Sequence record: OQ721909
Origin: Escherichia phage vB_VIPECOOM01
Reading direction: 5' to 3' (one strand)
DNA length: 64,000 nucleotides
The notes below the pieces were generated by a model. The model saw only the letters and a list, made by a program, of their open reading frames with translations. It was not told the origin of the DNA and ran no database searches. Position numbers and translations under genes: made by a program. The number at the start of each line of letters is the position of its first letter. Positions within the stretch are counted from its first letter, which is position 1. Below, piece by piece: positions 1 through 64,000 of this stretch.

Positions 1-474
<474 letters not shown>

Positions 475-930
475 TTAAAAGAGGCTGTTCATTATTCGGT
501 AAAGTGAAGGACCCATCACATATTGCCACTGAGTGCGAGGAATAAGAGCAAAAGCATCCATCTCTGGAATCATAACACCATCTTTATTTTCAAAATAAGA
601 CTCGCAATGGCAATTTCTAAACATCTCATGCTCTACTGGAATCGTATAATAAAACAGCTGTAAGTCTTTATTACTAGAATATTTAAATACACCTAGGTCT
701 TCTAGAAGGTCTGGATTATAATTGCTAAAACCGGTCTCTTCTAAGCATTCTCTTCGTGCTGCATCTAGTGCGTTTAAATCAGAATTTTCTACACGGCCTT
801 TTGGAATATCCCAGCGATGTGCCATCATTCCAGGCTTACGAGAACCAGTAACCCGTCCCATGAATAAATCTTTATCTTCTGTCATAAAGATAATACCAGC
901 TGATAATGTTTTCATTTTAATTTCCTGCAT
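475..930 (-). CDS. nudE: Nudix hydrolase
   Basis: Nudix box GRVENSDLNALDAARRECLEETG; 151 aa; position next to e as in T4 (e.1). Confidence 0.85.
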   Translation of the reverse strand: MQEIKMKTLSAGIIFMTEDKDLFMGRVTGSRKPGMMAHRWDIPKGRVENSDLNALDAARRECLEETGFSNYNPDLLEDLGVFKYSSNKDLQLFYYTIPVEHEMFRNCHCESYFENKDGVMIPEMDAFALIPRTQWQYVMGPSLYRIMNSLF

Positions 931-1400
931 TCGGTGATAAAATTATTTAAATTTTGAGTATATTTCTTTTCATCAAAAATCTTTTGCTGCCTACGTAACC
1001 GCCATGGCATTTCAATGAACACGCACCATATTCCTGATAGTACTGCTGCTGTAAAAATATTAACAAGTATAATTAAAAGAATCCAATCTTCCGTTCTGCC
1101 TACTGGACTTTCTCCAAAGAAGCAAAATACAAATGATGTCACAGGAAAACTAATAATATACCACAGAATAACCTTCTTATCTGTGAACCAATCAGCGTTC
1201 GTTAACTTAGCGCGACCATTTCGAATACACACGAATTTATCATCTGTTACAGTAGATGGCTTAACTGCTTGATATCCCATTCTAAACTCCCTAATCAGCA
1301 AATTTTTCATATCTTCGGAACAGCCATTCCAGTCAACTCTATCGACTGAAATGCCATCGTCCCCATCATCTAAATCATACCAGCGAGTTTTTAAAATCAT
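912..1400 (-). CDS. Hypothetical protein with hydrophobic segments (e.2 position)
   Basis: 162 aa ORF, overlaps neighbours in operon-like fashion; hydrophobic stretches WILLIILVNIFTAAVLSGIWCVFI. Confidence 0.55.
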   Translation of the reverse strand: MILKTRWYDLDDGDDGISVDRVDWNGCSEDMKNLLIREFRMGYQAVKPSTVTDDKFVCIRNGRAKLTNADWFTDKKVILWYIISFPVTSFVFCFFGESPVGRTEDWILLIILVNIFTAAVLSGIWCVFIEMPWRLRRQQKIFDEKKYTQNLNNFITECRKLK

Positions 1401-1759
1401 TTAATTTTCCTACAATCACTCACAAACTCTTCCATTGATTCTTTTTCAATATAAGACATGTAGTTATTATATTCCTTTAATTGTATTTTGTAATCCTTTT
1501 TTCTTTGCCAATTTATTTTAAAATTATCATAATGAAAATATAACATGGTACCAAAGAATGAAAATAATGAAATCGCTATAGTATAACGAAGTTCACTCCA
1601 AACCTCTGTTATAATTACTGTGCCGTCGATGTTTAAAATAATACAGTCAATTAACAATCCAATAAGACTACCAGCAAGAGCTGCAAATACTGACACGGCA
1701 AGAATTAATAGTGCCTCAGGAAACGAATATTTGACTTTATTTAGTTTTGGCTTTTGCAT
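1397..1759 (-). CDS. Hypothetical small membrane protein (e.3 position)
   Basis: 120 aa, two hydrophobic helices; start overlaps upstream stop. Confidence 0.55.
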   Translation of the reverse strand: MQKPKLNKVKYSFPEALLILAVSVFAALAGSLIGLLIDCIILNIDGTVIITEVWSELRYTIAISLFSFFGTMLYFHYDNFKINWQRKKDYKIQLKEYNNYMSYIEKESMEEFVSDCRKIK

Positions 1760-2154
1760 CGTGATTCCTTAACAAATTTCATAATTTCATTAAATTCATG
1801 CATATCAAGTTTAAGCTGGTGTTCCTTTTTAATCTTTTTACACTGAGCTTTCCATTCGCGTACGCGTTTACGATAATGTCTTCCTTGATACCAGTATCCT
1901 ACCCAATTTACAGGTACTAATAAAAGTGGAACTATTAATGGAAGAATTAGCATTAACACAAGTATTTCGCCAGAATCAATATCAGTCATAACATCTAAAA
2001 CACCTCCAATAATCAATAGAATCACAAATGATACAGCTACCACAGGACCTATTAATATATCAGTAGGAATTAGCCGGCGCTTTAATTCATACTTCACAGG
2101 TTTACTTGGAAGGTATAGTGATGGCTTTGACATATTCTCTACATTCCTTAACAA
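1741..2154 (-). CDS. Hypothetical membrane protein (e.4 position)
   Basis: 137 aa, strongly hydrophobic core LIGPVVAVSFVILLIIGGVLDV, basic C-terminus. Confidence 0.55.
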   Translation of the reverse strand: MLRNVENMSKPSLYLPSKPVKYELKRRLIPTDILIGPVVAVSFVILLIIGGVLDVMTDIDSGEILVLMLILPLIVPLLLVPVNWVGYWYQGRHYRKRVREWKAQCKKIKKEHQLKLDMHEFNEIMKFVKESRCKSQN

Positions 2155-2710
2155 ATTTTTCTAATAATAAATCGCTTTCAAAATTGGGATTTTCCACGAA
2201 TTTATCAAAAAGATCATCAACAATAGTCAAGATATTCTTTTTACTAAGAATACGCTTATTTTCATATTTTGTTTCAGAGTCAACTATAAGAGTAAAGAAA
2301 TATTTCTTTCCCTGAAATTTTACCGTAGTATCAATATAAAATAAATTTGACTTTTGTAAATTACGTCTAAACCCCGAGTCACTTAAACTATAAACGCCAA
2401 GATAATCATAATCGTCGTTTAAATAACAAACTGTCCATTCAGGAGAAATGAAATCAGTAAATTCAACATCAAAATCGCACGTCAATGAATGAATTGATTC
2501 AATACTGCTAATAAGTATTCCAGGACGTATTAAAGACTTTTTACCTCTATAAAATCTTCCAGAAAGACTTTCGTCAGTTTCATACGAAGACCCCCAATAG
2601 TAATTACGTCCTTCTGCCATACGTTTAAGAGCATTCAGTAATTGGTCTGGAACATCAACCTGTCTTTGGAACTCTTCAAACATTGAATTGAAATCATTTT
2701 GCATTCTCAT
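2102..2710 (-). CDS. Hypothetical protein (e.5 position)
   Basis: 202 aa ORF on the gene-dense minus strand; no motif recognised. Confidence 0.5.
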   Translation of the reverse strand: MRMQNDFNSMFEEFQRQVDVPDQLLNALKRMAEGRNYYWGSSYETDESLSGRFYRGKKSLIRPGILISSIESIHSLTCDFDVEFTDFISPEWTVCYLNDDYDYLGVYSLSDSGFRRNLQKSNLFYIDTTVKFQGKKYFFTLIVDSETKYENKRILSKKNILTIVDDLFDKFVENPNFESDLLLEKFVKECREYVKAITIPSK

Positions 2711-2730
2711 TCCTATTTACTCCAAGTAAT

Positions 2731-2746
2731 AGGGGCCGAAGCCCCT
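2731..2746 (-). other. GC-rich stem-loop AGGGGC-CGAA-GCCCCT between genes
   Basis: Perfect 6-bp stem with tetraloop; identical 16-mer recurs at 44978-44993. Confidence 0.45.
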
Positions 2747-2751
2747 TATCA

Positions 2752-3345
2752 TTATTTCAGAGAATTAATATATTCCTGGACATCAGCAGAAGTGGTTTCA
2801 ACCCCAGAAATATTACCGTTAAAGGTTTCAACTCGAGCAAGAGTATCTTCAATATCAACCTTAGTTAGCGCTGCGATTTCAACTACATCATCGGCAGTAC
2901 TAATTCCAAGGGCATTTGCCGCACGAGTTTCACGAATATATTCCAATTTAACTGCAAGTTCTTGGCGAGCATCATCTAACTCAACTACTTTCTTGGCGAT
3001 TTCAATTCGCATTTCAGCATAACCGTCAGCTTTAGTAGTCAACTGCTCAGCTGTTCGACGATATAGCAAACCGAGTTTAGCGTGCATTGTTACATCTTGA
3101 CCTTCGGAAAGAAGTTTACGAATTTCACGCTCTTTTGATTCGGCCTGTCGATTCTTTTCGACAATAAGTTCACGAATACGTTTTTCTTCATTAATAGATT
3201 TAACAGAAGCAGTTTTTAGATCTTTAATTTTATCAAGCAGTTTTGCTGCCGCAGCAGTATACTGTTCTTCAACAGATAGATTTTTAGCCATAGCAGAACC
3301 AAGTTTAGTGCGAATAAACTCAACAATTTTCTTCAGTGTGTTCAT
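2752..3345 (-). CDS. Coiled-coil protein, possibly PspA/IM30-like (e.6 position)
   Basis: 197 aa, charged heptad-like repeats throughout ([34 protein letters not shown]); family assignment is a guess. Confidence 0.5.
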
Positions 3346-3388
3346 AGTATTTCCTTAGGTTAATTGAGATTTAAAATCTGTGGAAGAA

Positions 3389-3919
3389 TTATATCCCATT
3401 ATTTGAGAGATGTAAACTATTTTTAATTTTACAAATTCGTTCAGCTTCATCGATAGCAGCATTAATAATGCTTTTAGCTATAGGAGTACTAATACTAGTA
3501 GCTTTTACACTTAACACGATTTCTTTATCTTTACCAGGCCAACCCCATGATTTTTCACCGTGAGTGCCTTTAATTACAGCAGACACCTCAAGTGAGCGTC
3601 CATTATCATATGTTTTTACATTAACAACCCAAGGGTCACTTTTCTCAATCGGTTTCTCAACCGGTTTATCCCAGTAAATATTAAGAATGCGTGGGACATC
3701 AAATTTGGCAGGACAAATCTTAACCGTAAGACCTTCGCTTTCTAGCCAATTAATAAGAGGGCGTTCATACAGGCGACGATGTGGGCTTGGGATTCGACAA
3801 GCCTTATGTCCGTTGCTTGCGGCTTCACTAAGCTGTTCTAATACCTGCTTTTGCATTATTGATAAGATACCATCAAAAGATTTTTCGGAAATTTCATTCA
3901 GTTCGGTATAAAGAGACAT
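3389..3919 (-). CDS. Hypothetical protein (e.7 position)
   Basis: 176 aa, SD gaggaa before ATG, preceded by a PeSL-type promoter. Confidence 0.6.
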   Translation of the reverse strand: MSLYTELNEISEKSFDGILSIMQKQVLEQLSEAASNGHKACRIPSPHRRLYERPLINWLESEGLTVKICPAKFDVPRILNIYWDKPVEKPIEKSDPWVVNVKTYDNGRSLEVSAVIKGTHGEKSWGWPGKDKEIVLSVKATSISTPIAKSIINAAIDEAERICKIKNSLHLSNNGI

Positions 3920-3937
3920 AACAGTTTCCTCAAATTA

Positions 3938-3974
3938 TAGGCTCATAATATCTCAATCATGAGCCTATGTAAAC
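3938..3974 (-). promoter_or_regulatory. PeSL-type early promoter with stem-loop
   Basis: Minus strand GTTTAC (-35, plus 3969-3974) abutting upstream stop codon, 17-nt spacer, TATTAT -10; stem taggctcat/atgagccta 3938-3967. Confidence 0.55.
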
Positions 3975-4238
3975 TTATTTCATATTATTGAAATATTCTT
4001 CTGCGATTTCGTCGTTATCATGGTAAACTTTAGAAGACAGTTTAACATAACCTTCTGCTGTGAACATGTTAATCACAACTTTTACAGTATACCATTGACC
4101 ATCTTCATTACCCATTACTGCGTAAGTTTCAAACATCGGATGGTCAGGACCGATAACTTTAATATCATTCACTGTACGACCGAAATCTTCTGAAACGCAT
4201 TTCATAAAGAAGTTGAACAGTTCGCCGTAATTATCCAT
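3975..4238 (-). CDS. Small hypothetical protein (e.8 position); start moved to internal ATG
   Basis: ORF track gives 3975-4292, but the ATG at 4236-4238 has a strong SD (ggagaataaaATG) and lies downstream of the promoter at 4283-4312. Confidence 0.5.
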   Translation of the reverse strand: MDNYGELFNFFMKCVSEDFGRTVNDIKVIGPDHPMFETYAVMGNEDGQWYTVKVVINMFTAEGYVKLSSKVYHDNDEIAEEYFNNMK

Positions 4239-4282
4239 TTTATTCTCCAAGTTGTTTTTCTGTATCAGTAGTTGATAGTTGT

Positions 4283-4312
4283 ATAGTACCATGGAAGAAC
4301 TGGGATGTAAAC
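4283..4312 (-). promoter_or_regulatory. Sigma70-like early promoter
   Basis: Minus strand GTTTAC -35 (plus 4307-4312), 18-nt spacer, TACTAT -10; leader shares CTATCAACTACTG with the promoter at 9376-9414. Confidence 0.45.
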
Positions 4313-4445
4313 AGTTTTGTGAAAAAATTTTTAAAAAGTTTTAGGGAATTCTAGGGAGGGAAGGGGCAATTAAAGGATAGGATAATATATTATAAAGGGT
4401 AGAAACTAAATGATGCCTAGAGAGGTCCAGAAAGGCCTAGATGCC

Positions 4446-4470
4446 AAAAAGCCCTATCATTTAGATAGGG
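4446..4470 (-). terminator. Rho-independent terminator after 4479-5042 gene
   Basis: Stem ccctatc/gataggg with loop attta, followed on the minus strand by CTTTTTGG. Confidence 0.6.
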
Positions 4471-4478
4471 ATTTAAAA

Positions 4479-5042
4479 TTATTTATCTAGTTTAGTTATT
4501 ATAGCTTCTGCGGCAGCTTTTAGCTTAGATGCGGTGTTAATACGATTTTTAATTTCAGTATACGCATCGCCAAGAACATCAAGGCTATCAGAATAAACAC
4601 TTACACTATTGCGTTCGCTATTTGAAATAGAACCTTTAGTTTTACGATCAAAATCGGTGTACACGTCTTGAAGATCACGGGCTGCCTTCTTTGCATCATC
4701 CAATGCGTCAAGAGCTTTATTCAAAGCATTAACGTATTTTTTAGTGTCGAACATATTCTTAGAAATTTTAACAGGTGCGCGTTCAGGAGTAGCTAATGCA
4801 GATTTAGGAACCTGAGCGCCAGATGCCAATTTCTTAGAAATTTTGAAAAACGCTTTATTGAATTTATTTTCTTGACTCATCGTAAAAGAACTATTATCGA
4901 TGTTGTACATTTCAATAGCTTTAGCTTTCCACTTAAGAAAATCGCCGCGGTCTTTTGGGTCCAAGTGGAAGAATACTTTAGTAAGATCTGCTTCAGATGG
5001 TAATTTTGCTGCTTCGGTTAAAAATTCGGCATAGGTTTTCAT
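4479..5042 (-). CDS. Internal-protein-like protein with N-terminal capsid-targeting sequence
   Basis: N-terminus MKTYAEFLTEAA matches the T4 internal protein CTS pattern (MKTYQEFIAE) plus an L-x-E prohead protease site; lysine-rich body; bracketed by terminators. Confidence 0.6.
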   Translation of the reverse strand: MKTYAEFLTEAAKLPSEADLTKVFFHLDPKDRGDFLKWKAKAIEMYNIDNSSFTMSQENKFNKAFFKISKKLASGAQVPKSALATPERAPVKISKNMFDTKKYVNALNKALDALDDAKKAARDLQDVYTDFDRKTKGSISNSERNSVSVYSDSLDVLGDAYTEIKNRINTASKLKAAAEAIITKLDK

Positions 5043-5131
5043 TTAAAATCCTTGAAATGATTTATCAGTTGGTTATTAATTATTTATTACTTTGCTATTA
5101 TCTGCAGCAGCATTCTCTATGTGATTCAAAC

Positions 5132-5160
5132 TAAAAAGCCCCGACCGAAAGGTCGGGGCT
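5132..5160 (-). terminator. Rho-independent terminator
   Basis: Stem agccccgacc/ggtcggggct with GAAA loop, followed by UUUUU on the minus strand. Confidence 0.75.
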
Positions 5161-5167
5161 AAGAATG

Positions 5168-5641
5168 TTATTTGATTTGTTTAGCAGACCAAATGCGGTC
5201 TTTAATAATTTTTTGGATGTCTTCAACATACTCTAGGTCATGAGCATGTGGGTTATCTTTGAAACTATAAGCACGAGCTAGTTTTTGGCCTTCAGTTTTG
5301 ATTACTAAAAGCTCTTTAAGGATAGCTTCATATTTAGCGATAATTCCTTTAACAATATTTTTTTCTTGTGCAACTTTAGGATCTGCTTTAGGAGCAGGTT
5401 TACCCGAAGCCTTTGCAAAAGCAGCGCCAGTAGCAACTAAACTTTTCCAGGCCATACTAACTGCATTTCCTGTAAATCCTTCTGCTTTCATGTCGCGGGC
5501 AAATTGGAATCGTGATTCGTCAGAAGCATCTTTATAGGAATATTTACCCGCTGCAATGGCTGCTTTTGCGACAGCTTGAATTTCGGTGCTAGATGCTTCA
5601 TTTAACACCGCTTCATTTAAAAATTGAGCATATGATTTCAT
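5168..5641 (-). CDS. Internal-protein-like protein with N-terminal capsid-targeting sequence
   Basis: N-terminus MKSYAQFLNEAV (CTS-like, L-N-E cleavage motif); own late promoter upstream and terminator downstream. Confidence 0.6.
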   Translation of the reverse strand: MKSYAQFLNEAVLNEASSTEIQAVAKAAIAAGKYSYKDASDESRFQFARDMKAEGFTGNAVSMAWKSLVATGAAFAKASGKPAPKADPKVAQEKNIVKGIIAKYEAILKELLVIKTEGQKLARAYSFKDNPHAHDLEYVEDIQKIIKDRIWSAKQIK

Positions 5642-5680
5642 CTTATTTCCTGTTTTAATTCGTGATTTAATATACTACTA

Positions 5681-5688
5681 TATTTATA
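5681..5688 (-). promoter_or_regulatory. T4 late promoter TATAAATA (minus strand)
   Basis: Plus tatttata at 5681-5688, about 40 nt upstream of the 5641 start. Confidence 0.6.
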
Positions 5689-5690
5689 CT

Positions 5691-5718
5691 AAAAAGCCCC
5701 AACCTTTCGGTCGGGGCT
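5691..5718 (-). terminator. Rho-independent terminator closing the tRNA/small-RNA transcription unit
   Basis: Stem agccccaacc/ggtcggggct (one G-U), loop TTTC, then UUUUU on minus strand. Confidence 0.7.
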
Positions 5719-5725
5719 AAGCCTT

Positions 5726-6030
5726 GCGGCAACCTTGTCGGGGTTCCACCTGCTAAGGCAAGTGTTTGTACGAAACGCCGGGATTCGAACCCGGTTATTA
5801 AGCAGTTGACGCTACTCAATATTTTTAAAAGGCCATATCTCGACCATATCCGAACGTTCCGTCAAAAACGCTACTCGGCTTACGGCAAAGATATTTCCTC
5901 GAATCGATAATTCGGTGCGCCGTTTCTGCTGTGATGTAAGGGGATATTAACAAATCGTAAAGATTTATTAAGACCAGTCCTTACGCAGGGAACATCAGTC
6001 CGACGACTTACCGGTAGCGACCCGGTTTCT
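5726..6030 (-). ncRNA. ORF-free structured region, candidate stable small RNA(s) co-transcribed with the tRNAs
   Basis: No ORF of 60 aa or more on either strand over about 300 bp despite dense coding elsewhere; tRNA-like T-arm CCGGG-TTCGAAT-CCCGG (5778-5794) with pairing acceptor-like strands CGGAACG/CGTTTCG (5855-5861 / 5771-5777) but no canonical D or anticodon arm; sits between tRNA operon and terminator. T4 has species 1/2 stable RNAs near its tRNAs. Confidence 0.35.
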
Positions 6031-6380
6031 TAATATTCTTTTAAAGCATCAATTTGTTCACGGCGTTTACGCCATAAATCAATTGCTTCATACGCAGATT
6101 CAGCATTTCGAATTGGACGGCATTTATATAAAGACTTATGATTTTGATATTGTGTAGATAACGGAATTTTATCTAAAAGGTCTTTACGTTCAAAATATTC
6201 GTAACCATCTAAACCAAATGAACGATTTTTGAGAAATTGCCAATGACCGTATTCGTTTTCGACATAAACATAATCCGCGTGTTGATAAAGCAAATTAATT
6301 ACACGTTCAGAAATAACAGTGTCATTGTGATTAAAATAAAATGTTAAATCATGAACTACTAAATAAACATTACCTTTCAT
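6030..6380 (-). CDS. Hypothetical protein embedded in the tRNA operon
   Basis: 116 aa, SD gaggaaaat before ATG, starts 17 nt after tRNA-Arg on same strand. Confidence 0.55.
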   Translation of the reverse strand: MKGNVYLVVHDLTFYFNHNDTVISERVINLLYQHADYVYVENEYGHWQFLKNRSFGLDGYEYFERKDLLDKIPLSTQYQNHKSLYKCRPIRNAESAYEAIDLWRKRREQIDALKEY

Positions 6381-6396
6381 ATTTTCCTCACTTAAT

Positions 6397-6472
6397 TGGT
6401 CGAGGCAGTAGGGATCGAACCTACGACCTAGGACTTAGAAGGTCCTTGCTCTTCCTTCTGAGCTATGCCCCG
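6397..6472 (-). tRNA. tRNA-Arg (anticodon TCT)
   Basis: Hand-folded cloverleaf, anticodon loop CTTCTAA, T-loop GGTTCGATCC, CCA encoded. Confidence 0.8.
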
Positions 6473-6476
6473 TAAT

Positions 6477-6552
6477 TGGGGTGACCGATGGGAGTCGAAC
6501 CCATGACTACGAGAATCACAATCTCGAGTTCTACCAACTGAACTACGGCCAC
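6477..6552 (-). tRNA. tRNA-His (anticodon GTG)
   Basis: 76 nt cloverleaf; anticodon arm CGAGA-TTGTGAT-TCTCG; closely resembles E. coli tRNA-His from memory. Confidence 0.7.
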
Positions 6553-6666
6553 ATTAATACCTACTCCAACAATCAAGATGTCTTCACACGAAATTAAGAG
6601 AAGAGTGATCAGTTCAACCCCGATAATCGCGTCAAGTAGATATTAATGTGACAATTGTCACAAATT

Positions 6667-6741
6667 TGGCGGACGTGATAGGATTCGAACCTATAACCAA
6701 TCGCTTAACAGGCGATCGCTCTGCCATTGAGCTACACATCC
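6667..6741 (-). tRNA. tRNA-Asn (anticodon GTT)
   Basis: 75 nt; anticodon loop CTGTTAA; T-arm ATAGG-TTCGAAT-CCTAT; CCA encoded. Confidence 0.7.
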
Positions 6742-6745
6742 AAAT

Positions 6746-6832
6746 TGGTGGGGAGTGATGGAGTCGAACCACCCGAGTCGCAATGACAATGGATTTACAG
6801 TCCACACCGCTACCTCTACGGGATAACTCCCC
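6746..6832 (-). tRNA. tRNA-Tyr (anticodon GTA), long variable arm
   Basis: 87 nt; anticodon loop CTGTAAA; long extra arm; CCA encoded. Confidence 0.7.
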
Positions 6833-6845
6833 TTAATTCTTAATT

Positions 6846-6920
6846 TGGTGGCCCTGGGTGGAATTGAACCACCATCTGGCGATTATGAGTCGCTTGCTTG
6901 AACCTTCCAGCTACAGGGCC
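6846..6920 (-). tRNA. tRNA with CAT anticodon, most likely Ile (lysidine type); Met not excluded
   Basis: 75 nt; anticodon arm AGCGA-CTCATAA-TCGCC resembles E. coli tRNA-Ile2 from memory; T4 tRNA-Ile also carries CAU. Confidence 0.65.
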
Positions 6921-6929
6921 AAATTTTTC

Positions 6930-7412
6930 TTATTTTATGTAATATTTATTTAAAAACTTTCTAGCTTGAGTATGGCTAACATTTATAGCGTTTGCATAAT
7001 TTTTAATAAAACCTCGTTCATCCATATTAAAATTTTCTAATATTTTTAATCGTCTAATTATCTCATCTTGGCTTAAGGTACTTGCATTATTTTTAGAAAT
7101 TTTTTCTAAAGACTGCACTGAGTGTTTTCGACCATTAAAATTAAAATTTTTAGGTTTTGGAGGAAATCTATCATTTAGTCTCGCATCTTTTGTATTTTGA
7201 TTATTAGTTGCGCAATATATGTTATTTAATGAGTATGGTCCTTTATCACCAAAACGACACATACAGTATTCATGACCCTTTCTTCCACGCTTATCATAAT
7301 TTCCCGTTGATTTCCACCAATTCAACCACTCATCAAAAGTTAAATTCCATTCAATGTTTCTACGTATAGCAGAATTCCGCTGAGAAATATATTTTGCATA
7401 ATCTTCTTTCAT
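6930..7412 (-). mobile_element. Free-standing HNH-like (His-Me finger) homing endonuclease gene inserted between tRNA genes
   Basis: 160 aa; EWNLTFDEW plus CxC and GDKGPYSLNNIYCATNNQN motif resembling degenerate phage HNH nucleases; basic C-terminal HTH-like tail; interrupts the tRNA cluster. Confidence 0.5.
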
Positions 7413-7459
7413 CGCAAATTTCTCTACTTATTGCATACACTAAGCTAAATCAGCAAAAC

Positions 7460-7549
7460 TGGCGGAGGCGATAGGATTTGAACCTATGAGTCGCCGGAGC
7501 GACTGCCGGTTTTCAAGACCGGTGCATTAAACCACTCTGCCACGCCTCC
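7460..7549 (-). tRNA. tRNA-Ser (anticodon TGA), long variable arm
   Basis: 90 nt; anticodon arm CCGGT-CTTGAAA-ACCGG; CCA encoded. Confidence 0.8.
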
Positions 7550-7551
7550 AG

Positions 7552-7625
7552 TCTCCGCGGCAGGATTTGAACCTGCGACATTCTGCTCCCAAAGCAGACG
7601 CTCTACCAAACTGAGCTACACGGAG
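7552..7625 (-). tRNA. tRNA-Pro (anticodon TGG), CCA not encoded
   Basis: Anticodon arm TCTGC-TTTGGGA-GCAGA; abuts tRNA-Ser with 2-nt spacer, as in the T4 Pro-Ser dimeric precursor. Confidence 0.8.
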
Positions 7626-7635
7626 TAAATTAAAT

Positions 7636-7709
<74 letters not shown>

Positions 7710-7714
7710 AAATT

Positions 7715-7801
7715 TGGTGCGAGAAGTGGGACTCGAACCCACAAGGAAATCATTCCGCAGCATTTTAAGTGCTGTGCCTTTACCAATTTGACCATTCTCG
7801 C
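7715..7801 (-). tRNA. tRNA-Leu (anticodon TAA), long variable arm
   Basis: 87 nt; anticodon arm CAGCA-CTTAAAA-TGCTG; CCA encoded. Confidence 0.8.
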
Positions 7802-7802
7802 G

Positions 7803-7875
7803 CTGGGAATAAAGGACTCGAACCTTTGCATCTAGCAGTCAAAGTGCTATGCCTTACCAACTTGGCTAATTCCCA
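7803..7875 (-). tRNA. tRNA-Gln (anticodon TTG), CCA not encoded
   Basis: Anticodon arm TAGCA-CTTTGAC-TGCTA; 1-nt spacer to tRNA-Leu as in the T4 Gln-Leu dimer. Confidence 0.8.
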
Positions 7876-7944
7876 ATTATTAACAAAGGCTCTTAAGCAA
7901 GAACCCTTGATGATAGAGGGTATTAATCAGTGCGATATGAGTTA

Positions 7945-7969
7945 ATAATAACAAATAATTCTTAAAGCA
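7945..7969 (-). promoter_or_regulatory. MotA-dependent middle promoter candidate for the tRNA operon
   Basis: Minus strand TTGCTTTA (MotA box) then 12 nt then TATTAT -10. Confidence 0.45.
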
Positions 7970-8486
7970 AATTAAACATTTTAACGGTCGGCAAAACAAT
8001 TTCTTCTTCTATATAAGAGTATTTAACACTCTCAACTACACGCAAAAAATCATAATCATAATACTCAGAAGCATTACCTAAAATATTAATAAGTCCTTCA
8101 AGCACTTTATTACCATTCACAAAAAATAAGTCAAATACACGTTCTTCATCTTCTTCAGATTTATTACCAAGATCAACTTCTATGCGAAAGACCTTTTTAA
8201 TGAATTCTGGATAAAGCTGGTCTGAGAACAGTCCTTCAACCAAGTATTCATAAATAAAAAGAGATTGCTCGCTGAACAAACCATTACCGCAATAGCGCTC
8301 AATTTTAGTACTAGAATATCTGCTTTTAAATTTCTTTAAAAGATACTGAAATTGTAAGATTTCATGCTCTTCTACGCCAAACAGTGTTTTAGTTTTATAG
8401 TTGTCACCATCATTTTCCCAGGTAGTGACATCAATTACGTAACCCTGCGGAATTGTAGTACCCAAACAAATATTCATTTTCACCAC
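7962..8486 (-). CDS. Hypothetical protein
   Basis: 174 aa ORF in operon with 8480-8770 and 8773-9171; acidic, no motif recognised. Confidence 0.55.
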   Translation of the reverse strand: MVKMNICLGTTIPQGYVIDVTTWENDGDNYKTKTLFGVEEHEILQFQYLLKKFKSRYSSTKIERYCGNGLFSEQSLFIYEYLVEGLFSDQLYPEFIKKVFRIEVDLGNKSEEDEERVFDLFFVNGNKVLEGLINILGNASEYYDYDFLRVVESVKYSYIEEEIVLPTVKMFNLL

Positions 8487-8770
8487 GCTACATTAATGTA
8501 AGTATATTTAATACATTCAAGACCCAAAGGATTCTTGAAAATATCATATTCAAGAGGACCTTTTTCTGTTTCAATAAAGAAATCAAAATTTACTGTATTA
8601 AATTTACGGTCTTCCTTTACTAATTTAACTTGAGAAGATGAACGGTCAATGTAAACATTTTCAACTTCAAAACATGTTAAAATGCCATAATCATCAATCA
8701 AGGCTTTAGCCGCGTCTTGATCATATTTATATCCATTTTCAATGGATGATACTTTCGCATAAAGAATCAT
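8480..8770 (-). CDS. Hypothetical protein
   Basis: 96 aa, overlapping stops and starts with neighbours. Confidence 0.5.
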   Translation of the reverse strand: MILYAKVSSIENGYKYDQDAAKALIDDYGILTCFEVENVYIDRSSSQVKLVKEDRKFNTVNFDFFIETEKGPLEYDIFKNPLGLECIKYTYINVAW

Positions 8771-8772
8771 TA

Positions 8773-9171
8773 TCAGCCTTCATCAACAATAGTGTGAGTA
8801 TTAGCATTTACAATTTGCCACCAATCAAAGCGATTAGAATCCATCGGTTTGTTTTCATTTTCTTTGATAATGTCACGGAGTTCATCTTCAGAGAATGCTT
8901 TAGCAATTAAATCGGTATACCCACCACGGGGATAATAATTATCACCTGCAAACAAAAGGAAATTTACCTTCCCGGAAGGAACATACGCTTCCTTAGGATA
9001 CTTGTTTCCTGTGTGGTCAACCACTTCAATATAACGGTAAGGAATATCGGTTCTTTCAACCCATTGCCATGCCGCTGCAGGGGAATCGAAAGCATCTACA
9101 CCTAAACGATTATCTTCATCTTTAGACGGATTATTTTCGTAATCCGCATATACATAATATTCAACGTTCAT
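8773..9171 (-). CDS. Hypothetical protein
   Basis: 132 aa, start overlaps upstream stop (ATGA arrangement). Confidence 0.55.
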   Translation of the reverse strand: MNVEYYVYADYENNPSKDEDNRLGVDAFDSPAAAWQWVERTDIPYRYIEVVDHTGNKYPKEAYVPSGKVNFLLFAGDNYYPRGGYTDLIAKAFSEDELRDIIKENENKPMDSNRFDWWQIVNANTHTIVDEG

Positions 9172-9356
9172 TATTCACCTTTAGAAATTTTATCCATAAC
9201 GATAGCAATTAAACCAATTAAAAATGCTACTACAAGTGAAAAAACATTTTCTGCCGTAGTCAATAATCCGCATATAAATCCAACAAACATTGAAAAACTG
9301 AAAGCGGAAGCAGAAATTGCAATAGCAACATTTCGAATTAATTCACAACGTTTCAT
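9171..9356 (-). CDS. Small hydrophobic (membrane) protein; start moved to internal ATG
   Basis: Track ORF 9171-9497 would overlap the previous gene and its promoter; ATG at 9354-9356 has SD gaggagaataaaATG and follows the PeSL; 62 aa, mostly hydrophobic. Confidence 0.5.
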   Translation of the reverse strand: MKRCELIRNVAIAISASAFSFSMFVGFICGLLTTAENVFSLVVAFLIGLIAIVMDKISKGE

Positions 9357-9375
9357 TTTATTCTCCTCAGTAGTT

Positions 9376-9414
9376 GATAGGGTAATAATATCACTACCCC
9401 ATCTAAAAGTAAAC
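9376..9414 (-). promoter_or_regulatory. PeSL-type early promoter with stem-loop
   Basis: Minus GTTTAC (plus 9409-9414) directly after upstream stop, stem gatagggta/taccccatc, -10 TATTAT. Confidence 0.55.
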
Positions 9415-9648
9415 TTATTTTTTACGAAAAATTGATTTATTTTCTGCTGCCCATTTTTCAATAACTGCAGCAGGACCAGTAACAACAATTTTATCACCGT
9501 AATCTTCTGCGGCGAGTTGACCGAAATTATCTAATGCATCACGAAGAACTCCATGAGGCATTTCACCCATTTTATCTTTCTTGCCGGTGTAAATAAACTC
9601 AACTTTTACATCAGAAGATTCAGCGATAAACTCTTTGAAAGTTTTCAT
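9415..9648 (-). CDS. Internal protein I-like small protein with capsid-targeting sequence
   Basis: From second Met: MKTFKEFIAESS (CTS-like, I-A-E cleavage motif); 77 aa; position beside 57B matches T4 ipI. Confidence 0.6.
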   Translation of the reverse strand: MKTFKEFIAESSDVKVEFIYTGKKDKMGEMPHGVLRDALDNFGQLAAEDYGDKIVVTGPAAVIEKWAAENKSIFRKK

Positions 9649-9677
9649 TTTAGTTTCCATTCGATTGTTTTGTTTTG

Positions 9678-9715
9678 ATAGGGTAATAATATCACAACTA
9701 AAACCCTATGTAAAC
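9678..9715 (-). promoter_or_regulatory. PeSL-type early promoter with stem-loop
   Basis: Minus GTTTAC (plus 9710-9715), 17-nt spacer, TATTAT -10; stem atagggt/accctat. Confidence 0.55.
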
Positions 9716-9727
9716 AACTTTGTGAAA

Positions 9728-9985
9728 TTATTTTAAATCTTCTAATCGTTTCTTCATCTTAGAACCATTTTTAGCAATTTCTCCTGCATCGGAGCATAAT
9801 GCTAAAAGTGCTTTAACTTTCGTTTGGTCTCCTTTAAAAGATGAAGGATCTACTGCAGCAGCAAGTTCTTTAATACGAGAGAAAAGACGCTCAGCTTCAG
9901 CTAAAGCCATTCCAAGCTTTACTTCCATACCGTGGGAAGATTCAGTGATAGTAGTTTTTGTAGCAAACTCTTTGAAAGTTTTCAT
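9728..9985 (-). CDS. Internal-protein-like small protein with capsid-targeting sequence (paralog of 9415-9648)
   Basis: N-terminus MKTFKEFATKTTITES (CTS-like, I-T-E motif); 85 aa; SD aggaaaataaaATG. Confidence 0.6.
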   Translation of the reverse strand: MKTFKEFATKTTITESSHGMEVKLGMALAEAERLFSRIKELAAAVDPSSFKGDQTKVKALLALCSDAGEIAKNGSKMKKRLEDLK

Positions 9986-10005
9986 TTTATTTTCCTAATT
10001 AATTT

Positions 10006-10045
10006 TGATGAGGTAATAGTATCACTACCTCATCAGCATGTAAAC
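10006..10045 (-). promoter_or_regulatory. PeSL-type early promoter with stem-loop
   Basis: Minus GTTTAC (plus 10040-10045), stem tgatgaggta/tacctcatca 10006-10035, -10 TACTAT. Confidence 0.5.
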
Positions 10046-10057
10046 AACTCTGTGAAA

Positions 10058-10742
<685 letters not shown>

Positions 10743-10743
<1 letters not shown>

Positions 10744-11468
10744 TATAGTACCTTTAGTGTATTTTTAATTTTAGAAAAAAGTTCTTCAAGAGAACCATCG
10801 TTTGTAATTACTAAATCGCCATTACGAATTGGCAATCCAGCTTCTGTAATATGTGTATCATTGGATTTTTGACCAGGACGAACTACATGAATTACTGTAG
10901 CACCCATCGCCCTAGCCGCATCCATTTCATGATCTTGACGAGTATCAGGAACGATATAATAATCATAACCTGAGTTAAATTTATCAAGATAATCTAAAGC
11001 AAATAATTTTACCCAATACATGCGGTCGAAGTTATTAACAATCAAATCCGTACCTAGGGCTTGCATCAGACGACGGACTGACCATTGATCTTCAATATTA
11101 TTTATAACGTCAATAATCTTGTTACATGCTACGGAATCAACTGATTCTTGTCCTTCGTCCTCAAAAACACACACACCTTTAATTGGGCTTTTACTATTAA
11201 GATAGCAAAATGCTTGTTCCATAATCGTGATTACTTCTGATTTAGTCAGATTTAAATTAGTCTCACGATCATAGTCAATTCCTTCAAACTCTTTACGAGT
11301 TAAGCAAGGATAGTCAGTGTTTGCTGCGAATACGCCCCATGCATAAGCCAATGCATCCTTAATAGGACCAGCAAGTTGATATTTAACTGCAGAATAATTA
11401 TTCATGATAAAATCTGCAGTAGTATCTTTTCCACTACGCTTTACACCGCTTAAAAAGATTAGTTTCAT
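10743..11468 (-). CDS. 1: Deoxynucleoside monophosphate kinase
   Basis: 241 aa, P-loop GVKRSGKDT near N-terminus, size and position as T4 gp1. Confidence 0.85.
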
Positions 11469-11517
11469 ATGTTTCTCCTCAAATTTAGTTAAGATTATAA
11501 CACATGAAACTGAAGCA

Positions 11518-12048
11518 TTAAACTTCTGCTATAATTTTGCCATCTTTTTCTACTTGAAAATACGTATAAGGAATCGTTGCTGTGCATACTAAGGCTGGGT
11601 CTGAATCTTCTGTGTAGCTAAATTCTACTTCAGACAGGTCAGAAACCCAAGGCTTATAAAAATTTATTGACATCACGATTTCAGTTTTACTATTATCTAA
11701 AATGTAAAGCGTAATGTATTCAGGACCTGTTTTTTGGGCAGTATTTTCGCCTGTAAGATAGTTACTAGTTCCTAGCATCCATTCATACATTCCTATCCAC
11801 GACTTAAGCTCTTCATCAACTATAAATCTCACGATGAGTGGGTCGTACTCAAATGTAACTCCTGGACGCTGTGCTCGGCCTAGTCCAAATGGCCCAGTCA
11901 CGGTATCAGTAACAGGTATCCTAATTCCTGGAATAGGAACTGACTGAGCATTTAAAGTAAAAGCAGATGTAGTATTACTATGCGGTATTGATACTACAAA
12001 GTTAGTTGTATTTGCTTGGTTAAAAATTTGTTGCAGTGCTTGCGACAT
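11518..12048 (-). CDS. 3: Tail completion and sheath stabiliser protein gp3
   Basis: Track ORF 11518-12129; start moved to internal ATG at 12046-12048 (MSQALQQIF) giving 176 aa, the T4 gp3 size. Confidence 0.7.
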   Translation of the reverse strand: MSQALQQIFNQANTTNFVVSIPHSNTTSAFTLNAQSVPIPGIRIPVTDTVTGPFGLGRAQRPGVTFEYDPLIVRFIVDEELKSWIGMYEWMLGTSNYLTGENTAQKTGPEYITLYILDNSKTEIVMSINFYKPWVSDLSEVEFSYTEDSDPALVCTATIPYTYFQVEKDGKIIAEV

Positions 12049-12154
12049 ATATTCCTCATAATGCTTTATAAATGTTGGTGGTATAATGAGTCTAAGTCCC
12101 TTCCATTCAATTCCAATTAGAACAAACAATAGAAAAGAATGGAAGATAATAGAA

Positions 12155-12979
12155 TTAGATATTTGACCAGACTTTGTTTGCAGAGAAACGTTTTCCTTTT
12201 GAAACGAACTGCTGAAGTGGCATTAACACAACGTTCGCCCAATCTTTCGGGGCGATTTCAACAAGGCTACCCATAATATTACCAGGTATATATGCCTTAA
12301 TCATTTGGTCTGCACCCCTAAATCCTTTCACTTGACTCCAATCAATTTTTAATTTCGTTTTATTAGTAATAGTAGGTGTATTTGAATATTGCTTTAAAAG
12401 CTCTTCTAGAAACTGTTGACGAGCTTTAGGTGGAATATAGTGCAAGTTCAATCCGTACATTAAATTATGTTTACCTAAACCAAGGTAAATTATCAAAGGA
12501 AATTTATCCCAATAAGGAAGAGTTTCTTTGTGTTTAGCATCGTAAGCAAAAGCATATATTCGTCCCGGCTGCGGGCGAACAACTTTATGTCCTTTTACCT
12601 GTTTAATAGTTTCAGCAAACCACTTTCTGGTTTTATTATTAATTGCTGCGCCTTCATTACGAATTTTATCACGCAATGTTTGTCTGAATGAATTTATCAT
12701 AAGCAGTTGTCTTTCTTGCTTATTGAGCTTATTCATTGGTTTTGATTCAAGCTTTTGAATCTTTTCAGCCGTTTTAATTCCTGAAGCATATTTTGACATT
12801 GCCGAAGTAAACGTAGAATATTTAATTCCTCTTTCTTCAGCAAATTGCTTTCCTGTCATTCCTTTTGCTTTGGCCTTTCTGTATTCAAGACCTATCTGAA
12901 TCCATTTCTTTTCGTTTAATGATTGCTTAACCTTTGGAACTTGGGGAGTGCTTTCATTAATTATTTGAAAAATAGCCAT
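12155..12979 (-). CDS. 2: DNA end protector protein gp2
   Basis: 274 aa, same length and position as T4 gp2. Confidence 0.8.
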
Positions 12980-13431
12980 TATGCCCCCTTAAAGCCAAGA
13001 GCTCGTAATCCATCTTCTGTTAAAATTCTAAATTTTATTCCACGCTTTTCAGCTAAAGCTTGCGCTGCTTTCCATTTGTCAGTATTAACGGAATATGTAT
13101 AAATTTCATTCATAAATCTTTTCTTCGCTGCGGTTGTTAGATGTGCTGGTTTAACTGGTGGTTGTGTTTCTTTTTTAGGTTTTATTTCAATAAAAAATTC
13201 TTGTCCAGAAGAATCTTTCATCCAAATATCCATGAAGTATCTACGTTTTTTCCCTTCTGCATTACAAAAATAAGGAATTACTGCTGTTTCACTACCCCAT
13301 GCAATAATTTCTGGATTTTTATCTAACCATTCAAAAAAGAATTTTTCCCAATTTGATCTATACGTAATTTTTTTAGGGTCACCTCTATATTTTGATATAT
13401 TTTTAGGAACCCATTTTCCAGAATATGCCAT
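12979..13431 (-). CDS. 4: Head completion protein gp4
   Basis: 150 aa, same length and position as T4 gp4. Confidence 0.8.
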
Positions 13432-13442
13432 TGGATTCTCCT

Positions 13443-13465
13443 TATAAATAGATAATATATTTATA
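13443..13465. promoter_or_regulatory. Divergent late promoters for gene 53 (plus) and gene 4 (minus)
   Basis: tataaata at 13443-13450 (plus) and tatttata at 13458-13465 (TATAAATA on minus). Confidence 0.6.
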
Positions 13466-13478
13466 AACAGGAGGGCCC

Positions 13479-14069
13479 ATGCTCTTTACATTTTTTGATC
13501 CGATTGAATATGCGGCCAAAACGGTGAATAAAAACGCGCCGACTATTCCTATGACAGATATTTTTAGAAACTATAAAGACTATTTCAAACGCGCTCTTGC
13601 GGGATACCGTTTACGCACTTATTATATTAAAGGTTCACCACGCCCGGAAGAATTAGCAAATGCTATATATGGAAATCCACAGTTGTATTGGGTTTTATTG
13701 ATGTGTAATGATAATTATGATCCGTATTATGGATGGATTACTTCGCAAGAAGCTGCTTATCAAGCATCTATACAAAAATACAAAAATGTAGGTGGAGACC
13801 AAATAGTATATCATGTGAATGAGAATGGTGAAAAATTTTATAATTTAATATCATACGATGATAATCCATATATTTGGTATGACAAAGGCGATAAAGCTAG
13901 AAAATATCCTCAATATGAAGGAGCACTTGCTGCAGTCGATACGTATGAAGCTGCTGTTCTTGAAAATGAAAAACTTCGTCAAATAAAAATAATAGCAAAA
14001 TCAGACATCAATTCATTTATGAACGACCTTATACGTATAATGGAGAAATCTTATGGAAATGATAAGTAA
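13479..14069 (+). CDS. 53: Baseplate wedge protein gp53
   Basis: 196 aa, size and position as T4 gp53. Confidence 0.8.
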   Translation: MLFTFFDPIEYAAKTVNKNAPTIPMTDIFRNYKDYFKRALAGYRLRTYYIKGSPRPEELANAIYGNPQLYWVLLMCNDNYDPYYGWITSQEAAYQASIQKYKNVGGDQIVYHVNENGEKFYNLISYDDNPYIWYDKGDKARKYPQYEGALAAVDTYEAAVLENEKLRQIKIIAKSDINSFMNDLIRIMEKSYGNDK

Positions 14070-15780
14070 TAACCTTAATTGGTTTGTTGGTGTTGTTGAA
14101 GATAGAATGGACCCATTAAAATTAGGTCGTGTTCGTGTTCGTGTAGTTGGTCTGCATCCACCTCAAAGAGCGCAAGGCGATGTAATGGGTATTCCAACTG
14201 ATAAATTACCATGGATGTCAGTTATTCAACCTATAACTTCTGCAGCAATGTCTGGAATTGGAGGCTCCGTTACTGGTCCGGTAGAAGGAACTAGAGTTTA
14301 TGGTCATTTTTTAGACAAATGGAAAACTAACGGAATTGTCCTTGGCACGTATGGTGGGATAGTTCGCGAAAAACCTAATAGACTTGAAGGATTTTCTGAC
14401 CCAACTGGACAGTATCCTAGACGTCTAGGAAATGATACTAACGTATTAAACCAAGGCGGAGAAGTAGGATATGATTCGTCTTCTAATATTATCCAAGATA
14501 GTAATCTAGACACTGCGATAAATCCTGATGATAGACCACTATCAGAAATTCCAACTGATGATAATCCAAATATGTCAATGGCTGAAATGCTTCGCCGTGA
14601 TGAAGGATTAAGACTAAAAGTTTATTGGGATACAGAAGGATATCCGACAATTGGTATTGGTCATCTTATCATGAAGCAGCCAGTTCGTGATATGACCCAA
14701 ATTAATAAAGTTTTATCAAAACAAGTTGGTCGTGAAATTACCGGAAATCCAGGTTCTATTACAATGGAAGAAGCGGTAACTTTATTTGAACGTGATTTAG
14801 CTGATATGCAACGTGATATTAAATCACATTCTAAAGTTGGCCCAGTTTGGAAAGCAGTTAATCGTTCTCGTCAAATGGCATTAGAAAATATGGCATTCCA
14901 AATGGGCGTTGGCGGCGTAGCTAAATTTAACACAATGTTAACTGCTATGTTAGCCGGAGATTGGGAAAAAGCATATAAAGCTGGTCGTGATTCATTGTGG
15001 TATCAACAAACAAAAGGCCGTGCATCCCGTGTTACCATGATTATTCTTACAGGGAATTTGGAATCATACGGTATTGAAGTGAAAACACCAGCTAGGTCTT
15101 TGTCTGCAATGGCTGCTACTGTAGCAAAGTCTTCTGACCCGGCTGACCCTCCTATTCCGAATGATTCAAGAATTTTATTCAAAGAACCTGTTTCTTCATA
15201 TAAAGGTGAATATCCGTATGTTCACACAATGGAAACTGAAAGCGGTCATATTCAGGAATTTGATGATACCCCTGGGCAAGAACGATACAGATTAGTTCAT
15301 CCGACTGGAACATATGAGGAAGTATCACCATCAGGAAGAAGAACAAGAAAAACTGTTGATAATTTGTATGATATAACAAATGCTGATGGTAATTTTTTGG
15401 TAGCCGGCGATAAAAAGACTAACGTCGGTGGATCAGAAATTTATTACAACATGGATAATCGTCTTCACCAAATAGATGGAAGCAACACAATATTTGTGCG
15501 CGGCGATGAAACTAAGACAGTTGAAGGTAATGGAACTATCCTAGTAAAAGGTAATGTTACTATTGTAGTTGAAGGTAATGCTGACATTACAGTTAAAGGG
15601 GATGCTACTACTTTAGTTGAAGGAAATCAAACTAATACAGTAAATGGAAATCTTTCTTGGAAAGTTGCTGGGACAGTTGATTGGGACGTTGGTGGTGATT
15701 GGACAGAAAAAATGGCATCTATGAGTTCTATTTCATCTGGTCAATACACAATTGATGGATCGAGGATTGACATTGGCTAA
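14053..15780 (+). CDS. 5: Baseplate central spike gp5 with lysozyme domain and C-terminal beta-helix
   Basis: 575 aa; internal lysozyme-like block YWDTEGYPTIGIGHLI (paralog of gene e); VxGxxxxx repeats at C-terminus. Confidence 0.9.
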   Translation: MEMISNNLNWFVGVVEDRMDPLKLGRVRVRVVGLHPPQRAQGDVMGIPTDKLPWMSVIQPITSAAMSGIGGSVTGPVEGTRVYGHFLDKWKTNGIVLGTYGGIVREKPNRLEGFSDPTGQYPRRLGNDTNVLNQGGEVGYDSSSNIIQDSNLDTAINPDDRPLSEIPTDDNPNMSMAEMLRRDEGLRLKVYWDTEGYPTIGIGHLIMKQPVRDMTQINKVLSKQVGREITGNPGSITMEEAVTLFERDLADMQRDIKSHSKVGPVWKAVNRSRQMALENMAFQMGVGGVAKFNTMLTAMLAGDWEKAYKAGRDSLWYQQTKGRASRVTMIILTGNLESYGIEVKTPARSLSAMAATVAKSSDPADPPIPNDSRILFKEPVSSYKGEYPYVHTMETESGHIQEFDDTPGQERYRLVHPTGTYEEVSPSGRRTRKTVDNLYDITNADGNFLVAGDKKTNVGGSEIYYNMDNRLHQIDGSNTIFVRGDETKTVEGNGTILVKGNVTIVVEGNADITVKGDATTLVEGNQTNTVNGNLSWKVAGTVDWDVGGDWTEKMASMSSISSGQYTIDGSRIDIG

Positions 15781-15814
15781 TATACTTCCAATGAGCGCTG
15801 ATTTAGGAGAATCC

Positions 15815-16309
15815 ATGGAAGGTTCTTCTATCGACGTCACCTTTACCGCTCAATTAGAAACAGGTGAAACGTTAGTATCTATAAATATAACTAGTTACGA
15901 AGAAACTCCTGGGGTTTTAGTAGAAGAAAATCGTTTATATGGAACGTATGAATCTGTGTTTGGATTTGGAAATGACGCATTGAAATATCGTTTAGATGAT
16001 GAATTTAAAACTGCTGCTTCGTGGGAAGACCTTCCAACTGATTCTAATACTCAGTTATATCTATGGAAAGCTCCTCAAAACCTCCAGAAGACATTCACTT
16101 ACGAAGTAACATTAATATATGACTATCAAGAACAAAGTGAATCTGGAGGTTCTGGTAGTAATTCTAGGTCAACATCTGATACTACTGAACCAACGGATCC
16201 TCCTGCTCCAATAAGAAAAACTCTTGTTAAAAATTACACAAAAACTATAGTTGGAAATTGGAGTCGTTGGGCTAATAAATTAAGAAGCTACGTATATGAG
16301 AGGCAATAA
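15815..16309 (+). CDS. Hypothetical protein (gene 5.1 position); start chosen at ATG with SD
   Basis: Track ORF 15752-16309 overlaps gp5; ATG at 15815 preceded by aggaga. Confidence 0.5.
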
Positions 16310-16602
16310 TGTCAGGATTAAGTTATGATAAGTGTGTTACTGCTGGTCATGAAGCGTGGCCTCCAACAGTTGTGAATGCTACACAAAGTAAAGTATTCAC
16401 TGGAGGAATTGCTGTTCTCGTGGCAGGTGATCCAATTACAGAACATACAGAAATTAAAAAGCCATATGAAACACATGGCGGAGTGGCACAACCTAGAACT
16501 TCTAAGGTATATGTCACTGGAAAGAAAGCTGTTCAAATGGCTGATCCAGTATCATGTGGTGATACTGTGGCTCAGGCATCATCTAAAGTATTCATTAAAT
16601 AG
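16309..16602 (+). CDS. 5.4: PAAR-repeat spike tip protein gp5.4
   Basis: 97 aa, cysteine/histidine content and position after gene 5. Confidence 0.75.
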
Positions 16603-16610
16603 GATTTAAA

Positions 16611-18593
16611 ATGGCAAAGACCCCTGTAAATTATCAATTAACAAGAACAGCAAATGCTATTCCCGAGATATTCGTCGGGGGTACATTTGCTGAAATAAAA
16701 CAAAACCTCATTGAATGGCTTAATGGCCAAAATGAATTTTTGGATTATGATTTTGAAGGCTCAAGATTAAACGTTCTGTGTGACCTTTTGGCTTATAATA
16801 CATTGTACATTCAGCAGTTTGGTAATGCTGCCTTGTATGAAAGCTTTATGCGTACTGCTAACTTACGTAGTTCAGTAGTTCAAGCGGCACAAGATAATGG
16901 ATATTTACCTACTTCAAAATCAGCTGCTCAAACTGAAATTATGCTAACTTGCACAGACGCATTGAATAGAAATTACATTACTATTCCTCGCGGTACTCGC
17001 TTTTTAGCATATGCAAAAGATACTTCCGTTAATCCTTATAACTTTGTATCTACCGAAGATGTTATTGCTATTCGCGATAAAAATAACCAATATTTTCCGC
17101 GTTTAAAATTAGCCCAGGGACGTATAGTAAGAACTGAAATCATTTATGATAAATTAACACCTATTATCATTTATGACAAAAATATAGATAGAAACCAAGT
17201 TAAACTATACGTTGATGGAGCAGAATGGATTAACTGGACAAGAAAGTCAATGGTTCATGCTGGTTCTACATCAACAATTTACTACATGCGTGAAACTATT
17301 GATGGAAATACTGAATTTTATTTTGGTGAAGGTGAGATTTCCGTTAATGCGGCAGAAGGAGCATTGACCGCTAATTATATTGGAGGTCTTAAACCTACCC
17401 AGAACTCTACGATTGTTATTGAGTACATCAGTACTAACGGTGCAGATGCGAACGGCGCAGTCGGATTTTCATATGCAGATACATTAACAAATATAACTGT
17501 CATCAATATTAATGAAAATCCAAACGACGACCCAGATTTTGTTGGAGCAGACGGCGGCGGTGACCCAGAAGATATTGAGCGTATTCGCGAATTGGGTACT
17601 ATTAAACGCGAAACCCAACAACGCTGCGTAACTGCGACTGATTATGATACATTCGTTTCAGAGAGATTTGGTTCTATTATTCAAGCAGTTCAAACTTTCA
17701 CCGATTCTACAAAACCCGGTTATGCATTTATTGCTGCTAAACCTAAATCAGGTCTGTATTTAACTACTGTACAGCGTGAAGATATTAAAAATTATCTCAA
17801 AGACTATAATTTAGCTCCTATTACACCATCAATTATTTCTCCTAATTACCTTTTTATTAAGACTAATTTAAAAGTCACATATGCTTTAAATAAGCTACAA
17901 GAATCCGAACAGTGGCTCGAAGGTCAAATAATTGATAAAATTGATCGTTATTATACCGAAGATGTAGAAATTTTTAACTCATCTTTCGCTAAATCTAAGA
18001 TGTTGACATATGTAGATGATGCAGATCATTCTATCATTGGCTCATCAGCGACAATTCAAATTGTTCGTGAAGTACAAAACTTCTATAAAACGCCTGAAGC
18101 AGGTATTAAATACAATAATCAAATAAAAGACCGTTCTATGGAATCTAATACGTTTTCATTTAATTCTGGACGAAAGGTTGTAAATCCTGATACTGGTTTA
18201 GAAGAAGATGTATTATATGACGTTCGCATAGTATCAACAGACCGAAATTCTAAAGGAATTGGTAAAGTTATTATTGGTCCATTTGCTTCTGGCGATGTTA
18301 CAGAAAATAAAAACATTCGTCCATATACAGGCAACGATTTTAATAAATTAGCAAATTCTAGTGGACGCGACAAATACTATGTTATCGGTGAAATAAATTA
18401 TCCAGCTGATATGATTTATTGGAATATCGCTAAAATTAATTTAACATCCGATAAATTTGAGGTTCAGACTATTGAACTATATTCTGATCCAATAGACGAT
18501 GTTATTTTCACACGTGATGGTTCACTAATTGTATTTGAAAATGATTTACGCCCGCAATACTTAACTATCGATTTGGAGCCTATATCACAATGA
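16611..18593 (+). CDS. 6: Baseplate wedge protein gp6
   Basis: 660 aa, T4 gp6 size and order. Confidence 0.85.
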   Translation: MAKTPVNYQLTRTANAIPEIFVGGTFAEIKQNLIEWLNGQNEFLDYDFEGSRLNVLCDLLAYNTLYIQQFGNAALYESFMRTANLRSSVVQAAQDNGYLPTSKSAAQTEIMLTCTDALNRNYITIPRGTRFLAYAKDTSVNPYNFVSTEDVIAIRDKNNQYFPRLKLAQGRIVRTEIIYDKLTPIIIYDKNIDRNQVKLYVDGAEWINWTRKSMVHAGSTSTIYYMRETIDGNTEFYFGEGEISVNAAEGALTANYIGGLKPTQNSTIVIEYISTNGADANGAVGFSYADTLTNITVININENPNDDPDFVGADGGGDPEDIERIRELGTIKRETQQRCVTATDYDTFVSERFGSIIQAVQTFTDSTKPGYAFIAAKPKSGLYLTTVQREDIKNYLKDYNLAPITPSIISPNYLFIKTNLKVTYALNKLQESEQWLEGQIIDKIDRYYTEDVEIFNSSFAKSKMLTYVDDADHSIIGSSATIQIVREVQNFYKTPEAGIKYNNQIKDRSMESNTFSFNSGRKVVNPDTGLEEDVLYDVRIVSTDRNSKGIGKVIIGPFASGDVTENKNIRPYTGNDFNKLANSSGRDKYYVIGEINYPADMIYWNIAKINLTSDKFEVQTIELYSDPIDDVIFTRDGSLIVFENDLRPQYLTIDLEPISQ

Positions 18594-21500
18594 CAGTAAA
18601 AGCACCTTCAGTCACTAGTCTCAGAATTTCCAAGTTATCCGCAAATCAGGTGCAAGTACGCTGGGATGACGTTGGTGCTAATTTCTACTATTTTGTAGAA
18701 ATCGCTGAGACAAAAACAAACTCGGGGGAAAATCTCCCGAGCAATCAATACAGATGGATTAACTTAGGATATACTGCAAATAACAGCTTCTTTTTTGATA
18801 ATGCTGACCCATTGACATCATACATTATTAGAGTAGCCACAGCTGCGCAAGATTTTGAGCAGTCTGATTGGATTTATACTGAAGAGTTTGAAACTTTTGC
18901 TACAAATGCTTATACATTTCAAAACATGATTGAAATGCAATTAGCTAATAAATTCATTCAAGAAAAATTTACTCTTAATAATTCTGACTATGTTAATTTT
19001 AACAATGACACTATAATGGCTGCATTGATGAATGAATCGTTTCAATTCAGCCCATCATATGCTGATGTTTCATCAATAAGTAATTTTATTATTGGTGAAA
19101 ATGAGTATCATGAAATACAAGGTTCTATTCAGCAAGTATGTAAGGATATTAACAGAGTTTATTTGATGGAATCAGAAGGGATTCTATATCTTTTTGAGCG
19201 TTATCAACCTGTAGTTAAAGTATCTAATGATAAAGGACAAACCTGGAAAGCCGTAAAGCTCTTCAATGATCGTGTAGGATATCCTTTATCTAAGACTGTA
19301 TATTACCAATCTGCGAACACAACATACGTTCTAGGATACGACAAGATTTTCTATGGCCGCAAATCTACTGATGTTAGATGGTCAGCTGATGATGTCAGAT
19401 TTAGTTCGCAGGATATAACATTTGCTAAACTTGGCGATCAACTTCATTTGGGATTTGATGTTGAAATATTTGGTACTTATGCTACATTACCTGCAAATGT
19501 GTATCGTATAGCTGAAGCTATTACTTGCACCGATGATTACATTTACGTTGTCGCCAGAGACAAAGTTAGATACATAAAAACGAGTAATGCACCTATAGAT
19601 TCTGATCCATTATCTCCAACATATTCGGAAAGGCTATTTGAACCTGATACGATGACTATAACCGGAAATCCTAAAGCAGTATGTTATAAAATGGATTCTA
19701 TTGGTGATAAAGTTTTTGCTCTTATTATTGGTGAAGTTGAAACATTAAATGCTAATCCTAGAACATCAAAAATAATTGATTCTGATGATAAAGGAATATA
19801 CGTTTTAGATCATGATACAAAAACGTGGAAAAGAGTTTTTGGCAACACTGAAGAAGAAAGAAGACGTATTCAACCTGGATATGCGAATATGTCAACTGAT
19901 GGTAAATTAGTTTCTCTGTCTTCGAGTAATTTTAAATTTTTAAGTGATAGCATTGTTAATGACCCTGAAACTGCAGCGAAATATCAGTTAATCGGTGCTG
20001 TTAAATATGAATTTCCTCGTGAATGGCTAGCCGATAAGCATTATCATATGATGGCATTTATAGCAGATGAAAAATCTGATTGGGAAACTTTTACACCTCA
20101 ACCGATGAAATATTATGCAGAACCATTCTTTAACTGGTCTAAAAAATCTAACACCCGCTGTTGGATAAACAACTCTGATAGAGCTGTAGTAGTTTATGCT
20201 GATTTAAAATACACCAAAGTTATAGAAAATATTCCGGAAACATCGCCAGATAGATTAGTTCATGAATACTGGGATGATGGTGATTGTACGATAGTAATGC
20301 CAAATGTTAAATTCACGGGATTTAAAAAATATGCGTCTGGGATGCTTTTTTATAAATCTTCTGGTGAAATAATTTCTTACTATGATTTTAACTATCGAGT
20401 GAGAGACACGGTTGAAATAATTTGGAAGCCAACTGGAATATTTTTAAAAGCATTTTTACAAAACCAAGAGCGTGAAACTCCTTGGTCACCAGAAGAAGAG
20501 CATGGATTAGCTGACCCTGATTTAAGACCATTGATTGGCACAATGATGCCTGATTCTTATTTACTACAAGATTCGAATTTTGAGGCATTTTGCGAAGCAT
20601 ATATTCAATATCTTTCTGATGGATATGGAACTCAGTATAACAATTTACGAAATTTAATTCGTAACAAATATCCACGAGAAGAGCATGCATGGGAATATTT
20701 GTGGTCAGAGATATATAAAAGAAACATTTATTTAAATGCTGACAAACGTGATGCTGTTGCAAGATTTTTTGAATCACGTAGCTATGATTTTTATTCTACT
20801 AAAGGAATTGAAGCATCATACAAATTTCTTTTTAAAGTTCTTTATAATGAAGAAGTTGAAATTGAAATTGAATCTGGGGCTGGTACTGAATATGATATAA
20901 TCATTCAATCTGATTCTTTGACTGAAGACTTAGTAGGACAAACGATTTATACAGCTACAGGAAGATGTAATGTTACTTATATAGAAAGAAGTTATTCTAA
21001 CGGTAAATTGCAATGGACTGTAACTATTCATAATCTTTTGGGAAGATTAATTGCCGGTCAAGAAGTTAAAGCAGAAAGACTCCCTAGTTTTGAAGGCGAA
21101 ATTATTCGTGGTGTTAAAGGAAAGGATTTGCTTCAAAATAATATAGACTATATTAATAGAAGCCGATCATATTATGTAATGAAAATTAAATCCAATTTAC
21201 CTTCTTCTCGCTGGAAATCTGACGTTATTCGCTTTGTTCATCCAGTAGGATTTGGATTTATAGCAATTACTCTTTTAACAATGTTTATTAATGTCGGTTT
21301 AACTCTTAAACATACAGAGACTATAATTAATAAATACAAAAACTACAAGTGGGATTCTGGATTGCCTACTGAATATGCTGATAAAGTAGCTAAATTAACT
21401 CCAACCGGTGAAATTGAACATGATTCAGTAACAGGAGAAGCAATTTATGAACCTGGCCCAATGGCTGGTGTAAAATATCCTCTTCCTAATGACTATAATG

Positions 21501-21688
21501 CTGAAAATAATAATTCAATATTTCAAGGTCAATTGCCGTCTGAACGACGTAAATTAATGAGTCCTCTATTTGATGCATCTGGAACAACATTTGCACAATT
21601 TAGGGATTTAGTTAATAAACGTCTAAAAGATAATATAGGAAATCCAAGAGACCCTGAAAATCCAACACAGGTTAAAATAGATGAATGA
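18590..21688 (+). CDS. 7: Baseplate wedge protein gp7
   Basis: 1032 aa, T4 gp7 size and order. Confidence 0.85.
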   Translation: MTVKAPSVTSLRISKLSANQVQVRWDDVGANFYYFVEIAETKTNSGENLPSNQYRWINLGYTANNSFFFDNADPLTSYIIRVATAAQDFEQSDWIYTEEFETFATNAYTFQNMIEMQLANKFIQEKFTLNNSDYVNFNNDTIMAALMNESFQFSPSYADVSSISNFIIGENEYHEIQGSIQQVCKDINRVYLMESEGILYLFERYQPVVKVSNDKGQTWKAVKLFNDRVGYPLSKTVYYQSANTTYVLGYDKIFYGRKSTDVRWSADDVRFSSQDITFAKLGDQLHLGFDVEIFGTYATLPANVYRIAEAITCTDDYIYVVARDKVRYIKTSNAPIDSDPLSPTYSERLFEPDTMTITGNPKAVCYKMDSIGDKVFALIIGEVETLNANPRTSKIIDSDDKGIYVLDHDTKTWKRVFGNTEEERRRIQPGYANMSTDGKLVSLSSSNFKFLSDSIVNDPETAAKYQLIGAVKYEFPREWLADKHYHMMAFIADEKSDWETFTPQPMKYYAEPFFNWSKKSNTRCWINNSDRAVVVYADLKYTKVIENIPETSPDRLVHEYWDDGDCTIVMPNVKFTGFKKYASGMLFYKSSGEIISYYDFNYRVRDTVEIIWKPTGIFLKAFLQNQERETPWSPEEEHGLADPDLRPLIGTMMPDSYLLQDSNFEAFCEAYIQYLSDGYGTQYNNLRNLIRNKYPREEHAWEYLWSEIYKRNIYLNADKRDAVARFFESRSYDFYSTKGIEASYKFLFKVLYNEEVEIEIESGAGTEYDIIIQSDSLTEDLVGQTIYTATGRCNVTYIERSYSNGKLQWTVTIHNLLGRLIAGQEVKAERLPSFEGEIIRGVKGKDLLQNNIDYINRSRSYYVMKIKSNLPSSRWKSDVIRFVHPVGFGFIAITLLTMFINVGLTLKHTETIINKYKNYKWDSGLPTEYADKVAKLTPTGEIEHDSVTGEAIYEPGPMAGVKYPLPNDYNAENNNSIFQGQLPSERRKLMSPLFDASGTTFAQFRDLVNKRLKDNIGNPRDPENPTQVKIDE

Positions 21689-22685
21689 TTCAAGTGTTAT
21701 CTATCGTGCGATAGTTACTTCAAAATTTAGAACAGAAAAAATGTTGAATTTTTATAATTCAATTGGAAGTGGTCCGGATAAAAACACTATCTTTATTACA
21801 TTTGGAAGATCAGAACCGTGGTCATCAAACGAAAATGAGGTGGGATTTGCCCCACCTTATCCCACCGATTCTGTGTTAGGTGTAACTGACATGTGGACTC
21901 ATATGATGGGAACCGTGAAGGTTCTTCCATCTATGCTTGATGCAGTTATTCCTCGTCGAGATTGGGGAGATACTAGATATCCGGATCCATACACATTTAG
22001 AATTAACGATATTGTAGTGTGTAACTCAGCTCCTTACAACGCTACCGAATCAGGCGCAGGCTGGTTAGTATATCGTTGTTTAGATGTTCCTGATACTGGA
22101 ATGTGCTCAATTGAGTCTTTAATTAATAAGGATGAATGCCTTAAGCTAGGTGGAAAATGGACTCCTTCTGTTAGGTCAATGACTCCTCCTGAAGGTCGAG
22201 GAGACGCGGAAGGAACAATCGAACCTGGAGACGGGTATGTATGGGAATATCTTTTTGAGATTCCGCCTGATGTATCTATAAACAGATGCACGAATGAATA
22301 TATCGTGGTTCCTTGGCCCGAGGAATTAAAAGAAGACCCGACTAGATGGGGGTATGAAGATAACCTCACTTGGCAGCAAGATGATTTTGGATTAATTTAC
22401 CGGGTTAAGGCAAATACTATTCGTTTTAAAGCATACTTAGATTCAGTTTATTTTCCTGAAGCTGCATTGCCAGGAAATAAAGGATTTAGACAAATATCGA
22501 TAATCACGAATCCTCTTGAAGCTAAAGTTCATCCAAATGACCCAAACGTTAAAGCTGAAAAGGATTACTATGATCCGGAAGATTTAATGAGGCATTCGGG
22601 CGAAATGATTTATATGGAAAATAGGCCACCTATTATTATGGCAATGGATCAAACAGAAGAAATCAATATTCTGTTTACATTTTAA
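21681..22685 (+). CDS. 8: Baseplate wedge protein gp8
   Basis: 334 aa, T4 gp8 size and order. Confidence 0.85.
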   Translation: MNDSSVIYRAIVTSKFRTEKMLNFYNSIGSGPDKNTIFITFGRSEPWSSNENEVGFAPPYPTDSVLGVTDMWTHMMGTVKVLPSMLDAVIPRRDWGDTRYPDPYTFRINDIVVCNSAPYNATESGAGWLVYRCLDVPDTGMCSIESLINKDECLKLGGKWTPSVRSMTPPEGRGDAEGTIEPGDGYVWEYLFEIPPDVSINRCTNEYIVVPWPEELKEDPTRWGYEDNLTWQQDDFGLIYRVKANTIRFKAYLDSVYFPEAALPGNKGFRQISIITNPLEAKVHPNDPNVKAEKDYYDPEDLMRHSGEMIYMENRPPIIMAMDQTEEINILFTF

Positions 22686-22690
22686 ATTAA

Positions 22691-22714
22691 GGGAGCCCAT
22701 GGGCTCCCTTTTTC
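22691..22714 (+). terminator. Rho-independent terminator after gene 8
   Basis: gggagccc-atg-ggctccc hairpin followed by TTTTT. Confidence 0.7.
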
Positions 22715-22726
22715 TTTATAAATACT

Positions 22727-22734
22727 ATAAACTC
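22727..22734 (+). promoter_or_regulatory. Late promoter TATAAATA upstream of gene 9
   Basis: Exact TATAAATA 15 nt before the gene 9 start. Confidence 0.6.
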
Positions 22735-22748
22735 ATAAGGAAACCGCT

Positions 22749-23615
22749 ATGTTCATTCAAGAACCAAAGAAATTGATTGATACCGGCGAAATTGGTAACG
22801 CTTCTACTGGTGATATCTTATTCGACGGTGGTAATAAAATTAATAGTGATTTTAACGCAATTTATAACGCGTTTGGCGATCAGCGTAAAATGGCAGTAGC
22901 AAATGGCACTGGTGCTAACGGCCAAATTATCCATGCTACTGGATATTATCAAAAGCATTCTATCACAGAGTACGCAACTCCGGTGAAAGTTGGTACTAGA
23001 CATGATATTGATACCTCTACTGTTGGTGTTAAAGTTATCATTGAAAGAGGCGAACTTGGCGACTGCGTTGAATTTATTAACTCAAATGGATCAATATCAG
23101 TTACTAATCCTTTAACGATTCAAGCTATTGATTCAATTAAAGGTGTTTCGGGTAATTTGGTAGTAACTAGCCCATATAGTAAAGTTACTTTACGTTGTAT
23201 TTCATCTGATAATTCTACGTCAGTTTGGAATTATTCTATTGAAAGTATGTTTGGCCAAAAGGAATCACCTGCCGAAGGTACATGGAATATTTCTACATCT
23301 GGGTCAGTTGACATTCCATTGTTTCATCGTACTGAATATAACATGGCTAAATTGTTAGTTACATGCCAATCAGTAGATGGAAGAAAAATTAAAACGGCAG
23401 AAATAAATATTCTTGTAGATACTGTTAATTCAGCGGTCATTTCTTCTGAATATGCTGTCATGCGAGTTGGGAATGAAACCGAAGAAGACGAAATCGCTAA
23501 TATTGCATTTAGTATTAAAGAAAATTATGTAACGGCGACTATAAGTTCTTCAACTGTCGGTATGAGAGCAGCAGTTAAAGTTATCGCTACGCAGAAAATC
23601 GGGGTGGCTCAATAA
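22749..23615 (+). CDS. 9: Baseplate wedge tail fiber connector gp9
   Basis: 288 aa, T4 gp9 size and order. Confidence 0.85.
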   Translation: MFIQEPKKLIDTGEIGNASTGDILFDGGNKINSDFNAIYNAFGDQRKMAVANGTGANGQIIHATGYYQKHSITEYATPVKVGTRHDIDTSTVGVKVIIERGELGDCVEFINSNGSISVTNPLTIQAIDSIKGVSGNLVVTSPYSKVTLRCISSDNSTSVWNYSIESMFGQKESPAEGTWNISTSGSVDIPLFHRTEYNMAKLLVTCQSVDGRKIKTAEINILVDTVNSAVISSEYAVMRVGNETEEDEIANIAFSIKENYVTATISSSTVGMRAAVKVIATQKIGVAQ

Positions 23616-25420
23616 TGAAACAAAATATTAATATCGGTAATGTTGTTGATGATGGTACCGGTGACTACCTGCGTAAAGGTGGTATAAAAATAAATGAAAA
23701 CTTTGATGAACTTTATTATGAACTTGGTGATGGAGATGTTCCATATTCAGCCGGTGCCTGGAAAACTTATAATGCTTCATCTGGACAAACACTAACGGCA
23801 GAATGGGGAAAATCATATGCCATTAATACTTCGTCTGGAAGAGTAACTCTACAACTTCCTAAAGGAACTGTTAATGATTACAACAAGGTAATTAGAGCTA
23901 GAGACGTATTCGCTACATGGAACATCAACCCAGTTACATTAGTAGCTGCTTCCGGCGATACGATTAAAGGGTCTGCAGTACCAGTTGAAATTAATGTTCA
24001 ATTCAGCGATTTGGAATTAGTGTATTGCGCCCCAGGACGTTGGGAATATGTCAAAAATAAGCAAATTGACAAAATTACCAGTTCAGACATTAGTAATGTA
24101 GCTCGTAAAGAATTTTTAGTCGAAGTCCAAGGACAAACAGACTTTTTAGATGTTTTCCGTGGAACTAGTTATAATGTAAATAACATCAGAGTAAAACATC
24201 GTGGTAACGAATTGTATTACGGCGATGTATTTAGCGAAAACAGTGACTTTGGCTCTCCGGGCGAAAATGAAGGCGAATTAGTTCCTCTTGATGGATTTAA
24301 TATTAGGCTAAGACAGCCATGTAATATTGGTGACACCGTTCAAATTGAAACATTTATGGATGGTGTATCACAATGGAGAAGTTCATATACAAGACGCCAA
24401 ATAAAAGTACTAGATTCAAAACTAACATCAAAGACTTCATTAGAAGGAAGTATTTACGTTACTGATTTATCGACGATGAAATCAATTCCATTTTCCGCTT
24501 TTGGATTAATTCCTGGTGAACCTATTAATCCTAACTCTCTTGAGGTTCGTTTTAATGGAATTTTACAGCAACAAGCTGGAACAGCTGGATATCCTCTGTT
24601 TTTGTGTGAAGGCGCTAGTTCAGATACACAAGAAGGATGTATATCTCTTGGTGGTGAATGGAAAGAATCAAACACAGATTATTCTATAGAATATGAAGAT
24701 GGAAAACCTATCAGTCTTTTATTTGATAGAAAATTTGAATCCGGCGACATTATCGTTATAACATGGTTCAATAATGATTTAGGAACTCTTTTAGAAAAAG
24801 ATGACATTATTGAATTAACGGATGACCGTTATGTTAGCAAAGGATCATCTACCGAAGTTACTGGTGATGTGGCCTTAACAGATTTTGATAAAATCGGCTG
24901 GCCAAATGTTGAAAAAGTTGATTCTTATACTAGAACGTATAATTCAATATCATCTATTTTCGACAGCATTTATCCTGTTGGTTCAATTTATGAAAATGCT
25001 ATAAACCCAAATAATCCGGCGACTTATATGGGATTTGGTTCATGGAAATTATTTGGTAAAGGACGAGTTTTAGTAGGATGGAATGATGATGTTACGGATC
25101 CAAACTTTGCTTTAAACAATAATGATTTAGATTCTAGCGGAAATCCTTCACATACTGCTGGTGGAACAGTTGGAACAACAACAGTGACACTTGAGAATGC
25201 AAATCTTCCTGCGACTAAAACTGATGAAAGGGTTTTAATTGAAGACGAAAATGGATCGGTTATTATTGGAGGTTGCCAATATGACCCAGATGAAACTGGT
25301 CCTATATATACAAAATATCGTGAAGACTACGCAACAACAAACTCTTCACATACTCCTCCTGCTAATATTAGTAATATTCAACCGTCTATTACTGTATACC
25401 GTTGGATAAGGATTGCATAA
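23615..25420 (+). CDS. 10: Baseplate wedge protein gp10
   Basis: 601 aa, size and order. Confidence 0.85.
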
Positions 25421-26079
25421 TGAGTTTACTTAATAATAAAGCGGGAGTTATTTCCCGCTTAGCAGATTTTCTTGGTTTTAGAACTAAGAAAAATGATATT
25501 TCGGTTATGAATAATCAGCCAGTAGGCGCTGTAACAATTTCACAAATAGCAAAAGGTTTTTATGACCCAAATGTAGAATCTGCTATCAATGATGTTAGAA
25601 ATATGGCAGAGCAACAGGTTGGAGCTGTATTAGTTAATATAAGCGGCGTATCTCCTACTGGCGTGCAACAAACAGACTATTGGTCATTTGAAGGAACCGT
25701 TACTGATACTTCAGCCAAACCAGGTGATCCAGTTATTGTTAACATGTTTGGTATTCCAGTTAAAGCTACTAATGGAATGACTTCAATCGAATTTACTAGT
25801 GCCGTTAGAGTAGCTCTACAGGAAATGGTTGTAAAATTTATTGCAATTGATTCATTTGAAGACCATCCTACAATAGGAAATAAAATACAAGTTAAGTATT
25901 TAGATAACCAAGAACATATCTTAGAACAATACTCTGATAAAGGAATTACTTTCAAACAGGAAATAATTTCTCCTTCTAAACCTGGGTACGGAACTTGGCA
26001 ATTATTAGGTGCGCAAACTGTTACGCTAGATAGTCACACACAACCTACAGTATTTTATTATTTTGAGAGAGTAGCATGA
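25420..26079 (+). CDS. 11: Baseplate wedge protein gp11 (short tail fiber attachment)
   Basis: Start moved to ATG at 25420 ([20 protein letters not shown], the T4 gp11 N-terminus as recalled); 219 aa. Confidence 0.85.
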
Positions 26080-27626
26080 GTAACAATACATATCAGCACG
26101 TATCAAATGAATCAAAATATGTTAAATTCGATCCTACTGGATCGAATTTTCCTAACACTGTTACGACAGTGCAGTCTGCATTATCAAAAATAAGTAATAT
26201 CGGCGTAAATGGTATTCCTGATGCAACTATGGAAGTTAAAGGAATAGCAATGATTGCGTCAGAACAAGAGGTTTTAGATGGAACTAATAATTCTAAAATC
26301 GTTACGCCAGCTACATTAGCAACAAGGCTATTATACCCAAATGCTACTGAAACTAAATATGGTTTAACGCGTTATTCAACAAATGAAGAAACGTTAGAAG
26401 GCTCAGATAATAATTCATCAATAACGCCGCAAAAACTGAAATACCATACTGACGATGTGTTCCAAAATAGATATTCGTCTGAGTCATCAAACGGGGTTAT
26501 TAAAATATCATCTACACCTGCAGCTTTGGCCGGTGTAGATGATACTACGGCAATGACTCCATTAAAAACCCAAAAACTTGCAATAAAATTAATTTCACAA
26601 ATAGCTCCGTCAGAAGACACTGCATCAGAATCTGTGAGAGGTGTAGTTCAATTATCTACTGTTGCGCAAACTCGTCAAGGAACTCTCCGCGAAGGATATG
26701 CAATTTCTCCGTATACCTTTATGAATTCTGTTGCAACACAAGAATATAAGGGTGTTATACGTTTAGGAACACAATCGGAAATTAACAGTAATTTGGGAGA
26801 TGTTGCAGTAACGGGTGAAACACTAAATGGTCGAGGAGCTACTGGTTCTATGCGTGGAGTAGTTAAATTAACGACGCAAGCCGGTATTGCCCCTGAAGGT
26901 GATAGTTCTGGAGCATTAGCATGGAACGCAGATGTAATTAATACTCGTGGTGGACAAACTATTAATGGTTCTTTAAATTTAGACCATCTTACAGCAAACG
27001 GAATTTGGTCGCGCGGTGGAATGTGGAAAAATGGCGATCAGCCAGTTGCGACAGAACGTTATGCATCAGAAAGAGTTCCGGTTGGGACTATTATGATGTT
27101 TGCAGGTGATTCAGCACCTCCAGGTTGGTCTATGTGTCATGGTGGAACCGTGTCAGGTGACCAATTTCCTGATTATAGAAACGTAGTTGGAACAAGATTT
27201 GGTGGTGATTGGAATAATCCTGGTATTCCTGATATGCGAGGTCTTTTCGTCAGAGGAGCCGGCACAGGCGGTCATATTTTAAATCAACGAGGACAAGATG
27301 GTTATGGAAAGGATAGACTGGGCGTAGGATGTGACGGAATGCATGTTGGTGGTGTTCAGGCACAACAAATGTCATACCATAAACATGCTGGTGGTTGGGG
27401 TGAATATAACAGAAGTGAAGGCCCATTTGGCGCGTCAGTTTATCAAGGATATCTTGGAACTAGAAAATATTCCGACTGGGATAATGCTTCATACTTCACT
27501 AATGATGGATTTGAATTAGGTGGACCAAGAGATGCTCATGGTACACTTAATCGTGAAGGATTAATTGGTTATGAAACTAGACCATGGAATATATCATTAA
27601 ACTATATTATTAAAGTTCATTACTAA
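26076..27626 (+). CDS. 12: Short tail fiber protein gp12
   Basis: 516 aa, position and repetitive fibrous composition. Confidence 0.8.
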
Positions 27627-27635
27627 GGATTACAA

Positions 27636-29093
27636 ATGATTGAATTAAAAGAGTTACCTTTTGTTGATAGCGTTCCTGACGAAGGTCAGGAACGTATTGC
27701 ATGGATTAAAAATGGTGAAGAAATATTAGGAGCTAGTACTAAGTATGGAAATGATGGATCAATGAATAGACCAATTGTTTCCGTGTTTAAAAACGTCGAG
27801 GTTCTTGATGAAAATGTGGGAATTCTTAAAACTGCAATTGAAACATCACAGAAAGATATTAAAACAATTCAAGGAGTTTTAGATGTATCAGGAGATATAG
27901 AAGCACTATCGCAGATCGGTGTTAATAAAAATGACATATCGAATTTAAAGACACTTACTAGTGAACACACTGATATATTAACTGGAACTAATAATACAGT
28001 TGACAAAATTATTGCTGATATAGGTCCATTTAATGATGAAGAAAACTCTGTTTATAGAACAATTAGAAATGATTTACTGTGGATTAAACAGGAATTAGGA
28101 CAATATTCTGGCCAAGACATTAACGGTCTTCCTGTTGTTGGTAATGCTAGCACAGGAATGAAACACAGAATAATAACAAATAGTACATTATTATCTTCAC
28201 AAGGCATTCGTTTAAGCGAATTAGAAAATAAATTTACTGAATCTGACGTAGGATCATTGACTGTTGAAGTTGGTAAATTACGTGATGAACTTGGTAATAA
28301 ACCGGTAGATTTTGGGCCAAATATTTATAATAGATTAAACACCATAGATGATAAACAAACTTTAATAAATTCTGATATAGCAGAAATTAAATCTTCTATT
28401 GGATACCCAGAAAATGTTTCTATAATAACAGAAATTAATAATAACAAAAGTAGCATTGAAGCTATTAATAATGAATTAAATCAGAGTGAAGGTGTTAAAC
28501 AACGCTTAACGGCTATTGAAACTTCTATTGGTTCAGATGATATTCCTTCTAGTATTAAAGGAAAAATTAAAAATCACACAACTTCTATTGAGTCTTTAAA
28601 CGGAATTGTTGGTGAAAACACTTCGTCTGGTTTAAGAGCGAATGTTTCGTGGTTAAATCAAATTGTTGGAACTGACTCCAGCGGAGGACAACCGTCTCCT
28701 TCTGGATCTCTATTAAATAAAGTTTCAGTGCTTGAAGGAGAAGTTTCAGTTTTAAACAATAATGTTCAAAATATACAAGTTGAAATAGGAAATAATAGAA
28801 CAGGAATTAAAGGTCAAGTTATTGAACTTACTTCACTTATAAATGGAAATAATCCTGACGGATCAACTGTTGAAGAACGAGGATTAACTAATTCTGTAAA
28901 AACGAATGAAACCAACATTGCGGCAGTCACACATGAAGTAAATACAGCTAAAGACAATATATCCTCTTTACAGAGCAGCGTTCAAGCTCTACAAGAAGCA
29001 GGTTATATTCCTGAAGCTCCAAAAGATGGCCAAGCTTACGTTCGTAAAGACGGCGAATGGGTACTACTTTCTACCTTTTTATCACCAGCATAA
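27636..29093 (+). CDS. wac: Fibritin (whisker antigen control)
   Basis: 485 aa, long coiled-coil repeats, C-terminal [27 protein letters not shown] foldon. Confidence 0.9.
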
Positions 29094-29096
29094 CAT

Positions 29097-29112
29097 GGGG
29101 CCGCAAGGCCCC
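29097..29112 (+). other. Stem-loop GGGGCC-GCAA-GGCCCC between wac and gene 13
   Basis: Perfect 6-bp GC stem with tetraloop; weak downstream T-run. Confidence 0.4.
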
Positions 29113-29125
29113 AAAGGATTTTTAA

Positions 29126-30827
<1,702 letters not shown>

Positions 30828-30868
30828 TAAATATTATAAACTAATTAAAGCCCAGATTAGGAGAAATC

Positions 30869-34009
<3,141 letters not shown>

Positions 34010-34037
34010 TATTAAAGCATATTAAAGAGGATTAAAA

Positions 34038-36017
34038 ATGACTTTATTATCTCCGGGCATTGAGCTCAAAGAAACTACGGTTCAAAGCACCGTGGTTAAT
34101 AACTCTACTGGTACAGCAGCTCTGGCCGGTAAATTCCAGTGGGGTCCTGCTTTTCAAATTAAACAGGTTACAAATGAAGTAGATTTAGTTAATACTTTTG
34201 GTCAACCTACAGCTGAAACTGCTGACTATTTTATGTCTGCAATGAATTTCTTACAATACGGAAATGATTTGCGAGTTGTGCGTGCTGTCGATAGAGATAC
34301 CGCTAAAAACTCATCTCCAATTGCCGGTAATATTGAATACACTATTTCTACCCCAGGTAGTAACTACGCGGTTGGAGATAAAATCACGGTTAAGTATGTT
34401 TCAGAAGACATTGAAACAGAATGTAAAGTTACCGAAGTAGATGCTGATGGAAAAATTAAGAAAATTAATATTCCTACCGCAAAAATTATCGCTAAAGCGA
34501 AAGAAGTAGGCGAATATCCAGAATTAGGTTCTAACTGGACCGCGGAAATTTCTTCGTCTTCCTCTGGTTTAGCTGCGGTAATAACTCTTGGAAAAATTAT
34601 TACTGATTCTGGTATTTTATTAGCTGAAATTGAAAATGCCGAAGCTGCTATGACAGCGGTTGAATTTCAAACAAATCTCGAAAAATATGGAATTCCAGGA
34701 GTAGTAGCTCTTTATCCAGGCGAGTTGGGCGATAAAATCGAAATTGAAATCGTATCTAAAGCTGACTACGCAAAAGGGGCTTCTGCATTACTTCCAATTT
34801 ATCCAGGTGGCGGAACCCGCGCATCTACTGCCAAGGCAGTGTTTGGATATGGACCACAAACTGATTCACAATACGCTATTATAGTTCGTCGCAATGATGC
34901 TATTGTTCAAAGTATTGTTCTTTCAACAAAGCGTGGTGAAAAAGACATTTACGATAGTAACATCTATATTGATGACTTTTTCGCAAAAGGTGGTTCAGAA
35001 TATATTTTCGCAACTGCACAAAACTGGCCAGAAGGCTTCTCTGGAATTTTAACTCTATCTGGTGGATTATCATCAAATGCTGAAGTAACAGCAGGAGATT
35101 TGATGGAAGCCTGGGACTTCTTTGCTGACCGTGAATCTGTTGACGTTCAGTTGTTTATTGCGGGTTCTTGTGCCGGTGAATCTTTAGAAACAGCATCTAC
35201 TGTCCAAAAACACGTCGTTTCAATTGGGGATGCTCGCCAAGATTGCTTAGTATTGTGCTCACCACCGCGTGAAACTGTTGTTGGAATTCCTGTAACTCGT
35301 GCTGTCGATAACTTAGTCAATTGGAGAACTGCAACTGGTTCATACACTGATAATAACTTTAATATCAGTTCAACCTACGCAGCAATTGATGGTAACTACA
35401 AGTATCAGTATGACAAATATAATGATGTGAATCGTTGGGTTCCATTAGCAGCTGATATTGCTGGTTTATGCGCAAGAACTGATAACGTTTCTCAGACTTG
35501 GATGTCTCCAGCTGGTTATAATCGTGGTCAGATTCTTAACGTTATTAAACTTGCTATTGAAACTCGTCAGGCTCAGCGCGACCGTTTATATCAAGAAGCT
35601 ATCAACCCAGTAACTGGTACAGGTGGTGATGGTTACGTATTGTATGGTGATAAAACAGCTACTTCTGTTCCTTCTCCATTTGATCGTATTAACGTTCGTC
35701 GTCTGTTTAATATGTTGAAAACGAATATCGGACGTAGTTCAAAATATCGTTTGTTCGAATTAAACAACGCGTTTACTCGTTCATCGTTCCGCACAGAAAC
35801 TTCCCAGTACTTGCAGGGAATTAAAGCTCTCGGTGGAATTTATGAATATCGTGTAGTTTGCGATACAACAAATAACACTCCGTCAGTAATTGATAGAAAT
35901 GAGTTTGTTGCAACATTCTACATTCAACCGGCGCGCAGTATAAATTATATTACTTTGAATTTCGTCGCAACTGCTACTGGTGCAGATTTCGATGAATTAA
36001 CTGGTCTTGCAGGTTAA
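34038..36017 (+). CDS. 18: Tail sheath protein gp18
   Basis: 659 aa, size and order. Confidence 0.9.
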   Translation: MTLLSPGIELKETTVQSTVVNNSTGTAALAGKFQWGPAFQIKQVTNEVDLVNTFGQPTAETADYFMSAMNFLQYGNDLRVVRAVDRDTAKNSSPIAGNIEYTISTPGSNYAVGDKITVKYVSEDIETECKVTEVDADGKIKKINIPTAKIIAKAKEVGEYPELGSNWTAEISSSSSGLAAVITLGKIITDSGILLAEIENAEAAMTAVEFQTNLEKYGIPGVVALYPGELGDKIEIEIVSKADYAKGASALLPIYPGGGTRASTAKAVFGYGPQTDSQYAIIVRRNDAIVQSIVLSTKRGEKDIYDSNIYIDDFFAKGGSEYIFATAQNWPEGFSGILTLSGGLSSNAEVTAGDLMEAWDFFADRESVDVQLFIAGSCAGESLETASTVQKHVVSIGDARQDCLVLCSPPRETVVGIPVTRAVDNLVNWRTATGSYTDNNFNISSTYAAIDGNYKYQYDKYNDVNRWVPLAADIAGLCARTDNVSQTWMSPAGYNRGQILNVIKLAIETRQAQRDRLYQEAINPVTGTGGDGYVLYGDKTATSVPSPFDRINVRRLFNMLKTNIGRSSKYRLFELNNAFTRSSFRTETSQYLQGIKALGGIYEYRVVCDTTNNTPSVIDRNEFVATFYIQPARSINYITLNFVATATGADFDELTGLAG

Positions 36018-36052
36018 TACGGTGCATTCTAAAGGCCTGTTTCGGCAGGCCA

Positions 36053-36119
36053 TATAAATACACTATATCCTTAATTCTTTAATTCTATATGCCCTAGGTT
36101 AAACATAGGGATATAAATA
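36053..36119 (+). promoter_or_regulatory. Two late promoter motifs upstream of gene 19
   Basis: TATAAATA at 36053-36060 and 36112-36119; stem-loop ggcctg/caggcc at 36034-36051 just upstream. Confidence 0.55.
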
Positions 36120-36133
36120 CTACAGAGGCTAAT

Positions 36134-36625
36134 ATGTTTGTAGATGATGTAACACGAGCGTTTGAATCTGGTGATTTTGCTCGACCTAACTTATTCCAAG
36201 TAGAAATTTCTTATCTTGGACAAAATTTTACGTTTCAATGTAAAGCCACTGCTTTACCAGCTGGTATTGTAGAAAAAATTCCAGTCGGATTTATGAACCG
36301 TAAAATTAACGTAGCAGGCGATCGTACATTCGATGACTGGACTATTACAGTAATGAATGACGAGGCGCATGATGCACGTCAGAAGTTTGTTGACTGGCAA
36401 AGCATTGCTGCTGGGCAAGGGAACGAAATTACTGGTGGAAAACCAGCAGAGTATAAAAAGAGCGCTATTGTTCGCCAATATGCTCGTGACGCTAAAACTG
36501 TAACAAAAGAAGTCGAAATTAAAGGCCTGTGGCCTACTAACGTGGGTGAACTTCAATTAGATTGGGATTCAAACAATGAAATCCAAACCTTTGAAGTAAC
36601 TCTCGCTCTCGATTATTGGGAATAA
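36134..36625 (+). CDS. 19: Tail tube protein gp19
   Basis: 163 aa, size and order. Confidence 0.9.
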   Translation: MFVDDVTRAFESGDFARPNLFQVEISYLGQNFTFQCKATALPAGIVEKIPVGFMNRKINVAGDRTFDDWTITVMNDEAHDARQKFVDWQSIAAGQGNEITGGKPAEYKKSAIVRQYARDAKTVTKEVEIKGLWPTNVGELQLDWDSNNEIQTFEVTLALDYWE

Positions 36626-36657
36626 AATGAATGGGGAGAAATCCCCATCCTGCTTAA

Positions 36658-38282
<1,625 letters not shown>

Positions 38283-38283
<1 letters not shown>

Positions 38284-38531
38284 TGGAAGGTTTAATTGAA
38301 GCTATTAAATCAAACGACCTCGTAGCCGCTCGTAAATTCTTTGCTGAAGCCATGGCTGCAAGAACGATTGATTTAATTAAAGAAGAAAAAATCGCTATCG
38401 CTCGTAATTTCTTAATCGAAGGTGAAGAACCTGATGATGAGGATGACGAAGACGAGGATGATGACGAAGATAGCGATGATAAAGACGACAAAAAAGACAA
38501 AGACTCTGACGAAGACGAGGATGATGAATAA
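38283..38531 (+). CDS. 67: Prohead core protein gp67
   Basis: 82 aa with poly-acidic C-terminal tail ([15 protein letters not shown]). Confidence 0.8.
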
Positions 38532-38956
38532 TGCTTCTGATCCCTGAAACTCATGAATTAGTTCTCGAGAATGTCGAAGCACTTATTCCTGAAGCACAGG
38601 GTCGCTTTGACGAATTGTCTTCTGCTTTAAATAAAGACGATATAAATACAATTATCGAGAATATGCTTGATGATGAAACTGATTTAGCAATTGCATTAGC
38701 TTCTATTAATGAAGATATGCCGCTAAATGAATTCATTGTTAAGCATGTTTCAGCTCGTGGTGAAATTACACGTACTAAAGACCGCAAAACGCGCGAACGT
38801 AATGCATTTCAAACCACTGGGCTGTCTAAAGCAAAACGTAGACAAATTGCTCGCAAAGCTACCAAAACGAAGATTGCCAATCCAGCAGGTCAATCTCGTG
38901 CTCAGCGTAAGCGTAAAAAAGCTCTTAAACGCCGTAAAGCATTAGGATTAAGCTAA
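38531..38956 (+). CDS. 68: Prohead core protein gp68
   Basis: 141 aa, basic C-terminus, size and order. Confidence 0.8.
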
Positions 38957-39594
38957 TGAATGAACCCCAATTACTAATTGAAACTTGGGGTCAACCTGGC
39001 GAAATTATTGATGGTGTGCCAATGCTTGAATCCCACGATGGAAAAGACTTAGGTTTAAAACCTGGTTTATACATCGAAGGAATATTCATGCAAGCGGAAG
39101 TCGTCAATAGAAATAAACGTCTTTATCCAAAACGCATATTAGAAAAAGCGGTAAAAGACTATATCAATGAGCAAGTTTTAACTAAACAAGCTCTCGGAGA
39201 ATTAAATCATCCTCCACGCGCTAATGTTGACCCGATGCAAGCCGCTATCATTATAGAAGATATGTGGTGGAAAGGAAATGACGTATACGGACGAGCTCGT
39301 GTTATTGAAGGTGACCATGGTCCTGGAGATAAATTAGCAGCTAATATTCGTGCCGGATGGATTCCAGGAGTTTCTTCTCGTGGATTAGGTTCATTGACTG
39401 ACACAAATAAAGGTTATCGTATCGTAAACGAAGGATTCAAATTAACTGTAGGTGTTGATGCAGTATGGGGTCCAAGTGCTCCAGATGCATGGGTAACTCC
39501 TAAGGAAATTACCGAATCACAGACGGCGGAAGCCGATACAAGTGCCGATGACGCCTATATGGCTCTCGCAGAGGCCATGAAAAAAGCGTTATAA
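38956..39594 (+). CDS. 21: Prohead core protease gp21
   Basis: 212 aa, size and order. Confidence 0.85.
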   Translation: MNEPQLLIETWGQPGEIIDGVPMLESHDGKDLGLKPGLYIEGIFMQAEVVNRNKRLYPKRILEKAVKDYINEQVLTKQALGELNHPPRANVDPMQAAIIIEDMWWKGNDVYGRARVIEGDHGPGDKLAANIRAGWIPGVSSRGLGSLTDTNKGYRIVNEGFKLTVGVDAVWGPSAPDAWVTPKEITESQTAEADTSADDAYMALAEAMKKAL

Positions 39595-39597
39595 ATA
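39590..39597 (+). promoter_or_regulatory. Late promoter TATAAATA upstream of gene 22
   Basis: Exact motif overlapping the gene 21 stop. Confidence 0.55.
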
Positions 39598-39624
39598 TTA
39601 TTATCTAAACAACAGGACTACAAA

Positions 39625-40434
39625 ATGCTTAAAGAACAACTGATTGCTGAAGCGCAAAAAATTGATGCTTCCGTTGCTCTTGATAGTATTTTCGAATCAG
39701 TTAATATTTCTCCGGAAGCAAAAGAAACTTTCGGCACTGTATTCGAAGCTACCGTCAAGCAGCACGCCGTTAAATTAGCTGAATCTCATATCGCTAAAAT
39801 TGCTGAAAAAGCAGAAGAAGAAGTAGAAAAAAATAAAGAAGAAGCCGAAGAAAAAGCTGAGAAGAAAATCGCTGAGCAAGCTTCTAAATTCATTGACCAT
39901 CTTGCGAAAGAATGGCTCGCTGAAAATAAATTAGCAGTTGATAAAGGCATCAAAGCCGAACTGTTTGAATCCATGCTTGGTGGATTAAAAGAGCTCTTTG
40001 TTGAACACAACGTTGTTGTTCCAGAAGAATCAGTTGATGTTGTGGCTGAAATGGAAGAAGAGCTGCAAGAACATAAAGAAGAATCAGCTCGTCTGTTCGA
40101 AGAACTCAATAAGCGTGACGCATATATCAATTATGTGCAGCGTGAAGTGGCATTGAGCGAAAGTACTAAAGATCTGACTGAGTCTCAAAAAGAAAAAGTC
40201 TCTGCTCTGGTCGAAGGTATGGATTATTCAGATGAATTCTCAAATAAATTGAGTGCCATCGTAGAAATGGTGAAGAAGTCTAATAAAGATGAAAGCACTA
40301 TTACTGAGGGTATAAATACTCCTGATACTGAAGCAGCCGGACTGAATTTCGTCACTGAAGCTGTAGAAGATAAAGCTGCACCTGGTGCAGAAGATATTGT
40401 AAGTGTATATGCGAAAGTCGCATCTCGTTTCTAA
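39625..40434 (+). CDS. 22: Prohead core scaffold protein gp22
   Basis: 269 aa, glutamate/lysine-rich helical protein, size and order. Confidence 0.85.
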   Translation: MLKEQLIAEAQKIDASVALDSIFESVNISPEAKETFGTVFEATVKQHAVKLAESHIAKIAEKAEEEVEKNKEEAEEKAEKKIAEQASKFIDHLAKEWLAENKLAVDKGIKAELFESMLGGLKELFVEHNVVVPEESVDVVAEMEEELQEHKEESARLFEELNKRDAYINYVQREVALSESTKDLTESQKEKVSALVEGMDYSDEFSNKLSAIVEMVKKSNKDESTITEGINTPDTEAAGLNFVTEAVEDKAAPGAEDIVSVYAKVASRF

Positions 40435-40452
40435 TTTTAAAGGTTAACACAA

Positions 40453-42018
40453 ATGACTATCAAAACTAAAGCTGAACTTTTGAACAAATGGAAGCCATTA
40501 CTGGAAGGTGAAGGTTTACCGGAAATTGCTAATAGCAAACAAGCGATTATCGCTAAAATCTTTGAAAACCAGGAAAAAGATTTCCAGACAGCTCCAGAGT
40601 ACAAAGACGAAAAAATCGCTCAGGCGTTCGGTTCTTTCTTAACAGAAGCTGAAATCGGTGGTGACCACGGTTACAATGCTACTAACATCGCTGCAGGTCA
40701 GACTTCTGGCGCAGTAACTCAGATTGGCCCAGCTGTTATGGGTATGGTACGTCGTGCTATTCCTAACCTGATTGCTTTCGATATTTGCGGTGTTCAGCCG
40801 ATGAACAGCCCGACCGGTCAGGTATTCGCACTGCGCGCAGTATATGGTAAAGACCCAATCGCTGCCGGCGCTAAAGAAGCATTCCACCCAATGTATGGTC
40901 CAGATGCAATGTTCTCTGGTCAGGGTGCTGCTAAGAAATTCGCTGCTTTGAAAGCAAGTGATACTCTTGAAGTTGGAACTATTTACACCCACTTCTTCCA
41001 GGACACCGGTACTGTATATCTGCAAGCTACAGAAGCTAAACAAATTGATTCCACTGCATCTGACGCAGCTAAATTAGATGCTGAAATTAAGAAACAAATG
41101 GAAGCTGGTGTACTGGTAGAAATCGCTGAAGGTATGGCTACTTCTATCGCTGAACTTCAGGAAGGTTTCAACGGTTCTACCGATAACCCATGGAATGAAA
41201 TGGGCTTCCGTATCGATAAACAAGTTATCGAAGCTAAATCTCGTCAGCTGAAAGCTGCTTACTCTATCGAATTAGCACAAGACCTCCGCGCTGTTCACGG
41301 TATGGATGCTGATGCTGAACTGTCTGGTATTCTGGCTACCGAAATCATGCTGGAAATCAACCGCGAAGTTGTTGATTGGATTAACTACTCAGCTCAGGTT
41401 GGTAAATCTGGTATGACCCTGACTCCGGGTTCTAAAGCTGGTGTATTTGACTTCCAGGATCCGATTGATATTCGTGGTGCTCGCTGGGCGGGTGAATCCT
41501 TTAAAGCTCTGTTGTTCCAGATTGACAAAGAAGCAGTTGAAATTGCTCGTCAGACCGGTCGCGGTGAAGGTAACTTCATTATCGCTTCCCGTAACGTAGT
41601 TAACGTTCTGGCTTCAGTTGATACTGGCATTTCTTATGCTGCACAGGGTCTGGCTACCGGCTTTAACACTGATACTACCAAGTCAGTATTTGCGGGTGTT
41701 CTGGGTGGTAAATACCGTGTATATATCGACCAGTATGCTAAACAGGATTATTTCACTGTAGGTTATAAAGGTCCGAACGAAATGGATGCTGGTATTTACT
41801 ATGCTCCATATGTAGCTCTAACTCCGCTGCGTGGTTCCGATCCGAAGAACTTCCAACCAGTAATGGGATTCAAAACTCGTTACGGTATCGGTATCAACCC
41901 ATTTGCAGAATCCGCTGCTCAGGCTCCGGCTTCTCGCATCCAGAGCGGTATGCCTTCTATTCTGAATAGCCTTGGTAAAAACGCTTACTTTAGACGTGTA
42001 TATGTTAAAGGTATCTAA
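40453..42018 (+). CDS. 23: Major capsid protein gp23
   Basis: 521 aa; N-terminal propeptide with LTEAEIGG protease site; sequence recognised as near-identical to T4 gp23. Confidence 0.95.
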   Translation: MTIKTKAELLNKWKPLLEGEGLPEIANSKQAIIAKIFENQEKDFQTAPEYKDEKIAQAFGSFLTEAEIGGDHGYNATNIAAGQTSGAVTQIGPAVMGMVRRAIPNLIAFDICGVQPMNSPTGQVFALRAVYGKDPIAAGAKEAFHPMYGPDAMFSGQGAAKKFAALKASDTLEVGTIYTHFFQDTGTVYLQATEAKQIDSTASDAAKLDAEIKKQMEAGVLVEIAEGMATSIAELQEGFNGSTDNPWNEMGFRIDKQVIEAKSRQLKAAYSIELAQDLRAVHGMDADAELSGILATEIMLEINREVVDWINYSAQVGKSGMTLTPGSKAGVFDFQDPIDIRGARWAGESFKALLFQIDKEAVEIARQTGRGEGNFIIASRNVVNVLASVDTGISYAAQGLATGFNTDTTKSVFAGVLGGKYRVYIDQYAKQDYFTVGYKGPNEMDAGIYYAPYVALTPLRGSDPKNFQPVMGFKTRYGIGINPFAESAAQAPASRIQSGMPSILNSLGKNAYFRRVYVKGI

Positions 42019-42033
42019 TCTTTGACGATTTAA

Positions 42034-42062
42034 GGGACCTTCGGGTCCCTTTAGTTGTTTTT
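42034..42062 (+). terminator. Rho-independent terminator after gene 23
   Basis: gggacc-ttcg-ggtccc hairpin followed by T-rich run. Confidence 0.7.
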
Positions 42063-42066
42063 ATGG

Positions 42067-42074
42067 TATAAATA
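42067..42074 (+). promoter_or_regulatory. Late promoter TATAAATA upstream of gene 24
   Basis: Exact motif 28 nt before the gene 24 start. Confidence 0.6.
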
Positions 42075-42101
42075 AATCATATAAACCAAAAGGAAAGCGC
42101 A

Positions 42102-43385
42102 ATGGCTAAAATCAACGAACTTCTGCGCGAATCAACCACAACGAATAGCAACTCAATCGGTCGCCCAAATCTCGTTGCTTTGACTCGCGCTACCACTAAA
42201 TTAATATATTCTGACATTGTAGCAACGCAAAGAACTAATCAACCTGTTGCTGCTTTTTATGGTATCAAATACCTTAACCCAGATAACGAATTTACGTTTA
42301 AAACTGGTGCTACTTACGCTGGCGAAGCTGGATATGTAGACCGAGAACAAATCACAGAATTAACAGAAGAGTCTAAATTAACTCTCAATAAAGGCGATTT
42401 ATTCAAATATAATAATATCGTTTATAAAGTATTAGAAGATACACCATTTGCTACCATTGAAGAAAGTGATTTAGAATTAGCTCTTCAGATTGCAATTGTT
42501 CTTTTAAAGGTTCGTCTATTTTCTGACGCAGCGTCAACAAGCAAATTTGAAAGCTCTGATAGTGAAATTGCTGATGCTAGATTCCAGATTAATAAATGGC
42601 AAACCGCGGTTAAATCTCGTAAACTTAAAACTGGCATCACAGTTGAATTAGCACAAGATTTAGAAGCAAATGGATTCGATGCTCCTAATTTCTTGGAAGA
42701 TTTGCTTGCAACTGAAATGGCGGATGAAATCAATAAAGATATTCTACAGTCTTTGATTACAGTATCAAAACGCTATAAAGTTACAGGAATTACTGATACT
42801 GGATTTATTGATTTGAGTTATGCATCTGCGCCTGAAGCTGGTCGTTCATTATACCGAATGGTGTGTGAAATGGTTTCGCATATCCAAAAAGAATCAACTT
42901 ATACTGCAACGTTCTGTGTTGCTTCAGCTCGTGCCGCTGCGATTCTTGCTGCATCAGGTTGGTTAAAACATAAACCAGAAGATGACAAATATCTTTCACA
43001 AAATGCCTACGGGTTCTTAGCTAATGGTTTACCGCTTTATTGCGATACTAACAGCCCATTAGATTATGTAATCGTTGGTGTAGTAGAAAATATCGGTGAA
43101 AAAGAAATTGTTGGATCAATTTTCTATGCTCCGTATACAGAAGGTCTTGACTTAGATGACCCTGAACATGTAGGTGCATTTAAAGTTGTAGTTGATCCAG
43201 AAAGCTTACAACCATCTATCGGTTTATTGGTTAGATATGCTTTATCTGCAAATCCTTACACTGTAGCAAAAGATGAAAAAGAAGCAAGAATAATTGATGG
43301 TGGAGACATGGATAAAATGGCGGGTCGTTCAGATTTGTCTGTTTTATTAGGTGTTAAATTACCAAAAATTATCGTCGATGAATAA
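42102..43385 (+). CDS. 24: Capsid vertex protein gp24
   Basis: 427 aa, paralogous in character to gp23, size and order. Confidence 0.9.
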   Translation: MAKINELLRESTTTNSNSIGRPNLVALTRATTKLIYSDIVATQRTNQPVAAFYGIKYLNPDNEFTFKTGATYAGEAGYVDREQITELTEESKLTLNKGDLFKYNNIVYKVLEDTPFATIEESDLELALQIAIVLLKVRLFSDAASTSKFESSDSEIADARFQINKWQTAVKSRKLKTGITVELAQDLEANGFDAPNFLEDLLATEMADEINKDILQSLITVSKRYKVTGITDTGFIDLSYASAPEAGRSLYRMVCEMVSHIQKESTYTATFCVASARAAAILAASGWLKHKPEDDKYLSQNAYGFLANGLPLYCDTNSPLDYVIVGVVENIGEKEIVGSIFYAPYTEGLDLDDPEHVGAFKVVVDPESLQPSIGLLVRYALSANPYTVAKDEKEARIIDGGDMDKMAGRSDLSVLLGVKLPKIIVDE

Positions 43386-43391
43386 AACAAA

Positions 43392-43412
43392 GGGACCGAA
43401 AGGTCCCTTTTT
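43392..43412. terminator. Bidirectional terminator between convergent gene 24 and rnlB
   Basis: gggacc-gaaa-ggtccc hairpin flanked by A-run upstream and T-run downstream. Confidence 0.7.
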
Positions 43413-43414
43413 AT

Positions 43415-44419
43415 TTAACTTACCAATTCAATCCAAGCCGGACGAAGTACATCTTGTACCATTTTAACTAATTCCTTTTTAATCAAAGAAGGATTATCCG
43501 CTTGAGTTAAAGTAATACCTTCACGAGAAGTTTCTTCCAAAATATCTTGAACAGTTAGTCCCATCACCTTTCCAAAATCCTTTGGACCAATTTCGCCAAT
43601 TTTAGAAATAACGTTATTTACTCGGTTCAGTGTAACGTAGCAAGCTAAAATTCCCAGCAATTTATTATCAGCTTCTGACAGCTCAACTTTAGCTTTAATA
43701 GGCTTATCAGACTTTTTCTTTTCGCTAAATTTAGAGTTCTTGCATTTAATCGCTACACGATTGCCATTAGGCATCCAAGAAGGATAACAAGGTTTCAATA
43801 CATATCCTTCAGCAGTAAATACTTCGCCTTTTGCTTCGGCATTCCAAACGCATTTATTTGCATCAACTAATCCAGCGTGGTCTACCGTAAAATTATAATC
43901 CTGGACGACAGAATCTAAATCATTTGGCAATTTAATAAGGTCTTCAAATTTACCACGACCTAAAAGTGGAGCCATTTTAAATTTAAATGTATTACAGAAT
44001 GATTCCATCATATAATCATCGACATAAGTCACATCACCACTTTCGGTAGTAACAATAATGTCAAATACATAAAAATCTTTATCGCCATAATCGACATTCT
44101 TCTGAATGCCAGGTCCAGCAAATTCACCGAAGACTTGATAAGATACAACTGCTGAAGTTTCCATAATATCTTGTACTGCTTTAATGGAATCAGCATAATT
44201 CTTTAAAATAATTTCATACCCAAAGAAATCTTCAGCAGGAAGAATCAGTCCAGTACGTTTAGCACAAGTTGCTTTATCACGCTCAATAATCAATGAAAAG
44301 TTTGTACCGTGAATCTTTTCACGAGCTACCCATTCGCCACCAGTCAATCCTAAACTGTAAAGTTTTTCAATGAATTTAGAATTGTAATGATTTTCAAGAC
44401 TGCTATACTTTTTAAACAT
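43415..44419 (-). CDS. rnlB: RNA ligase 2
   Basis: 334 aa; nucleotidyl-lysine motif KIHGTN; sequence recognised as T4 Rnl2. Confidence 0.9.
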
Positions 44420-44428
44420 AATTAATCC

Positions 44429-44707
44429 TCAAAATGTAATTTCTAACCAATCACCATCACGCTGGTCACTATTGACTTTAAAGCTAAATCCTTCTTTTCT
44501 CAGCCAATCACCAATTTCTTCAGTAATCAATTTATCGCGAGCAGTACAATAATAACTAAAATATGTTTTACCTTGTTCAGCTGCTTTATTAGCAAGTTCC
44601 GAAAAATCTTTAATAAAACACTCTAGTTTAAACTGTTTACTTTTAAGTGCTTTTTCGCGCAATTGATTAGCAAAAGATTCATTTTCATAAAGATCATACT
44701 GTTCCAT
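44429..44707 (-). CDS. Hypothetical protein (24.2 position)
   Basis: 92 aa ORF between rnlB and hoc. Confidence 0.55.
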   Translation of the reverse strand: MEQYDLYENESFANQLREKALKSKQFKLECFIKDFSELANKAAEQGKTYFSYYCTARDKLITEEIGDWLRKEGFSFKVNSDQRDGDWLEITF

Positions 44708-44909
44708 TTTTCACCTTTTTATTAATATGTCTTTTTCTATAGACAACTTTTTCTCGAGTCTCAAATTTATTCTTAGCAGTCATAGCTCGAGCCCATAATA
44801 CAGCCACTTCCTTTGCCTGTAAGTTCAATTCACGAGCAATTTCAATGAATGACTTTCCAGACTCATGGAGTGTAAACACCACAACCTCAGTTCTCATAAT
44901 CAATCTCAT
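44694..44909 (-). CDS. Small HTH-like hypothetical protein (24.3 position)
   Basis: 71 aa, helix-turn-helix-like segment SGKSFIEIARELNLQAKEVAVLWA. Confidence 0.5.
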   Translation of the reverse strand: MRLIMRTEVVVFTLHESGKSFIEIARELNLQAKEVAVLWARAMTAKNKFETREKVVYRKRHINKKVKNGTV

Positions 44910-44977
44910 GTTATCGAGTTGGTGCCATTATATACATCGTTTTCTGACTATGTTTTGCGTGCTTTCAAAATGAAGAA

Positions 44978-44993
44978 AGGGGCCGAAGCCCCT
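44978..44993 (-). terminator. Terminator hairpin after hoc
   Basis: AGGGGC-CGAA-GCCCCT followed on minus strand by UUUCUUCAUUUU. Confidence 0.6.
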
Positions 44994-44997
44994 GAGA

Positions 44998-46128
44998 TTA
45001 TGGATAGGTATAGATGATACCAGTTTCTAAAGCAGTTTTATGAATGATGTATCCATTACGCGATTCTTGAACATCAACTTCCGGATAGTCTTTCATCATC
45101 TTCTGAAGAGTGTAACGATGCAAGTAGTACTTACTATCTGGGTCGTCAGTTTTCCAATCTTTACCTTCTTCAGTCATTTTTTGGATTTCATCCATAACCC
45201 ACCAACCGCACCAGATATAAGCTGAAGTACGATGTGGAAGAGGATGAACATAAGGTAATTCACCTTCTGGTTCCGGAGCAACTTTATCAGTTACCTGAAC
45301 TTGACCTGTTGTTTTAACTGTTTTGCTATCATAGTCAGTTGCTGTAACGACAGCAGTAACTTCAATAGTTTGACTTCCAACAGATGAGGTATCGATAGTA
45401 TATACGTTAGTTGACCCTTCTACAGGAGAAGAATCTTTCTTCCATGAGTAAGTAATTTGTGCTGCGTCAGGTGCGCCAGTAACATTAGCAGTAAATGTAG
45501 CCGAAGCATCTTGCTGAACGTTAATAGAAGGAGGAGTCAATGTAACCTGTGGATTCATTGTCTTCTTATTAACCGTCAATGATACTTCATTAGAAGTAAC
45601 TTCCTTTGCATCATAATCTGTCGCGGTTACTTGAGCTACGCATTTAATTCTTTTTACTCCACTTGTAGTTGGAGTATAGCTAAATGTAGCGGAAGTTGCT
45701 TCACTAACAGGAGAATCATCTACATGCCACTGATATGTAGCAGATGCACCTGATGGTTGAGAAGCTAAGACAGCAGTAAATTCAACAGGAGTTCCAATTA
45801 CTCCAGCAGCAGGACTAGCAGGAGTTACAGCTAAGGTAGTTGTCTGTGTCTTATTTTGAACTGTGATAGTTGTAGAAGCTTCTGCTGTTTCAGCCTCAGC
45901 TTCTGGAACTGTGTTTGTTGCAACTACTTTAATAGTCTTTTGACCGGCAGGTCCTTTTAGTACATAACTAAAAGTTGCTTCAGTTCCATCTTGTGGAACA
46001 TCATCTACAGTCCAAGCATAGGTAATAGTTCCACCTCCAGTTTCACCACTGGGTGTAGCAGTAAACTGCTGAGTCTGATCTATAACTCCAGTAGGTGTTT
46101 TAGGAGTTATATCAACTGTAAAAGCCAT
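44998..46128 (-). CDS. hoc: Highly immunogenic outer capsid protein Hoc
   Basis: 376 aa, T/S/V-rich Ig-like repeats, size and position. Confidence 0.85.
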   Translation of the reverse strand: MAFTVDITPKTPTGVIDQTQQFTATPSGETGGGTITYAWTVDDVPQDGTEATFSYVLKGPAGQKTIKVVATNTVPEAEAETAEASTTITVQNKTQTTTLAVTPASPAAGVIGTPVEFTAVLASQPSGASATYQWHVDDSPVSEATSATFSYTPTTSGVKRIKCVAQVTATDYDAKEVTSNEVSLTVNKKTMNPQVTLTPPSINVQQDASATFTANVTGAPDAAQITYSWKKDSSPVEGSTNVYTIDTSSVGSQTIEVTAVVTATDYDSKTVKTTGQVQVTDKVAPEPEGELPYVHPLPHRTSAYIWCGWWVMDEIQKMTEEGKDWKTDDPDSKYYLHRYTLQKMMKDYPEVDVQESRNGYIIHKTALETGIIYTYP

Positions 46129-46137
46129 AAGTTATCC

Positions 46138-46818
46138 TTATTTTAATGTTACGAAAGAAGAGTTGCGTGTTTCACGAATTAAAACTGATCCGTCACGGTT
46201 AATGTAGTAAATTAAGCTAAATAAAGTTTGATGTGCCGACGCGTGTTCAAAACTAGTTGGGTGAGATTTCCAATCCGGAGTTTCAGCAATCCACTGGTAA
46301 ATCCACCAAGGAACAGTGCAGAATCCTGGATTTTTTCCAATCAGCTGAAGATTCGGACTAAAGTTTTCCGGAAGAGTAAATACAGACGGCTTTTCAGATT
46401 CAATAATCTCAGCTACGGCCTGCTCGAATTTTTCTTCAACAAAAGGAGTATCTTCAATCAAAACATCGGTATTTTCAGGAATTTTATCCGTTTCTACTAC
46501 TTCAATTTTAATGTCAGATTTAAGTGGAGAATCAATCAGAAGTGCTGCTTCTGGATTGACTTCTTCATCGTCATATTTTAATCCCTCTGCAGCATCAGCA
46601 GCATTAATTAAGTCTTTAATAGATAACCCATCAGTCTCTGGCATAGGTTCACTAGCGAGCTTCTGGAGGGCTTCTTCAATATCAATAACGATATTATCAA
46701 AAGATTTATTCTTTTTGACCTTTATACCAAACTGTTCAGCATATTCAGCTAATTTAGCTTTAGCTTCTTTATTATCATCAAGAGCCTTCAGCTCTGCAAT
46801 ATAATCTTTATCTATCAT
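46138..46818 (-). CDS. inh: Inhibitor of prohead protease Inh
   Basis: 226 aa, size and position between hoc and uvsW. Confidence 0.8.
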   Translation of the reverse strand: MIDKDYIAELKALDDNKEAKAKLAEYAEQFGIKVKKNKSFDNIVIDIEEALQKLASEPMPETDGLSIKDLINAADAAEGLKYDDEEVNPEAALLIDSPLKSDIKIEVVETDKIPENTDVLIEDTPFVEEKFEQAVAEIIESEKPSVFTLPENFSPNLQLIGKNPGFCTVPWWIYQWIAETPDWKSHPTSFEHASAHQTLFSLIYYINRDGSVLIRETRNSSFVTLK

Positions 46819-46831
46819 AATATTTCCTCAG

Positions 46832-46839
46832 TATAAATA
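46832..46839 (+). promoter_or_regulatory. Late promoter TATAAATA upstream of uvsW
   Basis: Exact motif 30 nt before the uvsW start. Confidence 0.55.
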
Positions 46840-46868
46840 TAGATATATTTATTACATGGTATTTAGAC

Positions 46869-48380
46869 ATGACTGACATTAAAGTACATTTTTATGATTT
46901 TAGTCACGTGAGAATTGATTGTGAAGAAAGTACATTTCATGAACTCCGTGATTTCTTTAGCTTTGAAGCTGATGGGTATCGTTTTAATCCGAAGTACAAA
47001 TATGGCCACTGGGATGGACGAATCCGTCTTTTAGATTATAATCGCCTTCTTCCATTTGGCTTAGTCGGGCAAATTAAAAAGTTCTGCGATAACTTTGGCT
47101 ATAAAGCTTGGATTGACCCACAAATTAACGAAAAAGAAGAATTATCAAGAAAAGATTTTGATGAATGGCTTTCTAAATTAGAAATCTATTCAGGAAATAA
47201 AAGAATTGAACCGCATTGGTATCAAAAAGATGCAGTGTTCGAAGGATTAGTTAATCGTCGTAGAATTCTTAATCTTCCAACATCCGCAGGTAAATCTTTA
47301 ATTCAAGCTTTGCTTGCACGTTATTATTTGGAAAATTATGAAGGTAAAATTCTTATCATTGTTCCAACAACTGCTTTAACAACTCAGATGGCTGATGACT
47401 TTGTTGACTATCGTTTATTCAGTCATGCAATGATAAAGAAAATCGGCGGTGGAGCATCAAAAGATGATAAATATAAAAATGATGCACCGGTAATTGTTGG
47501 TACATGGCAAACTGTAGTAAAACAACCGAAAGAATGGTTCTCACAGTTTGGAATGATGATGAATGATGAATGCCATCTTGCCACAGGAAAAAGTATTTCA
47601 TCTATCATATCAGGTTTAAATAACTGCATGTTTAAATTTGGTCTATCAGGTTCATTGCGTGATGGCAAAGCTAATATCATGCAGTATGTTGGAATGTTTG
47701 GTGAAATATTTAAGCCAGTAACGACTTCTAAATTAATGGAAGATGGACAAGTAACTGAGTTAAAAATTAATAGTATTTTTCTTCGCTATCCCGATGAGTT
47801 CACTACTAAATTAAAGGGAAAAACTTACCAAGAAGAAATAAAAATTATTACTGGGCTCAGTAAAAGAAATAAATGGATCGCTAAATTAGCTATTAAACTT
47901 GCACAAAAAGATGAAAACGCTTTTGTCATGTTTAAGCATGTATCACATGGTAAAGCTATTTTCGATTTAATTAAAAATGAATACGATAAAGTTTATTACG
48001 TATCAGGAGAAGTTGATACCGAAACACGCAACGTAATGAAAACCCTAGCTGAAAACGGTAAAGGAATAATTATAGTAGCTAGTTATGGTGTATTTTCTAC
48101 TGGTATTTCAGTTAAAAATCTGCATCACGTTGTTTTAGCGCACGGTGTTAAATCTAAAATTATTGTATTGCAAACAATAGGTCGCGTATTACGTAAGCAT
48201 GGTTCTAAAACAATCGCAACGGTCTGGGACCTCATTGATGATTGTGGCGTCAAGCCAAAATCTGCTAATACGAAAAAGAAATACGTTCATTTGAACTATC
48301 TTTTAAAACACGGCATTGATCGTATTCAGCGCTACGCAGATGAAAAATTTAATTACGTAATGAAAACAGTTAATTTATAA
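46869..48380 (+). CDS. uvsW: UvsW RNA-DNA and DNA-DNA helicase
   Basis: 503 aa; helicase motif I NLPTSAGKS; DECH box MMNDECHLAT. Confidence 0.9.
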   Translation: MTDIKVHFYDFSHVRIDCEESTFHELRDFFSFEADGYRFNPKYKYGHWDGRIRLLDYNRLLPFGLVGQIKKFCDNFGYKAWIDPQINEKEELSRKDFDEWLSKLEIYSGNKRIEPHWYQKDAVFEGLVNRRRILNLPTSAGKSLIQALLARYYLENYEGKILIIVPTTALTTQMADDFVDYRLFSHAMIKKIGGGASKDDKYKNDAPVIVGTWQTVVKQPKEWFSQFGMMMNDECHLATGKSISSIISGLNNCMFKFGLSGSLRDGKANIMQYVGMFGEIFKPVTTSKLMEDGQVTELKINSIFLRYPDEFTTKLKGKTYQEEIKIITGLSKRNKWIAKLAIKLAQKDENAFVMFKHVSHGKAIFDLIKNEYDKVYYVSGEVDTETRNVMKTLAENGKGIIIVASYGVFSTGISVKNLHHVVLAHGVKSKIIVLQTIGRVLRKHGSKTIATVWDLIDDCGVKPKSANTKKKYVHLNYLLKHGIDRIQRYADEKFNYVMKTVNL

Positions 48381-48393
48381 GGGCTCCGGCCCT

Positions 48394-48636
48394 TTGGAGA
48401 AAAAGATGTTACTAGAATTTAAACAATTTCTTTATGAAGCTTCTATTGATGAATTTATGGGTAAAATTGCCTCTTGCCAAACATTAGAAGGTCTAGAAGA
48501 ACTTGAAGCTTATTATAAGAAAAGAGTTAAAGAAACTGAATTAAAAGATACTGATGACATCTCTGTGAGAGATGCTTTGGCAGGAAAAAGAGCTGAATTA
48601 GAAGATTCAGACGATGAAGTAGAAGAAAGCTTTTAA
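48394..48636 (+). CDS. uvsW.1: UvsW.1 small protein
   Basis: 80 aa acidic ORF directly after uvsW. Confidence 0.7.
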   Translation: MEKKMLLEFKQFLYEASIDEFMGKIASCQTLEGLEELEAYYKKRVKETELKDTDDISVRDALAGKRAELEDSDDEVEESF

Positions 48637-48646
48637 ATTAAAAAAA

Positions 48647-48669
48647 GGCCCAACCAAAAAGGAAGGGCC
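48647..48669 (-). terminator. Weak terminator candidate
   Basis: ggccc/gggcc stem with 13-nt loop, followed by UUUUUU on the minus strand. Confidence 0.35.
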
Positions 48670-48692
48670 AAAACTATAGACTAAAGGTCACA

Positions 48693-48860
48693 CTATAGCA
48701 AAAGTTGTGTTTCATTTAATTGTTCTTCCGAACTTTCTGAAACTGGTAGTTCTTTAATGTAATTATAGCAAGGCCCAGGATGTACAGGACCTTTGTCTGT
48801 TTCAACAACCAATGCAGAATCGATTGGAGTTTTACAGACAACACAAATCTTATCTGACAT
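48693..48860 (-). CDS. Small cysteine-containing protein, below the ORF-track size cutoff
   Basis: Hand translation MSDKICVVCKTPIDSALVVETDKGPVHPGPCYNYIKELPVSESSEEQLNETQLLL, 55 aa, CxxC plus distal Cys; start not verified for RBS. Confidence 0.35.
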   Translation of the reverse strand: MSDKICVVCKTPIDSALVVETDKGPVHPGPCYNYIKELPVSESSEEQLNETQLLL

Positions 48861-48888
48861 GATTGTCTCCTCTAAATTATATATCTAT

Positions 48889-49113
48889 TTATATAACTCT
48901 CATATGCATATCAATGCCCATATCTTTAGAATAAAAATATTCATCAAGATATCCGGCAAATTTTCCTTTAATATAAAGTACATCTTCACCGCATGGGTGG
49001 TCGGCCAGAATACGAATATCCTGACGCTTGAGATTATACTTTTTCATTAAGAATTGAATTTCCGTTTCAAATTCTTCTTCATAATTAAAAGCATCATCAA
49101 TGCTATATTTCAT
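48889..49113 (-). CDS. Hypothetical protein (uvsY.-2 position)
   Basis: 74 aa, abuts the uvsY stop codon. Confidence 0.6.
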   Translation of the reverse strand: MKYSIDDAFNYEEEFETEIQFLMKKYNLKRQDIRILADHPCGEDVLYIKGKFAGYLDEYFYSKDMGIDMHMRVI

Positions 49114-49526
49114 TATTTTCCAGCCTCAAATGCTCGCATGTCTTGAATATGCTTAATAGCAAATCCACGTGATTTAATAGCATCAAGAGCTCCGCTACAG
49201 AAATCCAATAAAATTCCCCAATATTGTAATGAAGTATCAACTTTTAAAACATCCTTATCAGCTGATAGAACTGTCTTCATTTCTGATTTCTCATAACGGT
49301 CCATACTAAATTCATCACCATCTCCTCGTCCCGAGTAGTAGTCTAATTTAGCTTTAAGAGCAACTTTTTTCTGTGCGTCAATTCTAAGCATTTCCTTTTT
49401 AATACTTGAATGCTTATTGAGCCATTTACTATATAACATCACATTATTAGCTGCTTCATACTGTAATTTAGTCGAATCTATAAACACATCTTTCTTCAAT
49501 TCTTCTTGAAGATCTTCTAATTTCAT
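49113..49526 (-). CDS. uvsY: Recombination mediator UvsY
   Basis: 137 aa, size and position next to gene 25. Confidence 0.85.
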   Translation of the reverse strand: MKLEDLQEELKKDVFIDSTKLQYEAANNVMLYSKWLNKHSSIKKEMLRIDAQKKVALKAKLDYYSGRGDGDEFSMDRYEKSEMKTVLSADKDVLKVDTSLQYWGILLDFCSGALDAIKSRGFAIKHIQDMRAFEAGK

Positions 49527-49566
49527 ATTGTTCTCTATTCAATTGTTATTGGATGGACTTAGATTC

Positions 49567-49593
49567 ATTATACCACGTTTATACGTGAAGCAT
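49567..49593 (-). promoter_or_regulatory. MotA-dependent middle promoter candidate for uvsY
   Basis: Minus strand ATGCTTCA (MotA box), 13 nt, TATAAT. Confidence 0.5.
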
Positions 49594-49991
49594 TATACTC
49601 TGTTACTGGAAGCCAGTTGTAGTTTTATCTGCTCAATATCATCAGGGTTATCGATGACCGAAAAGCGTATTTCTACTATCAGAGTATAATCATCATAAAC
49701 CGGTATTACATTAACTGCTAATTTATCAATACGTGGCTCGTAGTTTCTTACTGCGCTTTCAATGTTACGCTCAACAGTATCAGCAGTAAGAGGAGTCATA
49801 TTCTCAAAAAGCTGATCAGATAAATCACATCCAAATTCCGGGTCAAATGGTCTCGACCCTTTTCTGGTTGTAATAATTCCCAAAAGGCTATTTTTAATTG
49901 ACCTTAATCCAAGAGATCTAGAAACATCTTTGTCCCAATCCATTTTCATTTCTGGGTCAATGTCAGAATAAAGCTTATTAATATTTGCCAT
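49593..49991 (-). CDS. 25: Baseplate wedge protein gp25
   Basis: 132 aa, size and order. Confidence 0.85.
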   Translation of the reverse strand: MANINKLYSDIDPEMKMDWDKDVSRSLGLRSIKNSLLGIITTRKGSRPFDPEFGCDLSDQLFENMTPLTADTVERNIESAVRNYEPRIDKLAVNVIPVYDDYTLIVEIRFSVIDNPDDIEQIKLQLASSNRV

Positions 49992-50617
49992 TACAATAGC
50001 TCAAAGAATTCTTTGAGTCCTCTTATTACATGAGCGTGAGATTTTCCACACTCTGGACATTTAATTGGAACAGCCAAATAAACAGTAGGCTTTAAAAGCA
50101 TATCTTTTATAGCTACAATATCTGACTCTGTGATGATAGAATATAAATCTTCCAACTCTTTTTCATTTAAGTCTTCAATTGGAATGCTTTCTCCGTTAGC
50201 ATGAATCGTTTCTATACATGATACTATCATGTGGGCTATGTTTTTATCATCAAAAATTTTAGGGTAATGGAACTTAATTTTAATGTCACCCAGTGTATAC
50301 CAGAGGTCTTCTGGTGCATCTATTCGTGTATGTAATAGATTTATATGGGTTGGTATTTCAGTTCCACAGGTGCACTTCCAGGAGTTTTCGTGATTAACTT
50401 CTCCAAGAGAATGTGCCCATAAATGAATCAATAGTAGTTCTGATTCTTGGCGGTTTAAATCTTTTGCATTTGTACAGTCTTTGATTAGCTTTTTAACGAT
50501 CTCTTCTACTGAACCGTTCTTTTTAGCAGTAATAAGTTCTAGATATTCTTTAAGAGTAAATGCGCGACAGTTGATTATTTTAGAACCAACTCTCACATCA
50601 AATTTGTATTCATACAT
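49991..50617 (-). CDS. 26: Baseplate hub protein gp26
   Basis: 208 aa, size and order. Confidence 0.8.
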
Positions 50618-50638
50618 ATTTAGCTCCTTTATTTATCA

Positions 50639-50650
50639 TATTTATAAATA
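50639..50650. promoter_or_regulatory. Overlapping divergent late promoters for gene 26 (minus) and gene 51 (plus)
   Basis: tatttataaata: TATAAATA readable on both strands (50639-50646 minus, 50643-50650 plus). Confidence 0.6.
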
Positions 50651-50667
50651 GAATAAAAGGAGCATCT

Positions 50668-51417
50668 ATGGCAAACATTATTCGTTGTAAATTACCAGAT
50701 GGTGTTCATCGTTTTAAACCATTTACGGTAGAAGATTATCGAGATTTTTTGTTAGTTCGAAACGATATAGAACATCGGTCACCACAAGAACAAAAAGAAA
50801 TAATTGCTGATTTAATTGCTGATTATTTTGGAGACTATCCGAAGACTTGGCAACCATTTATATTTTTGCAGGTATTTGTAGGGTCAATAGGTAAAACTAA
50901 AGTACCGGTCACATTTGTATGTCCAAAATGTAAAAAAGAAAAGACAGTTCCATTTGAAATATATCAAAAAGAATTAAAGGAACCTGTTTTTGATGTAGCT
51001 AATGTTAAAATTAAATTAAAGTTTCCTTCTGAGTTTTATGAAAATAAAGCAAAGATGATTACTGAAAATATTCATTCTGTTCAAGTAGATGAAACATGGT
51101 ATGATTGGAAGGAAATTAGCGAATCAAGTCAAATAGAACTTGTTGACGCCATCGAGATAGAAACATTAGAAAAAATTCTCGATGCAATGAATCCTATTAA
51201 TTTAACATTGCACATGTCGTGTTGTAATAAGTATGTAAAAAAATACACTGATATAGTAGATGTGTTTAAGCTATTAGTTAACCCAGATGAGATATTTACT
51301 TTTTATCAAATTAATCACACACTTGTAAAAAGTAATTATAGCTTAAATTCAATAATGAAAATGATTCCTGCCGAGCGCGGATTCGTATTAAAACTGATTG
51401 AGAAGGATAAACAATAA
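50668..51417 (+). CDS. 51: Baseplate hub assembly protein gp51
   Basis: 249 aa, size and order. Confidence 0.8.
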
Positions 51418-52592
51418 TGAGTATGTTGCAACGCCCTGGATATCCAAATCTCAGCGTTAAATTATTTGATAGCTACGACGCTTGGAGTAATAATAGATTT
51501 GTTGAATTAGCTGCTACTATTACCACATTAACTATGCGGGATTCTCTTTATGGCCGAAATGAAGGAATGCTGCAGTTTTATGATTCTAAAAATATCCATA
51601 CAAAAATGGATGGAAATGAAATAATTCAGATTTCTGTAGCTAATGCAAACGATATTAATAATGTTAAAACAAGAATTTATGGATGTAAGCATTTTTCCGT
51701 GTCAGTAGATTCAAAGGGTGATAACATCATTGCTATTGAATTGGGAACTATTCATTCTATAGAAAATCTTAAATTTGGCAGACCGTTTTTCCCTGATGCA
51801 GGTGAATCTATAAAGGAAATGCTTGGCGTCATTTATCAAGATCGCACATTATTAACTCCAGCGATAAATGCTATAAATGCTTATGTTCCTGATATTCCAT
51901 GGACTAGCACATTTGAAAACTATTTGTCGTATGTCAGAGAAGTTGCTCTAGCTGTAGGAAGTGACAAATTTGTATTTGTATGGCAAGACATCATGGGAGT
52001 TAACATGATGGACTATGATATGATGATAAATCAAGAACCATATCCAATGATTGTCGGTGAGCCATCTTTAATAGGTCAATTCATCCAAGAATTAAAATAT
52101 CCATTAGCATATGATTTCGTTTGGTTGACTAAATCGAATCCTCACAAACGTGACCCAATGAAAAACGCTACTATCTATGCGCATTCGTTTTTGGATTCTT
52201 CATTGCCAATGATTACTACAGGAAAGGGAGAAAACTCTATTGTAGTGTCAAGGTCAGGTGCTTATTCTGAAATGACTTATAGGAATGGATATGAAGAAGC
52301 TATTCGTCTTCAAACTATGGCGCAATACGATGGCTATGCTAAATGTTCTACTGTCGGTAATTTTAACTTAACCCCTGGCGTTAAAATTATTTTTAATGAT
52401 AGTAAAAACCAATTTAAAACAGAATTTTACGTTGATGAAGTCATCCATGAATTATCCAATAATAATTCAGTAACTCATCTATATATGTTCACTAATGCAA
52501 CGAAACTGGAAACAATAGACCCAGTTAAGGTTAAAAATGAATTTAAATCTGATACTACCACTGAAGAAAATAGTTCTTCCAATAAGCAATAA
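51417..52592 (+). CDS. 27: Baseplate hub protein gp27
   Basis: 391 aa, size and order. Confidence 0.85.
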
Positions 52593-53070
52593 AGAAGTTT
52601 CTATTCCTAAAATGGGTCTTAAACATTATAACATTTTAAAAGATGTTAAAGGTCCTGATGAAAATTTAAAACTTCTTATTGATTCTATTTGTCCAAATTT
52701 ATCACCGGCAGAAGTTGATTTCGTTTCTATTCATTTATTGGAATTTAATGGAAAGATTAAATCTCGTAAAGAAATAGATGGTTATACTTATGACATTAAT
52801 GATGTTTATGTATGTCAAAGATTGGAATTTCAATACCAAGGAAATACATTTTATTTTAGACCGCCTGGAAAATTTGAACAATTTTTAACTGTGAGCGATA
52901 TGTTATCCAAATGCTTGCTTAAGGTCAATGATGAAGTTAAAGAAATTAATTTTCTTGAGATGCCAGCATTCGTTTTAAAATGGGCAAATGATATTTTTAC
53001 AACTTTAGCAATTCCTGGCCCTAATGGTCCAATAACCGGAATTGGCAATATTATTGGATTATTTGAATGA
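52537..53070 (+). CDS. 28: Baseplate hub distal subunit gp28
   Basis: 177 aa, size and order. Confidence 0.8.
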
Positions 53071-54839
53071 AAAAGCCACAAGAAATGCAAACGATGCGTA
53101 GAAAAGTTATTTCAGATAATAAACCAACACAGGAAGCGGCTAAATCCGCTTCCAACACTTTATCTGGACTTAACGATATATCTACGAAATTGGATGATGC
53201 TCAAGCTGCTTCTGAATTAATTGCTCAAACTGTCGAAGAAAAATCGAATGAAATAATTGGAGCAATTGACAACGTAGAAAACGCAGTGAGTGATACTACT
53301 GCCGGTTCTGAGTTAATTGCTGAAACTGTTGAAATTGGCAACAATATTAATAAAGAAATCGGTGAATCGCTCGGGAGTAAATTAGATAAATTAACGAGTT
53401 TATTAGAGCAAAAAATTCAGACAGCCGGAATTCAACAAACAGGAACTAGTTTAGCTACGGTTGAAAGCGCTATTCCTGTTAAAGTTGTTGAGGACGATAC
53501 AGCTGAATCTGTGGGTCCTTTATTACCGGCTCCTGAAGCAGTTAATAATGATCCTGACGCTGATTTTTTCCCTACCCCTCAGCCAGTTGAACCCAAACAA
53601 GAATCACCAGAAGAAAAACAGAAAAAAGAAGCATTTAACTTAAAATTATCTCAAGCTTTAGATAAATTAACAAAGACGGTTGATTTTGGATTTAAGAAAT
53701 CCATTTCAATTACTGATAAAATATCAAGCATGTTATTTAAGTATACCGTCAGTGCTGCTATTGAAGCTGCTAAAATGACTGCAATGATATTGGCTGTTGT
53801 TGTCGGAATAGACTTGTTGATGGTTCATTTCAAATATTGGTCAGATAAATTTTCACAGGCTTGGGATTTGTTTAGTACAGACTTTACTAAATTCTCTAGC
53901 GAAACCGGAACATGGGGTCCTTTATTACAGAGCATCTTTAGTTCTATTGATGAAATTAAAAAATTCTGGGAAGAGGGAGATTGGGGCGGTTTGACGGTAG
54001 CTATTGTAGAAGGGCTTGGAAAGGTTCTTTATAATTTAGGAGAACTTATTCAGCTTGGAATGGCTAAATTATCTGCGGCAATTCTTCGAGTTATTCCTGG
54101 TATGAAGGATACTGCTGATGAAGTAGAAGGAAGAGCACTAGAAAATTTCCAAAATTCTACTGGAGCATCTCTCAATAAAGAAGACCAGGAAAAAGTTGCA
54201 AATTATCAAGATAAACGAATGAACGGAGACCTTGGTCCGATAGCAAAAGGATTAGATAAAATTGCGAACTGGAAAACTCGTGCATCTAACTGGATTCGTG
54301 GCGTTGATAATAAAGAAGCACTAACTACTGACGAAGAACGTGCAGCAGAAGAAGAAAAATTAAAGCAACTTTCACCAGAAGAAAGAAAAAATGCTTTAAT
54401 GAAGGCTAATGAAGCCCGTGCCGCGATGATTCGTTTTGAAAAATATGCTGATTCGGCTGATATGAGTAAAGACTCAACAGTTAAATCAGTTGAAGCTGCC
54501 TATGAAGACCTTAAAAAACGGATGGATGACCCAGATTTAAATAATTCACCGGCAGTTAAAAAAGAACTTGCTGCTAGATTTTCTAAAATTGATGCTACAT
54601 ATCAAGAGCTCAAGAAAAATCAGCCTAATGCCAAACCTGAAACTTCTGCTAAATCGCCAGAAGCAAAACAAGTCCAGGTAATAGAAAAGAACAAAGCACA
54701 GCAAGCTCCTGTTCAACAAGCATCTCCTTCGATCAATAATACTAATAATGTTATTAAGAAAAATACTGTCGTTCATAATATGACACCCGTAACGAGCACG
54801 ACTGCTCCTGGTGTATTTGATGCGACTGGAGTTAATTAA
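53067..54839 (+). CDS. 29: Tail length tape measure / baseplate hub protein gp29
   Basis: 590 aa, size and order. Confidence 0.85.
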   Translation: MKKPQEMQTMRRKVISDNKPTQEAAKSASNTLSGLNDISTKLDDAQAASELIAQTVEEKSNEIIGAIDNVENAVSDTTAGSELIAETVEIGNNINKEIGESLGSKLDKLTSLLEQKIQTAGIQQTGTSLATVESAIPVKVVEDDTAESVGPLLPAPEAVNNDPDADFFPTPQPVEPKQESPEEKQKKEAFNLKLSQALDKLTKTVDFGFKKSISITDKISSMLFKYTVSAAIEAAKMTAMILAVVVGIDLLMVHFKYWSDKFSQAWDLFSTDFTKFSSETGTWGPLLQSIFSSIDEIKKFWEEGDWGGLTVAIVEGLGKVLYNLGELIQLGMAKLSAAILRVIPGMKDTADEVEGRALENFQNSTGASLNKEDQEKVANYQDKRMNGDLGPIAKGLDKIANWKTRASNWIRGVDNKEALTTDEERAAEEEKLKQLSPEERKNALMKANEARAAMIRFEKYADSADMSKDSTVKSVEAAYEDLKKRMDDPDLNNSPAVKKELAARFSKIDATYQELKKNQPNAKPETSAKSPEAKQVQVIEKNKAQQAPVQQASPSINNTNNVIKKNTVVHNMTPVTSTTAPGVFDATGVN

Positions 54840-54847
54840 GGAATAAT

Positions 54848-55942
54848 ATGGCAATTGTTAAAGAAATAACTGCTGATTTAATTAAAAAGTCCGGTGAGAA
54901 AATTTCAGCCGGACAGAGTACTAAATCAGAAGTAGCAACTAAAACATACACTGCCCAGTTTCCAACTGGGCGTGCTAGTGGTAATGACACTACAGGGGAC
55001 TTCCAGGTAACAGATCTATATAAGAATGGATTATTATTTACTGCATACAATATGTCATCTAGGGATTCTGGAAGTCTTAGATCGATGAGATCTAACTACT
55101 CTTCTTCATCTTCGAGTATTTTACGTACAGCCAGAAACACTATCAGTAATACAGTATCAAAACTGTCAAATGGATTAATATCAGATAATAATTCAGGAAC
55201 AATAAGTAAAGCACCTGTTGCAAATATTCTTTTACCAAGATCTAAATCCGATGTTGATACATCATCACATAGATTTAATGATGTTCAAGAAAGTCTTATC
55301 AGTAGAGGCGGAGGTACTGCTACTGGTGTGTTAAGTAATATTGCTTCAACTGCAGTATTTGGGGCACTGGAAAGTATAACGCAAGGTATAATGGCTGATA
55401 ATAATGAACAGATTTATACGACAGCCAGAAGTATGTATGGCGGTGCTGAGAATAGAACTAAAGTGTTTACATGGGATTTGACGCCACGTTCAACAGAAGA
55501 TTTGATGGCTATTATTAATATCTATCAATATTTTAACTATTTTTCTTATGGTGAAACGGGCAAATCTCAATATGCTGCTGAAATAAAGGGGTATTTAGAT
55601 GATTGGTATCGTTCTACATTAATTGAACCTTTATCTCCGGAAGACGCAGCTAAAAATAAAACACTATTTGAGAAAATGACATCGAGTTTAACTAACGTTC
55701 TAGTAGTTTCAAACCCGACAATTTGGATGGTGAAAAACTTTGGTGCAACATCTAAGTTTGATGGAAAAACGGAAATATTTGGCCCATGCCAAATACAGAG
55801 CATCAGATTTGATAAAACACCTAATGGTAACTTTAACGGATTAGCTATTGCTCCAAACCTCCCTAGTACATTTACTCTTGAGATTACTATGAGAGAAATT
55901 ATCACGTTAAACCGTGCTTCTTTATATGCGGGGACTTTTTAA
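54848..55942 (+). CDS. 48: Baseplate tail tube cap gp48
   Basis: 364 aa, size and order. Confidence 0.85.
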   Translation: MAIVKEITADLIKKSGEKISAGQSTKSEVATKTYTAQFPTGRASGNDTTGDFQVTDLYKNGLLFTAYNMSSRDSGSLRSMRSNYSSSSSSILRTARNTISNTVSKLSNGLISDNNSGTISKAPVANILLPRSKSDVDTSSHRFNDVQESLISRGGGTATGVLSNIASTAVFGALESITQGIMADNNEQIYTTARSMYGGAENRTKVFTWDLTPRSTEDLMAIINIYQYFNYFSYGETGKSQYAAEIKGYLDDWYRSTLIEPLSPEDAAKNKTLFEKMTSSLTNVLVVSNPTIWMVKNFGATSKFDGKTEIFGPCQIQSIRFDKTPNGNFNGLAIAPNLPSTFTLEITMREIITLNRASLYAGTF

Positions 55943-56907
55943 TGTATTCTTTAGAGGAATTTAATAATCAAGCAATAAACGCAGATTTCCAACGTAATAA
56001 TATGTTTAGCTGCGTTTTTGCGACAACTCCATCAACTAAAAGCTCTTCGTTGATAAGTTCAATTAGCAACTTTTCTTATAATAACTTGGGTCTAAATTCA
56101 GATTGGTTAGGATTGACTCAAGGCGATATTAATCAGGGAATTACCACGCTAATTACCGCTGGCACACAAAAACTGATAAGAAAATCAGGGGTTAGTAAAT
56201 ATCTTATTGGTGCCATGAGTCAACGTACAGTTCAAAGTTTATTGGGCTCATTTACAGTTGGTACATATTTAATCGACTTCTTTAATATGGCATATAACTC
56301 ATCTGGATTGATGATATATTCCGTAAAAATGCCAGAGAATAGATTATCCTATGAAACTGACTGGAACTATAATTCTCCTAATATTCGTATAACTGGGAGA
56401 GAATTAGACCCTTTGGTTATTTCATTTAGGATGGATTCAGAAGCTTGTAACTATCGTGCAATGCAAGACTGGGTTAACGCTGTTCAAGACCCAGTAACTG
56501 GACTGCGTGCTTTGCCGCAAGATGTCGAGGCAGATATTCAGGTTAATCTTCATGCTCGTAATGGATTACCTCATACTGCTGTGATGTTCACCGGATGCAT
56601 TCCAGTGTCAGTGAGTGCTCCTGAGTTATCATATGATGGAGATAACCAAATAACTACATTTGATGTTACTTTTGCGTATAGAGTCATGCAGGCTGGGTCG
56701 GTTGATAGACAAGCTGCGCTTGAGTGGCTTGAATCTGCTGCTATAAATGGCATCCAAAGCGTTCTCGGAAATAGCGGAGGCGTTACTGGATTATCTAATT
56801 CGCTTTCACGACTTAGTAGATTAGGAGGAACTGCGGGAAGCATTTCAAACATTAGTACTATGACGGGAATTGTCAATTCGCAAAGTAAAATATTAGGAGC
56901 AATATAA
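55942..56907 (+). CDS. 54: Baseplate tail tube initiator gp54
   Basis: 321 aa, size and order. Confidence 0.85.
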   Translation: MYSLEEFNNQAINADFQRNNMFSCVFATTPSTKSSSLISSISNFSYNNLGLNSDWLGLTQGDINQGITTLITAGTQKLIRKSGVSKYLIGAMSQRTVQSLLGSFTVGTYLIDFFNMAYNSSGLMIYSVKMPENRLSYETDWNYNSPNIRITGRELDPLVISFRMDSEACNYRAMQDWVNAVQDPVTGLRALPQDVEADIQVNLHARNGLPHTAVMFTGCIPVSVSAPELSYDGDNQITTFDVTFAYRVMQAGSVDRQAALEWLESAAINGIQSVLGNSGGVTGLSNSLSRLSRLGGTAGSISNISTMTGIVNSQSKILGAI

Positions 56908-56911
56908 CAAT

Positions 56912-56940
56912 GGGGACCGAAAGGTCCCCATATTTTTATT
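56912..56940. terminator. Bidirectional terminator between gene 54 and the alt-side genes
   Basis: ggggacc-gaaa-ggtcccc hairpin with T-run on plus and A-run upstream. Confidence 0.7.
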
Positions 56941-57226
56941 TGCGGAATGAAATAAAAGCAGCAACTGAAGCAACTAAACTGTCTTCAATATAAACTTCAA
57001 TTTTTACCGGAGCTTCTGATTCAAATTTACCTGTTACTACACCTTGGAAAATGCTTTCAGTCTGTTCTGGCTTTGAAAAATTTTCAGAAGGAAAAATTCC
57101 GAACTTTTTATCTGTTCCAAAAATTTTGATAAATTCATCATAAACTGCTTCATTAAAAGCATTATCAGCAGGAATAACGCCTTCAACTACAAGTTCTTGA
57201 CCTAAAAAGCGCAAAGAAGATTTCAT
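56936..57226 (-). CDS. Hypothetical early protein downstream of alt
   Basis: 96 aa, SD gaggaa, own early promoter upstream. Confidence 0.55.
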   Translation of the reverse strand: MKSSLRFLGQELVVEGVIPADNAFNEAVYDEFIKIFGTDKKFGIFPSENFSKPEQTESIFQGVVTGKFESEAPVKIEVYIEDSLVASVAAFISFRK

Positions 57227-57252
57227 TTTGTGTTCCTCATGTTATGTAAGTA

Positions 57253-57287
57253 AAATTACTATAACACAACACGAGGGACTTGTAAAC
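57253..57287 (-). promoter_or_regulatory. Sigma70-like early promoter abutting the alt stop codon
   Basis: Minus GTTTAC (plus 57282-57287), 17-nt spacer, TATAGT -10. Confidence 0.5.
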
Positions 57288-59344
57288 TACATTTTGAACT
57301 TTTTAGACATTCCGTTGATGTTAACCAAAGAAGCCAAGATTTGAGAAACTTCGTTTTCCTCTTCTTTTGATTCTTCTACAAGGAATTGATTAAATCCAGC
57401 CATTGGACGAACTTCACCAGTTTCCATCAGATGGTCGCCATCATATACCGATTCTTCTAATTGTTCAGAAGGAGGAACGATTGTGCCTTCGACTAGATAC
57501 TTATTATAAGCAGTTTCTTTCATCATGTACGTACTCACTTTATTAATCTTCAGTAGAATTCCACGTGGTAGAATAATTTCAGCTTCTGATGGAAATCCTG
57601 ATAAATGACCTGGAACGATAACTTTGATTCGCTCAGCTCCTTTAATTACCATACCAACGCTAGTTTCAGCATCTTCATTCGCATAAGCAGAGCGACTGCC
57701 CATATGCATCAAATCTTCTGCGTCAACTGAACCTTCTCCTTCACCAGAAAATACTGCACCGGAATCATCTAGAGCCATATAGTTTTTACCATACTCACCG
57801 AAGATATTTGGTTTAAGCGATGTGGATACGAAGTTCTTGAAATAAAACATTTTATTTTCAATATTATGGCGTAAAGTTTTGAAAGTAACTTCTTGTCCAC
57901 GGTAAAGTGTAGTTCCTGGAGGAAGAACTGAACCTTTAGCAAAGGCAGAATCCATTGTCTCGATGTGTTTAATAGCTCGTTCCATATATTCTTCACGGGT
58001 AGAATCTGGTTTACCTAAAAGGAACGAGTTCATTTCAACATATGAATCTGCACAATAATCTTCAATTACATCAGATTCAGCTTGAGTCAGTCCTTTTGGA
58101 GTTACTTCGGTGCTTGCGTATTCATATGCCTGGGCGGCAGATTCATTAATCAATTTATAAATGCCATTCATGACAAATTGAATAATAGCTACCTTTTCAT
58201 CTGGCGTGGCTTTAGAACCTTTAACTAAATCATTAACAATTTTCTTAATAACATCAAAGCTGTTAGAAATATTAATATCAGAAAGATCACTTAAAATTTT
58301 ATCAGTTTTATAATCAAAAAATTCTTTATTCTTTAAATATTCTTGAGAACCTTGATATGTTATATCGCTCTGTAATTTAATAGATGGATCACGTAAACGT
58401 GCATGAGCCAATGCAATATGATTTCGGAAGCTTTCTAGTTCATAATCGTTAGATTTAAAACGAGAAGCGCTTCTCATACCACCTATAGCTCCTTTGCTGA
58501 AGTTTGAACCAATTTGAATAACGCCAGAGTTCATTGATCCTTCTGCTTTATATACCGGAACTTTAGATTCAAACTCTTGATATTTCTTAGCAGCGAAGCT
58601 ATCGCCCTGAAGTGAAGCATCAACAGTAGAATATTGAGCTTGTGCTGCTAATCGACGACTAATTTTAGTTTTCTGAATAACAGCTTGATCCGTGCGCTTA
58701 TCATTTTCTAAAGCAATAGAAGCAGCAACAGCAACAGCTTTAGGAACAGCATTACCCGTTTTAACGTCTACATAAACATCACCAACCTTTGATTCAACTT
58801 TTGTGAATAACTCAGTTGAAATAGGAGGTACACCTGGAATGTCTTCTAAATTGGCATTTTTACGGTAAACCATAATATATGCATACTTTTTATCGTAATC
58901 CCAGATTTCCTTTAAAAGAACATATCGACCTGCTCCTTTAGTACGTACTAAACGGTCGGCAATAACTTGCATTTGACGAGCTGCGCCGTTTGTTTTACTC
59001 TTTAGTACGCGGAATAAGCATGCATCAATTTTATACTGTTTCATTGTTTGAAGAGCAGTATCAAAAACCGCATTAATGACACCAATTGGGTTTCCACCCA
59101 AGTTTTTAAGTTTAACTAATGATAGTTTTTCATTGACACCTATCATTACGATATGCATCATTTTATCGCCTGGCTTAACGTTTTTATTTGTATCACCACC
59201 AGAGGTGTATGTACAAAATCTAAATCCAGGAAGCACACTTTCTTCACCGGCTTGAATAGCAAAAATTTGAGGTATTTTATGCTTAGGATTTAAGTTAACA
59301 ACCGGCGCCGAAGCGCCGTCAAATAATTCTGTAATAAGTTCCAT
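57287..59344 (-). CDS. alt: ADP-ribosyltransferase Alt (head-packaged, injected)
   Basis: 685 aa; C-terminal R-S-E triad candidates (LYRGQ, FVSTSL, EAEIILPRG); N-terminus MELITELFD. Confidence 0.8.
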   Translation of the reverse strand: MELITELFDGASAPVVNLNPKHKIPQIFAIQAGEESVLPGFRFCTYTSGGDTNKNVKPGDKMMHIVMIGVNEKLSLVKLKNLGGNPIGVINAVFDTALQTMKQYKIDACLFRVLKSKTNGAARQMQVIADRLVRTKGAGRYVLLKEIWDYDKKYAYIMVYRKNANLEDIPGVPPISTELFTKVESKVGDVYVDVKTGNAVPKAVAVAASIALENDKRTDQAVIQKTKISRRLAAQAQYSTVDASLQGDSFAAKKYQEFESKVPVYKAEGSMNSGVIQIGSNFSKGAIGGMRSASRFKSNDYELESFRNHIALAHARLRDPSIKLQSDITYQGSQEYLKNKEFFDYKTDKILSDLSDINISNSFDVIKKIVNDLVKGSKATPDEKVAIIQFVMNGIYKLINESAAQAYEYASTEVTPKGLTQAESDVIEDYCADSYVEMNSFLLGKPDSTREEYMERAIKHIETMDSAFAKGSVLPPGTTLYRGQEVTFKTLRHNIENKMFYFKNFVSTSLKPNIFGEYGKNYMALDDSGAVFSGEGEGSVDAEDLMHMGSRSAYANEDAETSVGMVIKGAERIKVIVPGHLSGFPSEAEIILPRGILLKINKVSTYMMKETAYNKYLVEGTIVPPSEQLEESVYDGDHLMETGEVRPMAGFNQFLVEESKEEENEVSQILASLVNINGMSKKFKM

Positions 59345-59347
59345 GAT

Positions 59348-61444
59348 TTATCCTTGAACGAACTTGTAAGGCATGTTTGTAATATCTATGCAAGACGCAA
59401 TAATTCCAAGAGATGATTCTGCTTTCTGTTTAACATTTGATGAAACAAATGATGCAAAGTCAACTCTGTCTTCTATTTCAATATCACCTGTCATTGCAAC
59501 CAATTCACCAGTTTCCATTAAATGGTCTCCATCATAGATTACCGATTCGGTGAGTTCTTCCGTAGTCATAACTTCAGCTTGAATGAGTTTTGTATTATTA
59601 GATGTTGTTCCGTCATTATTGGAAGCATCAGTTATTTTATTAACTTTGACCATCAATCCGCGTGGTAAAATAACTTCAGCTTCAGTTGCTATTCCGAGAC
59701 TTCCTGGATATACAACATTAACTTTATGAGCTCCATCAATTGCCCATCCTATTTGAACTTTAACGTATTCAGGATTTTCTTTATACGCTCTTATTTCGTT
59801 TGGATTAATAGTTATTCCTTCTTCATTTTTATCAACTGTTAATTCATTGCGAGCTTCTGGTTCTAAAAGACCAATACCAGCATGCGTAATTCCAAAACGT
59901 CCAAAAATGATAGGAGTTAAAGAAGTAGATACAAAATTTCTGAAATAGAACACTTTATTTTTAACTAGTGCTTCGTATATAGGAGCAGTCATACTTTGAG
60001 CACGATAAACTGTAATGCCTTCTGGTATACGGTCACCATTTTCAAAGGCTGAATCTAAATTATTTATCGCAGATTCAATTTCTTTTTCACTCATTACATC
60101 ATATCGTTCTGGATTATAGCGTCCTAAAAGAAGATTATTGATGTCAGTATATCCTGATCCACAATACTCTCTAATGCCGCGCTTTTGCGATGGAGTATAT
60201 TTAGAACCATCACGGGCAATAGTAATATCAATCATTGGACCTGCACCAATTCCAGAAAAGCTATAAATCATTCGTTTGAGGAATTTAGTTTTTGCTGCGT
60301 TCCAGGAATTTTTAGTTATTTCTTCCCAGACTTCATCTGGCTGTCCTTTACGGGTTTTATTATGTTTATCAAGCCAAGTATCTTTATATTCTTCAAAGAA
60401 TTTATTAATAGCTGCTGCATACTTCTCTAAACATTTTATTGAAGTAGTTGGTTCATTTTTGATCGCGTTAAAAATTACATCTTTAATTTTTTCAGAAACT
60501 TCATTAACCTCACTTTTTGAAAAGAATTTATAGTCATAGTGAAGTTCATCTGCAGTCCCTTCGGCAATAATTTTTGCTGCCTTAGTTTTAGAAGCTAATG
60601 AATTAATTCCAAGTTTCATTTCTTCCGCTTCGGGAATTAAAGGAGCTGTAGCAGGTTTATTGAAATTAGCTGCAGTAGATTCATACTTCTGGAATAATTC
60701 ACTTTCAAATCTAGAAGATTCCAATGACTGACTTTGTGCAATTGCTCTACGGGAAATTTTAACTTTAACTATTACAGCTTGGTCAGAACGTTTATCGTTT
60801 TCTTGCGCAATAGATGCTGCAATTGCCTCATTTTTAGTTACTTGAGCTCCAGTATCTTTATTGATATAAACATCGCCGACCTTCGATTCAACTTTAGTAA
60901 AGAGCTCGGTACTAATTTCTGGAACTCCTGGAATGTCTTCTAGTGATACATTTTTGCGATGTATAAGAATATATGCATACTTTTTATCGTAATCCCAGAG
61001 TTCCTTAAGAAGGACGTATCTGCCACCTGAACGACTACGGATAAGTCTATCAGCAATAACTTGAATTTGTCGAGCTTGACCAGCAGTTTTAGACTTAAGA
61101 ATACGGAGCATACAGGCATCAATTTTATACTGACGCATCGTCTGCATTGCAACAGTAAAAACTGAATTGATATAATTAATTGGGCTTGGACCGAGACCTT
61201 TTAATTTAGCAATTGAACCTTTAGCAGTTAATGTAAAAGGAACAATATGCATCATTTTATCGCCCATTTTTAAATCGCGATTAGTATCACCTCCAGATGT
61301 ATAGGTACATAAACGAAAGCCTGGTTGTTCAATTGCGTCATCAACATGAACTGAAAAAATTTGCGGTATTTTCTTCTTTGGATTTAAGTTTGTAATCGGA
61401 AGAGTAGTATCTTCGTCAAATAATTCTGTAATGAGTTCCATCAT
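59348..61444 (-). CDS. Second Alt-like ADP-ribosyltransferase (tandem paralog)
   Basis: 698 aa; shares N-terminal third and C-terminal R-S-E elements (VYRAQ, FVSTSL, EAEVILPRG) with 57287-59344; central region divergent. Confidence 0.75.
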   Translation of the reverse strand: MMELITELFDEDTTLPITNLNPKKKIPQIFSVHVDDAIEQPGFRLCTYTSGGDTNRDLKMGDKMMHIVPFTLTAKGSIAKLKGLGPSPINYINSVFTVAMQTMRQYKIDACMLRILKSKTAGQARQIQVIADRLIRSRSGGRYVLLKELWDYDKKYAYILIHRKNVSLEDIPGVPEISTELFTKVESKVGDVYINKDTGAQVTKNEAIAASIAQENDKRSDQAVIVKVKISRRAIAQSQSLESSRFESELFQKYESTAANFNKPATAPLIPEAEEMKLGINSLASKTKAAKIIAEGTADELHYDYKFFSKSEVNEVSEKIKDVIFNAIKNEPTTSIKCLEKYAAAINKFFEEYKDTWLDKHNKTRKGQPDEVWEEITKNSWNAAKTKFLKRMIYSFSGIGAGPMIDITIARDGSKYTPSQKRGIREYCGSGYTDINNLLLGRYNPERYDVMSEKEIESAINNLDSAFENGDRIPEGITVYRAQSMTAPIYEALVKNKVFYFRNFVSTSLTPIIFGRFGITHAGIGLLEPEARNELTVDKNEEGITINPNEIRAYKENPEYVKVQIGWAIDGAHKVNVVYPGSLGIATEAEVILPRGLMVKVNKITDASNNDGTTSNNTKLIQAEVMTTEELTESVIYDGDHLMETGELVAMTGDIEIEDRVDFASFVSSNVKQKAESSLGIIASCIDITNMPYKFVQG

Positions 61445-61464
61445 ATCCTCTCTAGTGTTTATTC

Positions 61465-61472
61465 TATTTATA
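61465..61472 (-). promoter_or_regulatory. Late promoter TATAAATA (minus) upstream of the tandem alt genes
   Basis: Plus tatttata at 61465-61472, 21 nt upstream of the start at 61444. Confidence 0.55.
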
Positions 61473-61477
61473 AAATT

Positions 61478-61495
61478 AAAGGCCCGAAGGCCTTT
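61478..61495 (-). other. Stem-loop AAAGGCC-CGAA-GGCCTTT
   Basis: Perfect 7-bp stem with tetraloop, overlapping the stop of the 61494-61682 ORF. Confidence 0.45.
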
Positions 61496-61682
61496 AATAA
61501 TCTAGTGGTAAGAGAGTACGGTATATTTCAAACTTCGGACCTTTTTCATAGGCATCAAATGTTTCTGTAAATTTATTATAAGCATATGCATCTACAAATT
61601 CAAGAACGATTTGTGATACAGAAGTAGAAACATCTCCACCTTCTTTTTGAGCCACGACAATTGTTTCTAAGTAAGCTTTCAT
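61494..61682 (-). CDS. Small hypothetical protein (30.9 position)
   Basis: 62 aa, overlaps the ligase stop. Confidence 0.5.
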   Translation of the reverse strand: MKAYLETIVVAQKEGGDVSTSVSQIVLEFVDAYAYNKFTETFDAYEKGPKFEIYRTLLPLDY

Positions 61683-63139
61683 AGACCAGTTACCTCATGA
61701 AAATCACCAAATACATCCTCGAATGTATTAGCTTTAGTTTTATCTTCACGTAAACGAATCGCAATTGGAAGAAATAATTTAACGTAATCAGTGCGGCCAT
61801 CAGATTTTAACCAACCATTGCATTCGCACTCTAGAATTTTTCCAATATAATAATTTTGGTTTTCCATAATGCGAGTACGGTCAAGTTCATGTGATTTTAC
61901 ACCGGCTTTATCTTTTAAGCCTGAACCTGCATTTACTTTAATTTTTCCACACTCTGATTCAAGAATAAATCCACCTGCTTTAGTAGGGTCTTTACGGTGA
62001 GGATAAATTCCTACAATTTTTAAATCAACATCAATTACTTCTTTAAATTTATAAAGATTTTTTGAACGAGCATTTTCCCACAATCCATCGGTATTTTTGA
62101 GAATAATACCTTCAAGACCTTGGTCAATATATTTTTTATAAATTACCTTAGCTTCATCTAGGTTATTTACTACCTGGTTTTCAATTAAAATTACTTTATC
62201 ATATCCTGATGTCATTTGTTCTAGTTTAGAAAAACGTACATCATATTTTAAACGAAACGTCGGAAGACCGTATATTTCTACCAACGGAACATAATCCCAG
62301 ACCTGAAACTTCATGCATTTGGCTTCTTTTTCTGAAATAGTTCCCTTTAAAGATTTATTGGCGATTCCATTAGAAGCAGTACGAGATTCAGCTACTTCGG
62401 CAAACTCTTTAGCTTTACTGATTTCAGGAGCGTCAAAAAGAAAATCTAGGCCTTCTGGTTCCTTTTCAACTTGCTCATGGTATACCAATTCGCCATCAAT
62501 TAACACACCTTCTGGATGAATCTGGCGGGCTTCAGCGGTCATTTTGATTAACTCTTCCTTAAGAAGATCTAATCCTAGATATTCATTACCAGCTCGTGAT
62601 AAAAGACGAACATCATCTAATTCATCACCTCGAACTTCAGCAAAACACCGAGCTCCATCTGCTTTTAACTGTGCAAAGGCTGGAAATTTGATATTCTTAC
62701 TAATGCCTTTTTCATCATAAGAACTTGCCAGCATTTGAGGTTGTTCAGGAATTAAACCTGGCCAAACTTTGTTTGCAATAGATACTGAAGCACCGCATTC
62801 AAGGTCTCGCATCATAACTCGACGCAAAACTTCAACATCATCCTTTTTACCATCGGTGATATATCCAGTTAATTCCTCAATTGCTGCATTGCCAGTTAAT
62901 TTCCGAGTAGCTAACGTGAATTCAATGAAGTCAAGCATATCGGTAATAGTCAACATTCCAAAACTCTGGGTAGCAATACCAGGTTTAGGCCATTTCTTGA
63001 TATAATACTGTAACCCACGAGAATAAGTCAGACGATATACTCGTTTAAGCAATTCATTATCTTTATTCTTTTCAAGAATTGCTTGCTTCTGCTTAGTTGA
63101 TCCAATAGATGCTATTTCATTCAGAATTTTAAGAATCAT
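61679..63139 (-). CDS. 30: ATP-dependent DNA ligase
   Basis: 486 aa; adenylation motif KADGAR; N-terminus MILKILNEIASIGSTKQKQAIL recognised as T4 DNA ligase. Confidence 0.95.
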   Translation of the reverse strand: MILKILNEIASIGSTKQKQAILEKNKDNELLKRVYRLTYSRGLQYYIKKWPKPGIATQSFGMLTITDMLDFIEFTLATRKLTGNAAIEELTGYITDGKKDDVEVLRRVMMRDLECGASVSIANKVWPGLIPEQPQMLASSYDEKGISKNIKFPAFAQLKADGARCFAEVRGDELDDVRLLSRAGNEYLGLDLLKEELIKMTAEARQIHPEGVLIDGELVYHEQVEKEPEGLDFLFDAPEISKAKEFAEVAESRTASNGIANKSLKGTISEKEAKCMKFQVWDYVPLVEIYGLPTFRLKYDVRFSKLEQMTSGYDKVILIENQVVNNLDEAKVIYKKYIDQGLEGIILKNTDGLWENARSKNLYKFKEVIDVDLKIVGIYPHRKDPTKAGGFILESECGKIKVNAGSGLKDKAGVKSHELDRTRIMENQNYYIGKILECECNGWLKSDGRTDYVKLFLPIAIRLREDKTKANTFEDVFGDFHEVTGL

Positions 63140-63405
63140 TGTTCATCCTTCAAAGTTTGATTTACATCTCTATTATAAATCAATTCATCATTAAGCTCAG
63201 GCAAAGACTTATGATATGTAGTTCTAACTTTATTTCCTTGCATCCAGTGCTTGACGTAAATGAAACCTTGCTCTACACATTTTTTAAAAATTCGTTCGTC
63301 TTTTTGAGCTCGGAATTCTGGATTGCATCTAAAAAATTGATTTACGTGACCGTAATCACGTGTAGTATTACCTTCATTTTCATAAATAGTATGAACAACA
63401 AACAT
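63136..63405 (-). CDS. Hypothetical protein (30.1 position)
   Basis: 89 aa, overlapping start and stop with neighbours. Confidence 0.55.
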   Translation of the reverse strand: MFVVHTIYENEGNTTRDYGHVNQFFRCNPEFRAQKDERIFKKCVEQGFIYVKHWMQGNKVRTTYHKSLPELNDELIYNRDVNQTLKDEQ

Positions 63406-63953
63406 TAGAATGCTCCTTGAAAAATATTATCACCACTAGTAGGTCTATTATACAAATACTCTATGCCACCAGGTTTAATATAGTTCCATGTCTGAAACGG
63501 ATGTGTCTGATATGGATGATATAGATGATTATAAGGATTTAATCCAGGCGTTCTCCAGGTAGTGTTCCAAGGAAAAGAATCATTTTTAACCATCTTCTCA
63601 ATTAAATCTTTTATAGCTTTTTCACTATCAAAACTTTCTTTATTTTCCTTCGGCGAAAAAAGCTTATTTTCTACATCATTCCATGTATAAACTCGCTGTG
63701 CAGTTTTTGGAATATTGTCACGCTCTCCTCGAGCCATCCAATAAACTGGAACATTTAATATTTCACTCGCATGATCGCAGTGATGAGCGAGATCGTCAAT
63801 ATAACAAATTACGTTATATTTCTCTTTTGCCTTTTTGAACAGCTCTTCTTTTGAAGAATCATGACCACACATCATTACTTCTGAGAAGGCACCAGGAAAA
63901 AGAGCATTCAAATTAAATTGACGATTCAACAGAGCGTCAATAGAATCACCCAA
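63405..63953 (-). CDS. Hypothetical protein (30.2 position); start is not ATG
   Basis: 182 aa; codon at 63951-63953 reads TTG on the minus strand, so the true start is uncertain. Confidence 0.5.
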   Translation of the reverse strand: MGDSIDALLNRQFNLNALFPGAFSEVMMCGHDSSKEELFKKAKEKYNVICYIDDLAHHCDHASEILNVPVYWMARGERDNIPKTAQRVYTWNDVENKLFSPKENKESFDSEKAIKDLIEKMVKNDSFPWNTTWRTPGLNPYNHLYHPYQTHPFQTWNYIKPGGIEYLYNRPTSGDNIFQGAF

Positions 63954-64000
63954 TGCTGTAACAGCTACAAAATTATAATCTTCTTTTAATTTGTTAATTA

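Follow-up and report, generated by a model that had tools for sequence, protein, structure and literature searches.

ESCRT-III and PspA proteins can remodel membranes, and PspA of Escherichia coli additionally acts, via its hairpin region, as a negative regulator of PspF, the sigma54 activator of the Psp system, whose membrane partners are PspB and PspC. On membranes, proteins of the PspA/IM30 family polymerise into large rings, rods or carpets and give protection from proton leakage; contacts between the protomers of rings and rods are made by the C-terminal helices alpha4 and alpha5. Besides E. coli PspA itself (PF04012; PDB 4WHE), the cellular proteins relevant here are the cyanobacterial/chloroplast Vipp1 (IM30; PDB 7O3W, 6ZVR, 8QBR) and archaeal/eukaryotic ESCRT-III (CdvB, CdvB2, Snf7/CHMP); the latter have the same hairpin core without the PspA-type arrangement of the N-terminal helix alpha0, and their partner is the Vps4 ATPase. 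Viral proteins of this superfamily are also known: a 'PspA/IM30 family protein' of Acinetobacter phage vB_AbaM_ME3 and a giant-virus Snf7 family protein are close enough to cellular proteins to have been named automatically. A further group is encoded by Kuttervirus (Ackermannviridae) Salmonella phages (e.g. Gp_125 of SeF3a and ORF8 of vB_SentM_sal1) and belongs to phrog_1203; on the basis of HHpred, a Kuttervirus member of phrog_1203 was proposed in 2022 to be PspA-like (PMC9409062).

The window (the whole 64,000-nucleotide stretch of Escherichia phage vB_VIPECOOM01, a Tequatrovirus; sequence record OQ721909) contains an ATG-initiated open reading frame of 197 aa at 2752..3345 on the minus strand, which corresponds to the annotated CDS VIPECOOM03_00128 / WFG78291.1 of OQ721911.1. 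Its product shares 99.5% identity with the e.6 protein of phage T4 and was assigned to phrog_1203 (“unknown function”, E=1.1e-87). This ORF, singled out by an earlier sequence-only reading, is a real gene, because a conserved counterpart is present in 1,098 of 50,697 phage records and the T4 protein has been detected by proteomics (PMC9697503 supplement). Even for T4, the reference among lytic phages, functional-genomics tables from 2022-2025 still list e.6 as conserved hypothetical / unknown function, and a literature search by gene name or accession found no paper on the function of T4 e.6. Many GenBank records label the protein as a 'host specificity protein'. Like 'tail completion protein', another label present in some GenBank and UniProt records, it has no supporting domain and conflicts with the early expression of the gene.

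The family, phrog_1203, occurs in Straboviridae and Ackermannviridae, and members of low identity are also present in phages of Aeromonas, Klebsiella, Serratia and Erwinia. It forms a separate, phage-only clade, for which a search of 1.84 billion proteins yielded 45 representatives at 50% identity. The Kuttervirus proteins have the same length and architecture as e.6 and are reached by the profile of T4-like sequences (E ~1e-20), at ~22-25% identity to T4 e.6. They match PF04012 directly, whereas T4-type e.6 does not, and the Kuttervirus member assigned to phrog_1203 (E=4.2e-66) carries the GenBank label 'PspA/IM30 family protein'. Compared with the ME3 and giant-virus proteins, e.6 is much more divergent. 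As in the case of e.6, the Kuttervirus genes are followed by genes for membrane proteins, but these neighbours differ from, and are not homologous to, those of e.6; e.5 and the membrane protein encoded downstream of the Kuttervirus gene belong to different PHROGs and show no detectable homology (BLASTP E=0.09).

Profile comparisons and structural models showed that the e.6 protein is a real, highly divergent PspA/IM30/Vipp1 homologue of the bacterial ESCRT-III branch. For the sequence comparison, an e.6 family alignment (A3; 55 sequences) was aligned by hhalign with a PspA/Vipp1 alignment of 17 sequences from Proteobacteria, Cyanobacteria, Actinomycetota, Bacillota and one haloarchaeon. The diverse PspA sequences were taken from tblastn matches in plasmids and phage contigs, together with the Vipp1 sequence in a PDB alignment; a homologue search with E. 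coli PspA gave, among the matches listed, only sequences of at least 86% identity, and a PspA scan of genome contigs gave only Enterobacterales, at identities of at least 78%. The e.6 and PspA families aligned in the same order over 198 collinear columns (e.6 1-197 against PspA 1-222), with a probability of 96.2%, P=2.3e-9 and a score of 64.7. Reversed-profile controls scored 19.5-21.1 (probability 1-2%), while 80 block-shuffled/reversed profile controls gave 16.5±2.8 (maximum 26.5) and 60 column shuffles gave 12.6±2.4; the reversed and block-shuffled controls retain both composition and heptad periodicity. After removal of the Ackermannviridae (Pfam-positive) members the probability was 95.4%, and with the close T4-like set (A1) alone it was 87.7% (reversed control 0.5%). 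It also climbed with the diversity of the PspA profile, from 87-89% to 96%.

Distant family members provide a second line of evidence. A search with the T4-like profile reached the Ackermannviridae proteins P0065 (E=1.5e-21) and P0066 (2.9e-20) over their full length, and both pass the PF04012 gathering score of 33.9, with 35.1 bits (E=1.4e-8) and 39.0 bits (E=8.9e-10), respectively; another distant member, P0067, is sub-threshold at 22.3 bits. Searches that start from single proteins gave a different picture. The sequence-only reading had proposed a search against the Pfam PspA_IM30 profile, with a generic coiled coil as the default if no significant match appeared. The window's protein has no match to this profile at E<=10, and the proposed rule is misleading for e.6, whose homology to PspA is visible at the family or profile-profile level only. 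PF04012 was not among the 25 listed families matched by most of 30 close e.6 relatives, the NCBIfam search returned nothing significant for the e.6 protein, and the same was true of single-protein Pfam, PADLOC and PDB sequence searches. In a PDB profile search Vipp1 was collinear over 4-143 but non-significant (E=1.4-3.4); hhalign against a single PspA sequence gave a probability of 0.5%, with a short, collinear match. A repeat search with the 55-sequence e.6 profile revealed no further members and no bridging sequences.

The lack of a direct Pfam, NCBIfam or PDB sequence match for the T4-type protein is what would be expected of a generic coiled coil that resembles PspA by composition or convergence and has an unrelated role, for instance that named in the host-specificity or tail-completion labels. 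Coiled coils do inflate scores, and single members of the family match many unrelated coiled-coil Pfam families with E values of 0.001-1. Such an origin is nevertheless very unlikely: the reversed and block-shuffled controls scored 16-21 compared with 64.7 for the real alignment, two family members lie above the curated PF04012 threshold, and collinearity extends over the full length of e.6 from residue 1 onwards, taking in the non-coiled alpha0, the hairpin tip and the motifs of alpha4 and alpha5. Pfam and PHROG searches gave no tail-fibre or host-range domain, and a virion or tail role is incompatible with e.6 because the gene is expressed early.

The e.6 protein consists of 34% D/E/K/R residues and contains no Pro, Trp or Cys. 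No hydrophobic transmembrane segment was found in it. About 85% of its residues are helical according to AlphaFold/DSSP (H3-22, H25-80, H86-145 and three short helices), and the 3.5-residue hydrophobic periodicity of the whole protein (z=6.7) was reached by 1 of 2000 shuffles, so that its earlier description as a charged, heptad-like helix was accurate. Two AF2 models (pLDDT 74.7 and 80.1) place helices alpha0, alpha1 and alpha2/3 at PspA-like positions. As shown by these comparisons, e.6 keeps the PspA layout of a cationic amphipathic alpha0 and a long alpha1-alpha2/3 hairpin, followed by putative, shortened counterparts of alpha4 and alpha5. It is similar in size to E. coli PspA (197 versus 222 aa), and the two proteins align end to end at the profile-profile level, with ~13-15% identity and helix boundaries that agree near residue for residue (alpha0 ~2-22, alpha1 ~25-80, tip 81-85, alpha2/3 ~86-145).

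The N-terminal helix (residues 3-22; 3280..3339, minus strand, as are all features given below) aligns with PspA 1-22 and is the putative equivalent of alpha0, the helix by which PspA/Vipp1 bind membranes. Judged by its sequence properties, e.6 has the PspA-type amphipathic helix at this position: the hydrophobic moment is 0.45 (E. coli PspA 0.49, Vipp1 0.61), with a family median of 0.43 and a range of 0.37-0.61 across seven PspA/Vipp1 proteins. Its net charge is strongly cationic (+4), in contrast to -2 in E. coli PspA. Distant family members start with MGILSRIK, MSIFQRLK or MNIFKRLF, comparable to MGIFSRF of PspA. The 'AEDP' linker of PspA is lost in e.6, where the corresponding segment, KNLSVEE, is proline-free.

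The first arm of the hairpin is predicted to be formed by helix alpha1 (residues 25-80; 3106..3273; pLDDT 87-97; 3.5-residue periodicity z=3.7) and the second arm by helix alpha2/3 (residues 86-145; 2911..3090; pLDDT 80-93), each aligned with its PspA counterpart. According to the models the arms make up an antiparallel coiled-coil hairpin of ~55-60 residues per arm. They are joined by a modelled loop, the hairpin tip (residues 81-85, EGQDV; 3091..3105), which lies opposite PspA 81-85 (KERED) and precedes a LARxAL-type segment (ten residues in e.6). Alignment A1 shows no variation at K90, L91, L94 and R96. The putative equivalent of PspA alpha4 (residues 151-174; 2824..2895) is modelled at lower confidence (pLDDT 60-80) as two short helices, H151-160 and H166-174; here LARVETF of e.6 corresponds to MARFESFE of PspA and SAFERME of Vipp1, and this region is collinear even with single-sequence PspA 148-178. 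The C-terminal helix (residues 186-196, EYINSLK; 2758..2790) is placed by hhalign opposite the end of PspA alpha5 (QLAQLKAKM), and Y192, S195, L196 and K197 are nearly invariant in A1. Model confidence across these three short helices is 49-88, and the alpha4-alpha5 region is ~25 residues shorter than in PspA, these PspA residues having no counterpart in e.6.

In Foldseek searches of the PDB, the first eight matches of one model (best E=3.7e-4) and the first eleven of the other (best E=6.7e-4) were all Vipp1 structures, and behind them came the archaeal ESCRT-III proteins CdvB and CdvB2 (E=0.04-0.14) and PspA; together with the hhalign result and the Pfam-passing distant members, this upheld the earlier suggestion of a PspA/IM30-like protein. 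The match to Vipp1 6zvs_A had a target TM of 0.69-0.71 and an rmsd of 2.8 over 120 columns. The E-values are modest, the TM scores are ~0.45-0.5, and long helical hairpins are common folds. The TM values for Vipp1 are that low because the e.6 monomer is modelled in a closed state and the protomers of the PDB entries have the conformations that they adopt in polymers; the C-terminal extension of Vipp1 (alpha6) is absent from e.6. On the basis of the models, e.6 also appears to share the hairpin core of the ESCRT-III superfamily, although the signal is weaker than that for PspA/Vipp1, and no Vps4-like gene is associated with it. In BFVD, the structural matches beyond family members were the ME3 and giant-virus Snf7 proteins (ranks 7-8).

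The e.6 locus is a hypervariable accessory region adjoining the tRNA/seg cluster. It had been described as a lysis-gene neighbourhood in which e.6 lies among small membrane proteins, downstream of the endolysin gene. The predicted membrane proteins e.2, e.3 and e.4 are indeed encoded nearby, between e.6 and e, but e.6 is upstream of e, because all genes are on the minus strand; the distance is ~2.3 kb in the direction of transcription, and e.5, e.4, e.3, e.2 and nudE intervene. On the T4 map, the genes for the spanins, the antiholin and holin t lie away from this locus, and we know of no lysis cassette at the e.6 locus in T4.

A Shine-Dalgarno sequence, AAGGA (3352..3356), is located 6 nt before the ATG codon of e.6. 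Further upstream, inside the 3′ end of the preceding ORF, there is a near-consensus predicted sigma70-type (T4 early-type) promoter, TTTACA-17-TATAAT (3388..3416; 11 of 12 positions), which ends 42 nt before the ATG codon and is the best promoter-like site in 1..6500. We infer that this putative promoter drives e.6, which is consistent with the early-RNA class of the gene in T4 ('early-RNA_middle-Protein'; PMC9697503 supplement). Between e.6 and e.5, 5 nt past the stop codon, lies a GC-rich hairpin with a UUCG tetraloop, AGGGGC-UUCG-GCCCCU (2731..2746), with a predicted RNA folding energy of -13.1 kcal/mol (z only -1.5). For a related phage, the same hairpin has been given as the terminator 'e.6' (PMC5931544); since it has no U-tract, it is probably an mRNA-stabilising element or a weak terminator.

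These features bear on the suggestion, made in the sequence-only reading, that e.6 is a lysis-timing factor. In such a scheme e.6 would form an ESCRT-III-like polymer that remodels or cuts the inner membrane when the cell lyses, or it would govern the timing of the holin or lysis inhibition; remodelling is within the repertoire of ESCRT-III/PspA proteins, and e.6 shares a gene block with e in which the membrane proteins e.2-e.4 lie between them. The gene, however, has its own predicted sigma70-type promoter and an early-RNA, middle-protein timing unlike that of late lysis genes, it is separated from e by nudE and four other genes, and the established positions of the T4 holin, antiholin and spanins are elsewhere. 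In the HIDEN-SEQ preprint e and the spanins are essential or give a strong defect, while e.6 tolerates insertions at 43/43 transposon sites, and the neighbours of the Kuttervirus homologue are replication genes (ligase, gp59) instead of lysis genes. The sole, weak match of e.6 to a lysis protein was to the Rz-like spanin phrog_1267 (E=0.22). A lysis role has, in our view, only a very slight probability.

Knock-down of T4 e.6 was scored 'Not Fit' (0.30, p=0.20; PMC11879866), and together with the transposon data this shows that e.6 is dispensable in T4 on laboratory E. coli K-12, with neither a plaque nor a fitness phenotype. The published disruption data thus contain no phenotype, and therefore none of them yet backs a role in membrane protection. 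Weighing homology, layout and timing, we nevertheless consider it probable that e.6, the T4 e.6 orthologue and a divergent PspA homologue, acts as an early phage-encoded protector of the inner membrane and not as a lysis factor; by analogy with PspA, a membrane stabiliser is the most likely role. As in PspA, alpha0 would anchor the protein to the inner membrane from the cytoplasmic side, and the hairpin would let it self-assemble into a protective coat limiting proton and ion leakage. T4 brings host transcription as a whole to a halt within minutes. This shut-off leaves the host psp operon uninducible, which is why the phage would supply a 'phage-shock' effector of its own. The benefit would be the maintenance of proton-motive force during damage by genome injection or superinfection, overload with membrane proteins, or attack by membrane-directed host defences, and would exclude the timing or execution of lysis.

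The last of these benefits could also be the whole function, i.e. e.6 may be a dedicated counter-defence protein that neutralises membrane-depolarising or -permeabilising systems (RexAB, transmembrane effectors of CBASS and related systems) instead of serving general homeostasis. Counter-defence was the role proposed for the Kuttervirus phrog_1203 member (PMC9409062), and an early, accessory gene that is dispensable on K-12 and lies in a hypervariable region beside the tRNA/seg cluster is typical of anti-defence genes. On the other hand, the PADLOC search at e.6 gave no defence-related matches, nor were other such matches found, and the presence of the family in ~1,100 phage genomes from many hosts fits a general function better than a match to a single defence. 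On a host carrying the membrane-depolarising RexAB system, e.6 insertions in T4 were not depleted (log2FC +0.18, p=0.61, adj. p=1; HIDEN-SEQ preprint), although redundancy with rII could mask an effect; the reported hits on this host were rIIA/rIIB. The published transposon data thus give no support to an anti-Rex role, and we regard dedicated counter-defence as rather unlikely.

E. coli PspA controls PspF through the hairpin, the best-conserved part of e.6, so the phage protein might instead copy the regulatory face of PspA and bind host PspF or PspB/PspC, silencing or hijacking the Psp response. We consider this very improbable: silencing one sigma54 regulon seems superfluous because T4 shuts off host transcription globally, the family is also found at low identity in phages of Aeromonas, Klebsiella, Serratia and Erwinia, apparently without conserved PspF-contact residues, and retention of the predicted amphipathic alpha0 across the family argues for membrane binding. 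Unlike E. coli PspA, e.6 is a lytic-phage gene with a predicted early promoter and no pspF/pspBC partners; compared with the E. coli psp locus, no psp genes were found in the phage locus, and no PHROG or PADLOC link to PspB/C was found for the e.2-e.4 membrane proteins.

Returning to the membrane-protection reading, an extended version of it is conceivable, though distinctly doubtful: e.6 might serve as the effector, on the cytoplasmic side, of a 'Psp-like module' specific to phages, with the small membrane proteins encoded directly downstream as sensors or recruiters akin to PspB/PspC. T4-like phages would use e.2, e.3, e.4 and e.5 as these partners, and Kutterviruses would use membrane proteins unrelated to them. 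If so, T4 would actively assemble an ESCRT-III-type coat at the inner membrane at an early stage of infection, and the genetics of this classic system could be brought to bear on the triggers and targets of a minimal, tractable ESCRT-III/PspA machine encoded by a virus.

The idea of a phage PspA is not wholly new, because PspA homology was inferred for the Kuttervirus phrog_1203 protein in 2022 (PMC9409062). What is new here is a controlled demonstration for the T4-type proteins, along with the finding that neither lysis nor the database labels account for them. Through its placement in the PspA/Vipp1/ESCRT-III superfamily, a gene present in more than 1,000 sequenced Straboviridae/Ackermannviridae genomes acquires a specific function that can be tested; the placement also suggests that a membrane-stress effector is part of the equipment of large lytic phages and may keep the host membrane energised once a host response is impossible. 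As a very small, divergent PspA, e.6 is also suited to structure-function work on whether alpha0 and the hairpin suffice for membrane protection.

A C-terminal motif, F-[IV]-x-[ED]-[CS]-R, is common to e.2-e.5. It was considered as a docking peptide for e.6 and set aside: a nucleotide-level cause (translational coupling or tandem duplication) is at least as likely, because the codons of the motif overlap the Shine-Dalgarno/start region of the next, overlapping gene.

The e.6 gene (2752..3345, minus strand) corresponds to the annotated CDS WFG78291.1 and encodes a protein of 197 aa. Its ATG start codon is preceded, 6 nt upstream, by the Shine-Dalgarno sequence AAGGA. The product shares 99.5% identity with T4 e.6 and matches the family phrog_1203 ("unknown function"; E=1.1e-87). 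By tblastn, e.6 was found in 1,098 of 50,697 phage records, mostly Straboviridae (phages of Escherichia, Klebsiella, Shigella, Aeromonas, Enterobacter, Yersinia and others). A sequence-only reading had described a coiled-coil ORF, possibly PspA/IM30-like, and the first observation was confirmed: the ORF is real, 34% of its residues are charged, Pro, Trp and Cys are absent, about 85% helix is predicted by AlphaFold, and the hydrophobic 3.5-residue periodicity (z=6.7) lies far above that of shuffled sequences.

Direct searches gave no support for the proposed PspA relationship. In Pfam, PspA_IM30 (PF04012) was not matched at E≤10 by e.6 or by 30 relatives (at least 47% identity), which produced only scattered sub-threshold matches to coiled-coil families, and searches of NCBIfam, PADLOC and PDB sequences with e.6 revealed no significant match. 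All PDB matches of the e.6 family profile were also non-significant; three were to Vipp1, collinear over query residues 4-143 and chain residues 4-145 (E=1.4-3.4). A short collinear match of e.6 residues 150-182 to residues 148-178 of a single PspA sequence (LARVETF versus MARFESFE) was not significant either. These collinear matches are leads rather than evidence.

The relationship was recovered in profile-profile comparison and through distant family members. The 55-sequence e.6 family alignment was compared by hhalign with an alignment of nine enterobacterial PspA proteins, proteins of Aeromonas, Nostoc, Rhodococcus, Niallia and Salinibaculum, two gut-contig proteins and Synechocystis Vipp1. 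The match (96.2% probability, P=2.3e-9, score 64.7) spans 198 columns and covers both families from the first residue to the C-terminus. Since coiled coils inflate scores of this type, controls preserving composition and periodicity were used. Reversed profiles scored 19.5-21.1 (probability 1-2%), block-shuffled and reversed profiles 16.5±2.8 (n=80, maximum 26.5) and column shuffles 12.6±2.4 (n=60); these values contradict the view that e.6 is a generic coiled coil. The signal is not owed to a few atypical members: the probability was 95.4% without the Ackermannviridae sequences and 87.7% for the close T4-like set alone, with reversed controls at 0.5-1.3%. It also rose with greater diversity of the PspA profile, and such growth is the behaviour of true remote homology.

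Two distant members, P0065 and P0066, whose near kin are Kuttervirus and Taipeivirus-type proteins, were found by the T4-like profile (E of about 1e-21 and 1e-20, respectively). They match PF04012 with 35.1 and 39.0 bits (curated threshold 33.9), residues 6-146 aligning with profile positions 2-143. One GenBank protein named "PspA/IM30 family protein" belongs to phrog_1203 (E=4.2e-66). When 1.84 billion representatives were searched exhaustively with the family profile (HMMER), only 45 clusters were recovered, and all full-length members have 195-209 aa. Distant members start with MGILSRIK, MSIFQRLK or MNIFKRLF, N-termini strongly reminiscent of MGIFSRF of PspA and MGLFDRL of Vipp1.

Structure prediction pointed the same way. 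AlphaFold2 models (pLDDT 74.7 with 30 sequences, 80.1 with 55) contain helices at residues 3-22, 25-80 and 86-145, followed by three short helices, and reproduce the boundaries of PspA α0, α1 and α2/3 almost residue for residue. Foldseek placed Vipp1 at ranks 1-8 of the PDB for the first model (best E=3.7e-4) and 1-11 for the second (6.7e-4), followed by archaeal ESCRT-III CdvB/CdvB2 and PspA. In BFVD, e.6 family members were followed by two further viral proteins, one from Acinetobacter phage ME3 named "PspA/IM30 family protein" and the other a Snf7 protein of a giant virus. The N-terminal amphipathic helix has a hydrophobic moment of 0.45 (0.37-0.61 in PspA/Vipp1) and a net charge of +4. On the basis of the profile tests, the transitive Pfam bridge and this helix, e.6 is very probably homologous to the PspA/IM30 family, and its predicted Vipp1-like fold further supports the PspA/IM30-like reading.

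The e.6 protein is a very divergent addition to the already recognised PspA-like phage proteins. It shares about 13-15% identity with PspA and lacks the AEDP linker and approximately 25 residues of the α4-α5 interval; its α0 is more cationic, and no psp partner genes accompany e.6 in the phage locus. A 2022 publication linked phrog_1203 to PspA through an HHpred match of a Kuttervirus protein (PMC9409062), and at least one Kuttervirus record among the matches listed carries a PspA annotation. For T4 e.6 the link is not yet in the annotation ("unknown function" in 2022-2025 data sets). Many GenBank/UniProt records of e.6 homologues are labelled "host specificity protein" (one traces to "ACLAME 1259"), and one "tail completion protein". 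Neither label finds support in sequence, fold or timing of expression, and both look like misannotations passed on from record to record.

By megablast, the window corresponds to positions 64001-128000 of the Tequatrovirus Escherichia phage vB_VIPECOOM03 (OQ721911.1), with 100% identity over its first 6 kb. All genes surrounding e.6 lie on the minus strand. In transcriptional order they run from the tRNA cluster through a pair of phrog_2280 genes, e.8, a 176-aa ORF, e.6, e.5, e.4, e.3, e.2 and nudE to the endolysin gene e (3′ part at 1..438). It had been proposed that e.6 lies downstream of the endolysin gene in a lysis-gene neighbourhood and might influence lysis timing. In fact, it is located upstream of e, with five genes between. 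A lysis cassette is not known at this locus in T4-type phages, whose holin, antiholin and spanins are encoded elsewhere on the map.

In time-resolved omics data T4 e.6 (P39224, T4p129) is classified as "early RNA / middle protein" (PMC9697503 supplement), so the protein is made. The early class agrees with a putative σ70-like promoter (TTTACA-17-TATAAT; 3416-3388, minus strand), the best site in the first 6.5 kb, which stops 42 nt before the ATG, inside the 3′ end of the upstream ORF. The stop codon is followed by a GGGGC-UUCG-GCCCC hairpin without a U-tract; the same hairpin is listed as a terminator in a related phage (PMC5931544). The gene is non-essential on K-12: CRISPRi-ART knock-down of T4 e.6 had no fitness effect (PMC11879866), and in HIDEN-SEQ (preprint) 43/43 TA sites tolerated insertions ("Non-essential"). 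A lysis-timing role, contradicted by timing, location and these phenotypes, is rejected, and early expression likewise speaks against a virion "host specificity" protein.

By analogy with PspA/Vipp1, e.6 would bind the inner membrane through α0 and polymerise via its hairpin, thereby stabilising the stressed membrane and preserving the proton-motive force. T4 abolishes host transcription, so the host σ54/PspF-dependent response cannot be induced, and a phage-borne PspA copy therefore makes sense; a mimic binding PspF/PspBC seems superfluous. Judged by its timing, e.6 is more likely to act protectively during take-over, replication and superinfection than in lysis. A more specific anti-abortive-infection function, already proposed for the Kuttervirus protein (PMC9409062), is plausible, but it is unsupported for Rex, as T4 e.6 insertions were not depleted in a RexAB-expressing host (log2FC +0.18, adj. 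p=1; HIDEN-SEQ preprint).

Downstream of e.6 lie e.5 (2102..2710), e.4 (1741..2133), e.3 (1397..1759) and e.2 (912..1400), all on the minus strand. On hydrophobicity and the positive-inside rule, e.2, e.3 and e.4 each appear to have two transmembrane helices and a cytoplasmic Lys/Arg-rich C-terminal tail. Together with e.6 they (912..2133) recall the gene order pspA-pspB-pspC, although no homology to PspB/C was found (PHROG, PADLOC). All four proteins terminate in the motif F-[IV]-x-[ED]-[CS]-R (tails NNFITECRKLK, EEFVSDCRKIK and MKFVKESRCKSQN, each ending at the stop codon, and EKFVKECREYVK...), each copy 3-11 residues from the C-terminus; these are its only occurrences among the 130 ORFs (23,663 residues) of the window. 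Genes that follow the e.6 homologues of Marfa, phiR1-RT, AS-zj and RB43 encode comparable FIxxC(R/I/K) tails. The motif codons (AAG GAA TGT AGA / TGC AGG AAA) overlap the Shine-Dalgarno/start region of the next, overlapping gene, so the motif may be a nucleotide-level signature of translational coupling or duplication rather than a protein docking peptide.

The 176-aa ORF directly upstream of e.6 (3389..3919, minus strand; assigned to phrog_6869 and matching three further PHROGs more weakly) is a mosaic replacement, since T4 has the 112-aa e.7 in that position. Two paralogous phrog_2280 ORFs annotated as hypothetical (4479..5042 and 5168..5641, minus strand) start with MKTYAEFLTEA and MKSYAQFLNEA, which resembles the N-terminal capsid-targeting sequence of the T4 internal proteins IPII/IPIII. 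A terminator made of a strong GC-rich hairpin and a T-run follows each ORF (upstream pair, 5160-5137 and 5718-5695). The ten-tRNA cluster (6397..7875, minus strand) is split by a hypothetical 160-aa ORF (6930..7412, minus strand; phrog_16521) in the place of the T4 homing endonuclease gene segB.

The e.6 homologues of Marfavirus, Tegunavirus, Ceceduovirus and Pseudotevenvirus retain their position in an accessory small-gene block with highly variable neighbours; the block adjoins tRNA genes in Marfavirus and Tegunavirus and extends to nudE and e in the latter. The phrog_1203 gene of Salmonella phage vB_SentM_sal1, a Kuttervirus (MT499896.1, locus 2921..4396), annotated as PspA/IM30 family protein, sits amid replication genes (ligase, gp59). 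It is immediately followed by membrane-protein genes (3567..4139, phrog_11433; 4136..4396) unrelated in sequence to T4 e.2-e.5. A membrane-protein gene directly or closely downstream is recurrent in e.6-type loci, and comparison of the T4-type and Kuttervirus downstream genes identified no conserved homologous partner. Of all family members the most divergent is P0083, which is recorded under Proteus mirabilis (CAXOLO010000022.1, 8001..8600; assembly GCA_964210295.1). Its 50.5-kb contig, with same-strand genes nearly all lacking a Pfam match and a ribonucleotide reductase small subunit gene, looks like phage DNA within a bacterial assembly. Downstream of e.6 in Klebsiella phage Marfa (5567..7139) and Yersinia phage phiR1-RT (5559..6300, where the block continues to nudE and e) there are runs of 65-100-aa ORFs, all with a W-x-SSS-x(0-2)-C tail (e.g. 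GWVSSSEMC, IWHPSSC, VWASSSSDC), which make up a family of repeated small proteins whose C-terminal Ser-Ser-Ser...Cys end is conserved.

Follow-up and report, generated by a model that had tools for sequence, protein, structure and literature searches.

Four early promoters embedded in hairpins, found in a 64,000-nucleotide stretch of Escherichia phage vB_VIPECOOM01 (OQ721909; hereafter the window), are probably PeSL cassettes of the T-even type, which is the best combined explanation of what we observed. The pattern is real, yet it was previously published for T-even phages (Repoila 1994; Arbiol 2010; Comeau 2014). A first-pass annotation had already placed these elements among the PeSL cassettes of T4-type phages, which fits both the published layout and the T-even promoter consensus. 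The core of that observation (promoter motifs, −10 boxes within hairpins, complementary arms) holds, although several details do not. Our additions to the published work, which we grade as modest, are formal covariation evidence, a sense-strand G.U bias, a series of 0–4 cassettes with mosaic junction elements, the finding that a promoter can occupy a breakpoint without a hairpin, and a second type of hairpin-embedded promoter, in which the ribosome-binding site (RBS) is masked. OQ721911.1 (Escherichia phage vB_VIPECOOM03, Tequatrovirus; record bases 64001–128000) matches the window with 100% identity, and the gene order around the elements is 57B, ip, trna.4...e.8, e.7 slot, e.6.

The motif GTTTAC-N16–18-TAYTAT occurs five times in the window, always on the minus strand (Table 1), against a shuffled-sequence expectation of 0.15, and none of 100 shuffles reached five. 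All four elements match the T-even early consensus TTTACW-N17-TAYWAT, as given in PMC4122927, and three carry the TG of an extended −10. Each is followed by a Shine–Dalgarno sequence (SD; GAGG, GGAG or GGAA) and an ATG within 15–45 nt of the −10, the SD lying 6–25 nt downstream of the stem and unmasked by it. The PeSL layout (PMC2839356) consists of an upstream stop in an AT-rich stretch, −35 and −10 boxes, a stem-loop that mostly overlaps the −10 or sits between the two boxes, an SD and an ATG; here, all four elements are intergenic, and the stop of the upstream gene falls in the AT-rich stretch that precedes the −35, or immediately before that stretch. The 17-nt spacer reported at first pass is reached only if the −35 is taken as TTTACA/T, as the distance counted from GTTTAC is 18 nt. 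Similarly, GTTTAC was said to follow the stop codon directly, which is so at 3974 and 9414 but not at 9715 and 10045, where 12 nt (TTTCACARAGTT) separate it from TAA. We infer promoter activity because the boxes fit the early consensus of T4 and the elements are orthologous to T4 intergenic sites, at which the T4 records carry no promoter features.

Table 1. Promoters, stems and cassette genes located in the window (all on the minus strand)
Feature	Coordinates	Details
e.6 early promoter, right-hand boundary of e.7 slot	3388–3417	GTTTAC-N18-TATAAT; without hairpin, z +0.2
e.7-slot gene, 176 aa	3389–3919	stop codon inside −10 of next promoter
Element 1, e.8/e.7-slot gene boundary	3937–3974	GTTTAC 3969–3974 abutting TAA; −10 TATTAT 3945–3950
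Element 1 stem	3956–3968 with 3937–3949	fold 3937–3968; 13 bp, −18.1 kcal/mol, z −6.1; encloses −10
e.8 early promoter	4283–4312	without local hairpin; preceded by canonical terminator 4452–4470
Element 2, ip-B/trna.4 boundary	9376–9414	GTTTAC 9409–9414 abutting TAA; −10 TATTAT 9385–9390
Element 2 stem	9392–9403 with 9376–9387	fold 9376–9403; 12 bp, one G.U, −16.1 kcal/mol, z −3.8; encloses −10; leader CTATCAACTACTGAGGAG
ip-B, second internal protein cassette	9415–9648	starts MKTFKEFIAE...
Element 3, ip-A/ip-B boundary	9678–9715	−35 9710–9715; −10 TATTAT 9686–9691
Element 3 stem	outer 9703–9709 with 9678–9684; inner 4 bp	fold 9678–9709; 7+4 bp, −12.5 kcal/mol, z −3.4; encloses −10
ip-A, internal head protein cassette, 85 aa	9728–9985	N-terminus MKTFKEF..., capsid-targeting leader
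Element 4, 57B/ip-A boundary	10006–10045	−35 GTTTAC 10040–10045; extended −10 GTGA+TACTAT 10016–10025
Element 4 stem	10023–10035 with 10006–10018	fold 10006–10035; 13 bp, loop AUAC, −17.4 kcal/mol, z −6.1; encloses −10
alt.-1 promoter (our name), downstream of alt	57232–57287	TAG overlaps GTTTAC; −10 TATAGT
GTTTAC-N16–18-TAYTAT matches	3945–3974, 4283–4312, 9385–9414, 9686–9715, 10016–10045	motif search

The −10 lies inside a stem-loop in all four elements (z −3.4 to −6.1), as first described. Only 3.4% of minus-strand 46-nt windows fold at −12 kcal/mol or below, whereas four of the eight early promoters do (p about 8e-5); the remaining four in the window lack a local hairpin. The arms had been said to differ between copies while staying complementary, and our alignments bear this out by covariation among paralogues and orthologues, with changes on both sides at 10 of 14 and 7 of 13 stem pairs. 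In these alignments 91% of cells are paired versus 28–61% with slid partners, a comparison that is partly circular since the alignments were picked because they fold. The unbiased test is the comparison of cognate with swapped halves in IMG/VR: 19 of 61 unselected elements in gene context (31%) fold at −12 kcal/mol or below, versus 3.5% of swapped-half chimeras and 2 of 41 non-gene matches. Orthologues of element 1 show stepwise compensation (T-A, T.G, C-G; also A-T to G-C), double changes in orthologues pass through G.U intermediates, and at least about ten unrelated arm sequences stay paired. The non-Watson–Crick stem pairs comprise 17 G.U and no A.C on the sense strand; therefore, on this comparative evidence, it is most likely the RNA structure that is under selection. 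Some chimeric junction elements have lost their pairing (−1.9 and −4.4 kcal/mol), and the hairpin is therefore not indispensable. Rfam covariance models run over 3300–10600 with E up to 1 returned only tRNAs and chance matches.

The first pass regarded these elements as marking exchangeable modules, with breakpoints of gene presence or absence expected inside them. At the internal-protein (IP) slot between 57B and trna.4, and at the e.7 slot, breakpoints do fall in or beside elements. T4 has the same elements at the same sites, the counterpart of element 4 being upstream of ipI. Homology of ip-A to T4 stops at 9951, just past the common leader, and homology to T4 and ECO78 picks up again at 9394–9397, inside element 2; ip-B is missing in T4, ime09, HY01, ECO78 and slur02. 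Among relatives the IP slot holds 0–4 cassettes and always one element more than cassettes, the elements combining one of three 5′-half types with one of three 3′-half types, and those at the junctions being mosaics. In the T4 trna.4 element, the 5′ half is that of element 3 and the 3′ half that of element 2; the crossovers of chimeric junction elements fall in the common GTGATAYTATTAYC core. The e.7 slot is occupied in T4 and ECO78 by an unrelated e.7 of 111 aa and is empty in PsgM02F; homology to these three phages breaks at 3917–3927, by element 1, and homology resumes at 3361–3418, near the hairpin-free e.6 promoter. The elements do not, as had been claimed, delimit every small gene of unknown function. 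Within 3938–10045, only ip-A and ip-B have hairpin elements on both sides, and as internal head proteins these are not genes of unknown function; no hairpin elements occur between trna.4/.3/.2, the phrog_2290, 16521, 3355 and 2280 ORFs and the tRNA genes.

Ordinary homologous recombination between conserved parts of neighboring elements would add, delete or swap the enclosed genes, and at the IP locus the common 12-nt upstream box and the leader/capsid-targeting codons may serve as extra homology. PeSL elements show how small accessory genes are kept by T-even phages in the form of exchangeable, self-sufficient modules, every one equipped with a promoter of its own. The class to which the internal-protein genes belong can counter host defenses, according to PMC2839356 and PMC4122927, which helps explain fast host adaptation and is relevant to the engineering of therapeutic phages.

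Genome-wide, the link between breakpoints and elements concerns a minority of cases: 10 of 66 indel breakpoints relative to T4 are 30 nt or less from an early-promoter element, compared with 3.8% of random positions (about 4-fold enrichment, p about 2e-4), and 85% lie away from such elements. One could imagine a signal acting on the DNA itself, in which the repeats extrude as hairpins or cruciforms and are cut by endonuclease VII or gp46/47, creating recombination hot spots at cassette borders. The position of the elements at slot borders and the chimeric crossovers in the loop/−10 core would suit it, as would an RB49 mini-circle whose crossover was mapped to the loop in one case (PMC2839356). 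However, the crossover zone is also the longest identical stretch, so that plain homology suffices, and the stems measure merely 7–13 bp. A two-strand cruciform would penalize G.T and A.C equally, against the 17 to 0 seen on the sense strand. Early promoters with a hairpin sit at T4 breakpoints in 5 of 11 cases versus 5 of 26 for those without, a difference that is not significant. Since hairpin-free promoters are also found at breakpoints, promotion of recombination by the hairpin itself is not demonstrated, and we consider this explanation unlikely.

Under the preferred PeSL reading, each element would be a strong sigma-70 early promoter made of an A/T-rich region with the previous stop, G-TTTACW, a 17-nt spacer, an extended −10 (TGnTAYTAT), an SD and an ATG, in which complementarity is maintained between the variable spacer and positions −6 to +4. 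Transcription is predicted to start about 7 nt past the −10 (around 10009, 9679, 9378 and 3938, minus strand), at the 3′ end of the 3′ arm; therefore, the hairpin would form only in read-through RNA from upstream and not in RNA started at the element. It may act on the read-through transcript as a boundary, by attenuation or pausing or by blocking 3′ exonucleases, which would let each cassette be expressed separately. This boundary role is the weakest step of our account and we put it forward tentatively.

A stricter version would make every element a terminator–promoter pair, the stem ending the upstream transcript. True terminators were proposed in the PeSL papers, one RB49 stem terminated strongly in a lacZ reporter (PMC2839356), and a sense-strand hairpin just past a stop codon is where an intrinsic (rho-independent) terminator would be expected. 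Such terminators combine a G+C-rich hairpin with a U-run, whereas our four stems are A/U-rich with G.U pairs and none is followed by a U-run (tails CAACUACU, CAAAACAA, AAAAUUAA and AAUUUGAG); the sole published assay concerned a G/C-rich RB49 stem. A consensus scan calls terminators nearby at 4452–4470, 5137–5160 and 5695–5718 but at none of the four elements. Lacking both U-tract and terminator call, the elements are unlikely to be canonical terminators, and we hold this version to be slightly less probable than the DNA-level one.

Complementarity could also be a functionless by-product that arose as promoter cassettes were repeatedly duplicated and recombined. Poorly paired recombinant elements evidently persist and about two thirds of this genome's early promoters lack a local hairpin, as such a by-product would allow; but the pairing kept across unrelated arms, the double changes through G.U intermediates and the gap between cognate and swapped halves already disfavor this idea, which appears very improbable. 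The least credible idea is that the inverted repeat serves as an operator, bound by a dimeric protein of phage or host to turn early promoters off. The dyad is indeed centered on the −10 and early-promoter shut-off in T4 is incompletely understood (PMC3014915), but arm sequences differ so wholly among elements that one protein could not read them all, and most early promoters are without the repeat.

PeSL architecture and its link to indels are described in PMC2839356 and PMC4122927, which cite Repoila 1994 for the IP loci. The closest match to our elements is the T-even PeSLs of PST/T4 (Comeau, Arbiol and Krisch 2014; PMC4122927), which share the phage group, the promoter consensus and weak A/U-rich stems of variable size, along with the tie to internal-protein loci and indels (see also Repoila et al. 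1994). The 2014 figure legend places stems "just upstream of the promoter", whereas here the arms flank the −10; the PST/T4 stem consensus AGNA-loop-TCNT is not evident in our four stems, and the same paper mentions high variability. The RB49/phi1 PeSLs (Arbiol et al. 2010, PMC2839356) have the same layout, clustered in hyperplastic regions. There, one chimeric element remains after deletion of the flanked ORF, likewise here for ip-B relative to T4, and excision of flanked ORFs as mini-circles is a feature of that system. In RB49 the boxes are near-perfect (TTGACA/TATAAT) and the stems, of the G-run/C-run type, terminated transcription in a reporter, in contrast to GTTTAC/TAYTAT and A/U-rich stems here. 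Judged by their sequences, the two groups share a design but are different families, and the PeSL authors rate T-even elements as analogues, not homologues, of those of RB49.

Our elements also recall the RBS-masking hairpins of T4 e, soc, 49 and I-TevI (PMC3014915), with the same logic of a long read-through RNA that folds and a locally started RNA that does not. Those hairpins involve late promoters and mask the SD/AUG, whereas our four elements are early promoters with an unmasked SD. In roughly 11 of 37 early promoters of the genome the arms flank the −10, and in at least six further ones the spacer is a predicted anti-Shine–Dalgarno that would mask the RBS of the next gene in read-through RNA only. 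It is conceivable, though we think it rather unlikely, that an early promoter inside a hairpin is a general RNA-level rule of T-even phages for separating read-through from locally started RNA. The 2010 T4 review gives as hairpin-promoter examples only e, soc, 49 and I-TevI, all late promoters; the SD-masking form built on early promoters is absent from these examples (PMC3014915). Should this form prove both real and undescribed, translation of many early genes would be confined to RNA from their own promoter.

The alt.-1 promoter, downstream of the late gene alt, is one of these candidates and follows the T4 RBS-masking design (PMC3014915). It was first described, together with the e.8 promoter, as sharing part of the leader and having no clear stem. 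This is right for e.8, where the leader is present and the stem is not significant (z +0.8 local, −0.5 long fold). The leader CTATCAACTACTG is restricted to 9380 (element 2) and 4278 (e.8 promoter) and is missing at alt.-1, where, moreover, a clear long hairpin exists: the promoter at 57258–57287 lies in a hairpin spanning 57232–57279 (containing 93-nt fold −24.4 kcal/mol, z −4.0), with the promoter spacer as 5′ arm and a 3′ arm that covers the SD GAGGA. Its T4 orthologue is found at T4 123093, a site that the annotation there puts just upstream of alt.-3.

The motif GTTTAC-N16-18-TAYTAT has five matches in the 64-kb window, where 0.15 would be expected, and every one is on the minus strand. 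A looser scan of the window yielded eight plausible early promoters with a downstream gene start (11523, 10045, 9715, 9414, 4312, 3974, 3417 and 57287). Four of them, elements 1–4, are enclosed in hairpins (z −6.1 to −3.4), and the remaining four (11523, 4312, 3417, 57287) show no local fold (z +0.2 to +0.8). Since 3.4% of 46-nt windows on the minus strand reach −12 kcal/mol, four folding promoters out of eight correspond to p ~8e-5. The details of the layout given in the first-pass annotation need some correction: GTTTAC abuts the stop codon in two of the four elements but not in the other two, the spacer is 17 nt when counted from TTTACW but 18 nt from GTTTAC, and the leader said to be shared with 57253-57287 is not found there, CTATCAACTACTG being present at 9380 and 4278 only.

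Coordinates of the elements and other features (window positions unless a record is named)
Feature	Position	Strand	Remarks
e.6 promoter	3388-3417	-	
Element 1	3937-3974	-	e.8/e.7 slot; −18.1 kcal/mol
e.8 promoter	4283-4312	-	
Terminator	4452-4470		
Terminator	5137-5160	-	canonical; AGCCCCGACC...GGGGCT, then T-run
Terminator	5695-5718	-	canonical; near-identical to 5137-5160
160-aa ORF (phrog_16521)	6930-7412	-	inserted in tRNA cluster
Element 2	9376-9414	-	ip-B/trna.4 border; −16.1 kcal/mol
Element 3	9678-9715	-	ip-A/ip-B border; −12.5 kcal/mol
Element 4	10006-10045	-	57B/ip-A border; −17.4 kcal/mol
Site before gene 1	11463-11523	-	GTTTAA-N18-TATAAT
alt.-1 promoter	57258-57287; hairpin from 57232	-	follows late gene alt; stop TAG overlaps GTTTAC
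Spacer-to-SD promoters	57232-57287	-	alt.-1 promoter with its hairpin
Spacer-to-SD promoters	OQ721911 165960, 137054, 60248, 49905, 7839		

The elements are T4-type promoter-early stem-loop (PeSL) cassettes, as had been proposed. Arbiol et al. 2010 (PMC2839356), who define PeSLs, place the stem in most cases between the two boxes or across the −10, and the layout of their RB49-type PeSLs is that of our elements; they treat T-even sequences as analogues, whose promoters are of the T4 early type and whose A/U-rich stems are weaker. According to the same authors, Repoila et al. 1994 saw PeSL-like sequences at two T-even IP (internal-protein) loci, and a passage in Comeau et al. 2014 (PMC4122927) gives the consensus TTTACW-N17-TAYWAT for PST/T4 PeSLs, tied to indels. 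A GenBank note on phage ATK47 reports a 43-bp direct repeat flanking Ip7. Taken together, these descriptions make the hairpin-promoter elements a correct rediscovery: the feature is real, the core of its interpretation holds, and elements of this kind had been described before. Orthologues of the hairpin promoters stand in front of ipI, trna.4 and e.7 in T4. The T4 records NC_000866 and AF158101 carry no promoter annotation at these sites; one T4 record note, on Pe133295, shows that the early promoters recognised in T4 include a similar element enclosed in a hairpin. Genome-wide, a gene start follows ~37 early promoters here, about 11 of which have a local hairpin; in T4 the figure is 9 of 36. 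An Rfam search found no RNA family matching the elements, and a search of the literature for maps of T4 start sites or 3′ ends returned nothing usable.

Over 3300-10600 the sequence matches Escherichia phage vB_VIPECOOM03 (OQ721911.1, genus Tequatrovirus) at 100% identity, and the record base equals the window base plus 64000. Within 1-12 kb the minus-strand genes run 1, 57A, 57B, ip-A and ip-B (both encoding internal head proteins), trna.4/.3/.2, the tRNA cluster and the ORFs inserted in it, e.8, a 176-aa gene where e.7 would be, e.6 and the genes leading to e, a gene order identical in T4. At the site of the phrog_16521 ORF, UGKSEcP2 and PsgM02F have a tRNA-Thr instead, homology breaking at 7439 and 6920; this ORF may be mobile, in the manner of T4 segB.

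Arm sequences change between copies in a compensatory manner, keeping their complementarity, as the first reading had it. An IMG/VR scan with GTTTAC-N14-GTGATAYTAT gave 102 distinct elements, with at least ~10 unrelated arm pairs. Folds of −12 kcal/mol or lower are reached by 19 of the 61 elements followed by a Shine-Dalgarno sequence (SD) and ATG, by 2 of the 41 matches lacking a gene start, and by 3.5% of chimeras whose 5′ and 3′ halves come from different elements. This comparison of cognate and chimeric folds is the unbiased test, because the two fixed-register alignments were picked for folding; in these, both sides changed at 10/14 and 7/13 pairs, and 91% of cells are paired versus 28–61% with partners slid. 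Orthologues of element 1 display stepwise replacement, one pair going from T-A through T.G to C-G and another from A-T to G-C. The sample of orthologues is small: the flank-anchored IMG/VR scans gave few T-even contigs (19, 7 and 5 loci), and the ~1100 GenBank relatives are represented by 13 loci. The non-Watson–Crick pairs in the stems are 17 G.T on the sense strand and no A.C, some 8–9 of them independent, an asymmetry that speaks for selection on the sense RNA rather than on a DNA cruciform involving both strands. In the IP loci of RB7 and of IMG/VR locus L107, recombinant elements join the element 3 5′ arm to the element 4 3′ arm, and an A-to-G change (ATAGGGT to ATGGGGT) restores pairing; it looks like compensation following crossover.

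What the hairpin does is less certain. A protein operator was rejected, the arms being unrelated from copy to copy. A canonical terminator is unlikely as well: the tails 3′ of the four stems have no U-run, and a scan that recovered three true terminators (see table) called none of the stems. The −10 sits in the loop and 3′ arm, and the arm ends at about +4 when counted from the expected start, so that, judging from the sequence, the hairpin would be absent from RNA started at the element and present only in read-through RNA. We tentatively suggest, as a possibility short of even odds, that it acts as a boundary on read-through RNA (a pause/attenuator or a 3′ exonuclease block), insulating each cassette. 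Published support for a boundary role is one reporter assay, with a G/C-rich RB49 stem (Arbiol et al. 2010, PMC2839356).

The proposal that the elements mark exchangeable modules stands at the borders of two slots, but not for the region as a whole. The IP slot, between 57B and trna.4, holds no cassette in slur02, one in T4, ime09, HY01 and ECO78, two in the phage studied here, RB7, UGKSEcP2, PsgM02F and PBM-1, three in G4498 and four in VEc74; in every relative compared, N cassettes come with N+1 elements. Each of these elements is a mosaic that combines one of three 5′ halves with one of three 3′ halves, the join lying in the common GTGATAYTATTAYC core. The T4 trna.4 element combines the element 3 5′ half with the element 2 3′ half, the remnant expected if recombination between elements 3 and 2 deleted ip-B. 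Some mosaics retain pairing by G.U or an additional change (RB7, L107), and others have lost it (−1.9 and −4.4 kcal/mol). The e.7 slot, between e.8 and e.6, has element 1 at one end and, at the other, the e.6 promoter, which lacks a hairpin; it contains the 176-aa gene here, is empty in PsgM02F, and in T4 and ECO78 is occupied by e.7, an unrelated gene. The 176-aa gene reads across the entire e.6 promoter, with its TAA stop within the −10 TATAAT, which fits a cassette joined at the upstream edge of that promoter. The remaining breakpoints within 14 kb, however, lie in the tRNA cluster, unconnected with elements, and genome-wide against T4 only 10 of 66 breakpoints have an early-promoter element 30 nt or less away, though this exceeds the 3.8% for random positions (p ~2e-4). 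Of the hairpin promoters 5/11 lie at such breakpoints, versus 5/26 of the others, numbers too small to decide. As breakpoints occur at both hairpin and non-hairpin promoters, the conserved promoter sequence, and not the hairpin itself, is the simplest recombination substrate.

Two promoters had been described as having no clear stem. This is true of the e.8 promoter, which has no local fold; an SD-masking hairpin was also rejected for it, its pairing being weak and not significant (z −0.5; duplex −8.0). It is not true of 57253-57287, the alt.-1 promoter (our name; T4 annotates the gene downstream of the orthologue as alt.-3), which lies within a long hairpin (containing 93-nt fold −24.4 kcal/mol, z −4.0) and whose spacer pairs with the next gene's SD, GAGGA. 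Spacer-to-SD duplexes of −14 kcal/mol or lower occur in 6 of the 37 promoters of the genome (swapped partners 2%, shuffled spacers 0.4%), the same set is present in T4, and differences among variants are wobble-compatible. As the spacer is complementary to the next gene's SD, the ribosome-binding site would be masked in read-through RNA only. This arrangement would constitute a second promoter-in-hairpin form; the cases of such logic listed in a 2010 T4 review (PMC3014915), namely e, soc, 49 and I-TevI, all involve late promoters.

Upstream of gene 1, the promoter-like site folds with the start-codon region of that gene, at a borderline level (−12.2 kcal/mol, z −2.1). One of the two near-identical terminators follows each of two paralogous phrog_2280 ORFs; T4 has rnaC/rnaD plus one such terminator at that position. 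Finally, T4 NC_000866 133300-133313 (orthologous to OQ721911 133730), a 14-nt stretch centred on the loop of a promoter of the hairpin-enclosed type, is recorded as 'inverted complement of previously reported sequence; corrects the early promoter Pe133295'; either a mistake in the older sequencing or a genuine inversion about the palindrome could account for this.

Follow-up and report, generated by a model that had tools for sequence, protein, structure and literature searches.

Polymorphic internal proteins that bear a capsid targeting sequence (CTS) have been known in T-even phages since 1994 (Repoila et al. 1994, as cited in PMC12373910); at least ten have been named, and T4 is given two ip loci (PMC12373910). 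In IPIII the first ten residues suffice for packaging, including the packaging of foreign proteins, with positions 4 and 7 acting in targeting and positions 8 and 10 in processing (PMC9026906), and gp21 cuts after the Glu of L/I-x-E (PMC9026906, a review of L. W. Black's work on T4 head assembly). For Ip1, Ip2 and Ip3, inhibition of a GmrSD enzyme has been demonstrated, a different one in each case (PMC12373910; for IPIII also PMC9391042). Further Ip ORFs, Ip4-Ip7 among them, appear in the records of T2, T6, RB14 and PST, where they share the same signal sequence and form polymorphic cassettes in hyperplastic regions.

Here we compare with these systems two ORFs, ORF-A and ORF-B (Table 1), found in a 64-kb stretch of phage DNA (hereafter the window) whose sequence matches Escherichia phage vB_VIPECOOM03 (OQ721911.1, Tequatrovirus) at 100% identity. 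Like T4 IPI, IPII and IPIII, both ORFs begin with a ten-residue CTS (MKTYQEFIAE in IPII and IPIII) that ends in L/I-x-E/A (the slash marks the cut), have basic (predicted) mature products in the range of 8-21 kDa, are flanked by terminators, share a genome with gp21 and gp22, and are non-essential and variable between phages. The mature parts differ: ORF-A and ORF-B belong to PHROG 2280 and show no detectable similarity to the T4-type internal proteins of PHROGs 7857, 5341, 3499 and 8111. Their predicted fold is two-part and all-helical, whereas IPI* is a compact beta-sheet/helix protein (PMC3012670), and their site is between rnaC and e.8, whereas the T4 internal proteins are encoded beyond e or next to 57B. 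The named Ips in the records examined likewise sit at the two classical loci, and ORF-A and ORF-B at a third.

Two other systems bear a resemblance. PeSL cassettes (Arbiol 2010; Comeau 2014; PMC2839356, PMC4122927) also consist of an orphan ORF with conserved G/C-rich stem-loop terminators and an adjoining promoter; in both cases the indel breakpoints lie inside the motif and the module is transcriptionally insulated. However, the PeSL stem-loop is coupled to a strong sigma-70-like early promoter, whereas the ORF-B hairpin adjoins the late TATAAATA instead. DarA, DarB and Hdf of phage P1 are loaded into the head during assembly, delivered with the DNA and block restriction (PMC12810830), and ORF-A and ORF-B may act in a similar way; the likeness is functional only, and the P1 proteins are unrelated in sequence, far larger and loaded by a different mechanism.

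Two CTS genes between rnaC and e.8

The minus-strand gene order starts with gene 1, 57A, 57B and the CTS genes of the ipI site, Ip5 and Ip6 (names taken from the T6, RB14 and PST annotations), and continues with trna.4, trna.3, trna.2, ten tRNAs, the rnaD and rnaC homologues, ORF-B and ORF-A. Downstream of ORF-A follow e.8 to e.2 and then nudE. The left end of the window truncates gene e, and the ipIII-like and ipII-like genes of the vB_VIPECOOM03 record lie beyond e, left of the window; besides ORF-A and ORF-B, the present phage has Ip5, Ip6, an IpII and an IpIII. The genes for gp21, gp22 and gp23 are all encoded in the window (38956-42018). The late-gene insert is bounded downstream by an early-type promoter, that of the e.8 unit, and an Rfam scan of the stretch holding ORF-A and ORF-B matched tRNAs only.

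Table 1. Coordinates of the two ORFs, their flanking signals and related genes in the window
Feature	Position	Strand	Evidence or remark
ORF-B, 157 aa, CTS MKSYAQFLNE (nt 5641-5612)	5168..5641	minus	PHROG 2280 match, dN/dS, model
ORF-A, 187 aa, CTS MKTYAEFLTE (nt 5042-5013)	4479..5042	minus	PHROG 2280 match, dN/dS, low-confidence model
rnaD and rnaC homologues (T4 stable RNAs)	~6032-5769	minus	alignment to T4
Terminator hairpin AGCCCCGACC-GAAA-GGTTGGGGCT + T-run	5718-5695	minus	-24.9 kcal/mol, z -4.7
Late promoter TATAAATA of ORF-B	5688-5681	minus	39 nt before ATG; 2 nt past hairpin T-run
Terminator hairpin AGCCCCGACC-UUCG-GGTCGGGGCT + T-run	5160-5137	minus	-21.6 kcal/mol, z -5.4
AATAAATA, one-mismatch late-promoter candidate of ORF-A	5088-5081	minus	38 nt before ATG
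Terminator hairpin CCCTATC-TAAAT-GATAGGG + T-run	4470-4452	minus	-10.5 kcal/mol, z -2.8
Early-type promoter of e.8 unit, TTTACA-17-TACTAT with TG	4283..4311	minus	homologous site in SA21RB annotated as T4 early promoter
Canonical ipI locus, two already-named CTS genes	9415..9985	minus	Ip5 9985-9728; Ip6 9648-9415
gp21, prohead protease, expected CTS remover	38956..39594	plus	Peptidase_S77, E 1.5e-111
gp22, scaffolding core protein, target of CTS-bearing proteins	39625..40434	plus	T4_CASP, E 4.7e-90; role from PMC9026906

An earlier, sequence-only reading of this DNA had called both ORFs and ascribed to each a T4-type capsid targeting sequence ending in (L/I)-x-E. Their coordinates, strand and N-termini proved exact when read again from the sequence, and the motif with its ending is seen in both. 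To place it in context, the pattern MK[TS][YF].[EQ]F[LIV].E was run against the six-frame translation of all 64 kb. It matched three times, and each match opens an ORF (ORF-B at 5641, ORF-A at 5042 and Ip6 at 9648); this distribution is not due to chance. Y4, F7, L8 and E10 are kept in both ORF-A and ORF-B, and in both the predicted gp21 site is followed by Ala (L8-T-E10/A in ORF-A, L8-N-E10/A in ORF-B). ORF-B has a second L-N-E site five residues on, ending at residue 15 (VLNE/A).

Both ORFs are preceded by Shine-Dalgarno sequences and match PHROG 2280, a family without assigned function, over their full length (E 1.4e-53 for ORF-A and 7.3e-60 for ORF-B). Compared with their orthologs, dN/dS is 0.04-0.10 for ORF-B and 0.03-0.26 for ORF-A, and both are under purifying selection.

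The sequence-only reading had also considered the position of the two genes non-canonical, and comparison with T4 bears this out, as T4 has its ipII and ipIII on the far side of gene e and encodes nothing between e.8 and rnaC. In T4 this interval spans 285 bp without an ORF, and T2, T6 and PST are alike. ORF-A stands alone at the site in RB14 (RB14ncORF136c) and in RB69, where a frameshift splits it into RB69ORF149c and 148c, and ORF-B stands alone in phiD1. ORF-B followed by ORF-A is found in the present phage, in SA21RB and in ime09-type phages, so that the locus occurs in four configurations (empty, A, B and B+A). The Dhakavirus IME341 also has an ORF-B homologue there. Judging from these genomes, the interval between rnaC and e.8 really is a third ip site, one that is empty in T2, T4, T6 and PST.

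Transcription signals and module junctions

The late promoter that the sequence-only reading had placed at 5681-5688, upstream of ORF-B, is real: TATAAATA is enriched in the window (23 copies versus 9.2 expected), SA21RB has a late-promoter annotation at the homologous position, and the site is conserved in phiD1 and SA21RB. The idea that each ORF has a late promoter of its own holds in its canonical form for ORF-B, whereas the leader of ORF-A has the AATAAATA variant only. No exact late promoter of the TATAAATA type was found in the ORF-A leader, and the best sigma-70 match there is poor (9/12). The AATAAATA site is conserved as (A/G)ATAAATA in SA21RB, RB14 and RB69. Across the window, however, the octamer is not enriched (7 copies versus 12.8 expected); we thus rejected it as a recognisable class of late promoter, and its function is uncertain for the same reason.

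Terminator hairpins flank both ORFs, as had been proposed. The first terminates the tRNA/rnaD/rnaC unit, and the ORF-B cassette begins there; the second, whose stem duplicates that of the rnaC hairpin, lies where the ORF-B cassette gives way to that of ORF-A; and the third closes the ORF-A cassette. The description of these terminators as strong GNRA or tetraloop hairpins fits the first two, with their GAAA and UUCG loops, but not the third, which has a 7-bp stem and a pentaloop and is weaker. The view that each ORF is insulated by terminators of its own has to be narrowed in a similar way, because the uppermost hairpin is shared with the tRNA/rnaC unit of T4. It is also present in T2, T6, RB14, RB69 and phiD1, and by this distribution it belongs ancestrally to the tRNA/rnaC unit as its terminator rather than being private to ORF-B.

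We compared the junctions in eight phages, and every module boundary falls exactly after the GGGCTTTTT of a terminator hairpin. Beyond it comes one of three sequences: ggtatctaggcc... (the e.8 flank), (a/g)gTATAAATAtag... (the ORF-B leader) and agtttgaatcac... (the ORF-A leader). Because all junctions lie right after GGGCTTTTT, each gene forms a self-contained cassette of leader, ORF and terminator. The pattern of junctions suggests that cassettes come and go by recombination at the terminator hairpin, which would make the rnaC-e.8 interval a third ip locus, and a hypervariable one. Moreover, nucleotide identity between RB69 and the window is ~70% in the flanks versus 91.5% across e.8 and ORF-A, which suggests that ORF-A has passed between genera recently.

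Predicted proteins, their relatives and virion detection

After removal of the CTS, ORF-B would have a mass of 16.0 kDa and a pI of 9.40, and ORF-A 19.7 kDa and 9.46. Both predicted mature proteins are rich in Lys with a net charge of +6 to +8, and the pI of T4 IPII* and IPIII* is 9.56 and 9.65, respectively. The AlphaFold model of ORF-B (pLDDT 75.5) consists of a small helical N-domain (~18-75), followed by a Pro/Lys linker (76-87) and, at 88-154, a helical hairpin. In the low-confidence model of ORF-A (pLDDT 58), a helical N-region (~17-73) is joined through a disordered Pro/Lys linker (81-98) to a long helical hairpin (100-186). Both mature proteins are thus predicted to be all-helical. The pLDDT of only 58 means that fold matches of ORF-A carry little weight.

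The bodies of both proteins, which had been reported to show nothing recognisable, resemble nothing of known function in profile, PDB or fold searches. Searches of Pfam, NCBIfam and PADLOC with both ORFs gave no meaningful match; a sequence search of the PDB gave no relative, though IPI* is in it; and the fold searches returned only generic helical hairpins, uncharacterised proteins of T4-like phages or members of the same family. The function of ORF-A and ORF-B cannot be read from sequence or structure. Between the two, similarity detected by BLASTP is limited to the CTS, and hhalign aligns the C-terminal hairpin only (probability 28%, then 78.6%). They were for this reason rejected as clear paralogs, and the alignments make paralogy probable but weak.

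Relatives of ORF-B occur in about 510 phage records from several genera and those of ORF-A in about 163 records. In an exhaustive phmmer search with ORF-A against 1.84 billion representatives, we found one true distant relative, P0027 (from a metagenome, 31% identity). It has a CTS-like N-terminus with two L/I-N-E sites (FLNE and MINE) and, by alignment with ORF-A, shares its order of N-domain, Pro/Lys linker and helical C-terminus. The homologue in IME341 has a C-terminal hairpin almost identical to that of ORF-B and a diverged head domain, whereas homologues in Klebsiella and Yersinia phages keep the head domain and have a different C-terminus. These alignments suggest domain shuffling at the linker.

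Evidence from virions comes from Yersinia phage fD1/phiD1 (public dataset PXD026812), whose g140 is 96.8% identical to ORF-B and has the same CTS. By LC-MS/MS, g140 was scored as particle-associated, in a list of low specificity that also includes many non-structural proteins. The annotated internal proteins of fD1, g129 (Ip4) and g146 (IpI-like), were likewise scored, and so were DenV, lysozyme e, NudE, e.5, e.6 and 672 host proteins. Given this lack of specificity, the detection of g140 indicates expression and co-purification, not specific packaging. For ORF-B/g140 the predicted mature N-terminal peptide is AVLNEASSTEIQAVAK or ASSTEIQAVAK, depending on whether the cut is at E10 or E15, and SYTQFLNEAVLNEASSTEIQAVAK represents the uncut precursor. 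In the uncut form the region of residues 1-11 gives TYAEFLTEAAK in ORF-A and SYAQFLNEAVLNEASSTEIQAVAK in ORF-B; a peptide of ORF-A downstream of the leader is LPSEADLTK.

Candidate internal proteins and their role

We think it likely that ORF-B and ORF-A are two further internal proteins of the T4 type, made late, targeted by a CTS, trimmed by gp21, packaged together with the DNA and injected with it. They have a CTS, an L/I-x-E site, gp21 and gp22 in the same genome, and a small, basic and polymorphic product; what marks the GmrSD inhibitors, a mature protein resembling IPI*, IPII* or IPIII* in sequence or fold, was not found in either. Synthesis late in infection would start from its own TATAAATA for ORF-B, and from the AATAAATA variant or by read-through for ORF-A. 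The first ten residues would act as the capsid targeting sequence, by which the precursor enters the prohead's gp22 scaffolding core, and gp21 would cut after Glu10 (FLTE/A and FLNE/A) and in ORF-B possibly also after Glu15. The basic mature proteins (~19.7 and ~16 kDa) would remain in the head with the DNA and be injected together. Once in the host, we infer, they would neutralise a first-line defence, the best guess being a modification-dependent nuclease of GmrSD type, as for Ip1, Ip2 and Ip3. Purely by analogy with these three, an anti-defence or anti-restriction purpose is most likely, and the guess is the stronger because each of them inhibits a distinct GmrSD enzyme. Cassette polymorphism and lateral transfer are also what would be expected of host-range genes. 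Taken as new internal proteins, a status that seems probable, ORF-A and ORF-B would owe targeting, cleavage and injection to the same steps as their T4 counterparts.

The two proteins might instead be packaged and processed but have a physical job, either neutralising and organising the DNA or aiding assembly of the core and head, as has been suggested for IPIII. Their net charge of +6 to +8 and pI of about 9.4-9.5 would suit such a job, as would long helical hairpins without an enzyme-like or inhibitor-like fold; in addition, lysines of internal proteins touch DNA phosphates, and in IPIII mutants heads assemble more slowly and the burst is smaller (PMC9026906, PMC3012670). We nevertheless regard a physical role as rather unlikely, since it misfits both the presence or absence of the cassettes in near-identical phages with identical heads and the recent lateral exchange of ORF-A between genera, and since IPIII is itself a specific GmrSD inhibitor (PMC12373910, PMC9391042). 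Still less plausible is that the ORFs encode ordinary cytoplasmic late proteins, which would have their CTS-like N-termini from ancestry or recombination with ip genes and would not be packaged to any meaningful extent. It is true that the sole virion evidence is from a preparation rich in non-structural proteins, that ORF-A lacks a canonical late promoter and that both genes are annotated as hypothetical in all records examined. However, the ten CTS residues of IPIII are enough to package foreign proteins (PMC9026906), homologues that have diverged strongly elsewhere still have all four critical CTS positions, and a vestigial tag would not persist in P0027 at 31% identity.

That the two frames are open merely by chance, within an intergenic insert rich in AT, can be practically dismissed. 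The missing functional annotation is all that speaks for it, and against it stand dN/dS values well under 1, full-length PHROG matches, Shine-Dalgarno sequences, the detection of peptides from the ORF-B ortholog and protein homologues in other genera; a non-coding nature is excluded on these grounds.

A wider reading can be offered tentatively, and as a whole we hold it to be improbable: that an unrecognised third ip locus of the Tevenvirinae carries a distinct class of two-domain cargo, directed against a defence other than the GmrSD enzymes that Ip1-3 inhibit, which spreads between genera as cassettes of late promoter and stem-loop, the equivalent of PeSLs for late genes. In such cargo a helical head domain of variable sequence would be joined by a Pro/Lys linker to a coiled-coil hairpin, with reshuffling at the linker.

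As internal proteins, ORF-A and ORF-B have probably been overlooked because they are annotated as hypothetical only and are absent from T2, T4 and T6. In none of the database records examined does either have an Ip name, all being listed as hypothetical; the curators of RB14 named Ip4 and Ip5 and left ORF-A (RB14ncORF136c) a plain hypothetical. We found no mention of them in the searchable full-text literature on the ORF names, CTS strings and proteomes of related phages, an earlier mention in Repoila 1994 being possible, and no matching sequence in the supplements of Silas 2025. What appears to be new here is thus the ORF-A and ORF-B families of PHROG 2280 as candidate Ips that define a third ip locus.

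To a T4 specialist the finding will be no surprise; it provides a testable candidate for anti-defence cargo together with a cassette mechanism, and the exact, hairpin-bounded junctions are a clean natural example of the swapping of cargo genes. As all three T4 internal proteins are GmrSD inhibitors, each new CTS family is a candidate inhibitor and a probe for host targets. The carriers of ORF-A and ORF-B include many phages proposed for therapy, and the two genes could help to account for differences in host range among near-identical Tequatroviruses.

Homologues of ORF-A and ORF-B

The candidate internal protein ORF-B was compared with its homologue in Dhakavirus IME341 and with the proteins P0010, P0011 and P0013. 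The IME341 homologue is nearly identical to ORF-B in the C-terminal hairpin but has diverged in the head domain, and proteins of Klebsiella and Yersinia phages keep the head domain whereas their C-termini are unrelated. Judged from these comparisons, the ORF-B homologues look like products of domain shuffling at the Pro/Lys linker.

For ORF-A, the only distant relative found is P0027, which has a start resembling a capsid targeting sequence (MITFNEFLNE...MINE). Its genomic context differs from that of ORF-A: a 30.3-like gene lies upstream, and a small ART-PolyVal ADP-ribosyltransferase ORF lies directly downstream. In RB69 (NC_004928.1, 11429-11991, minus strand) the two halves of ORF-A correspond to RB69ORF149c and RB69ORF148c, with a frameshift between them; the gene is a pseudogene in RB69, or else the reference genome contains a sequencing error at this point.

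Genes and RNAs around the tRNA cluster

The 116-aa phrog_3355 ORF, similar to RB69ORF150c and RB51ORF141, is flanked by tRNA-Arg and the rnaD homologue. T2 and RB69 have such an ORF, whereas T4 and T6 do not. The place held here by the phrog_16521 ORF is occupied in T4, T6 and PST by the homing endonuclease segB. Pfam searches with these two ORFs gave no match. Both short ORFs overlap the stretch (about 5769-6032) that is homologous to rnaC and rnaD, two stable RNAs of T4; as genes these ORFs are almost certainly spurious. No Rfam family detects either RNA.

Table. Positions of the features described (in the window unless another source is named)
Feature	Position	Strand	Remark
Tandem late-promoter motifs TATAAATA (n=2)	452-472	-	13 bp apart
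176-aa ORF	3389-3919	-	phrog_6869; at e.7 position
Short ORF	5667-5819	-	mechanical ORF list
Short ORF	5825-5953	-	mechanical ORF list
116-aa ORF	6030-6380	-	phrog_3355
160-aa ORF	6930-7412	-	phrog_16521; within tRNA cluster
P0027 locus	L006 1419-2526		Logan contig SRR28624380_555336
IME341 ORF-B homologue	L008 3001-3465

Probable deletions and a replacement between gene e and the tRNA genes

Three chimeric ORFs (P0025, P0014 and P0024) were found in metagenome and Logan contigs. In P0025 the C-terminal part of NudE is fused to residues 97-122 of ORF-A, a junction which implies that e.2-e.8 has been deleted, and in P0014 the C-terminus of ORF-B follows a trna.3-like N-terminus. As read from their sequences, these chimeras indicate that deletions across the ORF-A/ORF-B region are probably frequent.

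The TATAAATA pair lies close upstream of gene e, by the window's left end. At the e.7 position, T4 has a gene product of 111 aa, whereas this phage bears the longer phrog_6869 ORF, which is a further replacement within the same hyperplastic region as ORF-A and ORF-B.

Follow-up and report, generated by a model that had tools for sequence, protein, structure and literature searches.

An ORF-free segment of a T4-like phage tRNA operon aligns with the stable RNA genes rnaD and rnaC, and rnaC is predicted to carry two complementary hairpin loops

T4-type phages produce two small stable RNAs, rnaC and rnaD, which have been known since the 1970s. Processing of rnaC by RNase P is described in the older T4 literature, and laboratory strains support the growth of T4 mutants that lack the tRNA region. 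Several other RNAs carry tRNA-like parts that serve as processing handles or protein-binding modules, namely the tRNA-like domain of tmRNA, the bacterial Y-RNA-like YrlA RNAs and the mascRNA of MALAT1; E. coli is not known to have Rsr, the protein with which YrlA associates. Kissing complexes between loops of 6–7 nt are formed by HIV TAR and TAR* and by RNA I and RNA II of ColE1.

The roles of RNAC and RNAD were called unknown in a 2010 review (PMC3014915). A 2022 omics study, in which RNAC was seen by northern blot in T4-infected cells, assigned both RNAs to the late class and likewise gave no known function for either (PMC9697503). In a 2025 evolution study, every line of a T4-like phage that had been adapted to the host ECOR34 carried the same rnaD SNP (PMC12685909). 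No function has ever been shown for either RNA (PMC3014915, PMC9697503, PMC12685909). For phage tRNA clusters more generally, T5 tRNA-Lys, which acts against PARIS, is an example of a phage tRNA that neutralises a tRNA-targeting defence (PMC11464382).

The window analysed here, a stretch of 64,000 nt from Escherichia phage vB_VIPECOOM01 (OQ721909), is DNA of a Tequatrovirus, i.e. a T4-like phage. BLAST searches with positions 5680–6060 gave a 100% identical match in Escherichia phage vB_VIPECOOM03 and matches in 760 phage records, nearly all of them from Tequatrovirus. An earlier note on this DNA had proposed that an ORF-free stretch in this segment likely encodes stable small RNAs, one or several, that are processed along with the tRNAs, or else a degenerate tRNA or tRNA-like decoy; it had suggested T4 rnaC and rnaD for comparison. 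Base-for-base alignment with these T4 genes, and with the annotations of phage RB68, supports that reading. RB68 is 97% identical across 5680–6060, with ‘rnaD, species II RNA’ and ‘rnaC’ annotated under the match, and the T4 annotation (NC_000866) places rnaD at 71053–71171 and rnaC at 70908–71046, immediately past tRNA-Arg. Since the order of the genes and the downstream terminator are shared as well, positions 5769–6033 on the minus strand almost certainly represent rnaD and rnaC, known as ‘species 2’ and ‘species 1’ among the stable RNAs of T4-type phages. Both genes are already known from their annotation in T4 and RB68. The relevant strand is the minus strand, which corrects the earlier note, and the layout on that strand is as follows.

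5914–6033 (−): rnaD (species 2 RNA), about 120 nt; 104 of 116 aligned bases are those of T4 rnaD, and it co-aligns with the ncRNA annotated in RB68.
5908–5913 (−): 6-nt spacer GAAUUA between rnaD and rnaC; the T4 and RB68 annotations leave 5–6 nt.
5769–5907 (−): rnaC (species 1 RNA), 139 nt, tRNA-like; 137 of 139 bases are those of T4 rnaC.
5719–5768 (−): structured 3′ trailer of 50 nt with three small hairpins, filling the gap from rnaC to the terminator.
5690–5718 (−): intrinsic terminator of the tRNA-rnaD-rnaC unit, with a 10-bp stem containing 7 G-C pairs, a GAAA loop and a T-run.

The rnaC gene aligns over its full length with T4 rnaC (T4s001), with equal length, two substitutions and the same neighbours, rnaD upstream and the trailer and terminator downstream. 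It is thus the same gene in another Tequatrovirus. It scores 154.9 bits with a covariance model of the family and is the sole match of that model in the window. The rnaD gene shares with T4 rnaD (T4s002) its 5′ hairpin, its terminal stem and its placement relative to rnaC, and differs in the sequence of its central hairpin. Together they are the last genes of the tRNA operon, and rnaC occupies the distal end, after rnaD and before the terminator, in the order found in T4 and RB68.

ARAGORN and Rfam place ten tRNA genes at 6397–7875 (−). The strong terminator announced by the earlier note lies where the operon ends, its hairpin at 5718–5695 (−) reading AGCCCCGACC-GAAA-GGTTGGGGCT before the T-run. 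On the other side, the region does not adjoin the tRNA genes as had been claimed: a 116-aa ORF (6030–6380, minus strand; phrog_3355, no Pfam match) separates tRNA-Arg from rnaD, and its stop codon falls on the opening bases of the latter. This ORF is present in RB68 and absent from T4, where rnaD starts one base past tRNA-Arg. A MotA-type middle promoter (TGCTTTA) at the end of the ORF was considered by reading the sequence and dropped, as no suitably spaced −10 element accompanies it. The trailer and terminator folded together give a z of −4.3; the trailer is conserved in T4 and missing in genera that have a tRNA directly after rnaC.

Downstream of the terminator, two paralogous ORFs that both belong to phrog_2280 occupy 4479–5042 and 5168–5641 (−), and a hairpin nearly identical to that of the operon terminator (AGCCCCGACC...GGTCGGGGCT) is found at 5137–5160 (−), after the first of them. 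The tRNA cluster itself is split by a 160-aa ORF at 6930–7412 (−; phrog_16521, no Pfam match), which we liken to the homing endonuclease gene segB that interrupts the tRNA cluster of T4. The 114-nt spacer between tRNA-Asn and tRNA-His, at 6553–6666 (−), is neither a tRNA nor a member of an Rfam family. The approximately 100 nt directly upstream of tRNA-His are 78–88% conserved in T4-like phages of Klebsiella, Enterobacter, Salmonella and Erwinia, and contain an 18-bp stem with 6 covarying pairs, whose 3′ strand enters the first bases of tRNA-His. This segment may act as a structured leader or represent yet another stable RNA, and a link to G-1 retention is possible.

As the earlier note had observed, the region is relatively GC-rich, with a GC content of 0.42–0.44 over 5650–6099 as against 0.29–0.36 in the flanking coding DNA. 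It was also rightly called ORF-free, in that it harbours no ORF of 60 or more residues and just three of 34–50 residues, all with TTG starts. These short frames, together with the CDSs that many deposited genomes place there, are what could be said for the idea that the region encodes small proteins, as in the GenBank ‘hypothetical protein’ records. The probability of this idea is negligible: beyond the lack of longer frames, the substitutions pair in helices and are not spaced by codon position, and three rnaC homologues (id4496, KMB17 and Melville) have stops in all six frames, on which ground coding potential was rejected.

Low-stringency BLAST extended the rnaC family beyond Tequatrovirus, to Gapriver-, Karam-, Winkler-, Kanagawa-, Moon-, Gelderland-, Marfa- and Mosugukvirus. 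The rnaC alignment comprises 38 sequences, 34 of them distinct, from at least nine Tevenvirinae genera. The minimum free energy of rnaC folded as a single sequence is −50.2 kcal/mol (z = −4.55). Across the 34 distinct homologues, 98.8% of the cells of the consensus fold are paired, compared with 36–49% when the partners are slid, and compensatory changes affect 24 of the 40 pairs; the observed values were reached in none of 500 shuffles. These comparisons support a predicted four-way junction composed of an acceptor stem, a hairpin of approximately 70 nt, a hairpin of 9–10 bp and a T arm, with the following parts.

5900–5906 (−): acceptor stem, 5′ strand (nt 2–8, CGAUUCG), pairing with 5771–5777.
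5830–5899 (−): long hairpin (nt 9–78) at the position of the D arm, from the minimum-energy fold; helices 2–5 covary.
5860–5865 (−): loop 1, UUGACG (nt 43–48), at the tip of the long hairpin; invariant except for A46G in Marfavirus.
5796–5821 (−): hairpin 2 (nt 87–112), with a 9–10-bp stem, at the position of the anticodon arm; compensatory changes in 8 of 9 pairs.
5806–5811 (−): loop 2, CGUCAA (nt 97–102), the exact reverse complement of loop 1.
5778–5794 (−): T arm, CCGGG-UUCGAAU-CCCGG (nt 114–130), unique in the window.
5771–5777 (−): acceptor stem, 3′ strand (nt 131–137, CGUUUCG), followed by U138 at the discriminator position.

The perfect tRNA-type T arm described in the earlier note, CCGGGTTCGAATCCCGG, is found once in the window, at 5778–5794 (−); 100 shuffles gave an expectation of none, also when 2 mismatches were allowed. 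The middle pair of its stem covaries (G-C, U-A or A-U). In the acceptor stem, pair A4-U135 is replaced by G-C in 22 sequences, and in PM2 the two U.U mismatches of the T4 stem become U-A pairs, giving a fully paired 7-bp stem. Helices 1 and 8, the 7-bp acceptor stem and the 5-bp T stem with its 7-nt loop, are 99–100% paired and both covary. The acceptor-like strands with one G-U pair that had been noticed earlier do exist in T4-type sequences, but they are not a conserved acceptor stem: the pairing of rnaC nt 46–53 with nt 131–138 shows no covariation, is disrupted in other lineages and was rejected. This alternative acceptor probably accounts for the 95-nt ‘tRNA-Met’ and ‘tRNA-Phe’ calls inside rnaC.

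With canonical tRNAs (RF00005), rnaC shares the 7-bp acceptor stem, the 5-bp T stem, a 7-nt loop of the GUUCGAAUC type, the discriminator base, the location in a tRNA operon and, in two lineages, an encoded CCA. Unlike them, it is 139 nt long and has no D arm or 7-nt anticodon loop. ARAGORN reported nothing over rnaC and RF00005 gave no match there up to E = 10. The covariance-model searches that the earlier note had called for, with tRNA and Rfam models, yielded no family over the region at the gathering threshold or at E ≤ 10, and the best sub-threshold Rfam match over rnaC, to tRNA-Sec, scores a meaningless 16.6 bits against a cut-off of 47. The absence of canonical D and anticodon arms had been correctly seen; in their place are the 70-nt hairpin and the hairpin with a 6-nt loop. 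We conclude that rnaC is derived from a tRNA whose acceptor stem, stacked on the T stem, was kept and whose D and anticodon arms were replaced by hairpins of approximately 70 nt and of 9–10 bp. In Winklervirus-type homologues the sequence of the T loop is not conserved (UGCAUCC or UGCAUGC). Thus, the feature that is kept seems to be the T stem rather than the full tRNA tertiary structure, and full tRNA mimicry is doubtful.

The missing D and anticodon arms and the lack of any tRNA call by ARAGORN or the Rfam model might also be expected of a decaying, functionless pseudo-tRNA. This is extremely improbable for rnaC, which is at least 95% identical in approximately 680 Tequatrovirus records while the neighbouring rnaD drops to 76%, and whose 24 pairs with compensatory substitutions across nine genera denote helices that a pseudogene would not keep. 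The ‘degenerate tRNA’ of the earlier note therefore holds as to tRNA-like origin and fails as to decay, because the acceptor stem and the T arm are under selection.

A further reading takes rnaC for a chargeable tRNA-like RNA, aminoacylated after CCA addition and acting in the manner of tmRNA, be it on the ribosome or in some other reaction of aminoacyl transfer. Its 7-bp acceptor stem, T arm and U at the discriminator position would suit such an RNA, and the PM2 and Marfavirus homologues encode U-CCA after the acceptor stem. In PM2, moreover, the sequence reads G.U at the third acceptor pair; in tRNAs, the identity element for alanine lies at position 3:70. Nevertheless, we regard charging as very unlikely: other homologues have A-U or G-C at the third acceptor pair, T4-type phages encode UACAA and their annotated mature rnaC ends in ...GUA rather than CCA, the T loop of some lineages departs from the canonical form, and ARAGORN found no tmRNA or tag reading frame.

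Like tmRNA, YrlA and mascRNA, rnaC joins an acceptor/T minihelix to a non-tRNA body, a design that is likely to serve release by tRNA-processing enzymes. In contrast with these RNAs, its region has no Rfam match to any of them: no tmRNA family was detected, and the only match of YrlA (RF02553) in 5600–6700 falls on genuine tRNAs at 6447–6509, with 17.7 bits versus a threshold of 69.

The two hairpins that are foreign to tRNAs evolve in a distinctive manner. The long hairpin, which includes GAUAUGG twice (the direct repeat GATATGG-TCGA-GATATGG of the earlier note, present at 5833–5850 when the minus strand is read), occurs in two types, A and B, with unrelated stem sequences and a shared length and apical loop. 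An A/U-rich linker of 8 nt separates it from hairpin 2. The stems of both hairpins turn over completely while their 6-nt loops stay invariant. The six pairs that can be drawn between the loops are 99.5% paired across the 34 sequences. In the Marfavirus clade both loops are altered together, to UUGGCG and CGCCAA (A46G/U99C). PM2 retains only the core GACG/CGUC, 4 of the 6 pairs. In Enterobacter phage KMB17 (locus L006, 1128–1266), nearly perfect reverse complementarity links the apical hairpin to hairpin 2 across 19 nt; the complementarity of the loops extends to 19 bp, and the predicted minimum-energy fold switches to a long-range helix.

These patterns make it an even bet that the two loops form a kissing contact, either within one rnaC molecule or between two. 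The putative kissing helix has one independent covariation event and strong conservation in its favour, which is suggestive, not proven, and an intramolecular kiss would need the 25-bp arm to be folded back on itself. As in TAR-TAR* and RNA I/RNA II, the hairpins of rnaC have fully complementary 6-nt loops, and the 19-nt near-complements of KMB17 resemble an antisense pair; unlike in those systems, both hairpins belong to one RNA. We found no description of this contact in the searchable literature, to which the structural papers of the 1970s do not belong.

The fold of rnaD is distinct from that of rnaC, whose covariance model does not recognise it. It consists of a 5′ hairpin, a 7-bp stem between nt 27–33 and the 3′ end, short helices and a central hairpin; 97% of its pairs form, versus 33–50% in slid controls, and 6 pairs covary. 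One of its parts is listed here.

6010–6026 (−): rnaD 5′ hairpin ACCGG-GUCGCUA-CCGGU, with a 5-bp stem and a 7-nt loop, identified as an inverted repeat and in the consensus fold.

The stem of this hairpin is invariant but for the closing pair, where 2 sequences have G-C in place of A-U. The central hairpin (window positions 5940–5990) is, by contrast with the conserved flanks, hypervariable, with at least three unrelated versions (loci L012, L014, L173 and L217), as if it were swapped like a cassette between them. BLAST finds rnaD only in Tequatrovirus and in Gaprivervirus (phage VR7). In the loop of the 5′ hairpin, CGCUAC (6014–6019) is complementary to GUAGCG, present in rnaC at 5869–5874 and 5810–5815. 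GUAGCG occurs twice in T4-type rnaC, inside the repeated GAGUAGCGU, and its complementarity to the rnaD loop may be a coincidence.

Pattern scans of IMG/VR turned up 17 genuine rnaC loci and 18 different rnaD sequences, each from a lineage already known, and a metagenome pattern scan gave 120 loci with 3 real homologues and no new lineage, the rest being chance matches in GC-rich soil contigs. BLAST searches from PM2, the most divergent rnaC member, reached no further genera, and BLAST found no homologue in E. coli genomes or plasmids. A covariance-model search of the whole window revealed neither a second rnaC-like gene nor a relation between rnaD and rnaC. Outside Tequatrovirus, rnaC is mostly unannotated and usually lies between two tRNA genes, e.g. 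in the order Trp-rnaC-Gly.

These genetic environments bear on the possibility that rnaC and rnaD are purely cis-acting, as structured punctuation that would guide or protect processing of the precursor or stabilise its 3′ end, with the excised RNAs as by-products. Constant co-transcription with tRNAs and the tRNA-like processing handle of rnaC are consistent with such a role, as is the position of both genes in Tequatrovirus, at the 3′ end of the operon and adjoining the terminator. However, rnaC lies in the middle of the cluster and not at its 3′ end in Karam-, Gelderland- and Winklervirus, and invariant complementary loops and a fixed arm length despite stem turnover represent more constraint than a spacer needs. 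In T4-infected cells, the RNAs also accumulate as stable species (PMC9697503). We therefore consider a purely cis-acting role improbable.

Our preferred reading is that both RNAs are released and act in trans. The acceptor/T minihelix would be the handle by which RNase P, at the 5′ end, and 3′ trimming free rnaC from the polycistronic precursor, and the presumed RNase P cut in the 5908–5913 spacer would make the 5′ end of rnaC and thereby the 3′ end of rnaD too. Excision by way of this handle is probable, with RNase P cleavage inferred from the minihelix and from the older T4 literature. The two replaced arms would be the working part, their loops UUGACG and CGUCAA kissing. The mature RNAs might then act in a host-dependent manner, as a non-decoding tRNA mimic or as a structured RNA with a protein of the host or the phage as its ligand. 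Both release by tRNA enzymes and the trans role are proposed on the basis of general knowledge of tRNA processing, of the ECOR34 result and of the growth of tRNA-region deletion mutants. Taken as a whole, this account of rnaD and rnaC as T4 stable RNAs, with excision by a tRNA handle, kissing arms and action in trans, is in our judgement likely.

Because laboratory strains support T4 mutants without the tRNA region, we consider a role in host-specific conflict the likeliest. The rnaD SNP selected on ECOR34, the cassette-like rnaD hairpin and the lack of homologues in E. coli genomes and plasmids count in the same direction. The ‘decoy’ of the earlier note is treated here as a hypothesis, and a decoy or anti-defence role of rnaC and rnaD is possible, if somewhat doubtful. 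Like T5 tRNA-Lys, they are products of a phage tRNA cluster with a proposed role in host-phage conflict; tRNAs of the T5 type are functional decoding molecules that replace cleaved host tRNAs, whereas rnaC cannot decode. More speculatively, and with rather low probability, rnaC might be a tRNA-derived scaffold locked by kissing into a closed or dimeric particle which, with rnaD, serves as a decoy or as a trigger sensed by a defence system.

Both genes are missed by Rfam, by ARAGORN and by many GenBank annotations, or are labelled as hypothetical proteins. Parts of rnaC are annotated as a 95-nt ‘tRNA-Met’ or ‘tRNA-Phe’ in deposited genomes (loci L005, 1246–1340, and L166, 1173–1268), and only a few records name rnaC and rnaD correctly, namely T4, RB68, RB3, RB10, Aplg8 and ATK47. 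The element is textbook T4 biology, and its rediscovery is ordinary. The present analysis contributes a covariance model ready for use, corrects the acceptor stem, shows how widely rnaC is spread in the tRNA clusters of Tevenvirinae and puts forward the testable kissing-loop hypothesis. The covariance model of rnaC would mend the mis-annotation in T4-like genomes. The family-wide structure, with its true acceptor stem, complementary loops and variable rnaD hairpin, gives concrete mutants and assays for the old question of function and, if true, the kissing particle with rnaD would be the first function for RNAs that have been without one for about 50 years.

Follow-up and report, generated by a model that had tools for sequence, protein, structure and literature searches.

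A conserved hypothetical gene of T4-like phages placed between a tRNA cluster and two stable RNA genes in Escherichia phage vB_VIPECOOM01

What is a protein-coding gene doing between the last tRNA of a T-even phage and a block of structured RNA, and is its product tied to the RNAs on either side of it? The question is raised by a 116-aa open reading frame (ORF) in a 64,000-nucleotide stretch of Escherichia phage vB_VIPECOOM01 (OM01; OQ721909), referred to here as the window. A first-pass annotation had placed the ORF inside the tRNA operon and suggested that such embedded genes often serve tRNA processing or RNA repair. Here, we have examined the boundaries and probable transcription of the ORF, its conservation and distribution in related phages, and the roles that its product might play.

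The ORF and its transcription unit

Ten tRNA genes were identified on the minus strand by ARAGORN, the last of which is a tRNA-Arg(UCU) (Table 1). The ORF follows on the same strand, opening with ATG and closing with a TAA stop codon at 6032..6030. Since 16 nt, AUUAAGUGAGGAAAAU, separate the CCA end of the tRNA from the ATG, translation would begin at the 17th nucleotide after tRNA-Arg, as had been claimed. The good Shine-Dalgarno sequence also noted at that stage is a GAGG at 6389..6386, 5 nt 5′ of the ATG, and base pairing is predicted for no part of the leader when the tRNA-Arg/ORF junction is folded. T2, RB69 and a metagenomic relative (locus L007) share both the Shine-Dalgarno sequence and its distance from the ATG.

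Table 1. Features of the tRNA cluster and of the genes that follow it, by position in the window
Feature	Coordinates	Strand	Basis or remark
MotA-type middle-promoter-like element just upstream of tRNA-Gln, presumed start of the unit	7945..7971	minus	conserved in T4 and T2
Remaining tRNA cluster: Gln, Leu, Gly, Pro, Ser; trna.1-homologous ORF; Met, Tyr, Asn, His	6477..7875	minus	
ORF homologous to T2L trna.1, between the Ser and Met tRNAs	6930..7412	minus	
tRNA-Arg(UCU), last tRNA of the cluster, T2/RB69-type allele, unlike T4 tRNA-Arg	6397..6472	minus	ARAGORN
16-nt leader from tRNA-Arg to ATG, carrying the GAGG Shine-Dalgarno sequence	6381..6396	minus	conserved in T2, RB69 and L007
116-aa protein gene, stop codon included	6030..6380	minus	ORF list and family match
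rnaD homologue (T4 species 2 stable RNA)	5914..6029	minus	alignment to T4, start at about 6033/6029
rnaC homologue (T4 species 1 stable RNA)	5769..5907	minus	137 of 139 bases identical to T4
Intrinsic terminator closing the unit: 10-bp stem with 7 GC pairs, U run	5695..5718	minus	

On its other side, the ORF ends where structured RNA begins, in agreement with the initial description: the stop codon directly abuts a block homologous to the T4 stable RNA genes rnaD and rnaC, which folds far better than shuffled controls (z = -4.8). No Rfam family covers the rnaC/rnaD block.

Several features suggest that the tRNAs, the ORF and the stable RNAs are transcribed together. The promoter-like element upstream of tRNA-Gln (7971..7945) consists of a MotA-box-like TTTGCTTTA, a 12-nt spacer and TATTAT, and we infer its role from T4 literature quoted in PMC2330249. 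Neither a terminator-like hairpin nor a late-promoter TATAAATA was found on the minus strand between 7875 and 5720, and tRNA-Arg and the ORF in particular are not separated by any terminator or promoter-like sequence. The late-promoter motif that comes next, at 5688..5681, belongs to the gene downstream. For T4, it is presumed that transcripts started from the middle promoter extend through the whole cluster and terminate beyond species I RNA (PMC2330249, which cites Broida and Abelson), so that the segB mRNA forms part of the tRNA precursor; the primary transcript of the cluster includes segB as well as the species I and II RNAs (PMC2330249). By homology with T4, there is strong reason to place the ORF inside a primary transcript of approximately 2.2 kb together with the tRNAs. 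The conserved promoter, the lack of an internal terminator and the terminator after rnaC thus favour the proposed co-transcription of a protein gene within the tRNA operon.

The expected course of expression can be outlined on this basis. Transcription would start upstream of tRNA-Gln, from the conserved middle promoter that depends on MotA, cover the ten tRNAs, the ORF and the rnaD and rnaC homologues, and end at the 5718..5695 terminator, yielding a precursor of about 2.2 kb. Ribosomes would then bind the ORF separately, at the GAGG that lies in the 16-nt leader behind tRNA-Arg, on a message bounded by tRNA 3′ processing on one side and by structured stable RNAs on the other.

Identity, conservation and structure of the protein

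The gene is already known under several names. Over bases 5600-7000, a region with matches in more than 1,100 phage records, the window shows 100% identity to Escherichia phage vB_VIPECOOM03 (OQ721911, genus Tequatrovirus), in whose record the corresponding coordinates are higher by 64,000. An unchanged copy of the protein is encoded there by VIPECOOM03_00133 (annotated as hypothetical, phrog_3355). The same gene is called RB69ORF150c in RB69 and bas37_0245 in phage Bas37. It is also the "trna.2 ORF" of T2L (EMBL AJ880101) described by Brok-Volchanskaya et al. in 2008 (PMC2330249), whose primers #24 and #25 match both ends of the ORF; the T2L gene occupies the same place, directly after tRNA-Arg and before species II RNA, and no material difference separates the two. 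In that study, the T2L tRNA region was reported to contain "two ORFs of unknown function", trna.1 and trna.2 (PMC2330249). Literature searches for RB69ORF150c and phrog_3355 returned nothing. The T2L name clashes with that of an unrelated T4 gene, trna.2, located upstream of the T4 cluster; by position and size, the counterpart of the T4 gene in the window is at 8480..8770.

That the ORF is a genuine protein gene is clear from its conservation. A tblastn search of the phage collection retrieved 424 records. In each of them the match spans at least 80% of the protein, with identities that range between approximately 30% and 100%, and a distant relative used as query retrieved the same 424 records. 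The ORF product shares 96.6% amino-acid identity with its counterpart in T2, 96% with bas37_0245 and 69% with that of RB69. Residues 1-115 match phrog_3355 (a profile of 117 positions) with E = 1e-54. Nei-Gojobori dN/dS values of 0.06 against T2 (dS 0.27) and 0.13 against RB69 (dS 1.5) indicate purifying selection, and the conservation in relatives that the first-pass annotation had proposed to check was therefore found. A chance ORF or a dead pseudogene, among RNA genes that alone matter, would sit well with the dispensability of the gene. However, synonymous change against RB69 is saturated at these low dN/dS values, every one of the 424 carriers covers at least 80% of the protein even at about 30% identity in other genera, and the Shine-Dalgarno sequence and its spacing are conserved; the selection analysis effectively refutes such an account, to which we attach negligible probability.

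The ORF product has a mass of 14.2 kDa, a pI of 6.5 and a tyrosine content of 10%. The early remark that it carries no recognisable motif was borne out: neither the protein nor ten of its relatives gave a match above threshold in Pfam, NCBIfam or PADLOC, no catalytic motif was recognised, and phrog_3355 was the sole match of these eleven sequences in PHROGs. Sub-threshold matches to Pfam DUF2654 were seen in five family members over approximately 25 residues, from helix 1 into strand 3, the best of which scored 18.2 bits (E = 0.0029) against a gathering threshold of 25 bits. These cover a third of the DUF2654 model, the ORF product itself gives no such match, and the function of DUF2654 is not known. 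A word-indexed search of 5.8 billion proteins found seven clusters, all of close relatives, and an exhaustive profile search of 1.84 billion representatives gave eight matches, including a repetitive 650-aa protein that was taken as spurious. All family members with an identifiable source come from T4-like phages, and the ORF has no paralogue in the window or in the T4 region.

Structure prediction, which had been proposed as a check, produced a model but no characterised fold relative. The better AlphaFold2 model has a pLDDT of 73.6 and a pTM of 0.67, with residues 73-82 below 50. The modelled chain starts with two strands, which are followed by a helix and then by a conserved hairpin (N42-x-x-G-H-W-x-F-x-K-x-R53); its middle part is poorly defined, and it ends in a long basic helix. 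Foldseek searches of BFVD matched only uncharacterised proteins of T4-like phages, as distant as Vibrio phage nt-1, and no relative among solved structures was detected by sequence or by fold; since the model is of moderate confidence, a fold relationship could be missed. As modelled, this is a small protein of the alpha/beta type, without a detectable relative outside T4-like phages.

Distribution among T4-like phages and the alternative cassettes

T4 has eight tRNAs together with rnaC and rnaD, and it lacks the ORF; its rnaD lies one base after tRNA-Arg. Sequences similar to rnaC/rnaD are present in 758 phage records compared with 424 for the ORF, and approximately 45% of rnaC/rnaD carriers are without it. 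A simple insertion or deletion relative to T4 was considered and rejected, as the tRNA-Arg alleles of the two types differ throughout. For the same reason, the whole segment is regarded as an alternative cassette whose right-hand edge lies at the 5′ end of rnaD. The T4 segment contains Thr, Ile, segB and Arg, whereas the T2-type segment contains trna.1, Met, Tyr, Asn, His (in some phages), Arg and the ORF, and homology between the two resumes exactly at GAAACCGGG, the start of rnaD. A mosaic locus, L007, has segB directly upstream of the RB69-type tRNA-Arg, which is then followed by the ORF.

Outside these cassettes, the gene keeps its general location while its immediate neighbours change. 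In Tequatrovirus, Mosigvirus, Winklervirus and Mosugukvirus and in phage EcS1, the homologues share the strand of the tRNAs and are placed either among them or at the 3′ limit of their cluster. This holds for OM01, T2, RB69 and the loci L007, L008, L010 and L011, as well as for Serratia phage LC53 (L012), Pectobacterium phage PM2 (L013) and Escherichia phage EcS1 (L014). The number of tRNAs differs considerably, from two in RB69 to nine in T2 and ten in the OM01 stretch. The adjacency to tRNA-Arg, whose conservation in relatives had been proposed as a check, is found in Tequatrovirus and Mosigvirus but not in EcS1 and PM2, where the gene lies away from tRNA-Arg, and a strict linkage of the two genes was rejected accordingly. 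Likewise, no rnaD or rnaC follows the homologue outside Tequatrovirus and Mosigvirus. The persistent location in the tRNA cluster is compatible with a functional link as well as with simple synteny; the latter would be enough to explain it, given that these genomes have their tRNA locus at a fixed place.

The patchy presence of the ORF at the edge of a swappable cassette would be explained if it were itself a small homing-endonuclease gene, had decayed from such a gene or served it as an accessory. Close relatives differ in carrying it, it lies at the exact right-hand boundary where the homology of the T2-type and T4-type cassettes breaks, and the tRNA region is rich in homing endonucleases, with segB in T4 and L007 (PMC13096335) and a possible HNH-like ORF (a weak match) at 6930..7412. 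In spite of this setting, we consider it very unlikely that the gene is selfish in any of these ways. A Pfam scan of the ORF product detected no nuclease domain of the GIY-YIG, HNH, LAGLIDADG, His-Cys or PD-(D/E)xK type, and motifs of the GIY-YIG, HNH, LAGLIDADG and PD-(D/E)xK types were likewise not detected; on inspection by eye, G3/Y6 and Y13 are not spaced as in a GIY-YIG motif. At 116 aa, the protein is too small to include a DNA-binding module, and its strong purifying selection and stable position across genera are unlike the usual life cycle of homing endonucleases. In addition, the ORF is the loser rather than the driver in T4 × T2L crosses: the T2L cassette is lost to gene conversion driven by SegB, and the ORF is kept in only 0.4% of the progeny, its loss in the other 99.6% in this only published cross being attributed to SegB (PMC2330249).

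Possible roles and comparison with known systems

A role in tRNA processing or RNA repair, as first suggested, was not supported. None of the catalytic domains expected of such a protein (Pnkp, RNA ligases, 2H/LigT, Tpt1, nucleotidyltransferases or RNases) was found in the ORF product, which has no domain match above threshold and no relative among solved structures. Nor is the ORF required wherever a tRNA cluster is present, given its absence from T4 and from approximately 45% of rnaC/rnaD carriers (424 versus 758 records) and the neutrality of insertions in its Bas37 orthologue. As for the premise of that suggestion, the documented protein genes in T-even tRNA clusters are homing endonucleases of the segB type, not repair enzymes (PMC2330249; PMC13096335).

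The evidence on dispensability comes from Bas37, which is KarlGJung (MZ501089) and whose coordinates match exactly. In the HIDEN-SEQ transposon screen, bas37_0245 carried insertions at 33 of 38 sites and was classified as "Non-essential" (bioRxiv 10.1101/2025.11.20.689424, Extended Data Table 7). Its log2 fold changes were -0.20, -0.30 and -0.02, none of them significant, in three of the six comparisons of K-12 with clinical strains, which involved few hosts, none chosen for tRNA-targeting defences (10.1101/2025.11.20.689424). The gene does not appear in the main text of that preprint.

A looser connection with RNA can also be considered, in which the protein acts on the phage tRNAs, on the species 1 and 2 RNAs or on their precursor; it might then be a chaperone, a processing aid or a shield against host anticodon nucleases. 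In at least five genera, with a tRNA content of 2 to approximately 14 genes, homologues stay within the tRNA cluster or close it, and in Tequatrovirus and Mosigvirus the gene always follows one tRNA-Arg allele across a conserved junction of 16-19 nt. Furthermore, most of the invariant residues carry aromatic or basic side chains (W47, K51, R53, Y62, F63, W103 and R107), and the C-terminal helix is basic (WRKRRE). On the other hand, no similarity to an RNA-processing, RNA-repair or RNA-binding family was found, T4 and many relatives have tRNAs and rnaC/rnaD without the gene, LC53 and PM2 leave no gap of rnaD/rnaC size after it, and in EcS1 and PM2 tRNA-Arg is not adjacent to it. Together with the neutral insertions in Bas37 and the sufficiency of synteny as an explanation of the conserved position, these observations make a tRNA-linked role unlikely, and such belief as we give it derives from the persistent location. 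We regard as distinctly improbable the more specific proposal of a dedicated partner of the tRNA cluster, whether an RNA-binding protein, an anticodon-nuclease inhibitor or a co-worker of the species 1 and 2 RNAs. A partner of this kind would explain why the gene is retained in the tRNA clusters of several T4-like genera despite their changing tRNA content, and, if real, it would be a protein without a recognisable fold relative.

Enzymes of the colicin D/E5 type and Septu attack tRNA classes that include the neighbouring Arg, His, Asn and Tyr tRNAs, and the surroundings of the ORF are rich in anti-defence genes. Acb1 is encoded at 10058..10513 (PF23474, E = 8e-60), 3.7 kb from the ORF; the segment 9418..9651 is a 95%-identical copy of bas37_0260, described as an McrBC inhibitor (preprint 10.1101/2025.11.20.689424); and genes close by carry annotations as internal proteins of the head or virion. 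Based on the neighbourhood, the internal-protein genes and the defence-targeted tRNA classes, the likeliest role of the product is that of an accessory factor of the middle expression class, directed at the host or its defences, rather than that of a tRNA-processing or RNA-repair enzyme, which we infer weakly from this genomic context and from the general pattern of small non-essential T-even genes.

One particular form of defence-directed function was suggested by a borderline match. When the family profile was compared with the PDB, positions 21-112 matched 5c6c_A (a cyclic-nucleotide-binding domain of cGMP-dependent protein kinase 2, PKG2) with E = 0.0056, and a degenerate cyclic-nucleotide-binding (CNB-like) domain acting as a sponge for immune signalling nucleotides would find a natural setting 3.7 kb from Acb1, a degrader of the CBASS signal. 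However, 5c6c_A was the only PDB chain matched at E values up to 10, so that no other cyclic-nucleotide-binding chain was recovered, and with the single ORF protein as query its E value was 1.2. Pfam cNMP_binding was matched by no family member, and the FGELA segment of the kinase aligns with unrelated residues of the family consensus. The ORF family alignment also lacks what we take to be the signature of the phosphate-binding cassette (G-E ... R-T/S-A), and the model predicts four to five strands and no eight-stranded barrel. The match is thus taken as due to chance, with no CNB domain assigned to the family, and we consider a nucleotide sponge highly improbable.

On balance, it seems probable that the ORF is a dispensable accessory gene restricted to T4-like phages and carried on the tRNA operon, with a host- or defence-directed function weakly favoured for its product. 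Such an explanation plays down the persistence of the gene in tRNA clusters across genera, which could reflect a functional tie to the tRNAs. From one point of view, the ORF is one more conserved hypothetical T-even gene, already listed in the annotation of hundreds of genomes, recorded for T2L as early as 2008 and dispensable in Bas37; what interest remains comes from the orphan fold and from a cistron that, unusually, has RNA genes as its neighbours on both sides. As an orphan family with counter-defence neighbours and defence-relevant tRNAs, it is a reasonable, unprioritised candidate for anti-defence screens. The locus is also a clean case of a protein cistron between RNA genes, with a tRNA 16 nt upstream and a stable RNA starting from the stop codon, and these flanks make the unit a convenient system for studying how tRNA processing and translation share a precursor.

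The ORF may be compared with several known systems. T4 Pnk, Rnl1/Rnl2, Acb1/57B (2H-like fold), Cef and Stp have in common with it the general theme of phage and tRNA and an early or middle expression class, but no sequence or fold similarity to any of them was detected, and none is encoded at the position of the ORF. T4 segB is closer in arrangement, being a protein gene among tRNA genes in a non-essential region that is expressed in the tRNA precursor transcript from a middle promoter (PMC2330249), as the ORF probably is. SegB, however, is a 221-aa protein with a GIY-YIG domain and demonstrated DNA cleavage and homing, whereas the ORF product is half that size, has no nuclease motif and is excluded rather than spread in T4 × T2L crosses. 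In the thrU-tyrU-glyT-thrT-tufB and tyrT-tpr operons of E. coli, tRNAs come first and are followed in the same transcript by a protein cistron with its own ribosome-binding site. The architecture of these operons resembles that of the ORF unit, while their products (EF-Tu and the protamine-like Tpr) are unrelated to the ORF product. Unlike the protein cistrons of such bacterial tRNA operons, the ORF is followed by two structured stable RNAs before the terminator and thus has RNA genes on both sides.

The ORF stop codon and the adjoining stable RNAs

Mapped onto the window through the alignment, the 5′ end annotated for T4 rnaD (species 2 stable RNA) lands at position 6033, on the final sense codon and the stop codon of the ORF, the 116-aa protein gene preceding the rnaD/rnaC homologues (junction 6029..6033). 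If the stable RNA were cut at the equivalent position, the ORF message would be stripped of its stop codon. In L010, a Mosigvirus-like contig carrying an ORF homologue in or at the 3′ end of its tRNA cluster, the stable-RNA region 3′ of the ORF is the equivalent of the rnaD/rnaC block of the window; there ARAGORN predicts a 'tRNA-Stop (tta)' of 94 nt (3515..3608), and it makes no similar call on the window. The prediction suggests that the L010 stable RNA contains a tRNA-like structure.

Features of the window in the neighbourhood of the ORF
Feature	Coordinates	Strand	Context or match
phrog_2280 paralogue pair	4479..5042 and 5168..5641	-	both match phrog_2280
Terminator-like hairpins	5160..5137 and 4470..4452		at the phrog_2280 pair
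Late-promoter motif TATAAATA	5688..5681		ahead of phrog_2280 gene 5168..5641
Spacer, 114 nt	6553..6666		tRNA-Asn to tRNA-His
160-aa ORF, T2L 'trna.1 ORF' homologue (phrog_16521)	6930..7412	-	between tRNA-Ser and tRNA-Met
T4-type MotA middle-promoter element	7945..7971	-	upstream of tRNA-Gln
bas37_0260 homologue	9418..9651	-	product 95% identical
Acb1 anti-CBASS phosphodiesterase	10058..10513	-	PF23474, E = 7.8e-60

Flanking genes and their Bas37 counterparts

The phrog_2280 paralogues downstream of the stable RNAs begin with MKTYAEFLTEA and MKSYAQFLNEA, N-termini that resemble the sequence by which T4 internal proteins are targeted to the capsid. The gene at 4479..5042 has a 98% identical orthologue, bas37_0243, in phage Bas37. 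According to the preprint on the transposon screen HIDEN-SEQ (10.1101/2025.11.20.689424), bas37_0243 had insertions at 1/48 sites and was called 'Essential', while its paralogue bas37_0244 was non-essential; the 'Essential' call is surprising given the internal-protein-like look of the gene. The preprint also describes bas37_0260 as a capsid-targeted McrBC inhibitor and reports strong depletion of the hypothetical genes bas37_0239 and bas37_0240 (log2FC -3.6 and -6.5, respectively) in K-12 vs CFT073. The depletion makes these two genes, which belong to the e.5/e.6 region of Bas37, candidates for host-specific factors, and they lie a few kilobases away from the ORF; judging by position, their counterparts are probably located at about 2102..3345 of the window. 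The gene labelled 'RNA ligase' in the source record is, from its domain match, clearly identifiable as Acb1.

Middle-promoter element, trna.1 homologue and a possible insertion in the tRNA cluster

The middle-promoter element reaches into the 3′ end of the gene before it (7962..8486) and is conserved: T4, T2 and the window differ in it by only a few substitutions. Within the cluster, the product of the trna.1 homologue gives a weak HNH-endonuclease signal (E = 0.012), and inspection by eye of the stretch CMCRFGDKG...N...N places R at the expected HNH histidine position; this product is thus possibly a degenerate homing endonuclease. The spacer beside tRNA-His contains a perfect palindrome (TGTGACAATTGTCACA), and tRNA-His together with this spacer looks like a separate insertion, since T2, in contrast to the window, lacks both.
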